A stretch of 55,470 nt of DNA, taken from Prorocentrum cordatum. Lineage: Eukaryota. Positions 1 to 55,470 of the stretch are shown piece after piece. The position numbers were made by a program, and so were the translations under genes. The stretch spans positions 62,001-117,470 of the forward strand of contig CAUYUJ010000156.1 of NCBI GenBank assembly GCA_963575745.1, in the 5' to 3' direction. The notes beneath the pieces are model-generated. The model searched no databases and was not told where the DNA came from. It was given only the letters and a program-made list of their open reading frames with translations. The first letter of the stretch is position 1, and each line of letters begins with the position of its first letter.

Positions 1-739
1 TTACATGTGTTTAATCATCACGTCTTCGCATTGTATTCTCACTCCGCGCCCTCGACACTCAGGAGCCGCGCTCTCGCTTGGGCCTATGTCACAATTTACT
101 TGGGAATCGCTCTATCGCTCGAGACTTCCTCGCGATTCATGCAGGACGCACCCTACAGCAACCCGCCTGCTCGACCTGGCCGCCTGGGCCCGCCTTCCCG
201 ACCCGCCTGTAAGGGTCTACCCGCCCGATCTCCCCGTCTGGTCCTGCAATGTGTTTTCTGCTCCGAGCCCCCCTCCTGCTACTCTCTCTCTCTCTCTTGT
301 GCTCCATCCTCCTCCCTCCCCCTTGTCCCTTTCTTCCATCCGTCCTCTCCTCCCCTTTTTCAGCCAAAAGCAACCCTCGCGGCCATGCCTTGCTGTTATA
401 TCCTCTGGTGTGTTGTCTTCTAGCTGTCCATTCGTCTCCGCTCCTCAGCAGTTGGATGCTGTCAGCTAGCCGTGAGCCGGCCCGGAGGATAACATTAAAA
501 CTATGTAGTTGTGCGTTTGGCTCGAGCAAAGCTTGCCGGTCCAGCCGGGCAAGATAGTGGGAGAGCAGGGGGGGAGGGGCAAATGAGTGCCAAGGCACGC
601 GGGTACAGCATCGGACGAAGTCCTGACGTGGGCGGGGGCGGGGCGAACCAAAACCCCCCAGGGGCCCGAGGGGGCCCGAAGAGGAAGGGAAGTGGGGATG
701 GGGGCGGGCGCAGAACAGAGAAACGCCGCCCAGGAGGCG

Positions 740-3250
740 TCAACTTGCCGACCTGGCTTGTCCACGCGGCGCCCAGTTCAGGTACACGTGACGGCCAGGG
801 GCGTCTGGCGGCACGTTGTTTGCCATTCTGTCCATTAGCATGTTGCATCCCGAATCCGCATCCACGTTGAGGTCACGGTACACATGGTCTATGCTCACTT
901 CGAACACGGATGGGAGACGGCGTAGCCTTTCAAGCATCGGCATCGCCAAAGCTTGCTCTTAGGCTGGTCGCAATGCAATTGATGCACACTTCCTTTCGTA
1001 TCTCAGCTGCCGGGCCACCAAGAGCAAAATCTAACAAGAAACGAAACGAATTCTCGGGACAGGGTTCTCGATGGCGTGGTTAACAGAAGGTAGCACCCCT
1101 GCATATTCTGTCTCGTTGTTCATTGCGTCCCGGAGAAACATGCCACAACAAGCGGCTACGCGTCTCTCACCAGCGTGAAAGAAGACGCTGCCACAGGATG
1201 ATTGGCGTTGCCCTGTTGCACCTTGTTAACAAGCAGCCCCGATTAAGGCATAGATCGTCCACCTGGGAGCAAAGTCGGGCGCGATGCTTGCTCTAAATCC
1301 GCGCCTTTCCGAACGCGTGCGCTCATGGGGGCTGCCCGCAAGCAACGGGTCGTCACTGAGACGCTGCACGTGGGGAATCACATCATCATATGTCAGTGCG
1401 GCCCTGCAACAGTAATCGACGTAGCCGCGCTACGGCGCTGGTGGCCGCCGACACCTGCGGGAGGCCTGAACCTCTGCCAGTGACCTCCTGCAGCCACAAC
1501 TGCGGGATTGTCAACCTGGCGTGATCTGGAAACGAGTCCTGCTAGCAAAGGACGCACGACAGTGCACGAGTCGCGGTGAGCGACTGAGTCATTGCCAGGT
1601 GACTGGCAAAAAGGGCATGGCGACACATCCCTGCCAGACATGGGGGCCATCCGATGCGTTGTCATTTCTCCATGCAGTACCCTGCGCATGAAAGCGATGC
1701 GGTGCTCGCCCGGGACACTGGACGGCATGCCGGGCAGAGCAGGCTGCACCGGCTGCCACTGCAGCCCCGCGGGGGGCAAGCCGAGCTTCCACCGTGTGTC
1801 TCGCCACTGGAAGTGCAGCTGCATGCATCTTCTGGCATAACAAACGGTAAATGCTGAAGCTGGGGGCGCTCCCTCGCGCTCGATTCCGGGCTTCGGCCAT
1901 GACCTCCGTCACCGTGCAACTCGTACTAGCATGCAGCGCACGATGCGCCATAGCAGAAGAAGTTAAGGGCCTCAGCTCGCTCGCGTTCCCAACAGTGCGC
2001 GCCCAGGATACAAACTGAGACATATCCAAGCATCCCGCCCTCTCCATTCTCAACGCAGCAGAGCGAAGATGTGCAACGTTAGCCAAGTAAGGGTCGACTG
2101 CTTCGACCAACGTTTTAGACAGCCCTTGGGCGTGGCAGAACAATGGAAGGGGGCACCACCGCACCCTGTCAAAGAACGAAAGGGCCATTCCCTGGATGTG
2201 TTGCATGCTCCTTGCGCCCAACATTGCGTAATTACTTACGTAGGAAAGGGGTGACCACTCGAACACATACCAAGCAAGCAGCCGGGTGGCAAGGCTGGTG
2301 CGAACACTCTTCAGGGCAGCTAGGCGCGCCCGTAGCTTATTGAGCGGTTCTCGCATCTCATCTTGCAATGTGGCGTCGGGGCCAGACCAAAAACCTAGGG
2401 ATTTATGTTGGTTGACGATTTGAGCACCTGGCCACATGTGAGCAAGCTGGTCAGTCTCAGCCTGGGTCAGGCGTATGTTGCGCATCCAGGCGGTCTTTTG
2501 TGCGTTGATGCGCTGGCCTGATGCGTCCTCAAACTCATAAACAAATGAAACTACCACGGAGGGACCTGTGCTCGCATCAAAGTCTAGCTTCCAATCGTCA
2601 CAGAACCCCCAGACTTCGGAAACACCCGGGAGGCGAGTCGCACCAAGCAGAAATGGGTCAACCGTGATGATGTAAAGAAGCGCACTCATTGGATGACCCT
2701 GGTTGAACCTGGAGAGCCTGTATTTCAGCAAACACGTCACCTTCGAAACTCAAGCATGCGCAATGCTTATGCGTCAACTGTTGAATGCCATGGAGCAAGC
2801 TTTCGGGTAGTCGCGCTCGGGGTAAAACTGCCGTGGTCCATTCCCACGACGTTAAGTTAAAACCCTTGCTGCAATCCCAGAACCGCAAGAAACACAAAGT
2901 GGTTTTATCCCGCTGAGTCCTCGAGATGGCTTCCGAGATGCTAATGACATTGCGCTCGATGTGTCCCCCGCTCAGAAATGCATGTTGCGATCAAGTATAC
3001 GAAAAAACATGCGTCCAATAATCTCAGCATCTTCCTTGCGCAGCTCAAGATCGCGGACCTGGCGGGGCGTGTCGGCGCCTTCGCTCTTCGGCAGTGCAAA
3101 CCAAACAAACTCTGTGAGGTGGTCGGGTGCGATGCTGTTTCCGGCAGTGAGTTTATGAGAAGCCTCAGCGAATATTGAAGCTAGCGCGCCGGCGTGAAGT
3201 TTATACAATCGCTTTCTCGCACCAGATGTGCTTGGATATTTGCTGTTGAA
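740..3250 (-). mobile_element. 5'-truncated, decayed non-LTR retrotransposon (L1/Tx1-like ORF2 remnant): RT - CCHC zinc knuckle - RNase H
   Basis: Domains appear in order over several frameshifted minus-strand ORFs. RT motif 1: 'FALPKSEG..RDLEL..EDAEII' (2972-3409). Motif 3: 'FWDCSKGFNLTSWEW' (2658-2897). Motifs 4-7: 'FNQGHPMSALLY..DPF', 'GFCDD', 'SGQRINAQKT', 'KSLGF' (1589-2740). CCHC: 'CPFCQSPGNDSVAHRDSC' (1393-1824). RNase H follows. No endonuclease or ORF1 upstream. Confidence 0.88.
820..1265 (-). pseudogene. Decayed RNase HI domain (archaeal/Rv2228c/RVT_3-like) at the LINE C-terminus
   Basis: Manual single-frame translation through 3 stops: WTIYALIGAAC*...GSVFF...GMFLRDAMNNETEYAGVL...*ILLLVARQLRYERKC..LRPA*EQA...VSIDHVYRDLNVDADSGCN. 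This matches the RNase HI pattern (DG) / TNNxAEY / DSxLVxxQ / HVxRxxNxxAD. The first and third catalytic Asp positions are degraded. Confidence 0.8.
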
Positions 3251-3429
3251 TATGCTGAGCAGAAATCCACGACTCCCCTGCCGTCTGGACTGCATGAAAT
3301 ACATGTTGCAGGAAAGACAGATATACCCCCAAAGGGGTATGATCGAAAACGAAGAGGGCGGGTATCGAGGGTTTGGTATATACGTGTTGAATGGCAAGCG
3401 AACTGGCAACAGCGAACCTATTTCAATGT

Positions 3430-3650
3430 ATTAATGTTGATGAAGTTGTAGTTGTTGTTGATGTTGTTGTTGGTTGTGTGTTCTTGTTTGTTGTAGTTGG
3501 CGTGGTTGTTGCTGCTGCTGTTTATGATGTGGTTGTTGTTGTGGTTGTTGTTGGTGTGGTTGCTGTTGCTGCTGTTGTTGCTGCTCTTGTTGTTGCTACT
3601 GTTGTTGGTGTGGCAGTTGTTGTCGTGTTCACTGTTGTTCTTGTTATTGG
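3430..3650. repeat. Degenerate (GTT)n microsatellite
   Basis: Direct reading; explains the poly-V and poly-L ORFs. Confidence 0.9.
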
Positions 3651-4088
3651 TTCCTCATGTTGTGAGCTGCCGTTGTGTTTTCTATCGCTCTTTCGCCGAT
3701 CACAGGAACGCCGAAGACAGCGGAACAGACCTCCTGCAGCGATCTTGCAGTCAAGACGCTGAGATGAGAACCTTTTTGGGCTCAGGACGGTCTCGGGTTT
3801 GCGGGCCGCTCCCTCGACCTATGTTCTGGAACCTGCTGGTGGCCCAGGCCCGCGGTGACCAGAAAAGAGCCCCTTCGTTCCATATCGAGCGTTGCTTACA
3901 GCAGCACGACGACTATAAGCATCAGCTGGGGACCAGGAGAGGCGGGCCGGCGGGCGCTGGTGGTCCGAGTTCGGGCGGGGCCACGCACGGCCCGCTGGCA
4001 GCTCTGCAGCGGGGGCGCTTGCCGGCAGCGGTCGCCTGGCGGCTTCGGCCTCGGCGTGCTGGCTGGCAGCGGTACGAGAAGAGGGGGA

Positions 4089-4163
4089 GGGGAACAGGCA
4101 ACGGCGTGAACACATCGCCTTGCCCAGGGCAAGGCGACGTGTTCACGTCATTGCCCTGTCCCC
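4089..4163. repeat. 75-bp near-perfect palindrome (mini foldback element)
   Basis: GGGGAACAGGCAACGGCGTGAACACATCGCCTTGCCC-A-GGGCAAGGCGACGTGTTCACGTCATTGCCCTGTCCCC; the arms pair with few mismatches around a 1-nt centre at 4126. Confidence 0.85.
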
Positions 4164-4771
4164 GCCATGAGCATGATATGGCACCCATACCTGCAGCGCC
4201 TTTCTCGCCTGGCCCTTCCTGTTCCTCCTCCTCGTCCTACTTCTCCTCCTCCTCCTCCTCCTCCTCCTCCTCCTCCTCCTCCTCCTCCTCCTCCCCATAT
4301 CAGGAACAAGCATGTCATGAACATCAAACATCTCGGAGGTTCGCGCGGATTCCCCGGATCGGCGCTGGTCCCCCTTCCTTGTCGTGCGCGGCGCACCAGG
4401 GGCGGCGCTGGAGGCGCCGCCAGGGGGCCTCAGCGCCGATCCGAGGAATTCCGCGCGGACCTCCGAGTTGTTCTCCTTATGTCATTGTTTGTTCCCCTAG
4501 AGGAGGGCGAGGAGGAGGAGGAGGAAGAGGAGGAGGATTGTTTGTTTCCCACATGTTTCGTGGGGTTCTGGTTTTCTTCCCTGCCCTCGCGCACCCGCGT
4601 CTCCTCCTCCTCACCCTCCTCCCCTCCTCCCTCCCCCTCTTCCTCTCCTCACCCGCGCTCAACACATGCACGGCAAGTACGTGAGACACACGTCTACATA
4701 CAGCCGCACGCATGCACACACTCGCACACAACACACACACACACACACCATACAACGCTAGTGCGCGTCGG

Positions 4772-7090
4772 ATACGTGGCAGGCGCAGCAGTTTCTCGAC
4801 ACCACAGGGGGTGTGCAGGGGGTGGTCTCTCAGTGCGGTCTCTATCCGTCGCACGCTCGCAAAGCACGGCAGGCGTAGCAGCTCCTCGGCACCAGGGGGG
4901 TGCGCAGGGGGTGCGGTCTCTATCCGTCGCACGCTCGCAAAGCGCGGCAGGCGTGGCATTTCCTCGACACCAGGGGGGTGCGCACGGGGTGCGGTCTCTA
5001 TCCGTCGCACGCCCGCAAAGCGCGGCAGGCGTGGCATTTCCTCGACACCAGGGGGGTGCGCAGGGGGCGGTCTCTATCCGTCGCACGCTCGCAAAAGCGC
5101 GGCAGGCGTGGCATTTCCTCGACACAAAGGGGGTGCGGCAGGGGGTGCGGTCTCCTATCCGTCGCACGCCCGCAAAGCGCGGCAGGCGTGGCATTTCCTC
5201 GACACCAGAGGGGGTGCGCAGTTGGTGCGGTCTCTATCCGTCGCACGCTCCGCAAAGCGCGGCAGGCGTGGCATTTCCTCGACACCAGGGGGGTGCGCAG
5301 GGGGTGCGGTCTCTATCCGTCGCACGCTCGCAAAGCGCGGCAGGCGTGGCATTTCCTTGACACCAGAGGGGGTGCGCAGGGGGTGCGGTCTCTATCCGTC
5401 GCACGCCCGCAAAGCGCGGCAGGCGTGACATTTCCTCGACACCAGGGGGGTGCGCAGGGGTGCGGTCTCCATCCGTCGCACGCTCGCAAAGCGCGGCAGG
5501 CGTGGCATTTCCTCGACACCAGGGGGGTGCGCAGGGGGTGCGGTCTCTATCCGTCGCACGCTCGCAAAGCGCGGCAGGCGTGGCATTTCCTCGACACCAG
5601 GGGGGTGCGCAGGGGGTGCGGTGTCCATCCGTCGCACGCTCGCAAAGCGCGGCAGGCGTGGCAGTTCCTCGATACAAAGGGGGTGCGCACGGGGTGCGGT
5701 CTCTATCCGTCGCACGCCCGCAAAGCGCGGCAAGCGTGGCATTTCCTCGACACCAGGGGGGTGCGCAGGGGGTGCGGTCTCTATCCGTCGCACGCTCGCA
5801 AAGCGCGGCAGGCGTGGCATTTCCTCGACACCGGGGGGGGTGCGCAGGGGGTGCGGTCTCTATCGGGCGCACGCTCGCAAAGCGCGGCAAGCGTGGCATT
5901 TCTGCGGCACCAGGAGGGTGCGCAGGGGATGCGGTCTCCATCCGTCGCACGCTCGCAATGCGCGGCAGGCGTGGTAGTTCATCGACACGAGAGGGGGGGC
6001 GCAATTGGTGCGGTCTGTATCCGTCGCACGCTCGCAAAGCGCGGCAGGCGTGGCATTTCCTCCACACCAGGGGCGGACGCAGGGGGTGCGGTCTCTATCC
6101 GTCGCACGCTCGCAAAGCGCGGCAGGCGTGGTAGTGTACCGACACGAGAGGGGGTGCGCTGGGGGTGCGGTCTCTATCCGTCGCACGTTTGCAAATCGCG
6201 GCAAGCGTGGCATTTCCGGGGGCCAGAACCAAGGGAGGGGCGAGGGGTGGTTTTGGGGGGGAGGTCTTATCCGTTCGCACGCCCGCAAGCGCGGCCAGGC
6301 GTGACATTTTCCTCTGACACCAGGACGGGTGCGCACAGGGGTTGCGGTCTCTAGCCGTCGCACGCTCGCATAAGCGCCGGCAGGCGTGGCATTTATCACG
6401 GGTCCGTTCAAGGGGGTGCGCAGTTGGTGCGGTCTGTATCCGGCGCGCGCTCGCAAAACGCGGCAGGCGTGGCATTTCCTCGACACCAGGAGGGTGCGCA
6501 GGGGATGCGGTCTCCATCCGTCGCACGCTCGCAAAGCGCGGCAGGCGTGGTAGTTCATCGAAACGAGAGGGGGTGCGCAGTTGGTGCGGTCTCTATCCGT
6601 CGCACGCTCGCAAAGCGCGGCAGGCGTGGCATTTCCTCCACGCCAGGGGGGGCGCAGTGGGTGCGGTCTCTGTCCGTCGCACGCTCGCAAAGCGCGGCAG
6701 GCGTGGTAGTTCATCGACACGAGAGGGGGTGCGCAGTTGGTGCGGTCTGTATCCGTCGCACGCTCGCACAGCGCGGCAGGCGTGGCATTTCCTCCACACC
6801 AGGGGGGGTGCGCAGGGGGTGCGGTCTCTATCCGTCGCACGGTCGCAAAGCGCGGCAGGCGTAGCATTTCCTCCACACCAGGGGGGGTGCGCAGGGGGTG
6901 CGGTCTCTATCCGTCGCACGCTCGCAAAGCGCGGCAAGCGTAGCATTTCCTCGACACCAGGGGGGGTGCGCAGGGGGTGCGGTCTCTATCCGTCGCACGC
7001 TCGCAAAGCGCGGCAGGAGTAGCATTTCCTCGACACTAGGGGGGGGGTGCGCAGGGGTCGCACGCTCGCAAAGCGCGGCAGGCGTAGCAG
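4772..7090. repeat. Tandem satellite, 78-bp unit, about 30 copies
   Basis: Unit GCGGTCTCTATCCGTCGCACGCTCGCAAAGCGCGGCAGGCGTGGCATTTCCTCGACACCAGGGGGGTGCGCAGGGGGT; starts at 4913 and 4991 give period 78. No unique spacers. Confidence 0.97.
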
Positions 7091-7101
7091 TTCCGCGGCA
7101 G

Positions 7102-8184
7102 GCGGCAGACTTCAAGTATGTGGGGTTCCTCGGTAGCGTATTGGGTGGACTGAGTTCGGACCGAGGACAGCAGGCGCGGCAGGACGGCATTACTGATTAT
7201 TTGCATGTCCGTTAGCCTGCCGCTGCGTTTTTTTAGCTTTTCCTCTTTACTGTTTTTTATCCTTTTTTTTGATCTCTTTTCTTCGGTCCCTTTTCTCACG
7301 AAGCTTCGTGCCGAGGGGGGCAGAGGAAGCGAGGATTTGAGGACGAGACGGGAGGAGGAGGAGAGGAGGAGGGAGGAGGAGGAGGAGGAGGAGGAGGAGA
7401 GAGGAGGAGGAGAAGAGGAGGAGGAGGAGGAGGAGGAGGGTGTAGGAGGAGGAGGAGGAGGAGGAGGGGGCAGAGGAGGAAGAGGATTAGGGAAGTGACA
7501 GGGGGCAGAGGAGTAGCTTGTTCGCGCGCACGGTCCCTTCATTTCATGATTGGATCTTGGGACTTTGATCGTGCGCCAGGAAGAGAGGGACCTCGAGGGG
7601 AGGAGGAGGAGGAGGAGGAGGAGGAGGAGGAGGAGGAGGAGGATGAGGAGGAGGAGGACAAGAAGGAGGAGGAGGAGGAGGAGGAGGAGGAGGAGGAGGA
7701 GGAGGAGGAGGAGGAGGAGGAGGAGCGGGAGGAGGAGCGGGGCGGAGGAGGTGGCGCAGGATGCAGGAGGAACGGTGCGGGGGAGAGGAGTCTGGAGGCT
7801 CCAGGAGGTTACCCCAGATTCCAGGAGGTTTGCGGCGGTTCTGGCAGGTTTTCGGAGGTTGTCGCGTAGATTTACAACTGTTTTCGGAGGGTTTCGAAGT
7901 TCCAGGTTCCAGGATGCTTTCGGAGGTTGTCTGAGGCCTCGGGAGGTCTTCGCCAAACTTTGGAAGTCTTCTCAGATGTCTAGCTGTTTCTGGATTTTTC
8001 TAGCGTTCGGGTCGTTTTTTCCCCGAACGTTCTGTAAGACTTTCGGGGATGCCGGGGAGTATTCGCAAGCTTTCAAACGTTGCTTCGAGCTCGGGAGGTT
8101 CTGCGTTTTCCAACGTCAGCGCTCTGTTGTCGACAGCTCCGGGAGGTTTTCGATTTCTCCCTGGAGGTGTTCAGAGGACAATGA
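7102..8184 (+). CDS. Putative last three micro-exons of an unidentified host gene (7102-7173, 7760-7807, 8146-8184)
   Basis: Three unique islands, each preceded by AG|G, with donors AG|GC and AG|GT. They join in phase 0 to AADFKYVGFLGSVLGGLSSDRGQQ-DAGGTVRGRGVWRLQE-VFDFSLEVFRGQ*. Inference only; no homolog recognised. Confidence 0.3.
7340..7750. repeat. (GGA)n microsatellite tracts (same class at about 4240-4295, 14990-15490, 18600-18900, 25490-25598, 36900-37110, 40390-42220, 44545-44893, 52250-52370)
   Basis: Direct reading; source of the poly-E/R/G/P/S/L ORFs. Confidence 0.95.
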
Positions 8185-8838
8185 GGGCGAGAACGAGGGC
8201 CCGTGTTCTTTTTCATGAGCTGACATCTCGGGTTATTTGAAACGCCATGTTGCAAACCATATATTTGTTATGCTTTCGGGGCACTCGATGTTGAGATCCC
8301 TGCGAAACCTCAGGTGCTTGAAGGATTGCGGCATACGCGCGCGACGACGCGCGCGTATGCATTTCGTCATTTCTTTGCTGCAGGGATTCGTTGAACATGG
8401 CTGATTTTTTGACGAACGAGTGTGCGCGCATATGTGTTTTTTTTCTGCTGAGGATGAGGGGGGGGTCGATACTGGCTTGGTTGGGATCGTATAAGATCAT
8501 GTTTAGAATGAACGATCGGGAATAATCACATGTAACTTGTTCATCCCCACTCGGGGCTGATAATCCCAGATTCTGGGGGGCGGTCGATTTTAATTGAGAT
8601 TCTTGGAATGGCTAAGTTCTGTTCTGCAATTTGTGTTGTGCGTTATGTGTTGTGCAGCGTATGTGATGCCACCTGTGTGTTTGCAACATTGTAGTGCAAT
8701 CCATGAATTCCAACATCTATGATGCACCATACGTGGTGCAATCTATGGGGTGCAACATCTCTTGTGCAATTTAGGTGGTGCAACCAATGTGGTGCAATCT
8801 ATGTGGTGCAAGTCACTTGCCGAACTTGAAGTTGTCAG

Positions 8839-10633
8839 CTCCACTGCTCGCGCAATCATCCCACCCACCCACCCGCAACTTGGTTTGCAAAACCCATGCG
8901 GGAACGATTGCGATGAGTGTTGGGTGTTGGCTGGTGCATCTCTGCGGCCGTGCTGGCCCGCGCTTGCTCGCGCGCGCAGCGTCCACCTAATTTGGCGCGA
9001 CCGACGCGAACGCGGTGGCGCTGACCGCTCGGCACATCCCAGCGGGCACTCCAGTGCGAGTCGGCGGGTTGGGTGGGCGCGGTACCATGGCAACGTCGAC
9101 AACGGTAGACGCGATGATGATAGTAGCGATGTTGGCGGCGATGCTGAAATCGACGACGGGGCAGCCAGTGACGGCGCCGACGTCGACGACGACGAAGACG
9201 ACGACGCCGCCGACGACGACGAAGACGACGACGACGACAGCGACAACGACGACGACGACGAGGGGGAGGGAGGACGACGACGGCGACAACGACGACAACG
9301 ACGACAACGACGAGGGAGGAGGGAGGACGGCGACGACGCGAACGACGAAGAAGGAGGAAGGACGGCGACGCCGACGACGACAACGACGAGGGAGGAGGGA
9401 AGACGACGACGACGACAACGACGACGACGACGACGCGACGAAATAGGAGGGACGACGACGAGACGCCGACGACGGACGACGACGACGACGAGGGAGGAGG
9501 AGGAAGGACGACCACGGCGACAACGACGACGGAAACGATCACGACGCCAAAGAGGACGACGACGACGAACACGAGGAAAGACAGAGGACGACGCAGGCGA
9601 CGACGACGACGACGCGGGAGGAGGGAGGACGGCGACGACGACGACGACGCAAGAGCGCGCGCGCATGCGTTTGTTGAAAATCCGTGTTGGGAAACCTTGT
9701 GTTTTTGTAGGTTTCCTGGGCACACGATTTTGAAATCCTTCCGAAACCGATGGGTTTTGAAGGATGTCGGCATACGCGCGCGACGACGCGCGCGTCTGCA
9801 CTTCGTCCCGTTCTTTGCAAAAGGATTCTCGACTGATTTCGACATGCGCGCGCGAAGCCCGTTTGGTAGCATTTTGTGCAACAAACCTATGGTTTCCTCA
9901 AGATTTCGCAAGAGCTCGCGCGTAAGCTTTTTTAGCAAATCAGTGTTGCGAAACCTGGCGTTTTTGTATGTTTTTTGGAAGCTCGATTGCGAAATCCTTC
10001 CGGCACCGAAGATTTTTGAAGGATTTCGGCATGCGCGCGCGACGGCGCGCGCGTGTGCATTTCGTCCCGTTTTTGGCAAGGGATTCGTGAACAAGTCTCA
10101 TATTCGAACAAAAGATGTCCCCGCGTATCGTTTTTTAGAAGGGAACCTCAGGGGGTCGATCGAGACCGGCCCCCCTTGGACAGTGAAAATTTATATTTAG
10201 GATGGACATGTGGTCTGAATCATATACGATTGACATACCCGAAAGGGAGGCCGATAACGCCGGGGGGGTAGAGTCTGTTCTTATTTTAGAAAGGAAAATT
10301 GACTACCCTGCACCGCGCTTGAACACCTCCACTGCTCGTGCAAACATCCCACCCTCCCACCCGCAACTTGGTTGCAAGACCTCTTAAGACCGTGACGGTG
10401 GGTACCAAATTGCACTTGGCAACGACACCGACGCCGACGACGACAGCGACAACGACGACGACGACGCCGCCGACAACGACTACGACGACACCGACGGCGT
10501 CTCCAACGACTTCGACGACGACGACACCGACGACGACGACGACACCGACGACGCCGACGACGCCGACGACGACGACGATGGCAACTACGACGACGACGCG
10601 AACGACGACGACGATGCCCACGACGACCACGAT

Positions 10634-10664
<31 letters not shown>

Positions 10665-11620
10665 TCGCCAACGAAGACGAGGACGACGACGAGGGAGGAG
10701 GGAGGACGACGACGGCGGCAACGACGACAACGACGAGGGAGGAGGGAGAACGGCGACGACGCGAACGACAAAGAAGGAGGGAGGACGGTCGACGCCGACG
10801 ACGACAACGACGAGGGAGGAGGGAAGACGACGACGACGACTCCGACGACGACGGCGACGAAATAGGAGGGACAACGACGAAACGCCCACGGAGACGACGA
10901 TGGAGGAAGGACGACCACGGCGACAACGACGACGGAAACGAGGACGACGCGAAGACGATGACGACGGCGACGATGAGGAAAGACGGAGAACGACGACGGC
11001 GACGACGACGACGACGAGGGAGGAGGGAGGACGGCGACGACGACGACGACGCAAGAGCGCGCGCGCACGCTTTTGTTGAACATCCGTGTTGCGAAACCTT
11101 GTGTTTTTGTAGTTTTGTTGGAGACTCGATTTTGAAATCCGACACCGAAGGTTTTTGAAGGATTTCGGCATGCGCGCGCGACGACACGCGCGTGCGCACT
11201 TCGTTGTGTTTTTTGCTGAGGATTCTCGCGGCGGCACGCGCGCAAGGGCGTTCGAAAGATTTCGACATGCGCGCGCGAAGCCCGTTTGCTAATATTTGCT
11301 TGAACATGTTGAAAAACTTATGGTTTTCTTCGGATTTCGCCAGGGCGCGCGCGTAAGTTTTTTAGCAAGTCAGTGTTGCGAAACCCTTCGTCCCATGTTT
11401 TGCAAGGCATTCTTGAACACTTATGATTTTTGATAAACGAGTGCGCGCGCATAGTATTTTTTGCAGTGGATGGCGGGGGGGCGAACCCGGCCTTGCTGGG
11501 ATAGTATGTACTCGTATCTAGAATGGGCGATGGGGCAGAACCACATGTAAATTGCAATGGGAAGCGGCGTCCCGTCAACTCCGGGGGGGGGTAGAGTCTA
11601 TTTTTTTGTAGAAAAAGGAG
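8839..11620. repeat. Diverged tandem duplication of a ~1.3-1.5 kb composite unit containing (GAC)n tracts
   Basis: CTCCACTGCTCG..CATCCCACC..CCCGCAACTTGGTT at 8839 and 10327. Both units share a GACGAC block, a 'CAAGAGCGCGCGCGCA..GTTGAA..GAAACCTTGTGTTTTTGTAG' block and the end 'GGGGGGGTAGAGTCT' (about 10262 and 11584). A third partial copy of the tail lies at about 8225-8590. Confidence 0.85.
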
Positions 11621-12410
11621 AATCTATGTTTTGCATTGTATGTGGGCGGGGACGAGGTGGCGACGGCGACGGCGGCAACCTAGCCGCCAGACCGACAGAC
11701 GGGCCCAGACGACGGGCGGCGACGAGGCGGCGACGGGGCGGCGATGGCGGCAACATAGCCGCCAGACCGACAGACGGGCCCAGACAACAGGCGGCGACGA
11801 GCTGGCGACGGGACGGCGATGGTGGCAATATAGCCGCCAGACCGAAGACACGGCTCAGAGGACGGGCGGAAACGGGGCGGCGACGACGGCCACATTGCCG
11901 CCAGACCGAAGACACAGCCAAGTTCCTAGAACAGACGCAAGAACCCCTTAGTGCAATAACTGTTTGGGGAATGAGCGCATCTGTTCATATTGCACAACAG
12001 ATTGCACAACATGTATTGCACCACATCGATTGCACCACGTATTGCACTACATCGATACATATTGCACAACATGTGTTACACAACCTATTGCAGATCACAG
12101 GTTGCACGATCTACATTTGGTAGCGCATAGATGGCACAACACACCGCGCAACACTTATTGTACCTCACACATGTCACAGCATCGACTGCACAGCGCACTG
12201 GTTGGGGTCCACGCTGGCCAACGTGTCTATATTTGCCCCCCTCTGCGAAGCATTCAAGGCTTTTTGTTTGATTTCGAGGAGGGTTCTGGGAGGGGGGAAG
12301 GCCTCTTGGAAGCACCCCTTCTCCTTGGAAGGCGCGGGCCATCCCTGTAGATACAGGGCCGGCGTCTTCTAAGCAACCTCCTTCCAAGAAGCCTTCCCCC
12401 CTCCCCCTTA

Positions 12411-12589
12411 CACCAGATTTCGTAATAAAAGGGAGGGGGTCTGGACCCTCCAAGACAAGCCATTTCAGACCTCCCCCGTGGGAGAACCCTCCAAAACATC
12501 GTCCCCAGACCCCCCCAGGCCCTCCAAGATAACCTGGAAGAGACCCCCCCCGAAATGAGACCCCCCTCCCTTTATTACGAAATCTGGAG
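12411..12589. mobile_element. 179-bp MITE, TA-flanked (Tc1/mariner/Stowaway-like), copy 1
   Basis: TIR CACCAGATTTCGTAATAAAAGGGAGGGGGTCT ... AGACCCCCCTCCCTTTATTACGAAATCTGGAG; TA at 12409-10 and 12590-91. Confidence 0.85.
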
Positions 12590-12804
12590 TACCCCTGGTG
12601 CGCGCCGCCCAAGCCGCGGCCGATGTCGCTTGCCGTGGCCCGCGCAGCAAGTCGATATCTTGCCAGCCTGCCTGGCCTTCTGCCGCCTTCGCGGTCCGGG
12701 CGAGGCCACCGGGCGAGCACGGCGGACGCCATCTCGCCTCTGGCCGCGCCAGGACACGGCCCTCCTGGCTGCCAATACCTGGCGAGGGACAGCCACGTCC
12801 ACTA

Positions 12805-12983
12805 CTCCAGATGTCGTGATAGAGGGAGGGGGGTCTCATTTCGGTGGGGGGTCTCTTCCAGGCTATCTTGGAGGGCCTGGGGGGTCTGGGGACGCTGTTT
12901 TGGAGGGTTCTCCCACGGGGGAGGTCTGAAATGGCTTGTCTTGGAGGGTCCAGACCCCCTCCCTTTTATTACGAAATCTGGAG
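12805..12983. mobile_element. 179-bp MITE, TA-flanked, copy 2 (inverted relative to copy 1)
   Basis: CTCCAGATGTCGTGATAGAGGGAGGGGGGTCT ... CCCTTTTATTACGAAATCTGGAG; TA at 12803-04 and 12984-85. The interior is the reverse complement of copy 1. Confidence 0.85.
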
Positions 12984-14368
12984 TAGTTTTTCCTTCCCCT
13001 GGGGCGGGGAAACTGCCCACCTCCACCTCTGGAGACCGCTCTTCGCAGGGCACCTCGGGAAGCGGGTGTGGTCAGAAATCGGTCTCCTACTAGAGACCCG
13101 ACCTCCGACCGGGCGCAGTGCGCACACGAGGCCGACTGCGCTAAACACCCACGCCAGCAGGGAGGCCACCGCCTTCGTGCAGCCCACGCCATGGCCGGAC
13201 GACGCCTCCGACGCGCGCCCCTTCGGGGCAGGAGCGCCACCGCAAGGAAGCCCCGCACCCCGCCCGGTGTGTAGTCGAGACCTCTGTGGCGGCTGCCATC
13301 CGGGGAGGACTTGGGCGGCAGGCCGATGACCTCTGCGCCTCCGCGGCGCCGCCGAAGCGGGTGTGGAGGCCCACCTGCGGGCCTCTGCCAGCCAGCTCGA
13401 GGTGCCACCTTCATGCCGGGCTGCCCAGGGGCCAGGGGGCGCCCACGGCGCCGCGATAAGGACGCCGTTACCCCGAGCCAGCCCACGTCGCCGACCCCGA
13501 GGTCAGAGTAACGTGGCGAGAGCTCAGAAGTCGTACCTGCTCGAATCTTCTGACTCGGGCTTCTCCTTGGGCAGCCGTCGCCGAGGGAGGAGGATGCAAC
13601 TGGGCCGACTGCGGTCCGCAGCCACAAGAGCCAGGCTGGCCCAGAGATGTCCACGGCGCCGATGTGCAAAAGGAGGGGGGCAGCAGGGCGTGAGCGGTTC
13701 ATCTGTCCCGCATTGCGAAGCCCGAGCGTCATGGAGCAATTGCTTAGATGGCCTTTGTACGTCTACGGCTGGCACTGCCATGAAGACAACGATGTTCAGA
13801 GGAAGATGAGTTGAGACAACGGTGGTTGGCCTTCGTGGGGGCCCTTCGTCGCCATTTGGTGAGTTTTGGCTCCGGGAGGGGTCTCGGGACCAATTTAAGA
13901 TTTGCTGTTGTCTGACTCCGCCTTGCTCCGAGCTGTGTCTGGAGGTTGCGGGCCAGCTGGTTCTAACCATCACCACTGCAGCGCATACGTGACAGCGAAC
14001 TCTGTGACGACTGTGCCTTCAGCCTCGGCACGGAATCAGAGGCTTTCGCACATTCCTTCTGAGACTTTCCACGGCGTCGACCAACGCTACGAAGGCGAGG
14101 TGGTGAACAACCACTGCGCGACCAGCACGAGCCTCAACGACAGCTGGCCGACATTCGCACCAGTCACCCGTCGGAGGCTGGCCCATTAGTTTGCCCGTGG
14201 GACGGGCGACGGAGGACGAGGAGAAGGAGGAGAAGGAGGAGGAGAAGGAGGAGGAGGAGGAGGAGGAGAGGAGGACTCTCTGATGAGGACCCCCCCCGCC
14301 CTGGGAGGCCACCCCCCCTGCCCTTGGACCCTCTCTTCCCTGCGTTCTTCTCTCTCTCTCTCTCGGCC

Positions 14369-14553
14369 TCCTAGATGGGGTCGGAGTAGATGGGGTCTGA
14401 GGATCGCGATGCATCGCCGATGCATCGCTGCATCGCCGATGCGGCTTAATGGGGAGCCCAATTTTGCTTCACGTCGACGTCGCCGATGCATCGCCGATGC
14501 ATCGGCGATCTGGCGCGATCTTCCGACCCCATCTACTCGGACCCCATCTAGGA
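14369..14553. mobile_element. Foldback MITE with GCATCGCCGATGC core (other copies about 48908-49030 partial, 52817-52993, 53894-54125)
   Basis: TCCTAGATGGGGTCGGAGTAGATGGGGTC ... GACCCCATCTACTCGGACCCCATCTAGGA terminal inverted repeats; the same termini and core recur at the listed sites. Confidence 0.8.
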
Positions 14554-15500
14554 TTATGATGTTCCAACCTACTTAAGCCTTGACCACCAGCAAGAATTTC
14601 GAGCACCAGGAGAGTACCGAAACTTGAGGGTTTTCACGTGTAGGGCCCTGGGAGGCGATACTCGTTCGACATTGTTTCGATACCTTTCTGGATGCTCGAA
14701 ATTATTTCTGGGATGTGGGCCATGAGCGCGATGGGAGCGATATAAATCTAGGAGGCCTCTGCTCTCTGCTCCCTCCTTGGCTGCCCTCCCTCGGGGGCCT
14801 ATGGGGATTTTTACGGGTGCCGGTGCTTGCTGCGCCGTCTCCGCGCCTCTTCCAGGTTTACTCCGCCCCTTTCGTGTCCCTCCTCCTCGGCATCCCCGCC
14901 CATCGCTCCTCTTCGCCTACATGTAACATGGTGGGGCCAGGAGTGCAGGGATGACGAAGAGGAGGCGGAGGAGGAGGAGGAACACGAAGAGGCAAATGAG
15001 GAGGAGGAGGAGGAGGAGGAGGAGGAGGAGGAGGAGGAGGAGGAAGAGAGGAGAGGAGGAGGAGAGGAGGAGGAGGAGGGGGGTTGGAGGAGGAGGAGGA
15101 GGAGGAGGAGGGAGGAGGAGGAGGAGGAGGAGGCGGAGGAGAGGAGGAGAGGAGGAGCGGAGAGGAGGAGGGGGGAGGAGGAGGCGAGGGCGGGGCAGGG
15201 AGGGAGGCCGTCACGCGAGAGACCCTCGCCGCCACGAGGGTGGCCTCCAGTGGGCCTCCGGGACGGCACCGGCCCGTCGCGCTGACTGCCGAGGCCGAGG
15301 GCGACGGTGGGCCCAGAGCTTCCTGCTCCCATTCCTCTTCCTCTTCCTCTTCCTCTTCCTCTTCCTCCTCCCTCTCTTCCTCCTCCTCCTCCTCCTCCTC
15401 CTCCTCCTCCTCCTCCTCCTCCTCCCTCCTTCTCCTCCTCCTCCTCCTCCTCCTCCTCCTCCTCCTCCTCCTTCTCCTCCTCCTCCCCCTCTCCCGCCTT

Positions 15501-15522
15501 CCAAGAACCGTTCTGGCTCAAT
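15501..15522 (+). other. Possible degenerate DinoSL relic
   Basis: CCAAGAACCGTTCTGGCTCAAT versus DinoSL CCGTAGCCATTTTGGCTCAAG. It lies just after a (CCT)n tract and upstream of an intronless coding-like segment. Confidence 0.45.
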
Positions 15523-15652
15523 TGCGCCGCAGCGCTTTTGGGCCGAGCTCCGCACCTTGGCGAGGTGTTCTTGACGACGGGCTTCGCCGCCGCGCCGCGT
15601 GCCGTGGCGAGTCCCGACTAAGGCGCAGCAGAGCAAGCAATGAGCTGCTGAT

Positions 15653-17297
15653 GTGGGCCTTCCCCTGCGGCGGCCGCTGGTGCTCGTGCGGGGCGCCCTC
15701 GGGCCCGCCGCCGGTGCTGGAGGTCGTCCACTGGTGGGCGGATCACAACCGCAGGCGCCGGAGGCGCTTGGCGCCATCGTGGCCCTCCGCGCCGAATTCG
15801 CGGGCTTGCGCGGGGAGCTGAGCGCCGTGGGTGAGCGGCCAGTCCAGTCGGCAGCGGCGGCGGTCGAGGCCCCGAGGAGCGAGGTGCAGCAGCAGGCAGA
15901 CGAGGTCGTCGAGGCCAGTGGAGGCGGCTGGCAGAAGCCGCGGCGCCCTGCAGCCTGCCAGGTGCGCGGTGCTGCCGCAGCGAAGCCCTTCGCGTCGCCC
16001 ACGCGCATCGAGGCGCTGGCAGAGGAGGCCGACTGTGACGGCGAGGGCTCGCCGGCCGCCTTTTTGGCCAGCCAGGTGAAAGGCGGAGCCGGCGAGTATG
16101 AATGCTACGTCGTGGACCCGCTGCGGGACTTCGTCGCCGCTGGAGGCGGGAAGAGGAGGGGGCAGCCCTTCGCTCGCCGCCGCGCCCATGACGGCGAGGA
16201 CGTGAAGGACGAGCTGGACGTGATGACGTCCCTGTCGCCGCCCGCGCGCTGCGTCCTCACGGGTGAGCCGCTGATGGAGCTGGTTGTCGAGGGCGTCGGC
16301 GGCAAGACGGGCGTCGTGCCGCTGCAGTGGATGGCGTCGACGTCACCGCGCGGCTTGGCAGAAAATCGACGGGCAGCAGGACGTCGACCACAGCGGGCCC
16401 GTGCGCGGCGAGGGGGTAGGCCACTGCGACGGTGAGAGCAAACTGGAGGGCCTCGACGTGACGAAGGACTTCGGCTACCGCCAGCCCCTGCGTGGCGAGG
16501 GCAGGCCACGGCGAGGGCGAGATCAAGCTGGAGGGCATCGACGTGCCGAAGGACGTCAATCACGGCAAACCTCTGCGTGGCGAGGCGGTAGGCCACTGCG
16601 AGTTCGATGGCAAGCTGGAGGGCATCGACGCGCTGCGCGACGTCGACCACGGTAGACCCCTGCGAGGCGACGGGGTAGACCACTCCGAGTGCGAGGGCAA
16701 ACTGGAGGGCATCGAAAGGACGTCGACTACGGCAAGCTGGATGGCAGCGACGTGCTGAAGGACGTCCGCTACGTCGGACCCTTGGCGGCGAGGGGGTAGG
16801 CCACGGCGAGTGCGAGGTCAAGCAGGAGGGCATCGACGTGACGAAGGACGTCGACCACGGTGGACCCCTGCGTGGCGAGGGGGCCGGCCACTGCGAGTGC
16901 GAGGGCAAGCTAGAGGGCAGCGGCGCGCGGCAGGACGTCGACCACGGTGGACCCCTGCGCGGCGAGGGTGTAGGCCACGGTGAGTGCGAGGTCAAGTTGG
17001 AGGACCTCGACCTGACGAAGTGCAAGCTGGTGGGCATCGGCAAGAAAGGCAGGCCGAGGGAGAAGGGCAAGGCCGCACAGGCGACGGAAAGCGCCGCAGG
17101 CCTGCCCACCGCGGACGACGCCGCCGAGCGGGTCAGGCAGGCGCTCAGCCTGGCCACCGCCGAGTGCCCCGAGCTGGAGGCCCAGCTCGCAGCTCGCAGC
17201 CGCCCACGCCGACCTCGCCATAGAGGAGATCGAGGTGCGCGCGGCGGTGGTGGAGCCGGCGGCGGCGGGCGGGGCCTGGGACGAGCCCCCCGCTTGA
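15653..17297 (+). pseudogene. Intronless, frameshifted coding-like segment with 7-8 tandem 87-bp (29-aa) repeats
   Basis: G/C-ending codon bias. N-terminal coiled-coil-like 'ALRAEFAGLRGELSAV'. Repeat consensus DVDHGGPLRGEGVGHCECEGKLEGIDVTK, with unit starts at 16380, 16467, 16552, 16639, 16719, 16761, 16847 and 16934. Indels split it over ORFs 15653-16435, 16284-16655, 16492-16758 and 16838-17548; probable stop TGA at 17295-17297. Confidence 0.6.
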
Positions 17298-20200
17298 GGC
17301 CGCCGGCCTTCCCGCGCCTCGGGCGCGGGGGTGGGGCGCGGCGGCTCGACCGTCACTCTTCCGCTCCGCTTTTGCTCTTACCCTTGCTCCTCTCCCGCCT
17401 TCTGCTCCTGCTCCTCATCCCAGAGGGCTCCGCGCTGCCTCGCGCCGGCGCGCGCGCGCGCCGGCGGCCACGCGGGGCCCAGCCCTTTCTGGGGGCGGGG
17501 GGGAGGAAGGAGTCCACCCATTTTGCTTGCTTTTCTGACAGAGCCTGAGGCGTTAGGATGCAACAGAGAGAAAGAAGGTCGCCGCTTTGGGCGCAGTGAA
17601 AACAAATAGTGCCTGCCTTTTTGTTCCTCCTCCTCCTTCCCCTTTTTCTTTTTTTCTGGTTTTTTTCCTCATCTGCACGGTGCGCAGACCAGAGGGCTGT
17701 GAGTGGCGACGGTGGTAGTCGGCCTTCGGGCGGGGGTGGGGGGGCCCAGTGGTGGCCGCAGCTGGGCCCCGTTCGAGAAGATCTGGTGCGTCGGGCTTCT
17801 GGGAGGGGTCTGGGCCCGATTTTGACCGGCCGCTGTCTGAACGCGCCCTGCTGCGAACGAAGTCTCGGAGGAGGAAATGATGCGCCCATGTCTCTGCCCT
17901 TCCTTCGTTTTCCCATCTTTGGGCTTTTGCAGAGGCCCTCGTCGTCACCGCTGGATTCGCTTCGACGTCCTGGTCAGAACGCACCCCAGAAGAGATCCAG
18001 GGAGTCGGTGCCCTTTGGTTTCCCCCAAACTCCTCCTGTCCCCGATGTGCAGCCCGTGACCGGCCACATCCTGCAATAGAGTGTTATATTTGGGGGGTCC
18101 ATGTCCTCTGGGAGGCCCCAGCTGGCGGATCAGAAAAAAGGATCCAGCGCAACGGGATGGGATAGGCGGGAAGGACACGATGCCAGATGTGGCGCGAGTG
18201 CGTCTGGCTTGTTCCTTGCCCCCTTCTCGAGATGCAGTTCCAGGGCGGTTACATTCAGCATCGGCGCCGAATTATCCGCGCTTGAACACCGGCATAGTCC
18301 CGCTCATTCCAGCCTAATCCGACTTACTCCTGGATTTAAGCCTGGCGAGTTGGGCCCAAGGGCCCTTTGACTAGGTCGAACCGAGCTGAACATGTTCTTG
18401 CGAAGCCCTCCCAGGAGTCGTCTCCCAGACCTCGGAGGCCCCCCCAGAGGTTTGGGCCTCTTCCCCAAGCCTGGCCCGGCTCGTTTTCCCCAGCCGTTGC
18501 TTGACGTTCCTGGGGCCTGGCGGGGGCCGACGGAAGCCGAAGACGTCCAAGAGTCGCCCGCACGACGCGAAGGGGCACGGGTTCCTCCTCCTCCCCGTCC
18601 TCCCTCCCCGTTCTCCTCCTCCTCCTCCTCCTCCTCCTCCTGCTCCTCCTCCTCCTCCTCCTCCTCCTCCTCCTCCTCCTCCTCCTCCTCCTCCTCCCTC
18701 CTCCATCCCCCCTCCTCCTCCTCCTCCTCCTCCTCCTCCCTCCACTCCTCCTCCTCCCTCCTCCTCCTCCTCCTCCTCCTCCTCCTCCTCCTCCCTCCTC
18801 CTCCTCCCACCCCCTCCTCCTCCTTCTCCTCCTCCTCCTCCTCCTCCTCCTCCTCCTCTTCCTCCTCTTCCTCTTCCTCCTCCTCCCCCTCCCCCTCCCC
18901 CTCGCCGTGCCTGGGGCGGCGGCGCGCGTGGCGTGGACCTCTCGCCACGAGGCGCCGCCCGCCCCGGCGCTCCCCGTGCGAGCTCGCGCCCTGCCAGAGG
19001 GCCGCGCGCCGCGCCAGCAGAACCGCCTGCCGCCCTTCTCGGTCCTTGGAGCGTGGTGCCGTGCTGCGGGGGCGGCCCCGCCGCCGAGGCACGCGGCCGT
19101 GTTCGCCCGCGTGGGTTCGGCCTCTGACGCAGGCTCTGCTGACGGGCAGGGGGGGTCGGGAGGGGGGGAGGGCAGGACACAGGAGGGGGAGGAGGGAGGG
19201 GAGGAGGGGGGAGGAAGGGATGGGGGAGGAGGGCGCAGGAGGAGGGAGGAGATAGAGGAGAGGAGATGGGGAGGAGGGGGATGCGGGCGGACATGGGAGA
19301 GAGGAGGACGAGGGAAGCTGAGGACAAGGGCACATCAGGAGGAGGTGAAGGAGCAGGGCACCTGAGGCAGAAGGATCATGGAGGAGGAGGTGGAGGAGGA
19401 GGAGGAGGAGGTGGAGGAGGAGGAGGAGGAGGACGAGGAGAAAAGAGACGAGAAGGAGGAGGAGAAGGATCATGGAGGAGGATGAAGAGAAGGAGCAGGA
19501 GGAGCGGGCACCCGCCGCCCCTCTTGATCTGCCTCCTCTTGCAGGGGTCCGGCTCCGCTTCCCCGGTGTGGGGGGCGCGGCCGCGTGGCAGCTGCAGCGT
19601 TAAGTTGGGCATTCCCCCCCCCTCTACATGAGGAACATCCACGACTAGTACAAACATAGTTGTGTGACGACATTATTTTGTTTTGGAAAATGTTTGACGA
19701 GGACGAGGACGAGGAAGAGAAGGAGGAGGAGGAGGAGGAGGAGGAGTAGGAGGAGGAGGAGGAAGAGGAGGAGGAGAGCGTCATCGACAGGGAAGGTGGG
19801 GGCCACGAGGTCCGCCGGCTCGACGACGCCCGCGTCGCCCGCGCCCGCCCCCTCACTCTTATCCGCAATTGCGGGGTGCTACGTAGTCGTGTGACGATAT
19901 TCCTTTGTTTTGGACAATGTTTGAATATTGTTGACTAGTTTCATGTTCCTTCCACAGTTCGCCTGTGGGAGGACATGTCCCACCTAACGCTGCCGCTGCG
20001 TGTCATGTGCCAACCCAGCATCCTTCAGGGAGACCTGGTGATCGGCTGGATCTGAAAACTGCTCAGTTGCAATTGGATTCTCGCCGGATGAGGAGAGAGT
20101 CCTAGACACCCAAAACAATCCCTGTGAAAACGCAGGGTTCGCGACACCAGGAGTGCCCAAACCTTGTGTTTTCATCTGGATCTTCGGGGCTTCTGGGATG

Positions 20201-20774
20201 AGACATGAGGAGCCACTGTGCTTACATTTGGATGGTTGTCATTATGTGTGTTTGATCTCCCAGTGAAGATCCCGCCCAGCAGCCCCGGAAGGTTCAGAGC
20301 AGCGGACTTCCCCCAAATAAGAACACCTTTTTAAGTTGCGGGGCGAGAGCGAACCTCTTCCGCTGAAAGCTAAGCGGGACGCGCACAGCTGGAATTAGCA
20401 GAAAAGAGGGCAGAAGAAGGCGGGGCCTCCCAAATAAGAACACACATGGAAACACAGGGCTGCCTCACTTCCCATTCGAGAAATCCCAAACATCCAAGCG
20501 AAACCATCACTGACATCGCAAACCTTGCGTTGTCATCCAGATGTTTCGAGATCCTGGGGATCGGAGCTCCTCGGAGGGCTCCTGGGCGGGAGTTTCGTTG
20601 GAGGGATGAGAATCCACCCAAAACATCCAAACGAAGACACATGGTTTCATTGCTCCTCACCCCAGATATCCAAACACCCAAATGAAAGCACAGGGTTACC
20701 GTACCTCTGACATCGCAAACCTTGCTATTTTTCAATGCGTGGGGATCGAAACCCACACCTTAAGAAGCCGACTG

Positions 20775-20855
20775 GGAGAGAGAGAGAGAGAGAAAGAGAG
20801 AACGAGAAAGAGAAACAACGAGAAACACTATATACATATGTGTATGTATATACAT

Positions 20856-20890
<35 letters not shown>

Positions 20891-21080
20891 GAGAGAGAGA
20901 GAGAGACAGAGAGGGAGAGAGAGAGAGAGAGAGATAAACAAAAAGAGAGAAACAGAGAGAGATAACACAAAAAAGAGAAAGAGAGAGAGAGAGAGCGAGA
21001 GAGAGAGAGAGAGAGAAAGAGAGAGCGAGAGAGAGAGAGAGAGAGACGAGGAGGAGGAGGAGGAGGAGGAGGAGGAGGAA
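20775..21080. repeat. (GA)n/(TA)n microsatellite complex (similar tracts at about 22912-23300, 24798-25090, 36520-36635)
   Basis: Direct reading. Confidence 0.92.
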
Positions 21081-22954
21081 AAAGAAAAATAATGACAACC
21101 ACCGTGGTTAGTGAATGCAAGTAGGAATGGGTGCTGTGGGGGGCTGTTCAAACATGTGAAAGAGCGCACTCTGTGGTCGTTTGAGGGGGGGGGGGCGGGG
21201 AACCAGGCCCCCCTCCCTGGATGGAGGCGGGCAGGGGGGTTCAAACCCCCTTCCCTCCTCCCCTACTGCTCCTCTCTCCCTCTCCTCGGGCCGGCGCCGG
21301 CGTCGGCGGCGGCTAGCGGCGGCGGCGGGGAGCGTCGATGAAGACGACGGCTTCCTTTCCTGGGCCAGCGCCAGCGCCTGCGGCGGCGGGCGGCGGCGGC
21401 GGGGACCTTCGACGAGGACGACAGCGACGACGACGACGACGACGACGACGACACTCCGCCACCGTGGCAAGGTCTTGGGTCAGAGTCCTAATGGATGCCT
21501 CTTGGGGTCTCGTCGGAGGGCTCTCGGGGGGCTTCTGAAGGGCATTTGTGAAGCCTCCTGGGCGCCTCTTGGGCGCCTCTTGGGTGTGTCTTGGGGCCTC
21601 TCTGAGGTGGTGGTGGGGTGGTGGTGGTGGGCTGTGGTGGTGGTGGTGGCGGTGGTGGGCCCTCTCTGGTCATCGTCGCTGCGTCCCCGCCGTCGGCGCT
21701 GCTGGCGGCCGCCAGCGCCCGCCCCTGGGGGGAGGGGTTGGACCCCCCCACCCCAGGGGGGGGGGGTTAGGGGGAGGGGGGTCCCCCTGGTTCTGATCGA
21801 CGGCGCCGAGTGTTGGTGGGGGGGCGCCCTCTGGTTCGGAACGCGCCGCTGAATGTTTCCAAGGCGAGCGCCCGTGAAACGCGTTCTCTCAAACACACAT
21901 ATATATATATAAATATGGATTGCCTTTCCTTTGTTCTTGTAATATAAGACCCTGGAACCCCGGATCCCTGGCCCCGTGGGCCCCCTGGACGCCCTTGCAG
22001 AAGGTTCCCCGGGCTTTTGGGGAGCTCCCGGAAGCCCCCCTCTCTGGGCCCAGGCAAGGAGCTGTCGAAGTGCAGACGAGCAGTGCCTTCCTCAGGTTTT
22101 TGCAGGATTTCGGGGGTGCTCTCTTCTTCGGTCTTCAGTCAGAGCCGGCCCGTTAGAGACACCGGAAGTCCATACCGCTTTTTGGTACCCCTCGCAGGTC
22201 AAGAGAGTTTGGGGACTTGGGTCCCCCCAGGCAGGCCAGCCTCGAGATGGGGTATCATCCGAGACCGCCCAAGAGGCCCGACCCTCAGGGCAAAACGATG
22301 CGAAAGGGCTTCCAGGCAGCCCAAGATGGCCCGAAGAGAGCCCCATGACGACCCAAGATGGCCCCAATACGTTCCCCGAAACATTCCGAAGCGTAAACCG
22401 GTCGTTCAGGGAAATCGCAGTTGGAAGCAGGGTGGCCCGCCAGAAGGCGCTCAGCAGGCCTCGGGAAGGCCCCCTCAAAGCCATGCAAAATTTTCGTGAG
22501 GCCCGCAAGAGGCTCTCCAAGGAGGAGCCTCCGCAAACAGAGCAGAGCAGGATGGGGAAGGATTTTCAAAGCATGGCGAGAATGAAGAAGAGGAATGGGA
22601 ATCATGAGGGAAGGATCACGAATGACTTCGTTATGACGACGATGCCGGACGAGATACGATGAGTTATCGCTATCGTCTCTGCTTTACCTTCCTGCCCGTT
22701 CGCCGCGACTTCAGCCTGCACGCCAAACTTCAAGGACCAAGGTACATGGCGCGAAGCGCCAATGCAGTCTTGTGTACATTTATAGCACCCCTAGCGGAGG
22801 AATAATAATTTTCTGCGATTGGTCAGACCTCAGTGTTTCAATACCAGCGTCGAACTGATAATTAGTTGCATTTTTTGGGGGGGGGGGAGGGTTAAAGATC
22901 TTTCAGGGTTTTTATATATATATATATCTATACATATGTCTTATATATAATTAT

Positions 22955-23001
<47 letters not shown>

Positions 23002-23272
23002 AGAGAGAGAGAGAGAGAGAGATGGAGAGCCAGAGTCCCTTTCTGCGAAACCTTGAATGTCGCTGCGGCCTGCGTTCGGCACTGAAGCGTGTTTCAGAGA
23101 GAGCCGTGCTCGGCGCTGCGAGCGCTCTCTGGGCGTCTGGCACTCCCAGACGGCCTGGGCCATAATATTCTGGACAGAGAGAGGGGGACAGAGAGAGATC
23201 TATATATAGAGAGAGAGGGAGAGAGAGATCACGGGACAATAACAACATGAGTTGACGATGAACTCAGGGTGG

Positions 23273-23306
<34 letters not shown>

Positions 23307-24429
23307 GGCTCCTCGTGTGGGCGCCACCTGGCAGGAGCAGGTGTCGGTGGTGCTTCTAGCAGGGCCACTCGGCCAGGGGGGGGGGGGAGGTGAGGCGGGA
23401 AGGACATAAATACAGTCAAGACGCTGAAATACGGAACAGTTTGGATTCGGAAGGGGCTCGATGTTCCTTAGGTTCCTCCAGTGCTGTTCCTCTTGCCCTC
23501 CTGGGGCACGGAGGCGCTTACAGGGCCAAGAAGGGGCTCCGTTCCTTATTTAGCGTTCCTTCTTTCAGCGGCCCGACTGTAGTGAAAGAGGGGGAGGGGG
23601 AGAGAGAGAGAGAGAAGAGGCCCTGGACACCCCGCGGGCCTGCGGGCAGGCTCGCACCCTCGGGTGTCTCGTGCCTCGCAAGTGGGGGGGGTCTTTCGAC
23701 CACCGAAGCCTGCCCACAGGTCGCGAGCGAGTGAGCATCTGAACATCAAACGAAAACCAGATCAACATCAACGTATGTTTAGGGTCGAACGCCTTGTGGG
23801 GGTGACATTCGAGCCGTCCTTGGGCGTCTGGCGGGGGTCAAGGGCAATGTGAGACCATCTTCGACCGCCAGGGGCGTCTCATGGGCCTGGCGCCGACCGT
23901 CTTTGAGACTGCCACCCGCCAGTGCGCACGCCTTGGCAGGGGCTGCTAGTCCCCTCCCCGTGCCAGGGAGGGCGTCTGGCCAGCCCGAAAAAGCCCAAAT
24001 TCTAGACGCTTCACGTAACCCACCAGCTTTTTTCTTCGTCGTCTCGCCCCCTCCTGCTTCGCCCGCGGTGCCGTGTAGCCGGCTCGGCGTAGCGGCCCCT
24101 TCTTTTTCCGCACGACTTTGCGACGCCGCGCGGGTGTCCGCTCGCGGTCGCGATGAAAAAGTAACTAACCCAACCAGCTTGTTTTCCTCCGTTTATTTTC
24201 CGCTAGACGCGTCGCGTAACCCCACCAATTCTCCGTTCTTCCGCTTGTTTTCCTTCCCCCCCTGCCGCGGAATTTAGATCGTTGCTAGTCAGCCGCGTTT
24301 CTTGACGGCGCCTGGCATCCCGGCGCGCTTGCGAACAACAAGTACCCCCACCAGCCCGTCCAGAAACGATGCCCAGAGGAATCGCCTCGATCAGGGAAGT
24401 GGGCAGCACGCAGAGGAAGGGTCCCCCAG

Positions 24430-24645
24430 TGGAGGCCTCTTGGAGGTCTCTTGGCGGCCCCAGACGCCTCTTAGAGCGTCTTGGGTGCCTTGGAGAGCTT
24501 CTTGGGGCCTCTCGGGGGTCTCTTGGGAACCTCTTGGAGGCCTCTTGGGCGCCTCTTGGGGCCCCTTGGGGCCTCCTGGGCGCCTCTTGGGGCCCTCTTA
24601 AAGCGCTCTTGGGAGCCTTGGGAGCGCTCTTGGAGCCCGGTTGAG
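24430..24645. repeat. GGCCTCTTGG-type low-complexity dispersed repeat (also about 21495-21605, 49400-49700, and inverted at 53560-53670)
   Basis: Degenerate ~10-11-nt GGGC(G)CCTCTTG units at several loci. Confidence 0.7.
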
Positions 24646-24795
24646 GCTTCGGACGGCCATCGGAAGCGAAAAGGCGAGAAGCCAAACACATAGATGTTCC
24701 AAAGGTTTTGGAAGGATTTTGGCCTCTTCGGGGGGGCGGGGTGGTGGGCCTTTTTCCGGAGTCCCCGGCAGTATAACAATATATGACTAGGAATA

Positions 24796-24834
<39 letters not shown>

Positions 24835-25024
24835 ATGTGTGTATGTGTGTATGCGTGTATGTGTGTATGTATGTATGTATGTATGTATGTATGTATGTAT
24901 GTATGTATGTATGTATGTATGTATGCATATGTATACATATATATATATATAGATAAAAGGGGGAGGGTGTGTGAGAGAGAGAGAGAGAGAGAGAGCGTGA
25001 CCGAGAGAGGGAGAGCGAGAAAGG

Positions 25025-25055
<31 letters not shown>

Positions 25056-25056
25056 C

Positions 25057-25090
<34 letters not shown>

Positions 25091-25596
25091 CTTCACAGCG
25101 GGAGCCAGAGCAGGCAACCGAGCAGGCGCGCCGCAGCCCCGCGCCGCCTTCCAAGATCCTCGCGTGCGGGGCGGCGGCCCGCGCGGCAATCAAATGCACG
25201 CCGCCCTGCGGGGAGCTCTGCAGACGCGTGGCGGCCCGTCCGCTCCGCCGCGGGCCCCGTCCGCGCCGCGGCGCCCCGCCGCGAGGCCCTCGCCCCCTCG
25301 GCGGGGCTGGCGCGCGCGCGCGCGGCGCGCGGCGGGCCGCGGGCGGGTCGGCGGCGCAGCCCCGCGGGTGGAGCCCCCGGGTGGCGGCAGCGCCCCTCTG
25401 AGGCCGCCGCAGCCCTGCGCGTGCGAGCGCCCGCCAGTGCGGGGGGGGGGGGGGGGCGAGCAGAGGGGGTCCGAGGACCCCGCCGCCTCCACCTCCTCCT
25501 CCTCCTCCTCTCCTCCTCCTCCTCCTCCTCCTCCTCCTCCTCCTCCGCGCCTCCGCCTCCCCCTCCTCCTCCTCCTCCTCCTCCTCCTCCTCCTCC

Positions 25597-25618
25597 TCCG
25601 TAGCCATTTTGGCTCAAG
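25597..25618 (+). other. Exact dinoflagellate spliced-leader sequence (DinoSL) in genomic DNA; retroposed leader, not an SL RNA gene
   Basis: TCCGTAGCCATTTTGGCTCAAG matches DCCGTAGCCATTTTGGCTCAAG at 22/22. It is followed by CC rather than the GT donor expected in an SL RNA gene. Confidence 0.95.
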
Positions 25619-25633
25619 CCGTATCGGCTCAGG
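25619..25633 (+). other. Second, decayed SL relic in tandem
   Basis: CCGTATCGGCTCAGG keeps both ends of CCGTAGCCATTTTGGCTCAAG (CCGTA ... GGCTCA.G) with an internal deletion. Confidence 0.6.
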
Positions 25634-25760
25634 GTGGTCTGCGCGACCCGCTCGGCCTGGCTCCCCCCGATCCGCTCCGCGGGTCTTCCTGCTCCCTCTC
25701 CCTCGGGCCGGGCGCGCCTCGGCCGTCGGCCGCCCGCCCTCGGTCCCTCTCTCTCCTGCC

Positions 25761-26697
25761 ATGGCTGAGGTCGCTCGTGTGGCAGCATCCGTGAATGGCC
25801 AGCCTGCACTGCCTGGACCGTCTCCCCCTCTTGCCACCGCGGGGGCAGTGGGGATGGGAGCGCCGCCGCCCGCGCCCGTGCCCGAGGTGCAGTCGGAGGT
25901 GGCCGTGCAGCTCAACGCCTTGACGATGTTAGTGAAAGATGGTTTTACCTCGCACAAAGCAGAGTTTGAGTTGTTTCGCCAGCAGATGACAGTGATGGGG
26001 ACCAACTTCGATCGAATGCAGGAGGAGTTCGCGGAGATGAATCGTCGCTCGGAGGCTCGCTGGGCAGAGATAAAGAAATCCCAGGATGCAGCGATCCACC
26101 AGGTCTCGGTTGACACAGATGCGAAGTTGGCGGCAGTAGTGGCAAATATCGACGTTCAGATGCAAGAGTTACAGCAGAAGCTCTCAGCAGGTTCGTCGAC
26201 TCGTGCCGATTCGGAGTTCGAGCTCGTAGGAGGTGATGGGGAAGGAGGGCGTCGGACGAGGTCGAGGACGTCGGGCCCCGACCAAGCCAGTGCTACTCGT
26301 CTCATTGTGCTAGGTTTCGAGAAGCCCCTGCTGGAAGCGTCTCTCAAGGAAGCGGTGGCCCCAATTGTCGCTGCGTGTAGTCCAGCTGTGGGAGCTCCGC
26401 GCGCGTCGTGATTTGCCCCCCGCCAGCCGTAAGTTGTTCTACTACCTGGGACAGACTCGTGCGATCATCGGGAAGGTCTTGGGGGAGAAAGGGTTCCAGG
26501 TGGGCAGCAACGGTCTCGGCGGTCAGATATACGGTCTCATTACGACTACCCACCCAGTGATTCTTGCGAAGGTCACGGTCCTTGAGTGCGGTCGCCCCGA
26601 ACTCGTTCTGATCCATGAGGCCCTCGGAACGTTCGGAGTAGGTGAGCACGCTGCATGCATTGCCACCCTTTTTGATCAGATTCGGCCCTTTGTGTGA
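25761..26697 (+). pseudogene. LINE ORF1 (coiled coil plus RRM-like start), frameshifted or internally deleted at about 26390
   Basis: ATG at 25761 (GCCATGG; MAEVARV...). Heptad-rich 'LNALTMLVKDGF...MQELQQKL' is followed by 'RLIVLGF'. The frame then switches to 26365-26697 ('LRARRDLPP...FDQIRPFV*'). It lies directly upstream of the APE domain. Confidence 0.7.
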
Positions 26698-26949
26698 GGG
26701 CCCCAGTTGTCCTGGAGCACCCCGCCTCGGGATTCCTAGTGCGCTGCCTGGTCTTTTTTGCCGGGCCCCTGGTGGTTTTGGCCCTCCCTGGGATGGTGGG
26801 CCTGTCGGGGGAAACCATCGGACCCGTGTGCCGACCAGCCAGGACAGTGCTCAGCCAGCCAACCAGTGTTTTAATCTGAATTCAGGAGGACCGTTTACCC
26901 CTGGTGACCCGTCCTCTGGAGCGAACGGGGTGTTTGCTCCTTCTTCTGC

Positions 26950-28020
26950 GCTTACCTTGTGCTCTTGGAATACACGTGCTCTCTTCTCATCGTACTCTAC
27001 TTCGTCTCCACTGGCAGCTCGGCGTTATAAGCAGATGCATGGTCTTGTTGGCAGGTTTGACGCTGTGTGTTTACAGGAGACTCATGGCACGGTGTCTGAT
27101 GTGGAGATGTTACAGCGTGGTGAACGTTGTCGTAGTGCAATTGTTCACCATTCGATGATCGATCCGAGAGCTGGGGGCGGTGTGGTCACTGTCATATCGA
27201 GGAAGCTGGCTTCGCAGTTCGAATCGATCACCCCGTTTCCGTTGATTGCTGGCCGTGCTCTCGCCTCGCACCTGAAGGGACGTTGTGGGGACCTAGTGAT
27301 TGTCAATGTGCACATGCCGAATACTTCTGATCCAGTTGCGATGTATCGCAGGTACCTGTGTGTGATTCAGGCTTTCCTTCCATTGGCTGCGCACACCATG
27401 TGCTTGATTGCTGGGGATTGGAACTTTATGGAGGTGGGGGAGGGACGGTTTCGGACTGACGGCACGTGGTTAGCAGGGGATAGGGAACACACTGATGCCG
27501 TTCAGTCTATCTGTGGGTCTTGGGCTGAGCTTTCCCAACCAGATCCGACAGGGCGTGACGTGTTCCAGGGAGAAGTCCGTGGGGTTGCCCGTCTGGACCG
27601 CATCTACACCTCTCTCTCGGCCCCTGTCTTGAATGATTTGGCGGTGACGGTAAATGCCCTGGGGCATGCCGTGAAGACCTTCGCCTCGTCTGACCACGTC
27701 CCTGTTGTGGCCACTGTCGCTCTGGGAATGCCATCAGCATTACCCACCCATATTCCTAAGTGGATTTCCCGACATGGAGCTCACCATGAGTTATGTACCA
27801 GCACTACTATGGAAATCGACCAGGATTTGACCCCCCGGGAGAAACTGGCTCGGGTGAAGGAGATGCTCTGGCAGATGGCCCCTCTGTCCAAGGCACGGCT
27901 TCGGTCGAAGCCCCCGAAAGAGAATTGTGAGACGCTCCACTTTGCTATGATGGCCTTCCGTGGGTGGCGCATGGGCAGGTTCGACCAGTGTGTGCGTGCG
28001 ATACGCGCGCATCCTCGGTT
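26950..28020 (+). pseudogene. LINE ORF2 N-terminal part: apurinic-like (APE/EEP) endonuclease
   Basis: All EEP motifs in order: LCSWNTRAL, VCLQETHG, GGGV, GRAL, IVNVHMPN, IAGDWNF, RLDRIY, SDHVPV. Confidence 0.93.
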
Positions 28021-30552
28021 TTTCAGTACTTTGATCCAGACCGCGAGAGATGCCTGGATATAGTCGGCTTGGGTGCATTGGTGCAGTCTCTGAAGGATGC
28101 TTGGTATGAGTCGGAGGAACGGGCGATGGACGGGTGGGAGGATGACGAGAAGTCTAAGGCTAAGGCCATGGCACGCTTGCAACACCTTCGTCGTGCTTGG
28201 TCAAAGATGCGACGGCGATGCGGGCTCTCTGGGGTCCTGGACAGTTCTGGGCAGGTGTGCCCTTCTCCGGCGTCCCCTGCTGAGGCCCTTCGGGACCATT
28301 GGCAGGAGGTTTTTGCCGCCAAGGAACCTGATCGGACCCTTTGGCCTGAAATCCTCGCTCATGCCCAGCTGATCCAGTTGGACCCATTACATTGGAAGTT
28401 GGAAGTTGATGGTTTTATTGAGCGGGCCCGATTAAAGCATCACTCTGCCCCTGGGGAGGATGGCATTCCATATGGATGCTGGAAAGCTGAGGGGGCCGCT
28501 GATGTTTTATTTGCTGTTTATGATGAGATGTACCAAGCGTCGGGGGGTACTGTTTCGGCGTGCATGCGTCGAGGAAGGATGTGGTTCCTGCCCAACGACT
28601 TCAAAGACGACGAAAACCCCGCTGTCCTTGTTCGGTCGCCTGGTAAGACTCGCCCTCTCACGCTTGCGAATACCGATGCGAAGCTCCTGAGTGACGCCTT
28701 CTCCATTGGCCTCCAGCGGGCTGCACCGACAGTGATCGATCCGATCCAGCGGGGGTGGGGGGTCCCGCGTCGTGGGCCCCTTGGCAACGTGGTTGAGATT
28801 GAATGGTGGGGTCTTCGTCAGGCGCTTGCTGGCGGGGATCGCTCGGGCATTCTTTTAACGGGCTTTAAGGCTGCGTTCCCCTCTCTGATCGTCTCCTGGA
28901 TCTTGGCGGTCTTGGAGGCCATGGGTGTTCCTGGTGAAGTTTGTGGTTTCTATCGCGAGTTGTACCGTGACAATGTGGCTGTAATCCACTTCCCTGGGAT
29001 TACGTTTTTTTTTTTTTCGGTGGAGCGTGGGGTGCGGCAAAGTGATCCTGCTCCGATGCTCCTCTTCGCTCATGCGTTAGACCCAGTATTGCGTTGGATG
29101 AGGGCCAAGCTCACTGACCATGTCCCTCGGATTAGAGCATGCGCTGATGATCTCTCCTTCTGCCTTCCCAACATCCTGACTGACCTCCAGCCGACGCTCT
29201 CGCTCCTTCGTAAGTTGGAACAAGTTGTGCGACTTGGGCTGAACATTCCCAAATGTAAGGTACTGGTGATTGGCTCGCTTGATCCTGATAGATTAGTTGC
29301 CCACCTTCGATCCAAGGGGAGTGAGTACTACCGCATTGGGTTTGTTCGCGTGGTTCTATACTTGGGATTCTGGCTTGGGCCTGGGGCTCTGGACAAAGTA
29401 TGGAGCAACACCATCCCCAAGTTCTGGATGACGGTTCGGAGGCTTCGTGGGTTTGGGCTTGGGCTTCCACAGACCATTCGCCCTTTCCACTCGCACTGCA
29501 TGTCGATTCTGGCGTGCCAGTTACAGCTCTGTCCAGTGACCAAGGCTCTTCGGAAAGCGTATAATGAGGCCTTACAGGTGATTACTGCTGGTCCCCGCCA
29601 TGCCTTCTCGAGGGAGATGCTGACGGGCATGCGAGCGTTGGGGGCCTCTTTACAATGCTTGGCTATCGATTGTTTTTCTAAAGCTATCAAGTTTCGGGTG
29701 ATGATGTCTTGCTCCAGCATTGATGCTATCCAGTGTGAGATGGAGTCATTGACGGTTTCCCTGGATTGCGATAACTTCATTCCCGCTCGACTGTTATGGC
29801 CCTGGTGGAAGTCTTCCTGGATCAGGACTACGGTGACTGAAGTAGGCAACTTCACGGTCCCGTCTCTGGAACCCATCCCCAAGAAACCCCTTCAGAAGAA
29901 AGCCATGCGCAAGCTCGGAGGGCTCCGTGACCCCACTGTTCCCCTTCGCACCATGGTTCAGAGGGTGTCCAGGTGGGTGGGTCCCGACCGTTTTACAGTA
30001 GCTGACTTTCAGGTGTTTGCCCAGAGGATGCGTAAAGTTGAGAAGGACAGCACGATGCACCTCGTCACGGGGGTCCTTAGAGTGCTCTGCCGTGGGGTCT
30101 GTACCTCCAGTCGGCTGCATACCACGGTGGAGGGATGTGCGTTTGGGTGTCCTCTGGAAGCGGCTGACGACGACCTGAGGCATTATCGCGTGTGCCCCAA
30201 GTTGAAGGCAGGGTTGATTGACATATTCCCCCGTGGAGGACTCTTGAGGTCTTGGACCGCGGCTCAAACGGGTGAGGATTGGCTCCTCACTCTTTGTTGT
30301 TTGGGGCCACAGTGGGGGCGGTCGCGTGACCTAGTGGGGCGTGCCCTTATTGATTGCTTTCTGGCCGCGCATAATGCTCGCAGGACTGGCTCGGTCCAGC
30401 CGGGTGAGTTTCTTATCAAAGCAAGGCTTCGTCAGTTGTCTCGTCGGCACCCCAAGCTTAATGAGGCGCTACGGGCGCTGCGTCTGGCTGCTGCTGCTGC
30501 CGCCCCTCCCCATGCTCCTCCTGCTCCTCCTGCTGCGCCCCTCCTCTCCTGA
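28020..30552 (+). pseudogene. LINE ORF2 C-terminal part: reverse transcriptase and CCHC knuckle (joined to APE by a frameshift at the T-run near 28019-28023)
   Basis: Motifs SAPGEDGIPY, RPLTLANTDAKLL, QRGW, LLTGFKAAFPSL (catalytic D replaced by G), GVRQSDPAPMLLF, ACADDL, GLNIPKC, YLGFWLG, and CAFGC..DDLRHYRVC. Confidence 0.93.
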
Positions 30553-31687
30553 GTTGCCGTGTCCCCCTTTTTGGTCCCCCCTTTTCCCTGTGGCCCCCCT
30601 AGGTATTGGTCCTTGCATGATGCTGTCAGAGTTTGATGTGACCCTGGTGGGTCTCTCTGGTTGGCTGGCTGGTTTCCCGAGGTTGTTTCCAGATGTTGTG
30701 CTTTCTCAGCGCTCTGTTACGTTTCTTGGTTAATTCAGGGCCCCGTGTTGTCGCCAGGGTTGTGGGCGCTGCTCAGTGCTCATTGTGACCCTCTCCGCCT
30801 GCATGTGAAGATGGTGAGGTGCAGCTAGAGAGAGTGCCTCTCTCGCCGCGCCGCCGCCCCCCTGCCTTTAGAGGGTGCCTCTCTTGCCGCGCCGCCGCCC
30901 CCCCGCCTCTCTCTGCCGCCCGCCCCGCGGCCGCCCCGCCTCTCTTGCCTGCCCCGCCTCTCTTGCTGTCCCTGAGCTACAGGTTCTCGGACGGGCGGAA
31001 CGGTCTGGTTCGCTCGAGCGTCGATGGAGCGTCGCTCCTGTAGGGTAGGCAGGCCTTCCCGCGACGCCAAGCCGTGGCGCCTCCAGACACCCGTTGCGTC
31101 TGGCGCGGAGGAGGCCACCCCCCTCTGCCGCGCCCCGCCGTCGCCCTCAGGTTCCCGACGAAGTTCGAGGCACCCCCGCAGCCGCTCCGCGCGAGAGAGC
31201 GGCCCCCTCTCGCCCTCAGGTCCCCGACGAAGTTCGAGGCACTTTGGAGGCAAGCTGTCTTGTTTCCCTTGTTCGGTGTGTTGGAGTCTCGTGTTTGGGG
31301 CGCGCCCCTTTTGTCTGCTTCTGCTTGCTGCGCTGTGGGTTGGGCCCTCGGTCAGCCGAGGAGTGAGTGCGGCATGGGAAGGATGCTCGGGTGTGCGACC
31401 CCCTTTTGGACGGCGTGCCGTGGGGGGGCGCGCGCCCGCCAGGGATCCAGTACACTCGGAGCAGAGTGCCCGCCGCCGCTTCTCTTTGCCCTGCCCCTGC
31501 CGCTGCTCCCCCCCCGTCCTTTGCATGTTAGATAGCACGGTGCCCAGTGCTCGAGGACATTCGGTGCGCGCGCTTGCGGTGCAAAAAAATACCCTGTGAC
31601 GTACCCAGCTCATTTGTATCAGTGGAAACGATGAGTTGGCCGAAACTTGCATGGACAATCGACTTGATGTGTAAGCTACTTGGGAGG

Positions 31688-33010
31688 CGTCACTGTGCTG
31701 GGCCCCGCAAGCAGGCCTCGAAAGTGGCGACAGTTTCACAGATCGCACCCCCCCCAGGGATGGCGAGGTCTAATTTGAATCTGCGTGTGGCGTCACTGTG
31801 CTGCCCCCCCCCAGCAGGCCGCGAAAGTGGCGACAGTTTCACAGATCGCAGCCCCCAGGGATGGCGAGGTCTAACTTGAATCCGCCGTGGGTACCCACTG
31901 TGCTGGGCCCCCCGGCAGGCCTCGAAAGTGGCGACAGTTTCGCAGGTCGCAGCCCCCCAGGGATGGCGAGGTCCCATTTGAGTCCGCCGCGGGTGCAGAC
32001 TGTGCTGGGCCCCCCAGCAGGCCTCGAATGTGGCGACAGTTTCACAGATCGCAGCCCCCCAGGGATGGCGAGGCCCCATTTGAATCCGCACTGGGTACCC
32101 ACTGTGCTGGGCCCCCCAGCAGCCCTCGAAAGTGGCGAGAGTTTCGCAGGTCGCAGCCCCCCACGGATGGCGAGGTCCAATTTGAGTCCGCCGTGGGTGC
32201 AGACTGTGCTGGGATGGCGAGGTCTCATTTGAGTCCGCCGTGGGTACCCACTGTGCTGGGCCCCCCAGCAGCCTTCGAATGTGGCGACAGTTTCGCAGAT
32301 CGCCGCCCCCCAAAGATGGCGAGGCCCCATTTTAGTCCGCCGCGGGTGCACACTGCGCTGGCCCCCCCAACAGGCCTCGAAAGTGGCGACAGTTTCACAG
32401 ACCGCAGCCCCCCAGGGATGGCGAGGTTCCATTTGAGTCCGCCGCGGGTGCAGACTGTGATGGGCCCCACAGCAGCCCTCGAAAGTGGCGACAGTTTCAC
32501 AGATCGTAGCCCCCCCAGCGCTGGCGAGGTATAATCTGAGTCCCCGTAGGACGTCACTCCGCTGCCCCCCCAGCAGCCTTCGAAAGTGGCGACAGTTTCA
32601 CAGATCGCAGCCCCCCAGGGATGGCGAGGTCTAATCTGAATCCCCGTAGGGCGTCACTCCGCTGGGCCCCCCACGCAGCCTTCGAAAGTGGCGACAGTTT
32701 CACAGATCGCAGCCCCCCAGGGATGGCGAGGTCTAATCTGAATCCCCGTAGGGCGTCACTCCGCTGGGCCCCCCAGCAGCCCTCGAAAGTGGCGACAGTT
32801 TCACAGATCGCAGCCCCCCAGGAATGGCGAGGTCTAATCTGAATCCCCGTAGGGCGTCACTCCGCTGGGCCCCCCAGCAGCCCTCGAAAGTGGCGACAGT
32901 TTCACAGATCGCAGCCCCCCCAGGGATGGCGAGGTCTAATATGAGTCCCCGTAAAACGCCACTCCGCTAGGCACCACAGCAGCCCTCGAAAGTGGCGACA
33001 GTTTCACAGA
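31688..33010 (+). repeat. Tandem satellite, ~101-bp unit, about 13 copies
   Basis: Core CTCGAAAGTGGCGACAGTTTCACAGATCGCAGCCCCCCAGGGATGGCGAGGTCTAAT; the CGAAAG motif recurs at 32581, 32683, 32784 and 32885. Confidence 0.95.
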
Positions 33011-33959
33011 GGCGCGAACGTTGAAATTGTGGGGCCCTGGGGCGCCGCCACGTCGCGGGAAAGAACTCGCGTTTGATTTCGAGGGGGAGATGTAGGACAC
33101 CATTTAACATAAACAGCAAAAAACTGGCACGCGATCCATCCTGCGGGGGGGTTGGGCACCATGTCCGCGCTTCACACTGAGCAGCTGCACGGCAATGTCC
33201 AGAGTACAGGCCGCAGTTAGAAGCCATAGCGACTATCATTGGCATTGCTGGTCGATCAGGTGCGTTCTCAGCAGTAGTAGGAGAAGCGGCATCAGCGTGG
33301 CCGGCAGCAACCTCCCCGCCGCTGACGCGCTGAGACAGAAGCCCTACGCCGCCGCATTCACGCAGTCACCAGCAGAGTCCGAAGCACCATGAGAAACGGA
33401 ACAACGGCTGCGCCCCCCCCCCAATCAGCGAGTCTAGCGGCGGCTACCTCTCCGAACCTTTGCTACGGTGCGGTAGCTGTGGCCGCGCCAACGAGCACTT
33501 GGAGCGTCTGCGTGGGTATGGCCAGGAAGACGAGGACCACCAGGAAACGGCTGCCGTTGCACCCGATCGTTCGCAGCGAAGGGATAAACGGGGCCCCGTC
33601 GGCAAAGCTGGTGGCGGTACTCCTCCCGCACCTCTGCAGCGTGAGCGCTGTCGTCGCCGAAACCAAACCTTGGCCGCCTGCAAGGCGGGACGCGATCAAC
33701 CGACAGCATGAAGGCCATCACGCTCATGATGCTTGAGGTCCGCAAGGCCATGCACATGAAGAATATAATACAAGTAATCGCAAGGATGAGCAGGAGCATT
33801 GCGGTGAACGTCGACCTGCGAACATGGAGAGTCACTGCGACTAAACGGAATCATTCCCGGCAGCTAGGAAGTGAGTGGCCTGGCGCGCTTCCCCCTCCAA
33901 CCCAATGATTACCCTTCCAGGGGGGGACCACTGCTTTTTATTAACACTTGCACAATATG

Positions 33960-34790
33960 AATATTTCTCTCCTCTCCCCAGATGACGTCCGAAGATATCG
34001 GGCCCCCCTCCGCGTATTGTTTTTTACATTCAGGATTCCCGGGAAATGGGTTTTCGCTTGGGCTTGTTGTTCAACATCTTGCTCCTGCTGAAGCGCTGGC
34101 CCCATTTTCGCGCCTCTGATTGTTCCAATCGCGCTCCTGCTGCAGCGCGGGCGTGTCCGGTCCTTCCAAAAAAGGCGCCACAATCCAATAAATGCCCCCC
34201 CGAAAAAACCATCGGAAGTGATTACACATTCGGTGTCGATTTGTTGATTTTTGGGCCGAAGAAGCCCCCGCCCACTTTGGGGCGTCATCGTTTTCAGGAA
34301 GTATCAAGCGGGAGCCCAATTTTTGCTTTGAGAAGGCGACGTTGAAAGCAGACCCAGCGGGTGCTCTCCATCAGCCCCGCCTTGTGTGGAGCTTGTTGGG
34401 GGGCCGGCGAGCTAGACATAGAGCCACGACTCCAGACCGGCCCAGACCTCTCGAAGACGATCCCCTTACCCTCCAAGGAACCCGGCGCCATGCCATGACA
34501 TACTGTGCAGAGTTGTGTTATGCGCCGGTGTGCGCGCAAAGCAGTGCAAAGCAACGCTAAGTGATGCCATGCAGCGCCGAGCAATGCCGAGCAATGTCAA
34601 GCGATGCAAAGCAACGCCCAGCAACGCCAAACAATTCAAAGCAATGCCAAGCAGTGGCACGCAATGCCAAGCATTGTCAAGCAACGCCAAGCAACACCAA
34701 GCAACGCACAGCAATGCCAAGCAATGCGATACAATGCAAAGCAAAGCAATGCAGTGCCCAGCAATTCTAAGCAGCGCCGCTGAGGCAGCG
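33960..34790 (+). repeat. Dispersed ~0.8-kb repeat family (other copies about 39130-39500, 39565-40375, 40810-41240)
   Basis: Shared blocks 'GATGACGTC..GAAGATATC..CATTCAGGATTCCCGGGAAATGGG' and 'CCATCGGAAGTGATT(A/C)CACATTCGG..TTTGGGGCGTC'. Three copies end in 'GTCAGATATGACGCGAGC.CACCTAGCTTG' followed by CCT-rich tracts. Confidence 0.85.
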
Positions 34791-35072
34791 TTCCCAGCGC
34801 CGTGTTCATTTTGTTTGTCTGGATGGCCACGATCCTTGTTACTTATCCTGGTGAAGGGCCCAACCATACGGTGGGGGCGTTCTTTCATGAATGTGCCCCG
34901 GAGGCTTTAGACCCTGGAGGGTTCTTTATCTGATGAGATGGCGGCGATGATATCCATGGCCGAGCCACGATTCGAGTTCCACCAACTTCCAGACCTTGGG
35001 TTCCTTATCAAAGGGTTACTTGTTCAATGCCCCCACCGTATGCACTTGTGAGTACTATGTTGTGGCACCGCT

Positions 35073-35545
35073 TTCGGTGGAGCTCCCTATGGGGCGACGA
35101 ACCGTGTGAGGGGTTCGCCAAAATGGGGCGGCACCGCCATGCGAACCCCGCCATTCGGTGAGCTATGGGGCCACGAACCGAGTGAAGTTTGCGCCGAAAG
35201 GGGCGGCGTCGCCATGTTGACCCTGCTGTTGGGGCCTTCGGTGGAGCTCCTTATGGGGCTACGAACCGTTTGAGGGGTATGCCAAAATGGGGCGGCGCCG
35301 CCATGTGGACGCTGCCATTGGGGCCCCTCGGTGGAGCTCCCTATGTAGCCACGAACCGTGTGAGGGGTGCGCCACAATGCGGCGGCCCCGCTGTGTGGAC
35401 CCTACTACTGGAGCCTTCGATGGAGATCTCTATGGAGCTACGAGCCGTGTGAGGGGTGCGCCAAAATGGGGCGGCGCGGCCACGTGGATTTTGCCGCTCG
35501 GGCCTTCGTGGAGCTTTCCATGGGGCCACACAACCAAGCGAGGGG
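35073..35545. repeat. Tandem repeat, ~81-90-bp unit, about 5-6 copies
   Basis: TCGGTGGAGCTCCCTATGGGGCCACGAACCGTGTGAGGGGTGCGCCAAAATGGGGCGGC-like units recur. Confidence 0.88.
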
Positions 35546-37233
35546 TGTGCCGACATGGTTGACTGGTGCGGAGGGCAGGGGCAGGACTGGGAGAAGGAAG
35601 AAAGGAAAGAGGAGGGGGAGGAGGAGGAGAAGGAGGAGGAGGAGGAGGAGCAGGAGGAGGAGGAGGAGGAGGAGGAGGAGGAGGAGGAGCGCGGGGCGCT
35701 GTCTCTTCAAAGCGAGGACACACCACCAGAGGATGGTCAGGAAAAACACGTTTCAATGTGCACATGGCAGTCTCGACCTCCTACTCCTCGACCAGCCTCG
35801 TCACCGTTGCTGCTACTAGGGTGTCCTGCTGGGTTATTTCTGTCGTGGGTGCATTGAGTTTGGGTGTCCCCCCCACGCCTGCAGCTGGAAACGGTTGCTG
35901 AGAATATGGTTCCGCCTGTTCTGGCACACAACGCTTCGGCGCGATATTTTAACCGCGTCCCCGTGCCCAAGCGTCAACGCCCCGAGCTCGTCCCAACCCC
36001 TGCTACGTGGAGCGGGGCGACACGCTATCCGCTTTCAATGCATAGCGTGTCGCCGAGGCCGCCGCCGCAACCTGCTAAGCAAAGGCTCCTGACCGCAATC
36101 CAGTGTGAGGTTAACACGTCCATCGTGATGTTGTTCGCGACGCCTGGAGGTCCTCCTGTTCAGCATTCATTCTGCCTGTACGGCTCAGCATTTGGCAGTG
36201 TTGTGCGTGGCCCCGTCGCCAGCCTTATGGGCCACGCCTGCACTAGGGGCCCTATCTTCCCTTCCTTCTTTTTTTCTTTCTTCTTCTTCTCCTCCTCCTC
36301 CTCCTCCGCCTCCTCCTCCCCCTCCTCCTCCCTCCCCTCTTTCGGCACAAACACCTCATGTAACACAGGCTCCTCCTCCTCCTCCTCGGGCCTCCTCCGA
36401 CCGCGGGGGGTGGGGAGGAGACTGGAGGACAAGGGGGGGCCAGGGAGAGTAGCAGGGAGGGCTTATCAGTGGGCAGGGCTGATTGCAGCCGCCGAAGGTG
36501 CCACAATTATTTGTGCACGCGCGAGAGAGGGAGAGAGAGAGAGAGAGAGAGAGACACAAGGAGAGAAAGAGAGAGAGAGAGAGACAGAGAGAAAGAGAGA
36601 GAGAGAGAGCAACAGAGAGAAAGAGAGAGAGAGAGAACACAACAAGAAGCGCAGCTGTACAAAGAGGAGCCTGGTGGTTGAGGAGGGGAGTCTCCGAGCA
36701 GGAGCGAGGGAGCCCCCCCCTCCAAGGAGCCCGCTCCCTCCAGCGTGGCGCGCGTCGCCCCCCAGCGCACGCGCCCCGGCGCCGCGCGCGGCCGCGTGGC
36801 GGGGACCTCTCCTGGTGCGGGCGTGGCCTCTCGGCGGTGCTCCTCGTGCCACGGGCGGCTGGGTTTGCGTGCATGGCAGTCTCCCTCCTCCCTCCGCCTG
36901 CTCCTCCTTCTCCTCCGTCCTCCTCCGTCCTCCTCGTCCTCCCTCCTCCCTCTTCCGTCCTCGTCCTCCCTCCTCCCTCCTCCCTCCTCCCTCCTCCCTC
37001 CCTCCTCCCTCCTCTCCCCTCCCGCCTCCCCCCTCCTCCTCCTCCTCCTCCTCCTCCTCCTCCTCCTCCTCCTCCTCCTCCTCCTCCTCCTCCTCTTTCC
37101 TCTTCCTCCATTCCTTCTCCTTATAGATACCTCCTCCCTGTCGCACCCCGAGACCAGTTTGTTGGGCGGGCCGGTCGTTTCGCTTGAGACTTCTTCACGA
37201 TTTACGATTATGAATCTCCAGAAGTTTCAACAA

Positions 37234-38970
37234 CTTCACAGATGGAGGCCGGATGGCTTTCACAATGTGGCTCTCGCCTTAGCGCCGCGCGCATTCGTTT
37301 TGAACAGTTGCAAACTTTTCACGGATTGAGGGCGGGTGGTTCTCAAAATGTTGCTCTCGCTTGAGCGCCGCGCGCATTCTCTTTCAACATATGCAAGGGC
37401 TTCACGGATTGAGGGCGGCTGGTTTTCAACGTGTAGTTCTCGCCAAAGCGCCGTGCACAGTCGTTGTCCATATTTGCAAGAGGCTTACGGATTGATGGCG
37501 GGTCGTTTTCAAGATGTGGATTTCGTTATGTCGCCTTTTACATTCGTTTAAAGAGTTGCACGAGTTTCACGGATTGAGGGCGGTTTTCAAAATGTGGCTC
37601 TCGCTTTAGCGCCGCGCACATCCGTTTTCAAGATTTGCAAGGGCTTCACGGAATGAGGGCAGATGGTTTTCAAAATGTGGCTCTCGCTTTAGCGCCGCGC
37701 ACATTCGCTTTGACAAACTGCAAGAGTTTCACGGATTGAGGGCGGTTCCTTTTCAAACTGTGGCTCTCGCATTAGCGCCGTGCACCTTTTTCATGTGTAA
37801 AACGAGTTTCCCATGGTCATTGTACCATACACGGTGTTTTGGAAGGAGGCATGACTATGCGGGTGCAACAGTTATGTTGGTTCGCTGTGTTGAAGTTCCC
37901 TCATGGGTTTCTGGCACGATTCTGAATCGTCAAGACGCAGCAGTCGGGTTGATACGTGGCGTTGACATCCCGAGAACAATGTTTTGGTACGCTTCAGGAT
38001 ATTCAAACGGTTGCCTTCCAACGAGGCAGTCCCTTCAATGGAAATGAATCGTTGTAGGGCCTCGGAGCTTGGACGGAGGGTTAATTTCGACATCGTTGGT
38101 GACTCTTGGGTTTACACTTGTCTCCCTCCTCCATCATTCCTTCTCCTTATATTTAGCTCGTCCCCTTCTAGAGCGGGTCGGGCGTTTAGCCTGAGACTTC
38201 CCCACCATGCACGACTCTGAAACAGTGAAAGTGACAACCGTTTCACAGATGGAGGGCGGGCCGTTTTCAATATGTGGCTCTCGCCTTAGCCCCGCGCGCA
38301 TTCGTTGTACAAAATTGAGGGCGGGTGGTTTTCAAAATGTGGTTATCGTTGTCGCGCCGCGCACAGTCGTTTTCAACGTATGCAAGAGCTTGGCTTATTG
38401 AGGAAGGGTGGTTATCAAAACGTGGCCCTCGCCGTAGCGCCGCGCACATTCGTTTTCAAACATTGCAAGAGCTTCACGGATTGAGGGCGGGTGGTTTTCA
38501 AACTGTGGCTCTCCATTTAGCGCCGCGCACAATCGCCTTGAAATTTTGCTAGAGTTTCACGGGTAAAGGGCGGTTTCTTTTCAACCTGTGGCTGTTGTTG
38601 TCGCGCCGCGCACATTCGTTTTCAACATTTGTAAGAGTTTCACGGGTTCCCATCATGAGCGTACCGGAAACGGTGTTTTGGACGGATTGAGGGTTGCGCG
38701 GGTTGCAACAGTTATGTTGGTTCGCGTTGTTGAAGTCTCAAATATGGCGTTCTGACTCGATTCCGGATCGCCAAGACGCATCAGTCAGGTTGATACGTCG
38801 CGTTGAGCATCAGAAAACAATGTTTTGGCATGCTTCAGGATTTTCAAGCGGTTGTCTTCCAACGAGGCAATTCCTTCAATGGAAAGGAACCGTTGTGGGG
38901 GCCTATGAGGAGGGAGCTTGGAGGGAGGGTTAATTCCAACATCGTTGATGACTCTTGGTTTTACACTGGT
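37234..38970. repeat. Two tandem blocks (about 37234-38125 and 38240-38970), each an ~82-bp satellite array plus a shared ~320-bp tail
   Basis: Unit TTCACGGATTGAGGGCGGGTGGTTTTCAAAATGTGGCTCTCGC..AGCGCCGCGCACATTCGTTTT. The tail 'GCAACAGTTATGTTGGTTCGC...CCTTCAATGGAAA...GACTCTTGG.TTTACACT' is duplicated. Confidence 0.88.
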
Positions 38971-41900
38971 CCTCCTCCCTTCTCCTCCTTCTCATCCTCC
39001 CTCCTGCTGCCTCCTCTCTCCTCCCTCCTCCCTCCTCCCTCCTGCACAATTTTTCCACATGAGTACTATTATTCTCTCTCCCCTGAGTTTGTGGCGGAAT
39101 CTGTCTCGGAGTGTTCGGCCCCCCTCGCGTATTCTTTTCCCCCAGAGGATGTCGGCGATTTTCCGAATCGTGCTCCCGCTGCAGCGCTGGCGTCATTGTT
39201 TTCAGCGCCATGCCACGGCATGGTTTTCGGTCCTTCCAAATCCAAAACTAGAAAAATGGCCCCTCTAAGCAACCATCGGAAGTGATTCCACATTCGGTGC
39301 CGATTCGTTGATGTTTTGGGCCGCAGAAGCCCCCCCCACTTTGGGGCGTCAGGTTACGCGTTGATCTTCAACACCATGCTATGCCATGTAATGCAATCCG
39401 ACTGTGCGAATCGAGAGGAGATCTACGCCATGGTAAGGGATGGGAGGGAGGGGTAGGACGTCAGATATGACGCGAGCGCACCTAGCTTGCCCCTCCCCCC
39501 TCCCTTCTCCTCCTCCTCCTCCTTTTCCTCCTCTTCTCCCTCCTCCTCTACGCAACCTGAATACTTCTCTCCTCTCCCCTGATGACGTCTGGAAGATATC
39601 CGGTCCTCCACCGCGTATTGTTTTCTACATTCAGGATTCCCGGGAAATGGGTCTTCGCTTTGTTTGTTTCAAAATGTTGCTCCCGTTGAAGCGTTGGCCC
39701 CATTTCTGCGCTTCTGGTTGTTCCAAATCGTGCTCCCGCTGCAGCGCAGGCGGTTTCGGTCCTTCCAAATCGGCCCCGAAATCTAGAACATGCCGCCTGA
39801 AAACCCATCGGATGTGATTACACATTCTGTGCCGATTTGTGGATTTCTTGGGCCGCTGCAGCCCCCCCATACTTTGGGGCGTCTTCGTTCTGCTGAGCCC
39901 CGTTTCTGCTTTGAAAAGTCGATGTTGCAAGCAGAGCCAGCGGGTGCTCTCCATCAGCCACGTCTTGTGGGGAGCTTTTCGGGGAGCCCAGGGAGCAAAA
40001 CATGGAGCCGCGATTTCCGAGTTGCCCACACCCTTCGAAGACGATCCTCTTACCCTCCACAGAACCAGGCGCCATGCCATAATATGATGTGTGGCGTTGT
40101 GTTCCACGCCGCTGTGCGGTGCCATGCTTTGCGTTGCAATGCTTTGTGATGCAAGGCTTCACTGCGCAATGCCACGCAATGGTATGGCATGCTGCGTTAT
40201 GCCGTGCTCTTTTACGCCATGCCATGCCGTGCCCTACCATGCATCGCGTACCCCCTCGCGATCATTGCCCTGCTCGACATCCGACTGTGAGAAAGGGAGG
40301 ATATGTACGCCACAGTAAAGAATGGGAGGGAGGGGTATGACGTCAGATATGACGCGAGCTCACCTAGCTTGTCCTCCGCCCGCCCCCCATCCCTCCTCCC
40401 TCCTCCCTGCTCGCTCCTCCCTCCTCCCTCCTCTTTTTCCCTCCTCCCTCCTTCCTCCCTCCTCCCTCCTCCCTCCTCCTTCCTCCCTCCTTCTCCCTCC
40501 TCCTTTTTCGCTCCTCCCTCCTCCCTCGTCGTCCTCCCTCCTCCTTCATCCCTCCTCCCTCCTCCCTCCTCCCACCTTCCCCTCCGACCTCCTCCTCCTC
40601 TTTCTCCTCCTCCTGCTCCTCCTTCTCCTCAACCTCCTCCTTCCTCCCTCCGCCCTCTTCCCTCCCCCTCCTCCTCCTCCTCCTCCTCCTCCTCCTCCTC
40701 CTCCTCCTCCCTCCTCCTCCCTCTTCTTTCGTGTCTCCTCCTCTTCCTCCTCCTCCTCCTTCTTCCTCCCTCCTCCCTCCTCTCTCCTACCTCCTCCCTC
40801 TTTCCGCGCTTCCGCGCGCAGTTCCCGCTGCAGCGATGGCTTTTGTTTCCGCGCTTCCGCTCGTCACGGCTCGTGCTCCCGCTGCAGCGTTGGAGTCAGT
40901 ATTCCTAGCGCCGTGCCACGGCATGGGGTTCTGCTTTTCCAAGCAGACCCCAAAATCTAGAAACATGGCCTCCCGAAAAAAAACGCACCAGAAGTGATTC
41001 CACATTCGGCGCCGATTCGTTGTTTTGCTGTGGAAGCCCCCCCCACCCACTTTGGGGCGTCGCCACGCCATGCTATGTCATGTTGCGCGTTGCTATTTAG
41101 CACCATGATATGGCATGTGACGCTATGCCATGCTGCGACCACGGCTGTGCGAATAGAGAGGAGACCTACGCTATGGTAAGCGATGGGGTGGGGGGGGGTA
41201 GGAGTCAGATATGACGCGAGCGCACCTAGCTTGCCCCTTCCCCTCCTCCCTTCTCCTCCTGCTCCTCCTCCTCCTCCTGCTCCTCCTCCTCCTTCTCCTC
41301 CCTCTCTTCCTCCTCCCTCCTCGTCCTTCTCCCTCCTCCTCCTCCTCCTCCCTCCTCCCTCGTCCTTTCTCCCTCCTCCGTCCCTCCTCCCTCGTCCCTC
41401 TTTCTTCCTCCCTCCTCCTCCTCCTCTCTCCTCTCCTCCTCCTCATTATGTTCCTCCTCCTCCTGTCCCCCGCCTCTACCTCCCTCTCCTCCTCCTTTCC
41501 TCTCTCCTCCTCCTCATCCTCCTTGTCACTCTTCACTCCCTCACTCCATCTCTCCGTCTCCTCTTTCCTCCTGCTCGCTCCTCTTCCTCCTTTCTCCGTC
41601 CCTCTCTGACTGCTCTGTTCTTGACTTTTGCTCCTCTCCTCCTTCTCCTCCTCCTCCTCCTCCTCCTCACTCCTCGTCCTCTTCCTCCTCCTCGTCCTCT
41701 TCTCCTCCTCTCCCCTCCTCCTCTTCTCCTCCCCTCTTGTTCCGCCTGCTCCTCCTCCACCCTTCTCCCTCCTTCCTCCTCCTTCCTCTCTTCCTCCCTC
41801 TCCTCCTCCTCCTCCTCCTCCTTATCCTCTCTCCTACCCCCTCCTTCTCTCTCATCCCTACTCCCCTCCTCACTCCTCCCTGCTCCTTCCTCCCTCCTCC

Positions 41901-42219
41901 TTTCCTCCGTCCTCCGTCCCTCCGCCTCCTGCTTACTCCTTCTTCCTCGCCCGCCTCCTACTCCTCCTCCTCCCTCGTTCCTCCTCCGTTCGCCCTCCTC
42001 CCTACTCCCCTCCCTCCTCCCCCTCCTCCTCCTTCTTCCTCCTCCTCCTCCCCTTTCCGCCTCCTCCTCCTCCTCCTCCCTCCTCCTCCTCCTCTCCATT
42101 TCTCCCCCTCCTCCCTCCCTCCCTCCTCCTGCCCTACCTCTTCGTCTCCCTCCTCCCTTGTCTCCTCCTCCTTCCTCCTTCCTCCTGCTCCTCCTCCTCC
42201 TCTTCCTCTCCTCTCTCCT

Positions 42220-42271
42220 CCATCATCTCACATCCTCATCTCATCCTCATCCTCATACCTCATCATCATAA

Positions 42272-42305
<34 letters not shown>

Positions 42306-42361
42306 TATCATCATCATCATCATCATTCGCAGTATCAGCATACTTCTCACAGTCATAATCG

Positions 42362-42393
<32 letters not shown>

Positions 42394-42443
42394 GTCGTCG
42401 TCGTCGTCATCATCATCATCGTCATCATCGTCATCATCATCAT
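42220..42443. repeat. (CAT)n/(CGT)n microsatellite
   Basis: Direct reading. Confidence 0.92.
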
Positions 42444-42937
42444 CGGCTTTCCTGCAGCAGCGCCGGGCCGAGAAGGTGTACAAGGGAGCCCCGATGTTCG
42501 CGAAGCTCAGGTGTCCTTTCGGGTCTCGCCGCGCCCCCCCTCCTCCTCCTCCTCCTCCTCCTCCTCCTCCTTCTCCTCCTCCTCCTCCTCCTCCTCCCCT
42601 CCTCCTCCTCCTCTTCCTCCTCCTCCTCCCTCCTCCCTTCTCTCTCATCCCTCCTCCCTCCTCCCTCCTCCCTCCTCCGTCCTCCCTGCTTCCTCCTGGT
42701 AACGACCCCCTTCCCCCTCAATGCAAGCGAGCTTGCCGGAGCCTAGACAGCAACGGCCTCCTTGGCTCCACTGCTGCGGCGCGTGCCAGCCCCGGCGCTC
42801 GGCGTGCCCGTGCGGCCAGTTCCATGCGGGCACCGCCGCCGGGGCCCTCGAGCGGTGGCGACGCCTCCTGGCCTGCCTGCAGGCCCTTCGAAGACTGCTC
42901 TACGAGACACTCTTGGGGCTTGCCCGACATGTTCTTA

Positions 42938-43132
42938 TCGGGTCGGGCGAAAGGGGGGGATAGCAAAGGGGGGGTTTGAGAATCAGCTCACGTAGCTGGT
43001 TTCCCCGGCGCCTCCTGGCGCCGGAGGCGGCGATGTATAGGGGAATGAGCCCCTCGGTGAGGCCGAAACCAGCTGCATGCAGCAAATTTCGTACCCCCCC
43101 CTTTCCCAATCCTCCCCTTTCGCCCGGCCCGA
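42938..43132. mobile_element. ~195-bp MITE-like element (partial related copy at about 45780-45900)
   Basis: TCGGGTCGGGCGAAAGGGGGGGA ... TCCTCCCCTTTCGCCCGGCCCGA termini, plus an inner inverted AGCTGGTTTC/GAAACCAGCT pair. Confidence 0.7.
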
Positions 43133-43888
43133 TCTCAGAGCCTGGCTGGCACAGCGTTGGTTCCAGGCATCGGCTTCGTGTTCTGCGAACCTTGCTTTTG
43201 TGTGTTGGAGCCTCCTTCGAAGAGCACCAGGTCGGCATAAACATAAACTTCCGGAGCTCTGCGCGGATTTCTTTGATCTGCACTGGATGCCATGCCGGCG
43301 CCTCGGGCAACGCCTCCGGCGCGCACCGCGCGCCAGAGAATGGGTCAATCGCCGACTCAGGACATCCGCGTGGATCTCCGAAAGTTTGTATATTTGCAGT
43401 CTGTTCCTCTTCTCACACCACCGTTTGAAGACAATGTTTTGGTAGTGCTCTAGGAATGCCGGGTCGGCCGGTCCCTGCTCAGCGGAGTGCGAGCGGGGGA
43501 CGGGTTGTCGGGCCGCCAGCTCTGGCAGACGGGCATCAGCTGCCAGCTCGCGTCCGCGCGGGCCAGCTCCAGGGAGAAAAAGACGTCGCCGTCGAGCCCA
43601 GGACCCCCCTCCTCGGCGTCGCTCGGACGGGTGCATTTCTTCGCGGCGAGGACCACCGCAGAGCATCCTGGATCACCGAGCAAGAAAACCACGCACAACA
43701 CCGAAAAACGCACAGGGAATGGACGTCCGAGCGACGGCAAGCCTCGCGTCGTGAAGAGATCGTGGCGGGCGCTCTTGTGCCGTCGTCGGCCTCTGGGGGC
43801 GCTCGCCGGGACCTCTGGGGCCGGCGATGGGACGCTGCGCAGGACGGAGCGCCAGTCCCGCGGCCAAGCGCGGGCGGGTGGCAATGTG

Positions 43889-44034
43889 AAGTCGGGCCTG
43901 TCCCTCTACAGGGCGAATATTCAAGCATGATCCAGGAGTTGTCAGGGGACTATTTTTGGAAGATTTCTGATTTTTTGGGGAGTATTGTCCATTTGTCGCC
44001 CAAAATCCCCCTGTAGGGGGACGTGCCCGACTTA
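43889..44034. mobile_element. ~135-165-bp MITE family with GTCGGGCCTGTCCC TIR and TTAA-like flanks (copies 43889-44034, 45490-45627, 46072-46236, 53232-53381)
   Basis: (TT)AA-GTCGGGCCTGTCCCTCTACAGG ... CCTGTAGGGGGACAGGCCCGAC-TT(AA); AT-rich variable interior; four copies. Confidence 0.85.
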
Positions 44035-47000
44035 GTGGCAATGGAATGTGACGCGAGTAGGTCGGAGATGGATGGACCTCCTACCCCGACACGTCGGTTG
44101 AGGAGTTGGCCGTCCTCGGTTCGCGGGAGGGCGTCGCGGCCGTCATTTTGCGGGTCCAGGTCCGTCGGCTTCGGTCCCAGGCCGTTTTCACCGAGGGGAG
44201 GTTCACTCATGGGAGGTCTGTCCACCGCCGAATGGGGGGTGAAGGAAGGGGCTCCGAAGGCTAAAGGGGCCCCTGAGGGCTCCTTTTGGAGTGTAGGGTC
44301 CTTCTGTTCACCCCCTCAGTTGGGTCAGCCCCATTTCATCTGGGGGCCACAGGCCGTTTTCGTCGGTTTCGGTCCACGGCCGTTTTCATTAAATGGAGGC
44401 TTGCCATAAAGCGAGGTTTGTCCACCGCCGAGCCCAACCTCCGTGGTGGCCGGGGTGCAGCGCCCACGGGGGTCGGCAAAGCCTCTCCGAGGACCTCTGG
44501 CTGACCCCGAGCTCGGGAACCACCTCCCCGCAGCCGATCCCCCCCCCTCCTCCTCCTCCTCCTCCTCCTCCTCCTCCTCCTCCTCCTCCTCCTCCTCCTC
44601 CTCCTCCTCCTCCTCCTCCTCCTCTCCTCCTCCTCCTCCTCCTCCTCCTCCTCCTCCTCCTCCTCCTCCTCTCCTCCTCCTCCTCCTCCTCCCCTCCTCC
44701 TCCTCTCCTCCTCCTCCTCCTCCTCCTCCTCCTCCTCCCTCCTCCTCCTCCTCCTCCTCCTCCTCCTCTCCTCCTCCTCCTCCTCCTCCTCCTCCTCCTC
44801 CTCCTCCTCCTCCTCCTCCTCCTCCTCCTCCTCCTTCTTCCTCCTCCTCCTCCTCCTCCTCCTCCTCCTCCTCCTCCTCCTCCTCCTCCTCCATACCCTT
44901 CTCTCTGCTGACCCAGGCCTGCAACCACCTCAGAAACCGGCCCAGGCTCGCGACGTGGCCCTGGCAAATCCCAGGCTTGTGCGGACCCGGGCTGGCGCGT
45001 CCGCGTCGCAGGCCCACGACGTCGTGGGCCCCCCCAAACGGCGTCGTGCGACGTCGTGCTCTGTTTGCGGCGTGGCCTGGAGGTCTGGGCCTCTTCCCAG
45101 CTCGATCCAGGACAGGTGCGGTGCACAGCTCTGCGGCCCTCTCGGAGCCGGGATAGGCCGTGCACACCGCCGCGCTGGCGGAGCGGGTCGCGAAGGGAGC
45201 CCGAGCGTGGTGCGCATGCTGTGCATAGGGGCGCTGTCGGCCTGCCGGGCTTTTCTGGCCCCTCTCTCAGCCCAGGGTCTTAGCTGCCTCGATACGCCCC
45301 GTTTGATACGCCGCACGTGCCGTGATCAAAACGTAAACGTCCGCGTCAATACGCTGCGTGTTGGCTCAGTGTGTTGGCCCATGTTTTGGCGAACCTATCG
45401 CTTCAGACCCACGTTTCAGTCCACGTGTTGAGCTCCGTATCCATACGCTGCGTGTTGCGTGTTGCGTGTCGGGGCTGCCAAGCCCAGGGTTAAGTCGGGC
45501 ATGTCTCTCTACAGGGGGAATATGCACGAATTGTAAAAACATTTGTTTTTGTTGTGTGACAGTTTGTTTTTGTTTGATTATAACTATTCTTCCAAAATCC
45601 GCCTGCAGGATGACATGCCCGACCGAAGCCCAGGGTGGTTCCGAGAGAGCCGTCTCGCTGGAGAAGTCGGCCTGCTGGCTGGCACGTGCCCCTGCGCAGG
45701 AGCCGCCCTGCAAGGGCGCGCGGGTGCCGGCCGGAGCAGGTACAGGAAGGCGGCGTTACCCGCGGAAGCCAGCGGGAGATTCGGGCCGAACGAGAGGGGC
45801 GGGACAGGGAAAGGGGGTGGGGGTAAGACGATAAGACACCTGCTGCGTGCAGCTGGTTTCGGCCCCGCCGCCGGCCCCATGCCTCGATGCAGGGGCGCCT
45901 GCCAGCGCCAGGAGGGGCGCGAAGAGAGCCGCGCGTCGCGCGCTGTGGGGCGCACTGGGCGAGTTTTAGTGATCTGGGCAGAGGTCGGCGCATGGGCACC
46001 TTGGGGCGCTGGAGTCGGCATCGCTCTCATGCCTTTTCGCTGCCGTTGTTTTTGTTCCTGAGCAGCTTGTCTTAAGTCGGGCCTGTCCCTCCACAGGAGG
46101 AATATTCAAAAATCGTCAAAGAATAGTATGGGGACGGTTTTTGAGTATTTTTGGGCATCTTTGGAGCAATTTGGGGGTATTTCATTTCTTATTTTGCGTC
46201 CAAAATCCCCCTGTAGGGGGACAGGCCCGACCTGAAGCTTGTCTGTCAGGGCGTGTGTGGCCTGTCTGGCAGGTCTTTGCCGGATCCAGAAATCGTCAGG
46301 AGGGAAAGAATCACACAGGCACAATTAATGAATCGTCGATTCCCAGGAAAATAGGCGAACATATGGGAAGTGGGGGGGAGACAGAAAACCAGAAAATATG
46401 GGGAAATATGAGGAACAGTTTTATTTGCGTGTATCTATGTGTGTGTGTCCTTGGGCCCCTTCAGAGCGGTCGGGCGACGCTGGCCTCCCGTTGCCGCCCG
46501 TCGGCCTCACCGTGGCTTCTCGTGGCCTCCCACGGCCATCCCTGCCCCCATCTCTGTGTGCTTCCCTCTGTATCCACTGCAGTACCCATGCTATCCCAAT
46601 CCTGTCTCCCTGTCCTACTTCCCTATCAAGATCCCGATCCCCATCCCTAGATCCCTAGATCCCTAGATCCCTGGATCCCTATCCCTTTCCCTGTCCCCAT
46701 CTCGATCCCCGCGCTGTGACATCCCCATCGTAACCGCGCAAAGCTGTTTTGGATCTTCTGCCGCAGGTGTCAGTGCATCTAAGGGACGCGCCCTAGGTGA
46801 GCGCAACCGTCCGTCTCTCGCGCAGAGGATCGCCAGATGCCGAGGCCGGCGGCTAATTTGGGGTCCATGGTCCATGGCCGAGCACGCAATTCTTTGCTGC
46901 TGGTCGCCCCGCTTCGACCGTCGTCCTCTGCCTGCCGCTCCCCCCCACCGCTGCCAGGCTACTGGCGGCATGCTCGCCGAGGTTGCTTCCGCGGGCCTCA

Positions 47001-47325
47001 TGCCGCTCGTGCTGGAGGCGACGCTCGAGCACCCTCCAGTAAGAGGGGGACCAGACAACGCCACTCTGCGACACGGGTGCGCGGGCTCACGTTTGGGAGG
47101 AGGAGTGGAGGTGAGGACGATCGCCTTGGACGCCCGAAGGTAAGTAGATTCGGGCTATGGGCCTTCAACGTTTGGGGTATCCCTCAGCATTCACTGTTTG
47201 CGCCTTTCCTTAGGAATCCATGCGTCATGGGCTTGCAGGGGCTGCCAGGGAGTGGAACACACCATAGGCCGCCGCAGCTGATCAGAGCGTGGGGGCTCGT
47301 ATCGCAGGCTGGCTCGCGGGTATGT

Positions 47326-47379
47326 TTTTGTGTGTGTGCGTGTGTGTGCGTGTGTGTGCGTGTGCGTGTGCGTGTGCGT

Positions 47380-47421
<42 letters not shown>

Positions 47422-47480
47422 TCTGTGTGTCTGTGTGTCTGTGTGTCTGTGTGTCTGTGTGTCTGTGTGTGTGTGTGTGT
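47326..47480. repeat. (GT)n/(GTGC)n/(GTCT)n microsatellite
   Basis: Direct reading. Confidence 0.92.
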
Positions 47481-48485
47481 CGCGGTCCAGGTCGGGAGTG
47501 GGTTGCTGGCCGAGAAGCGCTTGGATCGCGGGCCCTGTCGCGGCTGGGTCGCGGGCCAGGTCGCGGGTGAGTCGCGGGCTGGCTCGCGGGTGTGCCGTGG
47601 GCCAGGTCGCGGGTGCGTCGCGAGTTGGCCGACGACGGCACGACTAACAACGAGAACCCGCACCGCGGACTCCCACTTTAGCCACGCACCCGGGGACAGT
47701 GCAATACCATTCGGCCCGTGGACTCTGACTTGCGTGAGGTAGTGACGATGAAGATCTACTGGCCTGCGGCTCGGTCTCAGGTGATGGGCCCATTTTCCAC
47801 CATCACTACCATGTGTAGGAGAGGGTGGAGGAGGAGGAGGAGGAGGAGAAGGAGGAGGACCTCCTCGTCCTCCCTTCTCCCCCGTCCTACAGATGTTAGT
47901 GGTGGTAGTTCCCGAGAGGGTATGGCCTCGGAAAAACTTCGCTGCAAGGGCCCAGGACGAGCGCCGCTGGACCATCGGGAAGCATCAGGGAGTTCGGATT
48001 CCGCCATTAGATAGGCTTACGCCACATTCGCCGACCCCTTGAATTAGTCCGCTGTCCCATACCTTGCCATCGTTGAATTCCCCTTTGAATTCTGGGAATC
48101 ATCGCGGGCGCGGGAGATTCCCCGAATGTCACGGGTCCTCTCTGAGGCCTCTTGGGGGCTCGGGATTCCGAGATTTGACCCCGAGGCTTCTGGAGAGGGC
48201 CGGTACATCTCGACCGCCTGACCCCAGAGGCTCCTTTTGGCTCCTCGGGGGAGGAGGAAAGGTGTCGATACCACTGCTCGTCCCAGAGTGGTCTCGTTGC
48301 CCCGGCTGGATGCTCCCTGCGTTTCTGCTCTCAACGCGGCCCAGGGGAGGCCCCAGAAGTGATTACTTAGCGGTATCCGCACCCTTTTGCGTGCCCCTGC
48401 GTGCCCCGAGCTCCTTTTCGGGCCACCGTGTGGAGTTCTCTCTTGGGGCCCCTGTTGTTTTCGGCGGCGAGCCTGGGGGGAAATT

Positions 48486-48642
48486 GAGAAGGACAAGGCC
48501 TTCTCACACGGCTCGGGAGACCCCCGGCCTTCTCAGAAGTGTCCTAAGCTTTTCCCCGAAGACATAGAAAACTTCCCAGACGGCGCGAGGGCCTCTGACA
48601 AGTCCCGCCGCCTTCTGAGAAGGCCTTCTCCTTCTCCTTCTC
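48486..48642. mobile_element. MITE-like element with GAGAAGG(A)..GGCC TIR (inverted copy about 52551-52688)
   Basis: GAGAAGGACAAGGCCTTCTCA ... TGAGAAGGCCTTCTCCTTCTC; the interiors of the two copies are reverse complements (CCCCGAAGACA.AGAA / TTCTGTGTCTTCGGGG). Confidence 0.65.
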
Positions 48643-49942
48643 GCTTCCCCCCTCTCGCTCGCCGCCGAGTTCAGTTTTCGGGTCATACCTCGCGTTACTG
48701 GCGGCCGTTCCGGACGATCCAGGTCTCCCCGGAACGCTCTCGGCGAGGCTCAGCCGCTGGAGCGCATCCGAGGGCGGAAGGCCGCCAAGAAACCACAAAA
48801 TTGCTGAGAAGGCCGTCTCCTTCTCACCTCCCCCCCCCTCGCGCTCCGCCGATGTCTGGCCGCTCCAGAAGTGGGTGCCTCGCTCTCCAGGGGTCGACGA
48901 GCTCCAGACCTCCCAGATGGGGTCCGAGTAGACGGGGTCGGAGGATCGCGTTGCGTCACCGATGCATCGCCGATGCGGCTCGATGTGGGGCCCGATGTTC
49001 TCAGCGCTGGCGTCGCCGCAGCTCCGCCGGCATCGTGAGACGGCCCTCTCAGCTGCCCAACCAATAGTGAACATCTGTTCGTACTTGTCCGCTGTGCCAG
49101 AGCATGGAGCCAGTGCATCAGGGGTCGTCGCAGCCTAATTATTTCAGTTGATATGGCGGCTTCTTGGATGATGTCCTTGGCCTCGCACATGTTGCGACTC
49201 GATAGTTGCGACAACATCTTAGGCATCTTCTCTTTGAAGCTCCGGGCATGTGTATGCTCAATTCGGGCGTTGGGCGTCACCAAATCTGAATCAGGAGTAC
49301 GCACCGCTGACGGGGAGCCGACCATCTTTCAGCCAGGACGCAAGCAGTGAGCTTGGGGATGTCTGGGACGCAATCTTGGGGATTTGTTACGTGACTCTTG
49401 GCTTCTCGTGGGCCTCTCGGGGTCGTCTTGGGGTCTTTTCTTGGGGGCCTCTTTGGGTCGTCGTGGGGGCTGCCCGTTTCGGGCGATCTTGGGCTCATCG
49501 CGGTCGTCTTGGGGTCGTTTTGGGCCCCTCTGCAGCCGCTTCGGGCCCCCTTGCAGCCGTCTTGAGCTGCTTCGGGTGCGTTTTGGGAGCGTCCTGGGTT
49601 GCTGTGGAGCCGTCCTGGGCTATCGTGGGCCTCTCTCGGGGCCTCCTGAGTTTTCCCTTGTTGGGCGATTTTGAAGGCCTCCTGGGCAGTCTTGAGCGCT
49701 GCTAGCACAGGAGCGCAAGCTTCATAGAGCAGTACGTGGGGCATCGAGACAATCAGTGCAACCGTCCTCTCGGATGCTCTTTGCATGCCGTGCTGGGGCA
49801 GCTTGGACTCAGTTCCAGCCATGCGGTGGCCCCCTGGGGGGCCACCTTAATTAGGGCCGCCTGGGCCCTCTGGATGCCGCCGCCGGCCACCTTGCGTTGA
49901 ACTGGGGCCACCGCGGGGGACACGGAGCCCGGGGCGAGGCCT

Positions 49943-50260
49943 CAGAGCCCCGCATCATCAGGGGTAATTCGGGTCAGGGCTAACTCGGGTTCGCTTTTCG
50001 GGAGTCCGAGCCCGAGTGATCCCGGACCCGAGTCACCCCGGATAACTCGGGCGTCCAGAGCCCCAAATCATCAGGGGTAACTCGGGTCAGGGCTAACTCG
50101 GGTTCGCTTTTCGGGAGTCCGAGCCCGAGGTATCCCGGACCCGAGTCACCCCGGATAACTCGGGCGTCCAGAGCCCCAAATCATCAGGAGTAACTCGGGT
50201 CAGGGCTAACTCGGGTTCGTTACCCCAGACCCGAGTTACCCCGGATAACTCGGGCGCCCA
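49943..50260. repeat. Tandem repeat, ~112-113-bp internally palindromic unit, about 3 copies
   Basis: CAGAGCCCC..ATCATCAGG at 49944, 50057 and 50169; units are built of AACTCGGG and CCCGAGT arms. Confidence 0.9.
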
Positions 50261-50409
50261 AAGGCCCGACCAGGGCCCAGACGTGTGCGGTGCACGGCGA
50301 TTGTTGCGACCAGGGGGGGGCGGCTTCTTGAGACAGCGCACACCCTGACAACCCTCCACGGCTGCCACGGCTCGCAGCGATAGCGGCCTTCAAACCATTC
50401 CACCACGTG

Positions 50410-50560
50410 CTGAAGGCCTGCTTGATTGGCCTGCGAACCTCTGGATCGCGGAGGCCCCCTGAAGTCCCGTGGAGCAGGTCCCACTCCCGAGCGCAGAAAC
50501 CGGCCCGACGGACTTTCTCGCTCACCACCCCGCAGCCCGATACATAATCGGCCATGTATG
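50410..50560 (-). pseudogene. Possible C5-cytosine methyltransferase N-terminal (motif I-III) fragment, TE-derived
   Basis: YMADYVSGCGVVSEKVRRAGFCAREWDLLHGTSGGLRDPEV resembles (D/E)xFSGxG.....G.......D....G...Dl. No PC motif follows. Confidence 0.4.
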
Positions 50561-53500
50561 TCTTGTTCACACACGCTGGCGACCGACGGCCAGAGGGGCA
50601 CGCCTGCCTAGGAACGCATCCGCGAGCAGTGACGAGCAACGAATGCCATTGCTTCGACAGCGGGCCCTCGAAGACGTCAGAAGCGCGCCTCCGTCCTGCC
50701 TCCCGCGCTCGCCGGCCCTCGTCGGTGGCGACGGGCTACACGGCCGCCGCGTGGCCCTCAGCGTGCGCCAGGGCCCGTTGACAGCCGTCGGGTCGCCGCC
50801 CGCCTCGCTCGCGCATGCCGAGCAGGCGTTGCCGCGGTGGTCGCGCGGCGTGGTGTGGCGCATTGGTGCTGTGTGCGCGTGTGCGTGGGTGCAGGGCGCT
50901 CCACACACGGCTTCGCCGTCGAGGCACCGAGAGGTTGACCTCTCGGTGTTGGTGGAAGCTGGCCAGGCGAGAGCAATCCCGTCAGCCTCCACAGCACATC
51001 CATGTACCGCAGGACTCGCCTCCAGATGTACAAGATGTTCGGCGCATGGTTTGGCATGCATTGGGGACGAGAGCGGCGGGCAACATTGGCCCTCTCAAGC
51101 CTTCAACATCATGTGTTTTCACGGCGTGGACTCTGGTGTTGGCAACCTCATCGCTGCGTTGTTTTATTGTTCGGGTCCAAGCGTCCAGCAATTGTGTTCA
51201 GACGCCAGCGCTGCGAAAACGACGCGTGTAGCAATTGTCTCTCGACGCCAGAGGTCTGGGCCTGAGTCCCAGTGCCGTCCACGATTCGTTTGATTCGACG
51301 GTCCGTGTCAGCATCGGATGCCGAATGGTGCGTCATAGCACGCAAGCGCAGCGCGGGGACACCGCAGGCACTGGCGGATGCAGTTATCCACCAATACACC
51401 GCGGGGATCCGCGAAGTTAGCACTACGCAAGATTCTGAGCGAATGTCAGAACCTGCATCGGAATCTCCGCCCCCCCTTACGCGTCGACCGCGCGATGCGG
51501 CAGCGCTGGTATCGAGACACCGCTAACAACCATACAGCAGGCACATCGAACACATTGCCCTGCCAGCAGGTGCCTCACGGAGCGGTCTTCTTCCTTGGTG
51601 GCCTTCGGAACGCACAGAAGCTATGGGTCAAATCGGGTTCCCCAAGCATCGGCGAATCATGCGCTCCGGTATGTTTCACAGCACGACTTATAGTTGTATG
51701 TGTAAGCCGTCTGTTTCGATAGCGGGTATGTTGGTGTCTCCACGGTTGAAAAAAAAAACACACACGCACACACACACACACACACGCTCTGTCTGACATG
51801 TGGTTCGCGGCGAGCGGGACTGCGTGCGTGCGCTGCCGATCGCCCGCAAAACCGAGGTGAGGGTTCGTGCCACTACCCCGCTCTTTGAGCCCCGACCCTC
51901 CCCCCACCTGTGCCACGAAGGACAGGGGGGTCCTTCGTGAAACGGGCCCTATAGACCCCTGGGCGTACCTCACCAGCTCGAGACAGGTTCTTATCTTTGT
52001 GCCTGGCATCATCCCACCTCGGTGCCCATCTTGGGGATCCCCCCCAGCTTCTGAGGGCACATCCCTAAGATTGCCATCGCCTTGGGCTTGCCGACCTCAA
52101 GGGCAGGGACACGTCCGAAGCTGGTTAGCACCCCCGAGGACTGGTGTCGCGTCTCCACTCCGAGCCGTCCGTGGGACCGCTCCTGGCCCGCGGAGAGGTC
52201 CCCACGGGGCCCCGTCAAAGCGGCGGAGGATCTCCAGGATGAGGATGAGGACGGGGAGGGGGAAGAGGCGGAGGGGGAGGGGGAGGGGGAGGAGGGGGAG
52301 GGGGAGGAGGAGGTGGAGGAGGAGGAGGAGGAGGAGGAGGAGGAGGAGGAGGAGGAGGAGAGGAGCAGGAGGGGGGCTAGGACGAGGATGAGGACCACAA
52401 CGAGGATTAGGAGGAGGCCTTCGCGGGTCTTCTGTTGTGAGGGCCTCCTGGAGGGCCTTCGGAGCTATCTCGGGGTCTCCTTGGGGCCCTCTCCGCCAGG
52501 ATCCATCCCCTGCGTGCAAACAGTCGGTGACGAGCGAGGGGAGGGGAAGTGAGAAGGAGAAGGCGGCGGGCCTTCTCAGAAGCCCTCGCGCCTTCTGATA
52601 ACCGTTCTGTGTCTTCGGGGGAGGTGCTGAAAACTTCTCAGAAGGTCGCGGGCCTCCCGAGCCTTCCGAGAAGGCCTTCCCCTTCTCGCTTCCCCGCCTC
52701 GCTCGCCGCCGAAACAGCCCTGCCGCCCCCCCTGCAGGCGCGACCCTGGCGACCTGGAGCTGCCCCGGGAGCCCCGCTTCTCGGGCCTGGACGCGGGGGG
52801 AGAGCAGAACCGTTCTGGCCCTCCCGGGGGGGGCTCCGAGCAGATGGGGTCGGAGGATCACTCCGCATCGCCGATGCACCGGCGATGCGGCTCGATGCCG
52901 AGCCCAGTCTTCGGCACGCCGACGCATCGGCGATGCGTCGGCGATGCGGCGCGGTCCTCCGACCCCGCTTCCTCGGACCCACTGTGGGAGGCCGTCACGA
53001 CACCGATGCCATGGGCTCGAGCTGAGCGGTCTGTTGGCAGTCTCGTGGACCGTTGTCGTCTCGACCTCGCTCTGTAGCTCGGGGGCAGAGCGGAGACCAG
53101 ACGAGGGAGAGCGAGCACGAGACGATGCCGAGACGCACTGCGTAGCTCGAGCCTGATCGCTGGCTGCCGCGGCTCCCCGGGGGCCTCTCCCTGGGTTACG
53201 CTCCGACGAGGATCACGAAACGCGCTTGGCCTCAAGTCGGGCCTGTCCCTCTACAGGGGAAAATCCCAAATCAGTGCAAACATAGCCTGGGGACTATGTT
53301 TTTACAACGTTTGAGCATCTTTAGGGTTTTTTTTTATCTTTGGTCCAAAATCGGCCTGTATGGGGGACAGGCCCGACTTAAGCTCGGCCCTCTCTGGTGG
53401 CGGCGGGGGAAGGTGCAGGTGCAGGGAGAGGAGCGCAGCAGCCTCCGACCGCTCGCTCGTCGCCGACGGGAGCCTTGCACGGCTGTGGATGACGAGCAAT

Positions 53501-54349
53501 GGAGAGAAAGCAGGTTGCCAAACAATTTCCAGATGCCAAAAACATGTGTGAGGCCCCAAAGAACCCTCAGGAGGCCCCCAAGACGCCCCCAAGAGGCCCC
53601 CTAAGAGGCTCTAAGAGGCCCCCTAAGAGGCCTCTTGGAGGCCCTAAGAGGCCCCCAAGAGGCCCCCACGGGCCTGCGGAATGAGCGAAGCGATTCAATA
53701 ATTTCCAGATGTCTAAAACATGTGTTAAATTTGTGTTTAAGTGTGTAAAGCACATGTTTAAAACAGGTTTAGGCCATGTTCCGACATGTGAAACACGTTT
53801 TAAGTTCATTGATGAGACTGTTAGGGTGTCAATTGTCGTGGCATCCACATGAGTACGGTTGGGCCGAGGTATCAGATCGAGGTAGGTTCGCCTGGGCCTC
53901 CCAGATGAGGTCCGAGCAGATGGTGTCGGAGGATCGCGCCGCATCGCCGATGCATCGCCGATGCGGCTCGATGTGGGGCCCGATCTGTTTCATGCCGACG
54001 TCGCCGAAGCATCGCCGACGTCGACGATGCAACGTCGGTGCATCCCCGATGCATCGCCGATGCGTCGCCGATGTATTGGCGATGCTCCTCCGACCCATAT
54101 CTACGCCGACCCTATCTAGGAGCCCTCTAGTTCGGGGAGGGTGCCCTAAGGCTCTTCGTATCTGTAGATTTCTGGTACCCCCTCGGCGATCTCGTGGCTT
54201 GGGTGTTTCCCAACACTCCTGCTTTGGGCTTTCGTTTTGAATAGAGCACTGCGGTCGCCAACCTTCTTTTCCTTCTCCCCCTCTCCTCTCCTGTGCGCCT
54301 GGTGGCTTGCATGTGGGGCCTGCGAAATGTGAAGCTGGCATGCCTTGGG

Positions 54350-54990
54350 AGCTGGGATCTGCGAAACTGTCACCACTTTCGAGGGCTTCCGGGGGGACCA
54401 GCATAGTAGGTACCCGCCGCGGAGTCAGCTTAGACCTCGCCATCCCTGGGGAGCTGCGATCTGCGAAACTGTCGCCACTTTCGAGGGCTGCTGGGGTGGC
54501 CAGCATAGTGGGTACCCGCCGCGGATTCAGATTTGGCCTCGCCATCCCTCGGGGGCTGCGATCTGCGAAACTGCCGCCACTTTCGAGGGCTGCTGGGGGT
54601 CCAGCGGAGTCAGGCACCACCAAGACTCAGATTAGACCTCGCCATCCCTGGGGGGCTGCGATCTGAGAAATTGTCGCCACGTTCGAGGTCTGCTGAGGGG
54701 TCCAGCGGAGTGCGGCACCACCCAGACTGGGGGGCTGCGATCTGCGAAACTGTTACCACTTTCGAGGGCTGCTGGGGTTCCAACGGAATGAAGCACCACC
54801 CAGACTCAGATTGGACCTCGCCATCCGTTGGGGGCTGCGATCTGCGAAATAGTCGCCACTTTCGAGGGCTGCTGGGGGGTTCAGCGGAGTGAGGCACCAC
54901 CCAGACTCAGATTAGACCTCGCCATCCCTGGGGGGCTGCGATCTGCGAAAGTGTCGCCACTTTCGAGATCTGCAGGGGGATCCAGCGGGG
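54350..54990 (-). repeat. Second array (about 7 units) of the ~101-bp satellite, inverted relative to 31688-33010
   Basis: GATCTGCGAAACTGTCGCCACTTTCGAGGGCTGCTGGGG and AGACCTCGCCATCCCTGGGG are the reverse complement of the 31.7-33 kb core. Confidence 0.93.
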
Positions 54991-55470
54991 TGCCGTCGCG
55001 GACCGCCCGCAGACCTGGCGGCGCGCCTTCGAGCGTTTGTTTAGCTCCCGCAGTGAAGAGTGCGGGAAGGAAGCAGGGAAGCTGGCGGGTGAGCTAGGCT
55101 TCGCTTCGCTGATTTAAGGAGCTTTGATCAGCTTTAATCATTTAGTCGAGCGCCGCGGCGACATGGCGCAGGCAGCGCTGAATCTCTAGCGCACTACCGA
55201 CAAACGGCAACATTCTTCGGTCTCCTCACGCCACTTTCGTCGTCGTCCTCTGCCCCCTGCCACCTTTCCTCTGCTGCTGCCGCGCTGACGGGTCGCCCCC
55301 CCCCCCCCCCCCCCCCCCCACGGGCCCCCCCCCCGGTTTTTTTTTACCGCGTCCTTATTTCTGGTCCCCACGCTTCCTTCCTGCCCGCATGTCTTCTTCA
55401 AGCTTGGGCGCTCGCTCCTCGTCCTCATGCTGGTGTCCTGTGAGCCGTGCCACGTGACCGCGTCCCATCT

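What the first reader, a model, noticed from the sequence alone, without database searches (positions are those of the whole stretch)
25597..30800. Spliced-leader-headed LINE: a retrotransposon that appears to be SL trans-spliced and re-integrated with its leader
Seen: a perfect 22-nt DinoSL is the first recognisable sequence of a near full-length ORF1+APE+RT LINE, starting 164 nt before the ORF1 ATG, and it is not followed by the GT of an SL RNA gene. Established: DinoSL is added to mRNA in trans, and genomic SL relics mark reverse-transcribed mRNAs (dinoflagellate retrogenes). SL-associated elements of trypanosomes and nematodes (SLACS/CZAR/CRE, NeSL) instead insert into SL RNA genes and use a restriction-like endonuclease. 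Inference: this APE-type LINE may not need its own promoter or ribozyme. Read-through transcripts could be processed at the AG ending the previous leader, receive a capped SL and be copied to full length. It would also be a candidate engine for SL-bearing retrogenes.
Basis: partly seen in the sequence, partly recalled or inferred. Interest (0 to 1): 0.85.

Follow-up and report, generated by a model that had tools for sequence, protein, structure and literature searches.

The report
Spliced-leader-headed LINE retrotransposon, dead copy
A broken copy of a multi-copy jumping gene (LINE) in a dinoflagellate-type genome starts exactly with the short leader that these cells splice onto their messenger RNAs, and a distant relative from another sample does the same, so this element family is copied back into DNA from leader-capped messages.

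Summary
A perfect 22-nt DinoSL lies at 25597-25618, is unique in the window, sits 164 nt before the ORF1 ATG and is followed by CC, not GT. Behind it is an APE+RT LINE. This copy is dead: about 143 nt are missing from ORF1, with a frameshift, and ORF2 lacks one base after 28021. The family is multi-copy in one sequencing run, and its 5' end is rare there.

Decisive new evidence comes from L120, an independent metagenome contig. It holds a diverged relative with a homologous 5' UTR and the leader at the same place. That leader is followed by a perfect 15-nt relic, the signature of repeated trans-splicing and re-integration. The UTRs are only 67% identical, so the leaders were renewed, not inherited.

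An unrelated APE+RT LINE on a contaminant contig of a bacterial MAG also starts with the leader. It ends in a short A-run and has (GA)n on both sides. Both copies of the window's family abut (TCC)n, so microsatellites are the likely targets.

Promoter independence and a role as the retrogene engine were not tested: no RNA run was listed. The window copy's 3' end and the RT clade remain open. The scan had already noted leader-headed LINEs on other DNA of this genome. I found no published description.

The parts
25480..25596 (+). (CTC/TCC)n microsatellite directly abutting the leader and in phase with its first TCC. Probable target-site remnant; also a pyrimidine tract in front of the AG inside the leader.
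   Evidence: L120 has (TCC)11 at the same junction. In the window, 3.35% of positions are preceded by 18 nt or more of microsatellite.
25597..25618 (+). [quoted passage not shown] It is the 5' end of the element.
   Evidence: Followed by CC, not GT.
25619..25632 (+). 14-nt decayed leader relic, one unit of an older round.
   Evidence: It aligns with the perfect 15-nt relic of L120 (10 of 13 aligned positions). Alternatively it matches L120's third, decayed unit (10 of 14 by eye).
25633..25760 (+). 5' UTR, homologous to that of L120. The block 25633-25661 is nearly identical in both copies and may be a cis element.
   Evidence: 69 of 103 aligned columns are identical overall.
25761..26411 (+). 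ORF1, first part (216 codons and a premature stop): Pro/Ala-rich N-terminus, long helix, start of the C-terminal domain. Deletion junction at about 26384/26385.
26385..26697 (+). ORF1, last part, now in another frame. It ends with the family's conserved C-terminus and a stop at 26695-26697.
   Evidence: matches P0001, P0003, P0005 and L120 to their last residue.
26642..28021 (+). ORF2, first part. Its frame is +1 to ORF1, overlaps the ORF1 end and has no ATG before the endonuclease. The APE domain lies at about 26960-27697.
   Evidence: L120 has the same layout.
28021..28022 (+). Site of a 1-nt deletion that splits ORF2 in this copy. Most other copies have an extra C here, which puts APE and RT in one frame.
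   Evidence: table 4: X1 83.4 of 96.5 depth units, X3 3.06 of 3.06, X4 4.95 of 4.95. Frame arithmetic.
28022..30552 (+). ORF2, second part: RT core at about 28585-29268, catalytic CADD at 29140-29151, CCHC-type motif at 30136-30195, stop at 30550-30552.
30553..31685 (+). 3' UTR and 3' flank; boundary not defined. There is no microsatellite here; the only A-run is A7 at about 31584-31590. The 102-nt satellite starts at 31686.

Best explanation
This is a dead, near-full-length copy of a multi-copy APE-type LINE. The family has an ORF1 of about 360 aa and a single ORF2 with APE, RT and a CCHC motif. The leader marks the host as a dinoflagellate. Like other nuclear messages of such cells, the element's transcript receives the 22-nt spliced leader in trans. 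ORF2p then copies that capped message to its very first base and integrates it, so full-length copies begin with the leader. A resident leader contains an AG at its positions 6-7. When such a copy is transcribed again, a new leader is joined there, which leaves a 15-nt relic behind the new leader. Arrays of leader plus relics therefore record successive rounds. Integration is by target-primed reverse transcription, probably into microsatellites: (TCC)n for this family and (GA)n for an unrelated leader-headed LINE. Shown: the leader at the homologous 5' end in 2 of 2 family members whose 5' end could be read; different numbers of leader units; leader units far better kept than the neighbouring UTR; the multi-copy state with a rare 5' end; and one unrelated LINE bounded by leader and A-run inside a (GA)n tract. 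Inferred: trans-splicing as the source of the leader, the acceptor used, the source of transcription, and microsatellite targeting by the window's family.
For: The leader is perfect, unique in the window and not followed by GT. LINE domains are present. L120 is an independent metagenome contig whose ORF1 is 48% identical to the window's over 165 aa and whose ORF1 C-terminal part is 67% identical over 102 aa. Its 5' UTR is homologous, and the leader lies at the same place. There the leader lacks two bases and is followed by a perfect 15-nt relic and a third, decayed unit, against two units in the window. UTR identity is 69 of 103 aligned columns. At that rate, a 22/22 leader inherited unchanged has p about 1.5e-4, and a 15/15 relic about 2.5e-3. 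Family state: 974 contigs of run X1 were laid at 80% identity or more (161/321/360/132 at 99+/95-99/90-95/under 90%). Summed depth is 14-19 over 25540-25911 against mostly 100-340 in the body, the profile expected from 5' truncation. L133/L142: (GA)n, leader, open frames of 373 and 2536 codons with Exo_endo_phos (E 3.8e-9) and RVT_1 (E 3.7e-11), 31-nt UTR, A6, (GA)n. Microsatellites abut the leader in the window and in L120, against a window base rate of 3.35%.
Against: There is no RNA evidence: no RNA run was listed, so trans-splicing of this element was not seen directly. Only two 5' ends of this family could be read, and the repeat filter skipped 25540-25608, so other copies' junctions in X1 were not seen. 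The window copy shows neither a target-site duplication nor an A-tail, and no (TCC)n follows it, so its 3' end is undefined. The good state of the leaders could also come from selection on a fixed 5' sequence. No gene that would name the host was found in the window. One ORF1 relative (P0002) is filed under a green-alga transcriptome.
Confidence: 0.8

Rival explanations
1. One-time capture. An ancestor of the family acquired a leader sequence once, and it is now simply a fixed part of the 5' UTR, transcribed from a promoter and never renewed.
For: Both copies share the leader at the same place. A conserved UTR block could be an internal promoter.
Against: The number of leader units differs: two in the window, three in L120. 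The 22/22 leader and the 15/15 relic stand beside a UTR that is only 67% identical. An unrelated LINE also has the leader as its first bases.
Confidence: 0.09
2. Template switch. During reverse transcription the RT jumped from the 5' end of the LINE RNA onto an SL RNA or another leader-bearing mRNA, as in U6/L1 chimeras (recalled), so the leader was never spliced onto the LINE RNA.
For: LINE RTs do switch templates (abstract of PMC11838501 in the listing). A lone leader flanked by a 19-nt direct repeat exists in L128.
Against: A jump onto SL RNA should often carry intron bases after the leader; here CC or a relic cut at the AG follows. The junction to the UTR is at the homologous place in two diverged copies.
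Confidence: 0.06
3. Insertion into an SL RNA gene, as for SLACS/CZAR/CRE and NeSL: the leader would be target DNA.
For: Such elements exist: 'spliced leader exons' are listed as LINE targets in passages of PMC4640811.
Against: The leader is complete and not interrupted. The upstream flank is (TCC)n, not SL-gene sequence. No SL intron follows the element. The endonuclease is APE-type. In the MAG contaminants the SL genes look different, with the leader followed by GT (9 of 21 leader sites).
Confidence: 0.02
4. Chance neighbour. A 5'-truncated or complete LINE happens to lie next to the leader relic of an unrelated retrocopy.
For: Genomic leader relics are common in dinoflagellates (passages of PMC5585692).
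Against: The same arrangement, with a homologous UTR, is found in L120 from another sample.
Confidence: 0.02

Closest known systems
Relict-leader retrogenes of dinoflagellates ('recycling of processed cDNAs': Slamovits and Keeling 2008, seen only as described in passages of PMC3229502; Song et al. 2017, PMC5585692, passages)
   Same: A genomic leader lies in front of the coding sequence. Relics are cut at the AG after leader base 7 and stacked behind a newer leader. The logic is a cycle of transcription, trans-splicing, reverse transcription and integration.
   Different: Here the recycled message encodes the retrotransposition machinery itself, and the family is multi-copy. The passages I read report enrichment of 'RNA-dependent DNA replication' among retrogenes but describe no leader-headed LINE family. 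They call the mediating element unknown (PMC6050394).
SLACS/CZAR/CRE (trypanosomatids) and NeSL (nematodes): LINEs that insert into spliced-leader exons (PMC4640811, passages; details of SLACS recalled)
   Same: A LINE physically joined to spliced-leader sequence.
   Different: Those use a restriction-like endonuclease and interrupt SL RNA genes at a fixed site. Here the endonuclease is APE-type, the leader is intact at the 5' end, and the flanks are microsatellites.
L1Tc/ingi of trypanosomes: 5' end defined by the Pr77 internal promoter and an HDV-like ribozyme, transcripts unspliced (abstracts of PMC1874656 and PMC3185411 in the listing)
   Same: A LINE in a host that trans-splices its mRNAs has to define its own 5' end.
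   Different: L1Tc avoids trans-splicing. The element here appears to use it. No ribozyme family matched at 25000-26200.
Microsatellite-specific LINEs, e.g. Togen, specific for (TG)n (PMC4640811, passages; Kojima and Fujiwara 2004 seen only in its reference list)
   Same: The insertion is flanked by one microsatellite: on both sides in L133/L142, and on the 5' side in the window and L120.
   Different: The families named in those passages have a restriction-like endonuclease. Targeting by the window's family rests on two 5' flanks only.
L1-type LINEs and L1-mediated processed pseudogenes (recalled; L1 ORF2p structures matched)
   Same: ORF1 followed by an APE-RT ORF2 with a C-terminal CCHC-type motif, frequent 5' truncation, ORF2 without a conventional start, and a proposed action in trans on host mRNAs.
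   Different: Clade membership was not tested. RT identity to human L1 ORF2p is low (E 4.5e-5). No long A-tail is seen.

Membership tests
Non-LTR retrotransposon (LINE), APE type | Reverse transcriptase domain of the non-LTR kind | tested here: met
   PDB matches: R2Bm RT E 9.8e-8, L1 ORF2p 4.5e-5. 3682 relatives at E<=1e-3 and 144 at <=1e-30. 12 of 12 scanned relatives carry RVT_1 above the cut-off. The window copy itself reaches only E 0.026.
Non-LTR retrotransposon (LINE), APE type | AP-type endonuclease N-terminal to the RT in the same ORF | tested here: met
   PF03372 at E 2.7e-12. The frames join if the C present in most other copies is counted.
Non-LTR retrotransposon (LINE), APE type | Many copies, most of them 5'-truncated | tested here: met
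   974 contigs of X1 laid. Depth is 14-19 at the 5' end against mostly 100-340 in the body. Depth sums contigs and is not a copy number.
Non-LTR retrotransposon (LINE), APE type | Target-site duplication and a 3' tail bounding the insertion | tested here: inconclusive
   Not found for the window copy. Met for the unrelated L133/L142: (GA)n on both sides and A6.
Relict-leader retrocopy (mRNA recycling) | Genomic DinoSL at the 5' end of the transcribed unit, not part of an SL RNA gene | tested here: met
   22/22, followed by CC.
Relict-leader retrocopy (mRNA recycling) | Relic cut at the AG (15-nt form) directly behind a fuller leader | tested here: met
   Perfect in L120 at 69-83. Decayed to 14 nt in the window at 25619-25632.
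Relict-leader retrocopy (mRNA recycling) | Transcripts that carry a new leader joined to the relic | not testable with these tools
   No RNA holder was listed.
SL-gene-targeting LINEs (SLACS/CZAR/CRE, NeSL) | Restriction-like endonuclease; insertion at a fixed site inside the SL exon, with SL-gene sequence on both sides | tested here: not met
   APE domain; intact leader; (TCC)n upstream; no SL intron downstream.
Microsatellite-targeting LINE | The same microsatellite on both sides of independent insertions | tested here: inconclusive
   The 5' side is (TCC)n in 2 of 2 copies. The 3' side was not seen for either. Both sides were seen only for the unrelated L133/L142.
L1 group | RT groups with L1-group references in a phylogeny; ORF1 built of coiled coil, RRM and CTD | tested here: inconclusive
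   No named reference RTs were available, so no tree was made. The ORF1 model has mean pLDDT 45.8, with only the long helix 44-148 moderately confident. Pfam found nothing for ORF1.

The most novel reading that the evidence does not exclude
Dinoflagellate LINEs are leader-dependent retrotransposons. They need no promoter of their own, because any read-through transcript is cut free and capped by trans-splicing at the AG inside the resident leader. For this family the acceptor is sharpened by the (TCC)n pyrimidine tract into which it inserts. The same machinery, working in trans on other leader-capped messages and inserting at microsatellites, would be the long-sought engine of the thousands of leader-tagged retrogenes.
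Probability: 0.3. Interest if true: 0.8.

Novelty: new variant of a known kind. Interest (0 to 1): 0.62.

Why it matters
The passages I read call the element behind the massive retroposition in dinoflagellates unknown (PMC6050394, which favours Ty1/copia; PMC5585692). They also describe the LINEs of Symbiodiniaceae as inactive remnants (PMC10235124). A LINE family whose own copies carry renewed leaders shows that LINE messages pass through the same cycle as retrogenes and are copied to full length. This makes LINEs a concrete, testable candidate for that engine. The leader is also a natural tag for the true 5' end, and the relic array is a rough counter of rounds. Together they allow the family history and the master copies to be read from genome sequence alone. 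The microsatellite flanks give a junction signature that can be compared between LINE copies and retrogenes.

Tried and rejected
- **Whole genome of the window:** none is held.
- **RNA evidence:** no RNA holder was listed, so expression and fresh joints could not be examined.
- **Read laying:** the repeat filter skipped 25540-25608, and the contigs are only about 200 nt long. Other copies' leader junctions and the 3' end therefore could not be read. The depth spike at 30376-30561 comes from a 40-nt low-complexity stretch shared with another abundant repeat.
- **ORF1 in metagenome contigs:** the single-protein query found nothing. A 7-row alignment was unusable. A 3-row alignment found one locus, L120.
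- **The same alignment elsewhere:** nothing in genome contigs or viral contigs.
- **RT in viral contigs:** nothing.
- **RT in five MAGs that hold leader-bearing contigs:** nothing.
- **Leader 21-mer in viral contigs:** 119 loci, almost all AT-rich giant-virus bins. None has a relative of the window's or L133's proteins.
- **Longer ORF1 homologues:** none.
- **Names for relatives:** none that help to assign a clade.
- **ORF1 fold:** the model was too poor (pLDDT 45.8), so no fold search was run.
- **ORFs behind other genomic leaders (L121, L130, L135):** unrelated to this ORF1 and without Pfam families.
- **Rfam at 25000-26200:** only sub-threshold miRNA-like hits on the G-run/CTC hairpin.
- **Surroundings of the element:** 20 further ORFs of the window gave no Pfam family, so read-through from a neighbouring gene could not be assessed.
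- **Second copy in the window:** none.
- **Earlier notes by sequence or relatives:** nothing.
- **Considered and dropped:** the 102-nt satellite at 31686-33010 as part of the 3' UTR. Its inverted copy at 54325-54997 lacks the sequence that adjoins it here.
Full report
**1. Observation**

The window reads the 22-nt dinoflagellate spliced leader, with first base T, at 25597-25618 on the + strand. The 21-mer without the variable first base occurs once in 55,470 bases at up to three mismatches, and 0 of 100 shuffles gave a match. The leader is followed by CC, not by the GT of an SL RNA gene. It is preceded by about 120 nt of (CTC/TCC)n, whose last unit is in phase with the leader's own TCC.

**2. 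What follows the leader**

Three open frames follow.
- 25761-26408 had no Pfam family.
- 26642-28060 contains Exo_endo_phos at E 2.7e-12.
- 27931-30549 matches the reverse transcriptases of R2Bm (8gh6, E 9.8e-8), human L1 ORF2p (8sxt, E 4.5e-5) and other R2 proteins.

Pfam RVT_1 scores only E 0.026 on the third frame, below its cut-off. An exhaustive HMMER search found 3682 relatives at E<=1e-3 and 144 at E<=1e-30. Of 12 relatives that I scanned, 12 carry RVT_1 above the cut-off and 9 carry Exo_endo_phos N-terminal to it. None showed an RNase H domain, and the two most distant carry zf-RVT. The catalytic CADD is at 29140-29151 and a CCHC-type motif at 30136-30195. This is an APE-type LINE.

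**3. The copy is dead**

Relatives of ORF1 (P0001, P0003, P0005, and the intact ORF1 of L120) continue for about 150 residues beyond the window's ORF1 stop. They end with a conserved C-terminus that the window encodes in another frame, at 26314-26694. The window therefore lost about 143 nt, roughly 48 codons plus a frame change, at about 26384/26385.

In ORF2, contigs of three sequencing runs have an extra C after 28021: 83.4 of 96.5 depth units in X1, and all depth in X3 and X4. With that base, the endonuclease frame runs directly into the RT frame. The family thus has one ORF2 of about 1300 codons, and the window copy carries a 1-nt deletion. In both the window and L120, the ORF2 frame is +1 to ORF1, overlaps its end and has no ATG before the endonuclease. 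That points to unconventional initiation.

**4. Family state**

Only DNA-type runs kept as contigs were listed for this stretch, and none is on record as RNA. Laid at 80% identity or more, 974 contigs of run X1 matched: 161 at 99% or more, 321 at 95-99%, 360 at 90-95% and 132 below 90%. Runs X2, X3 and X4 gave 54, 61 and 89 contigs.

Summed depth in X1 is 14-19 over 25540-25911, mostly 100-340 across the body, and 51-66 beyond the ORF2 stop. This is the profile of a multi-copy LINE with frequent 5' truncation and some young copies. Depth sums contigs and is not a copy number. The tool skipped the repeat at 25540-25608, so the junctions of other copies were not seen there. No second copy lies in the window.

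**5. The decisive comparison**

A search of metagenome contigs with an alignment of three ORF1 relatives returned one locus, L120, of 1687 nt. It holds an intact ORF1 (208-1308) and the start of ORF2. Its ORF1 is 48% identical to the window's over 165 aa, its ORF1 C-terminal part 67% over 102 aa, and its ORF2 start 47% over 139 aa. So it is a diverged member from another sample.

Its 5' end reads, in order:
- 18 unique bases;
- (TCC)11;
- the leader, lacking two bases of its A/T run;
- a perfect 15-nt relic, the form cut at the AG after leader base 7;
- a third, decayed 19-nt unit;
- a 5' UTR that aligns with the window's UTR from 25633 on.

The leader thus sits at the homologous place in 2 of 2 family members whose 5' end I could read.

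The two UTRs are identical in 69 of 103 aligned columns, with 28 further gap columns. At that rate, an inherited leader would stay 22/22 with p about 1.5e-4, and a relic 15/15 with p about 2.5e-3. The number of units also differs: two in the window, three in L120. The leaders were therefore added anew after the two lineages split, or are under strong selection. The leader followed by the 15-nt relic is exactly the product that the recycling model predicts (the model as described in passages of PMC3229502, and PMC7245778).

**6. A second, unrelated case, and the flanks**

The leader 21-mer occurs at 21 sites in 19 loci of bacterial and archaeal MAGs, evidently on contaminant eukaryotic contigs.
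- Nine sites are followed by GT and look like SL RNA genes.
- Twelve are not followed by GT.

One of the twelve, L133 (GC 70%), continued as L142 from the same contig, is a LINE. Its parts run in this order:
- a long (GA)n tract;
- the leader;
- a 98-nt UTR;
- an open frame of 373 codons;
- one in-frame stop;
- an open frame of 2536 codons with Exo_endo_phos (E 3.8e-9) and RVT_1 (E 3.7e-11);
- a stop, 31 nt and six A;
- (GA)n again.

The unit from leader to A-run is thus enclosed by one microsatellite. This shows that the leader is the true 5' terminus of an insertion, and that the target was the microsatellite. This LINE shows no BLAST similarity to the window's proteins.

Of the 12 non-gene leader sites, 10 show 18 nt or more of upstream sequence. 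A microsatellite abuts the leader in 2 of those 10 by a strict test (L124, L133) and in 2 more by eye (L121, L135). In the window, itself rich in simple repeats, 3.35% of positions are preceded by such a repeat. The (TCC)n in front of both copies of the window's family is therefore unlikely to be chance.

I read it as target preference. Reiterative copying of the leader's first TCC by the RT is a weaker alternative. For the window copy the 3' side does not settle this. There is no (TCC)n between the ORF2 stop and 36282, the only A-run is A7 at about 31584-31590, and the 3' end remains undefined.

**7. Mechanism**

*Shown.* The family's full-length copies start with the leader. Leader units are renewed and stacked. 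Copies are many and mostly 5'-truncated. A leader-to-A-run unit can lie inside a microsatellite.

*Inferred.*
- The element's transcript is trans-spliced like other nuclear mRNAs.
- The acceptor is the AG inside the resident leader, which would put the joint at 25604 in this copy.
- ORF2p copies the capped message to its first base.
- Integration is by target-primed reverse transcription at microsatellites.

In (TCC)n-flanked copies, a pyrimidine tract lies directly in front of that AG, which resembles a strong 3' splice site. This may be why such insertions stay competent; it is speculation. Whether transcription comes from read-through or from the conserved UTR block 25633-25661 is open. No recognisable gene lies near the element: 20 other ORFs of the window gave no Pfam family. 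No ribozyme or other Rfam family matched at 25000-26200.

**8. Rivals**

- *One-time capture with a fixed 5' UTR.* Disfavoured by the differing unit numbers and by leaders kept far better than the UTR.
- *Template switch onto SL RNA.* Should often bring intron bases and would not give relics cut at the AG.
- *Insertion into SL RNA genes.* Fails on tested features: intact leader, microsatellite flank, APE rather than a restriction-like endonuclease.
- *Chance neighbourhood.* Excluded by L120.

**9. Known and new**

The passages I read are from PMC5585692, PMC6050394, PMC12014239, PMC7245778, PMC8045281, PMC11453091, PMC3229502, PMC3942190 and PMC10235124. They describe leader-tagged retrogenes and say that the mediating retroelement is unknown.
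- Song et al. 2017 report that 'RNA-dependent DNA replication' is enriched among retrogenes.
- Song et al. 2018 favour Ty1/copia.
- PMC10235124 calls the LINEs of Symbiodiniaceae non-active remnants.

I found no description of a LINE family headed by the leader in these searches. Papers outside the library and supplementary tables were not seen.

Earlier notes of this scan report leader-headed LINEs, leader copies in copia LTRs and leader stubs on other pieces of the same genome. None is a sequence look-alike of this copy. I did not test those notes. They agree with the reading here but are not independent evidence.

The finding is a new variant of known kinds: a LINE combined with leader recycling. 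It is an expected consequence of universal trans-splicing, yet useful. It ties LINEs directly to the retroposition cycle and supplies a natural 5' tag and a counter of rounds.

**10. Caveats**

- The host is called a dinoflagellate only because of the leader.
- One ORF1 relative (P0002, 76% identical) is filed under a Pyramimonas transcriptome in EukProt. I could not resolve this.
- The RT clade was not placed, for want of named references.
- The ORF1 fold prediction was too poor to use: mean pLDDT 45.8, with only a long helix at residues 44-148.

Noticed in passing
L001-L119 (IMG/VR contigs, mostly GVMAG bins): The exact 21-nt leader occurs at 134 distinct sites in 119 loci of AT-rich giant-virus bins. 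Most sites are preceded by one of a few recurrent AT-rich motifs and followed by unique sequence, often with an ATG soon after. These genomes seem to encode the host's leader in front of many genes. A library search with 'giant virus', 'spliced leader', 'dinoflagellate' and 'DinoSL' listed nothing that obviously describes this; I saw only the listing.
   Followed up: partly
L128:7001-7021 (-), contig of a MAG: A lone leader with nothing attached lies between two copies of a 19-nt direct repeat, like a minimal insertion with a target-site duplication.
   Followed up: no
L121, L124, L135 (MAG contaminant contigs): Leaders directly preceded by (GT/GC)n, (CAT)n and (GACA)n repeats, followed by ORFs of 485, 139 and 316 codons. 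These ORFs have no Pfam family. The two I compared (L121, L135) show no likeness to this ORF1. They may be retrogenes that share the microsatellite junction.
   Followed up: partly
window 26642-26960 and L120 1280-1600: The ORF2 frame overlaps the end of ORF1 in the +1 frame and has no ATG before the endonuclease in either copy, although the stretch is conserved at protein level (47% over 139 aa). ORF2 must start unconventionally.
   Followed up: partly
window 30486-30525: A 40-nt GCT/CCT-rich stretch in the ORF2 tail is shared with a far more abundant repeat. Depth rises to 2586 in X1 and 817 in X4, with loose ends on both sides that agree closely between three runs.
   Followed up: no
window 31686-33010 and 54325-54997: A 102-nt satellite array with an inverted second array 21 kb away. 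It is not part of the LINE.
   Followed up: partly
window 4740-7123: A long array of 78-79-nt tandem repeats with a conserved core (families D9, D12, D17).
   Followed up: no
window 29005-29017: A run of 13 T inside the RT frame (reads FFFF). Other copies differ at 29004-29006.
   Followed up: no
P0002 (EukProt EP00959): A 126-aa transcript-derived relative of the ORF1 N-terminus, 76% identical, is filed under Pyramimonas sp. CCMP1952. This is either culture or lane contamination, or a hint about the host. It also suggests that a relative is transcribed.
   Followed up: partly
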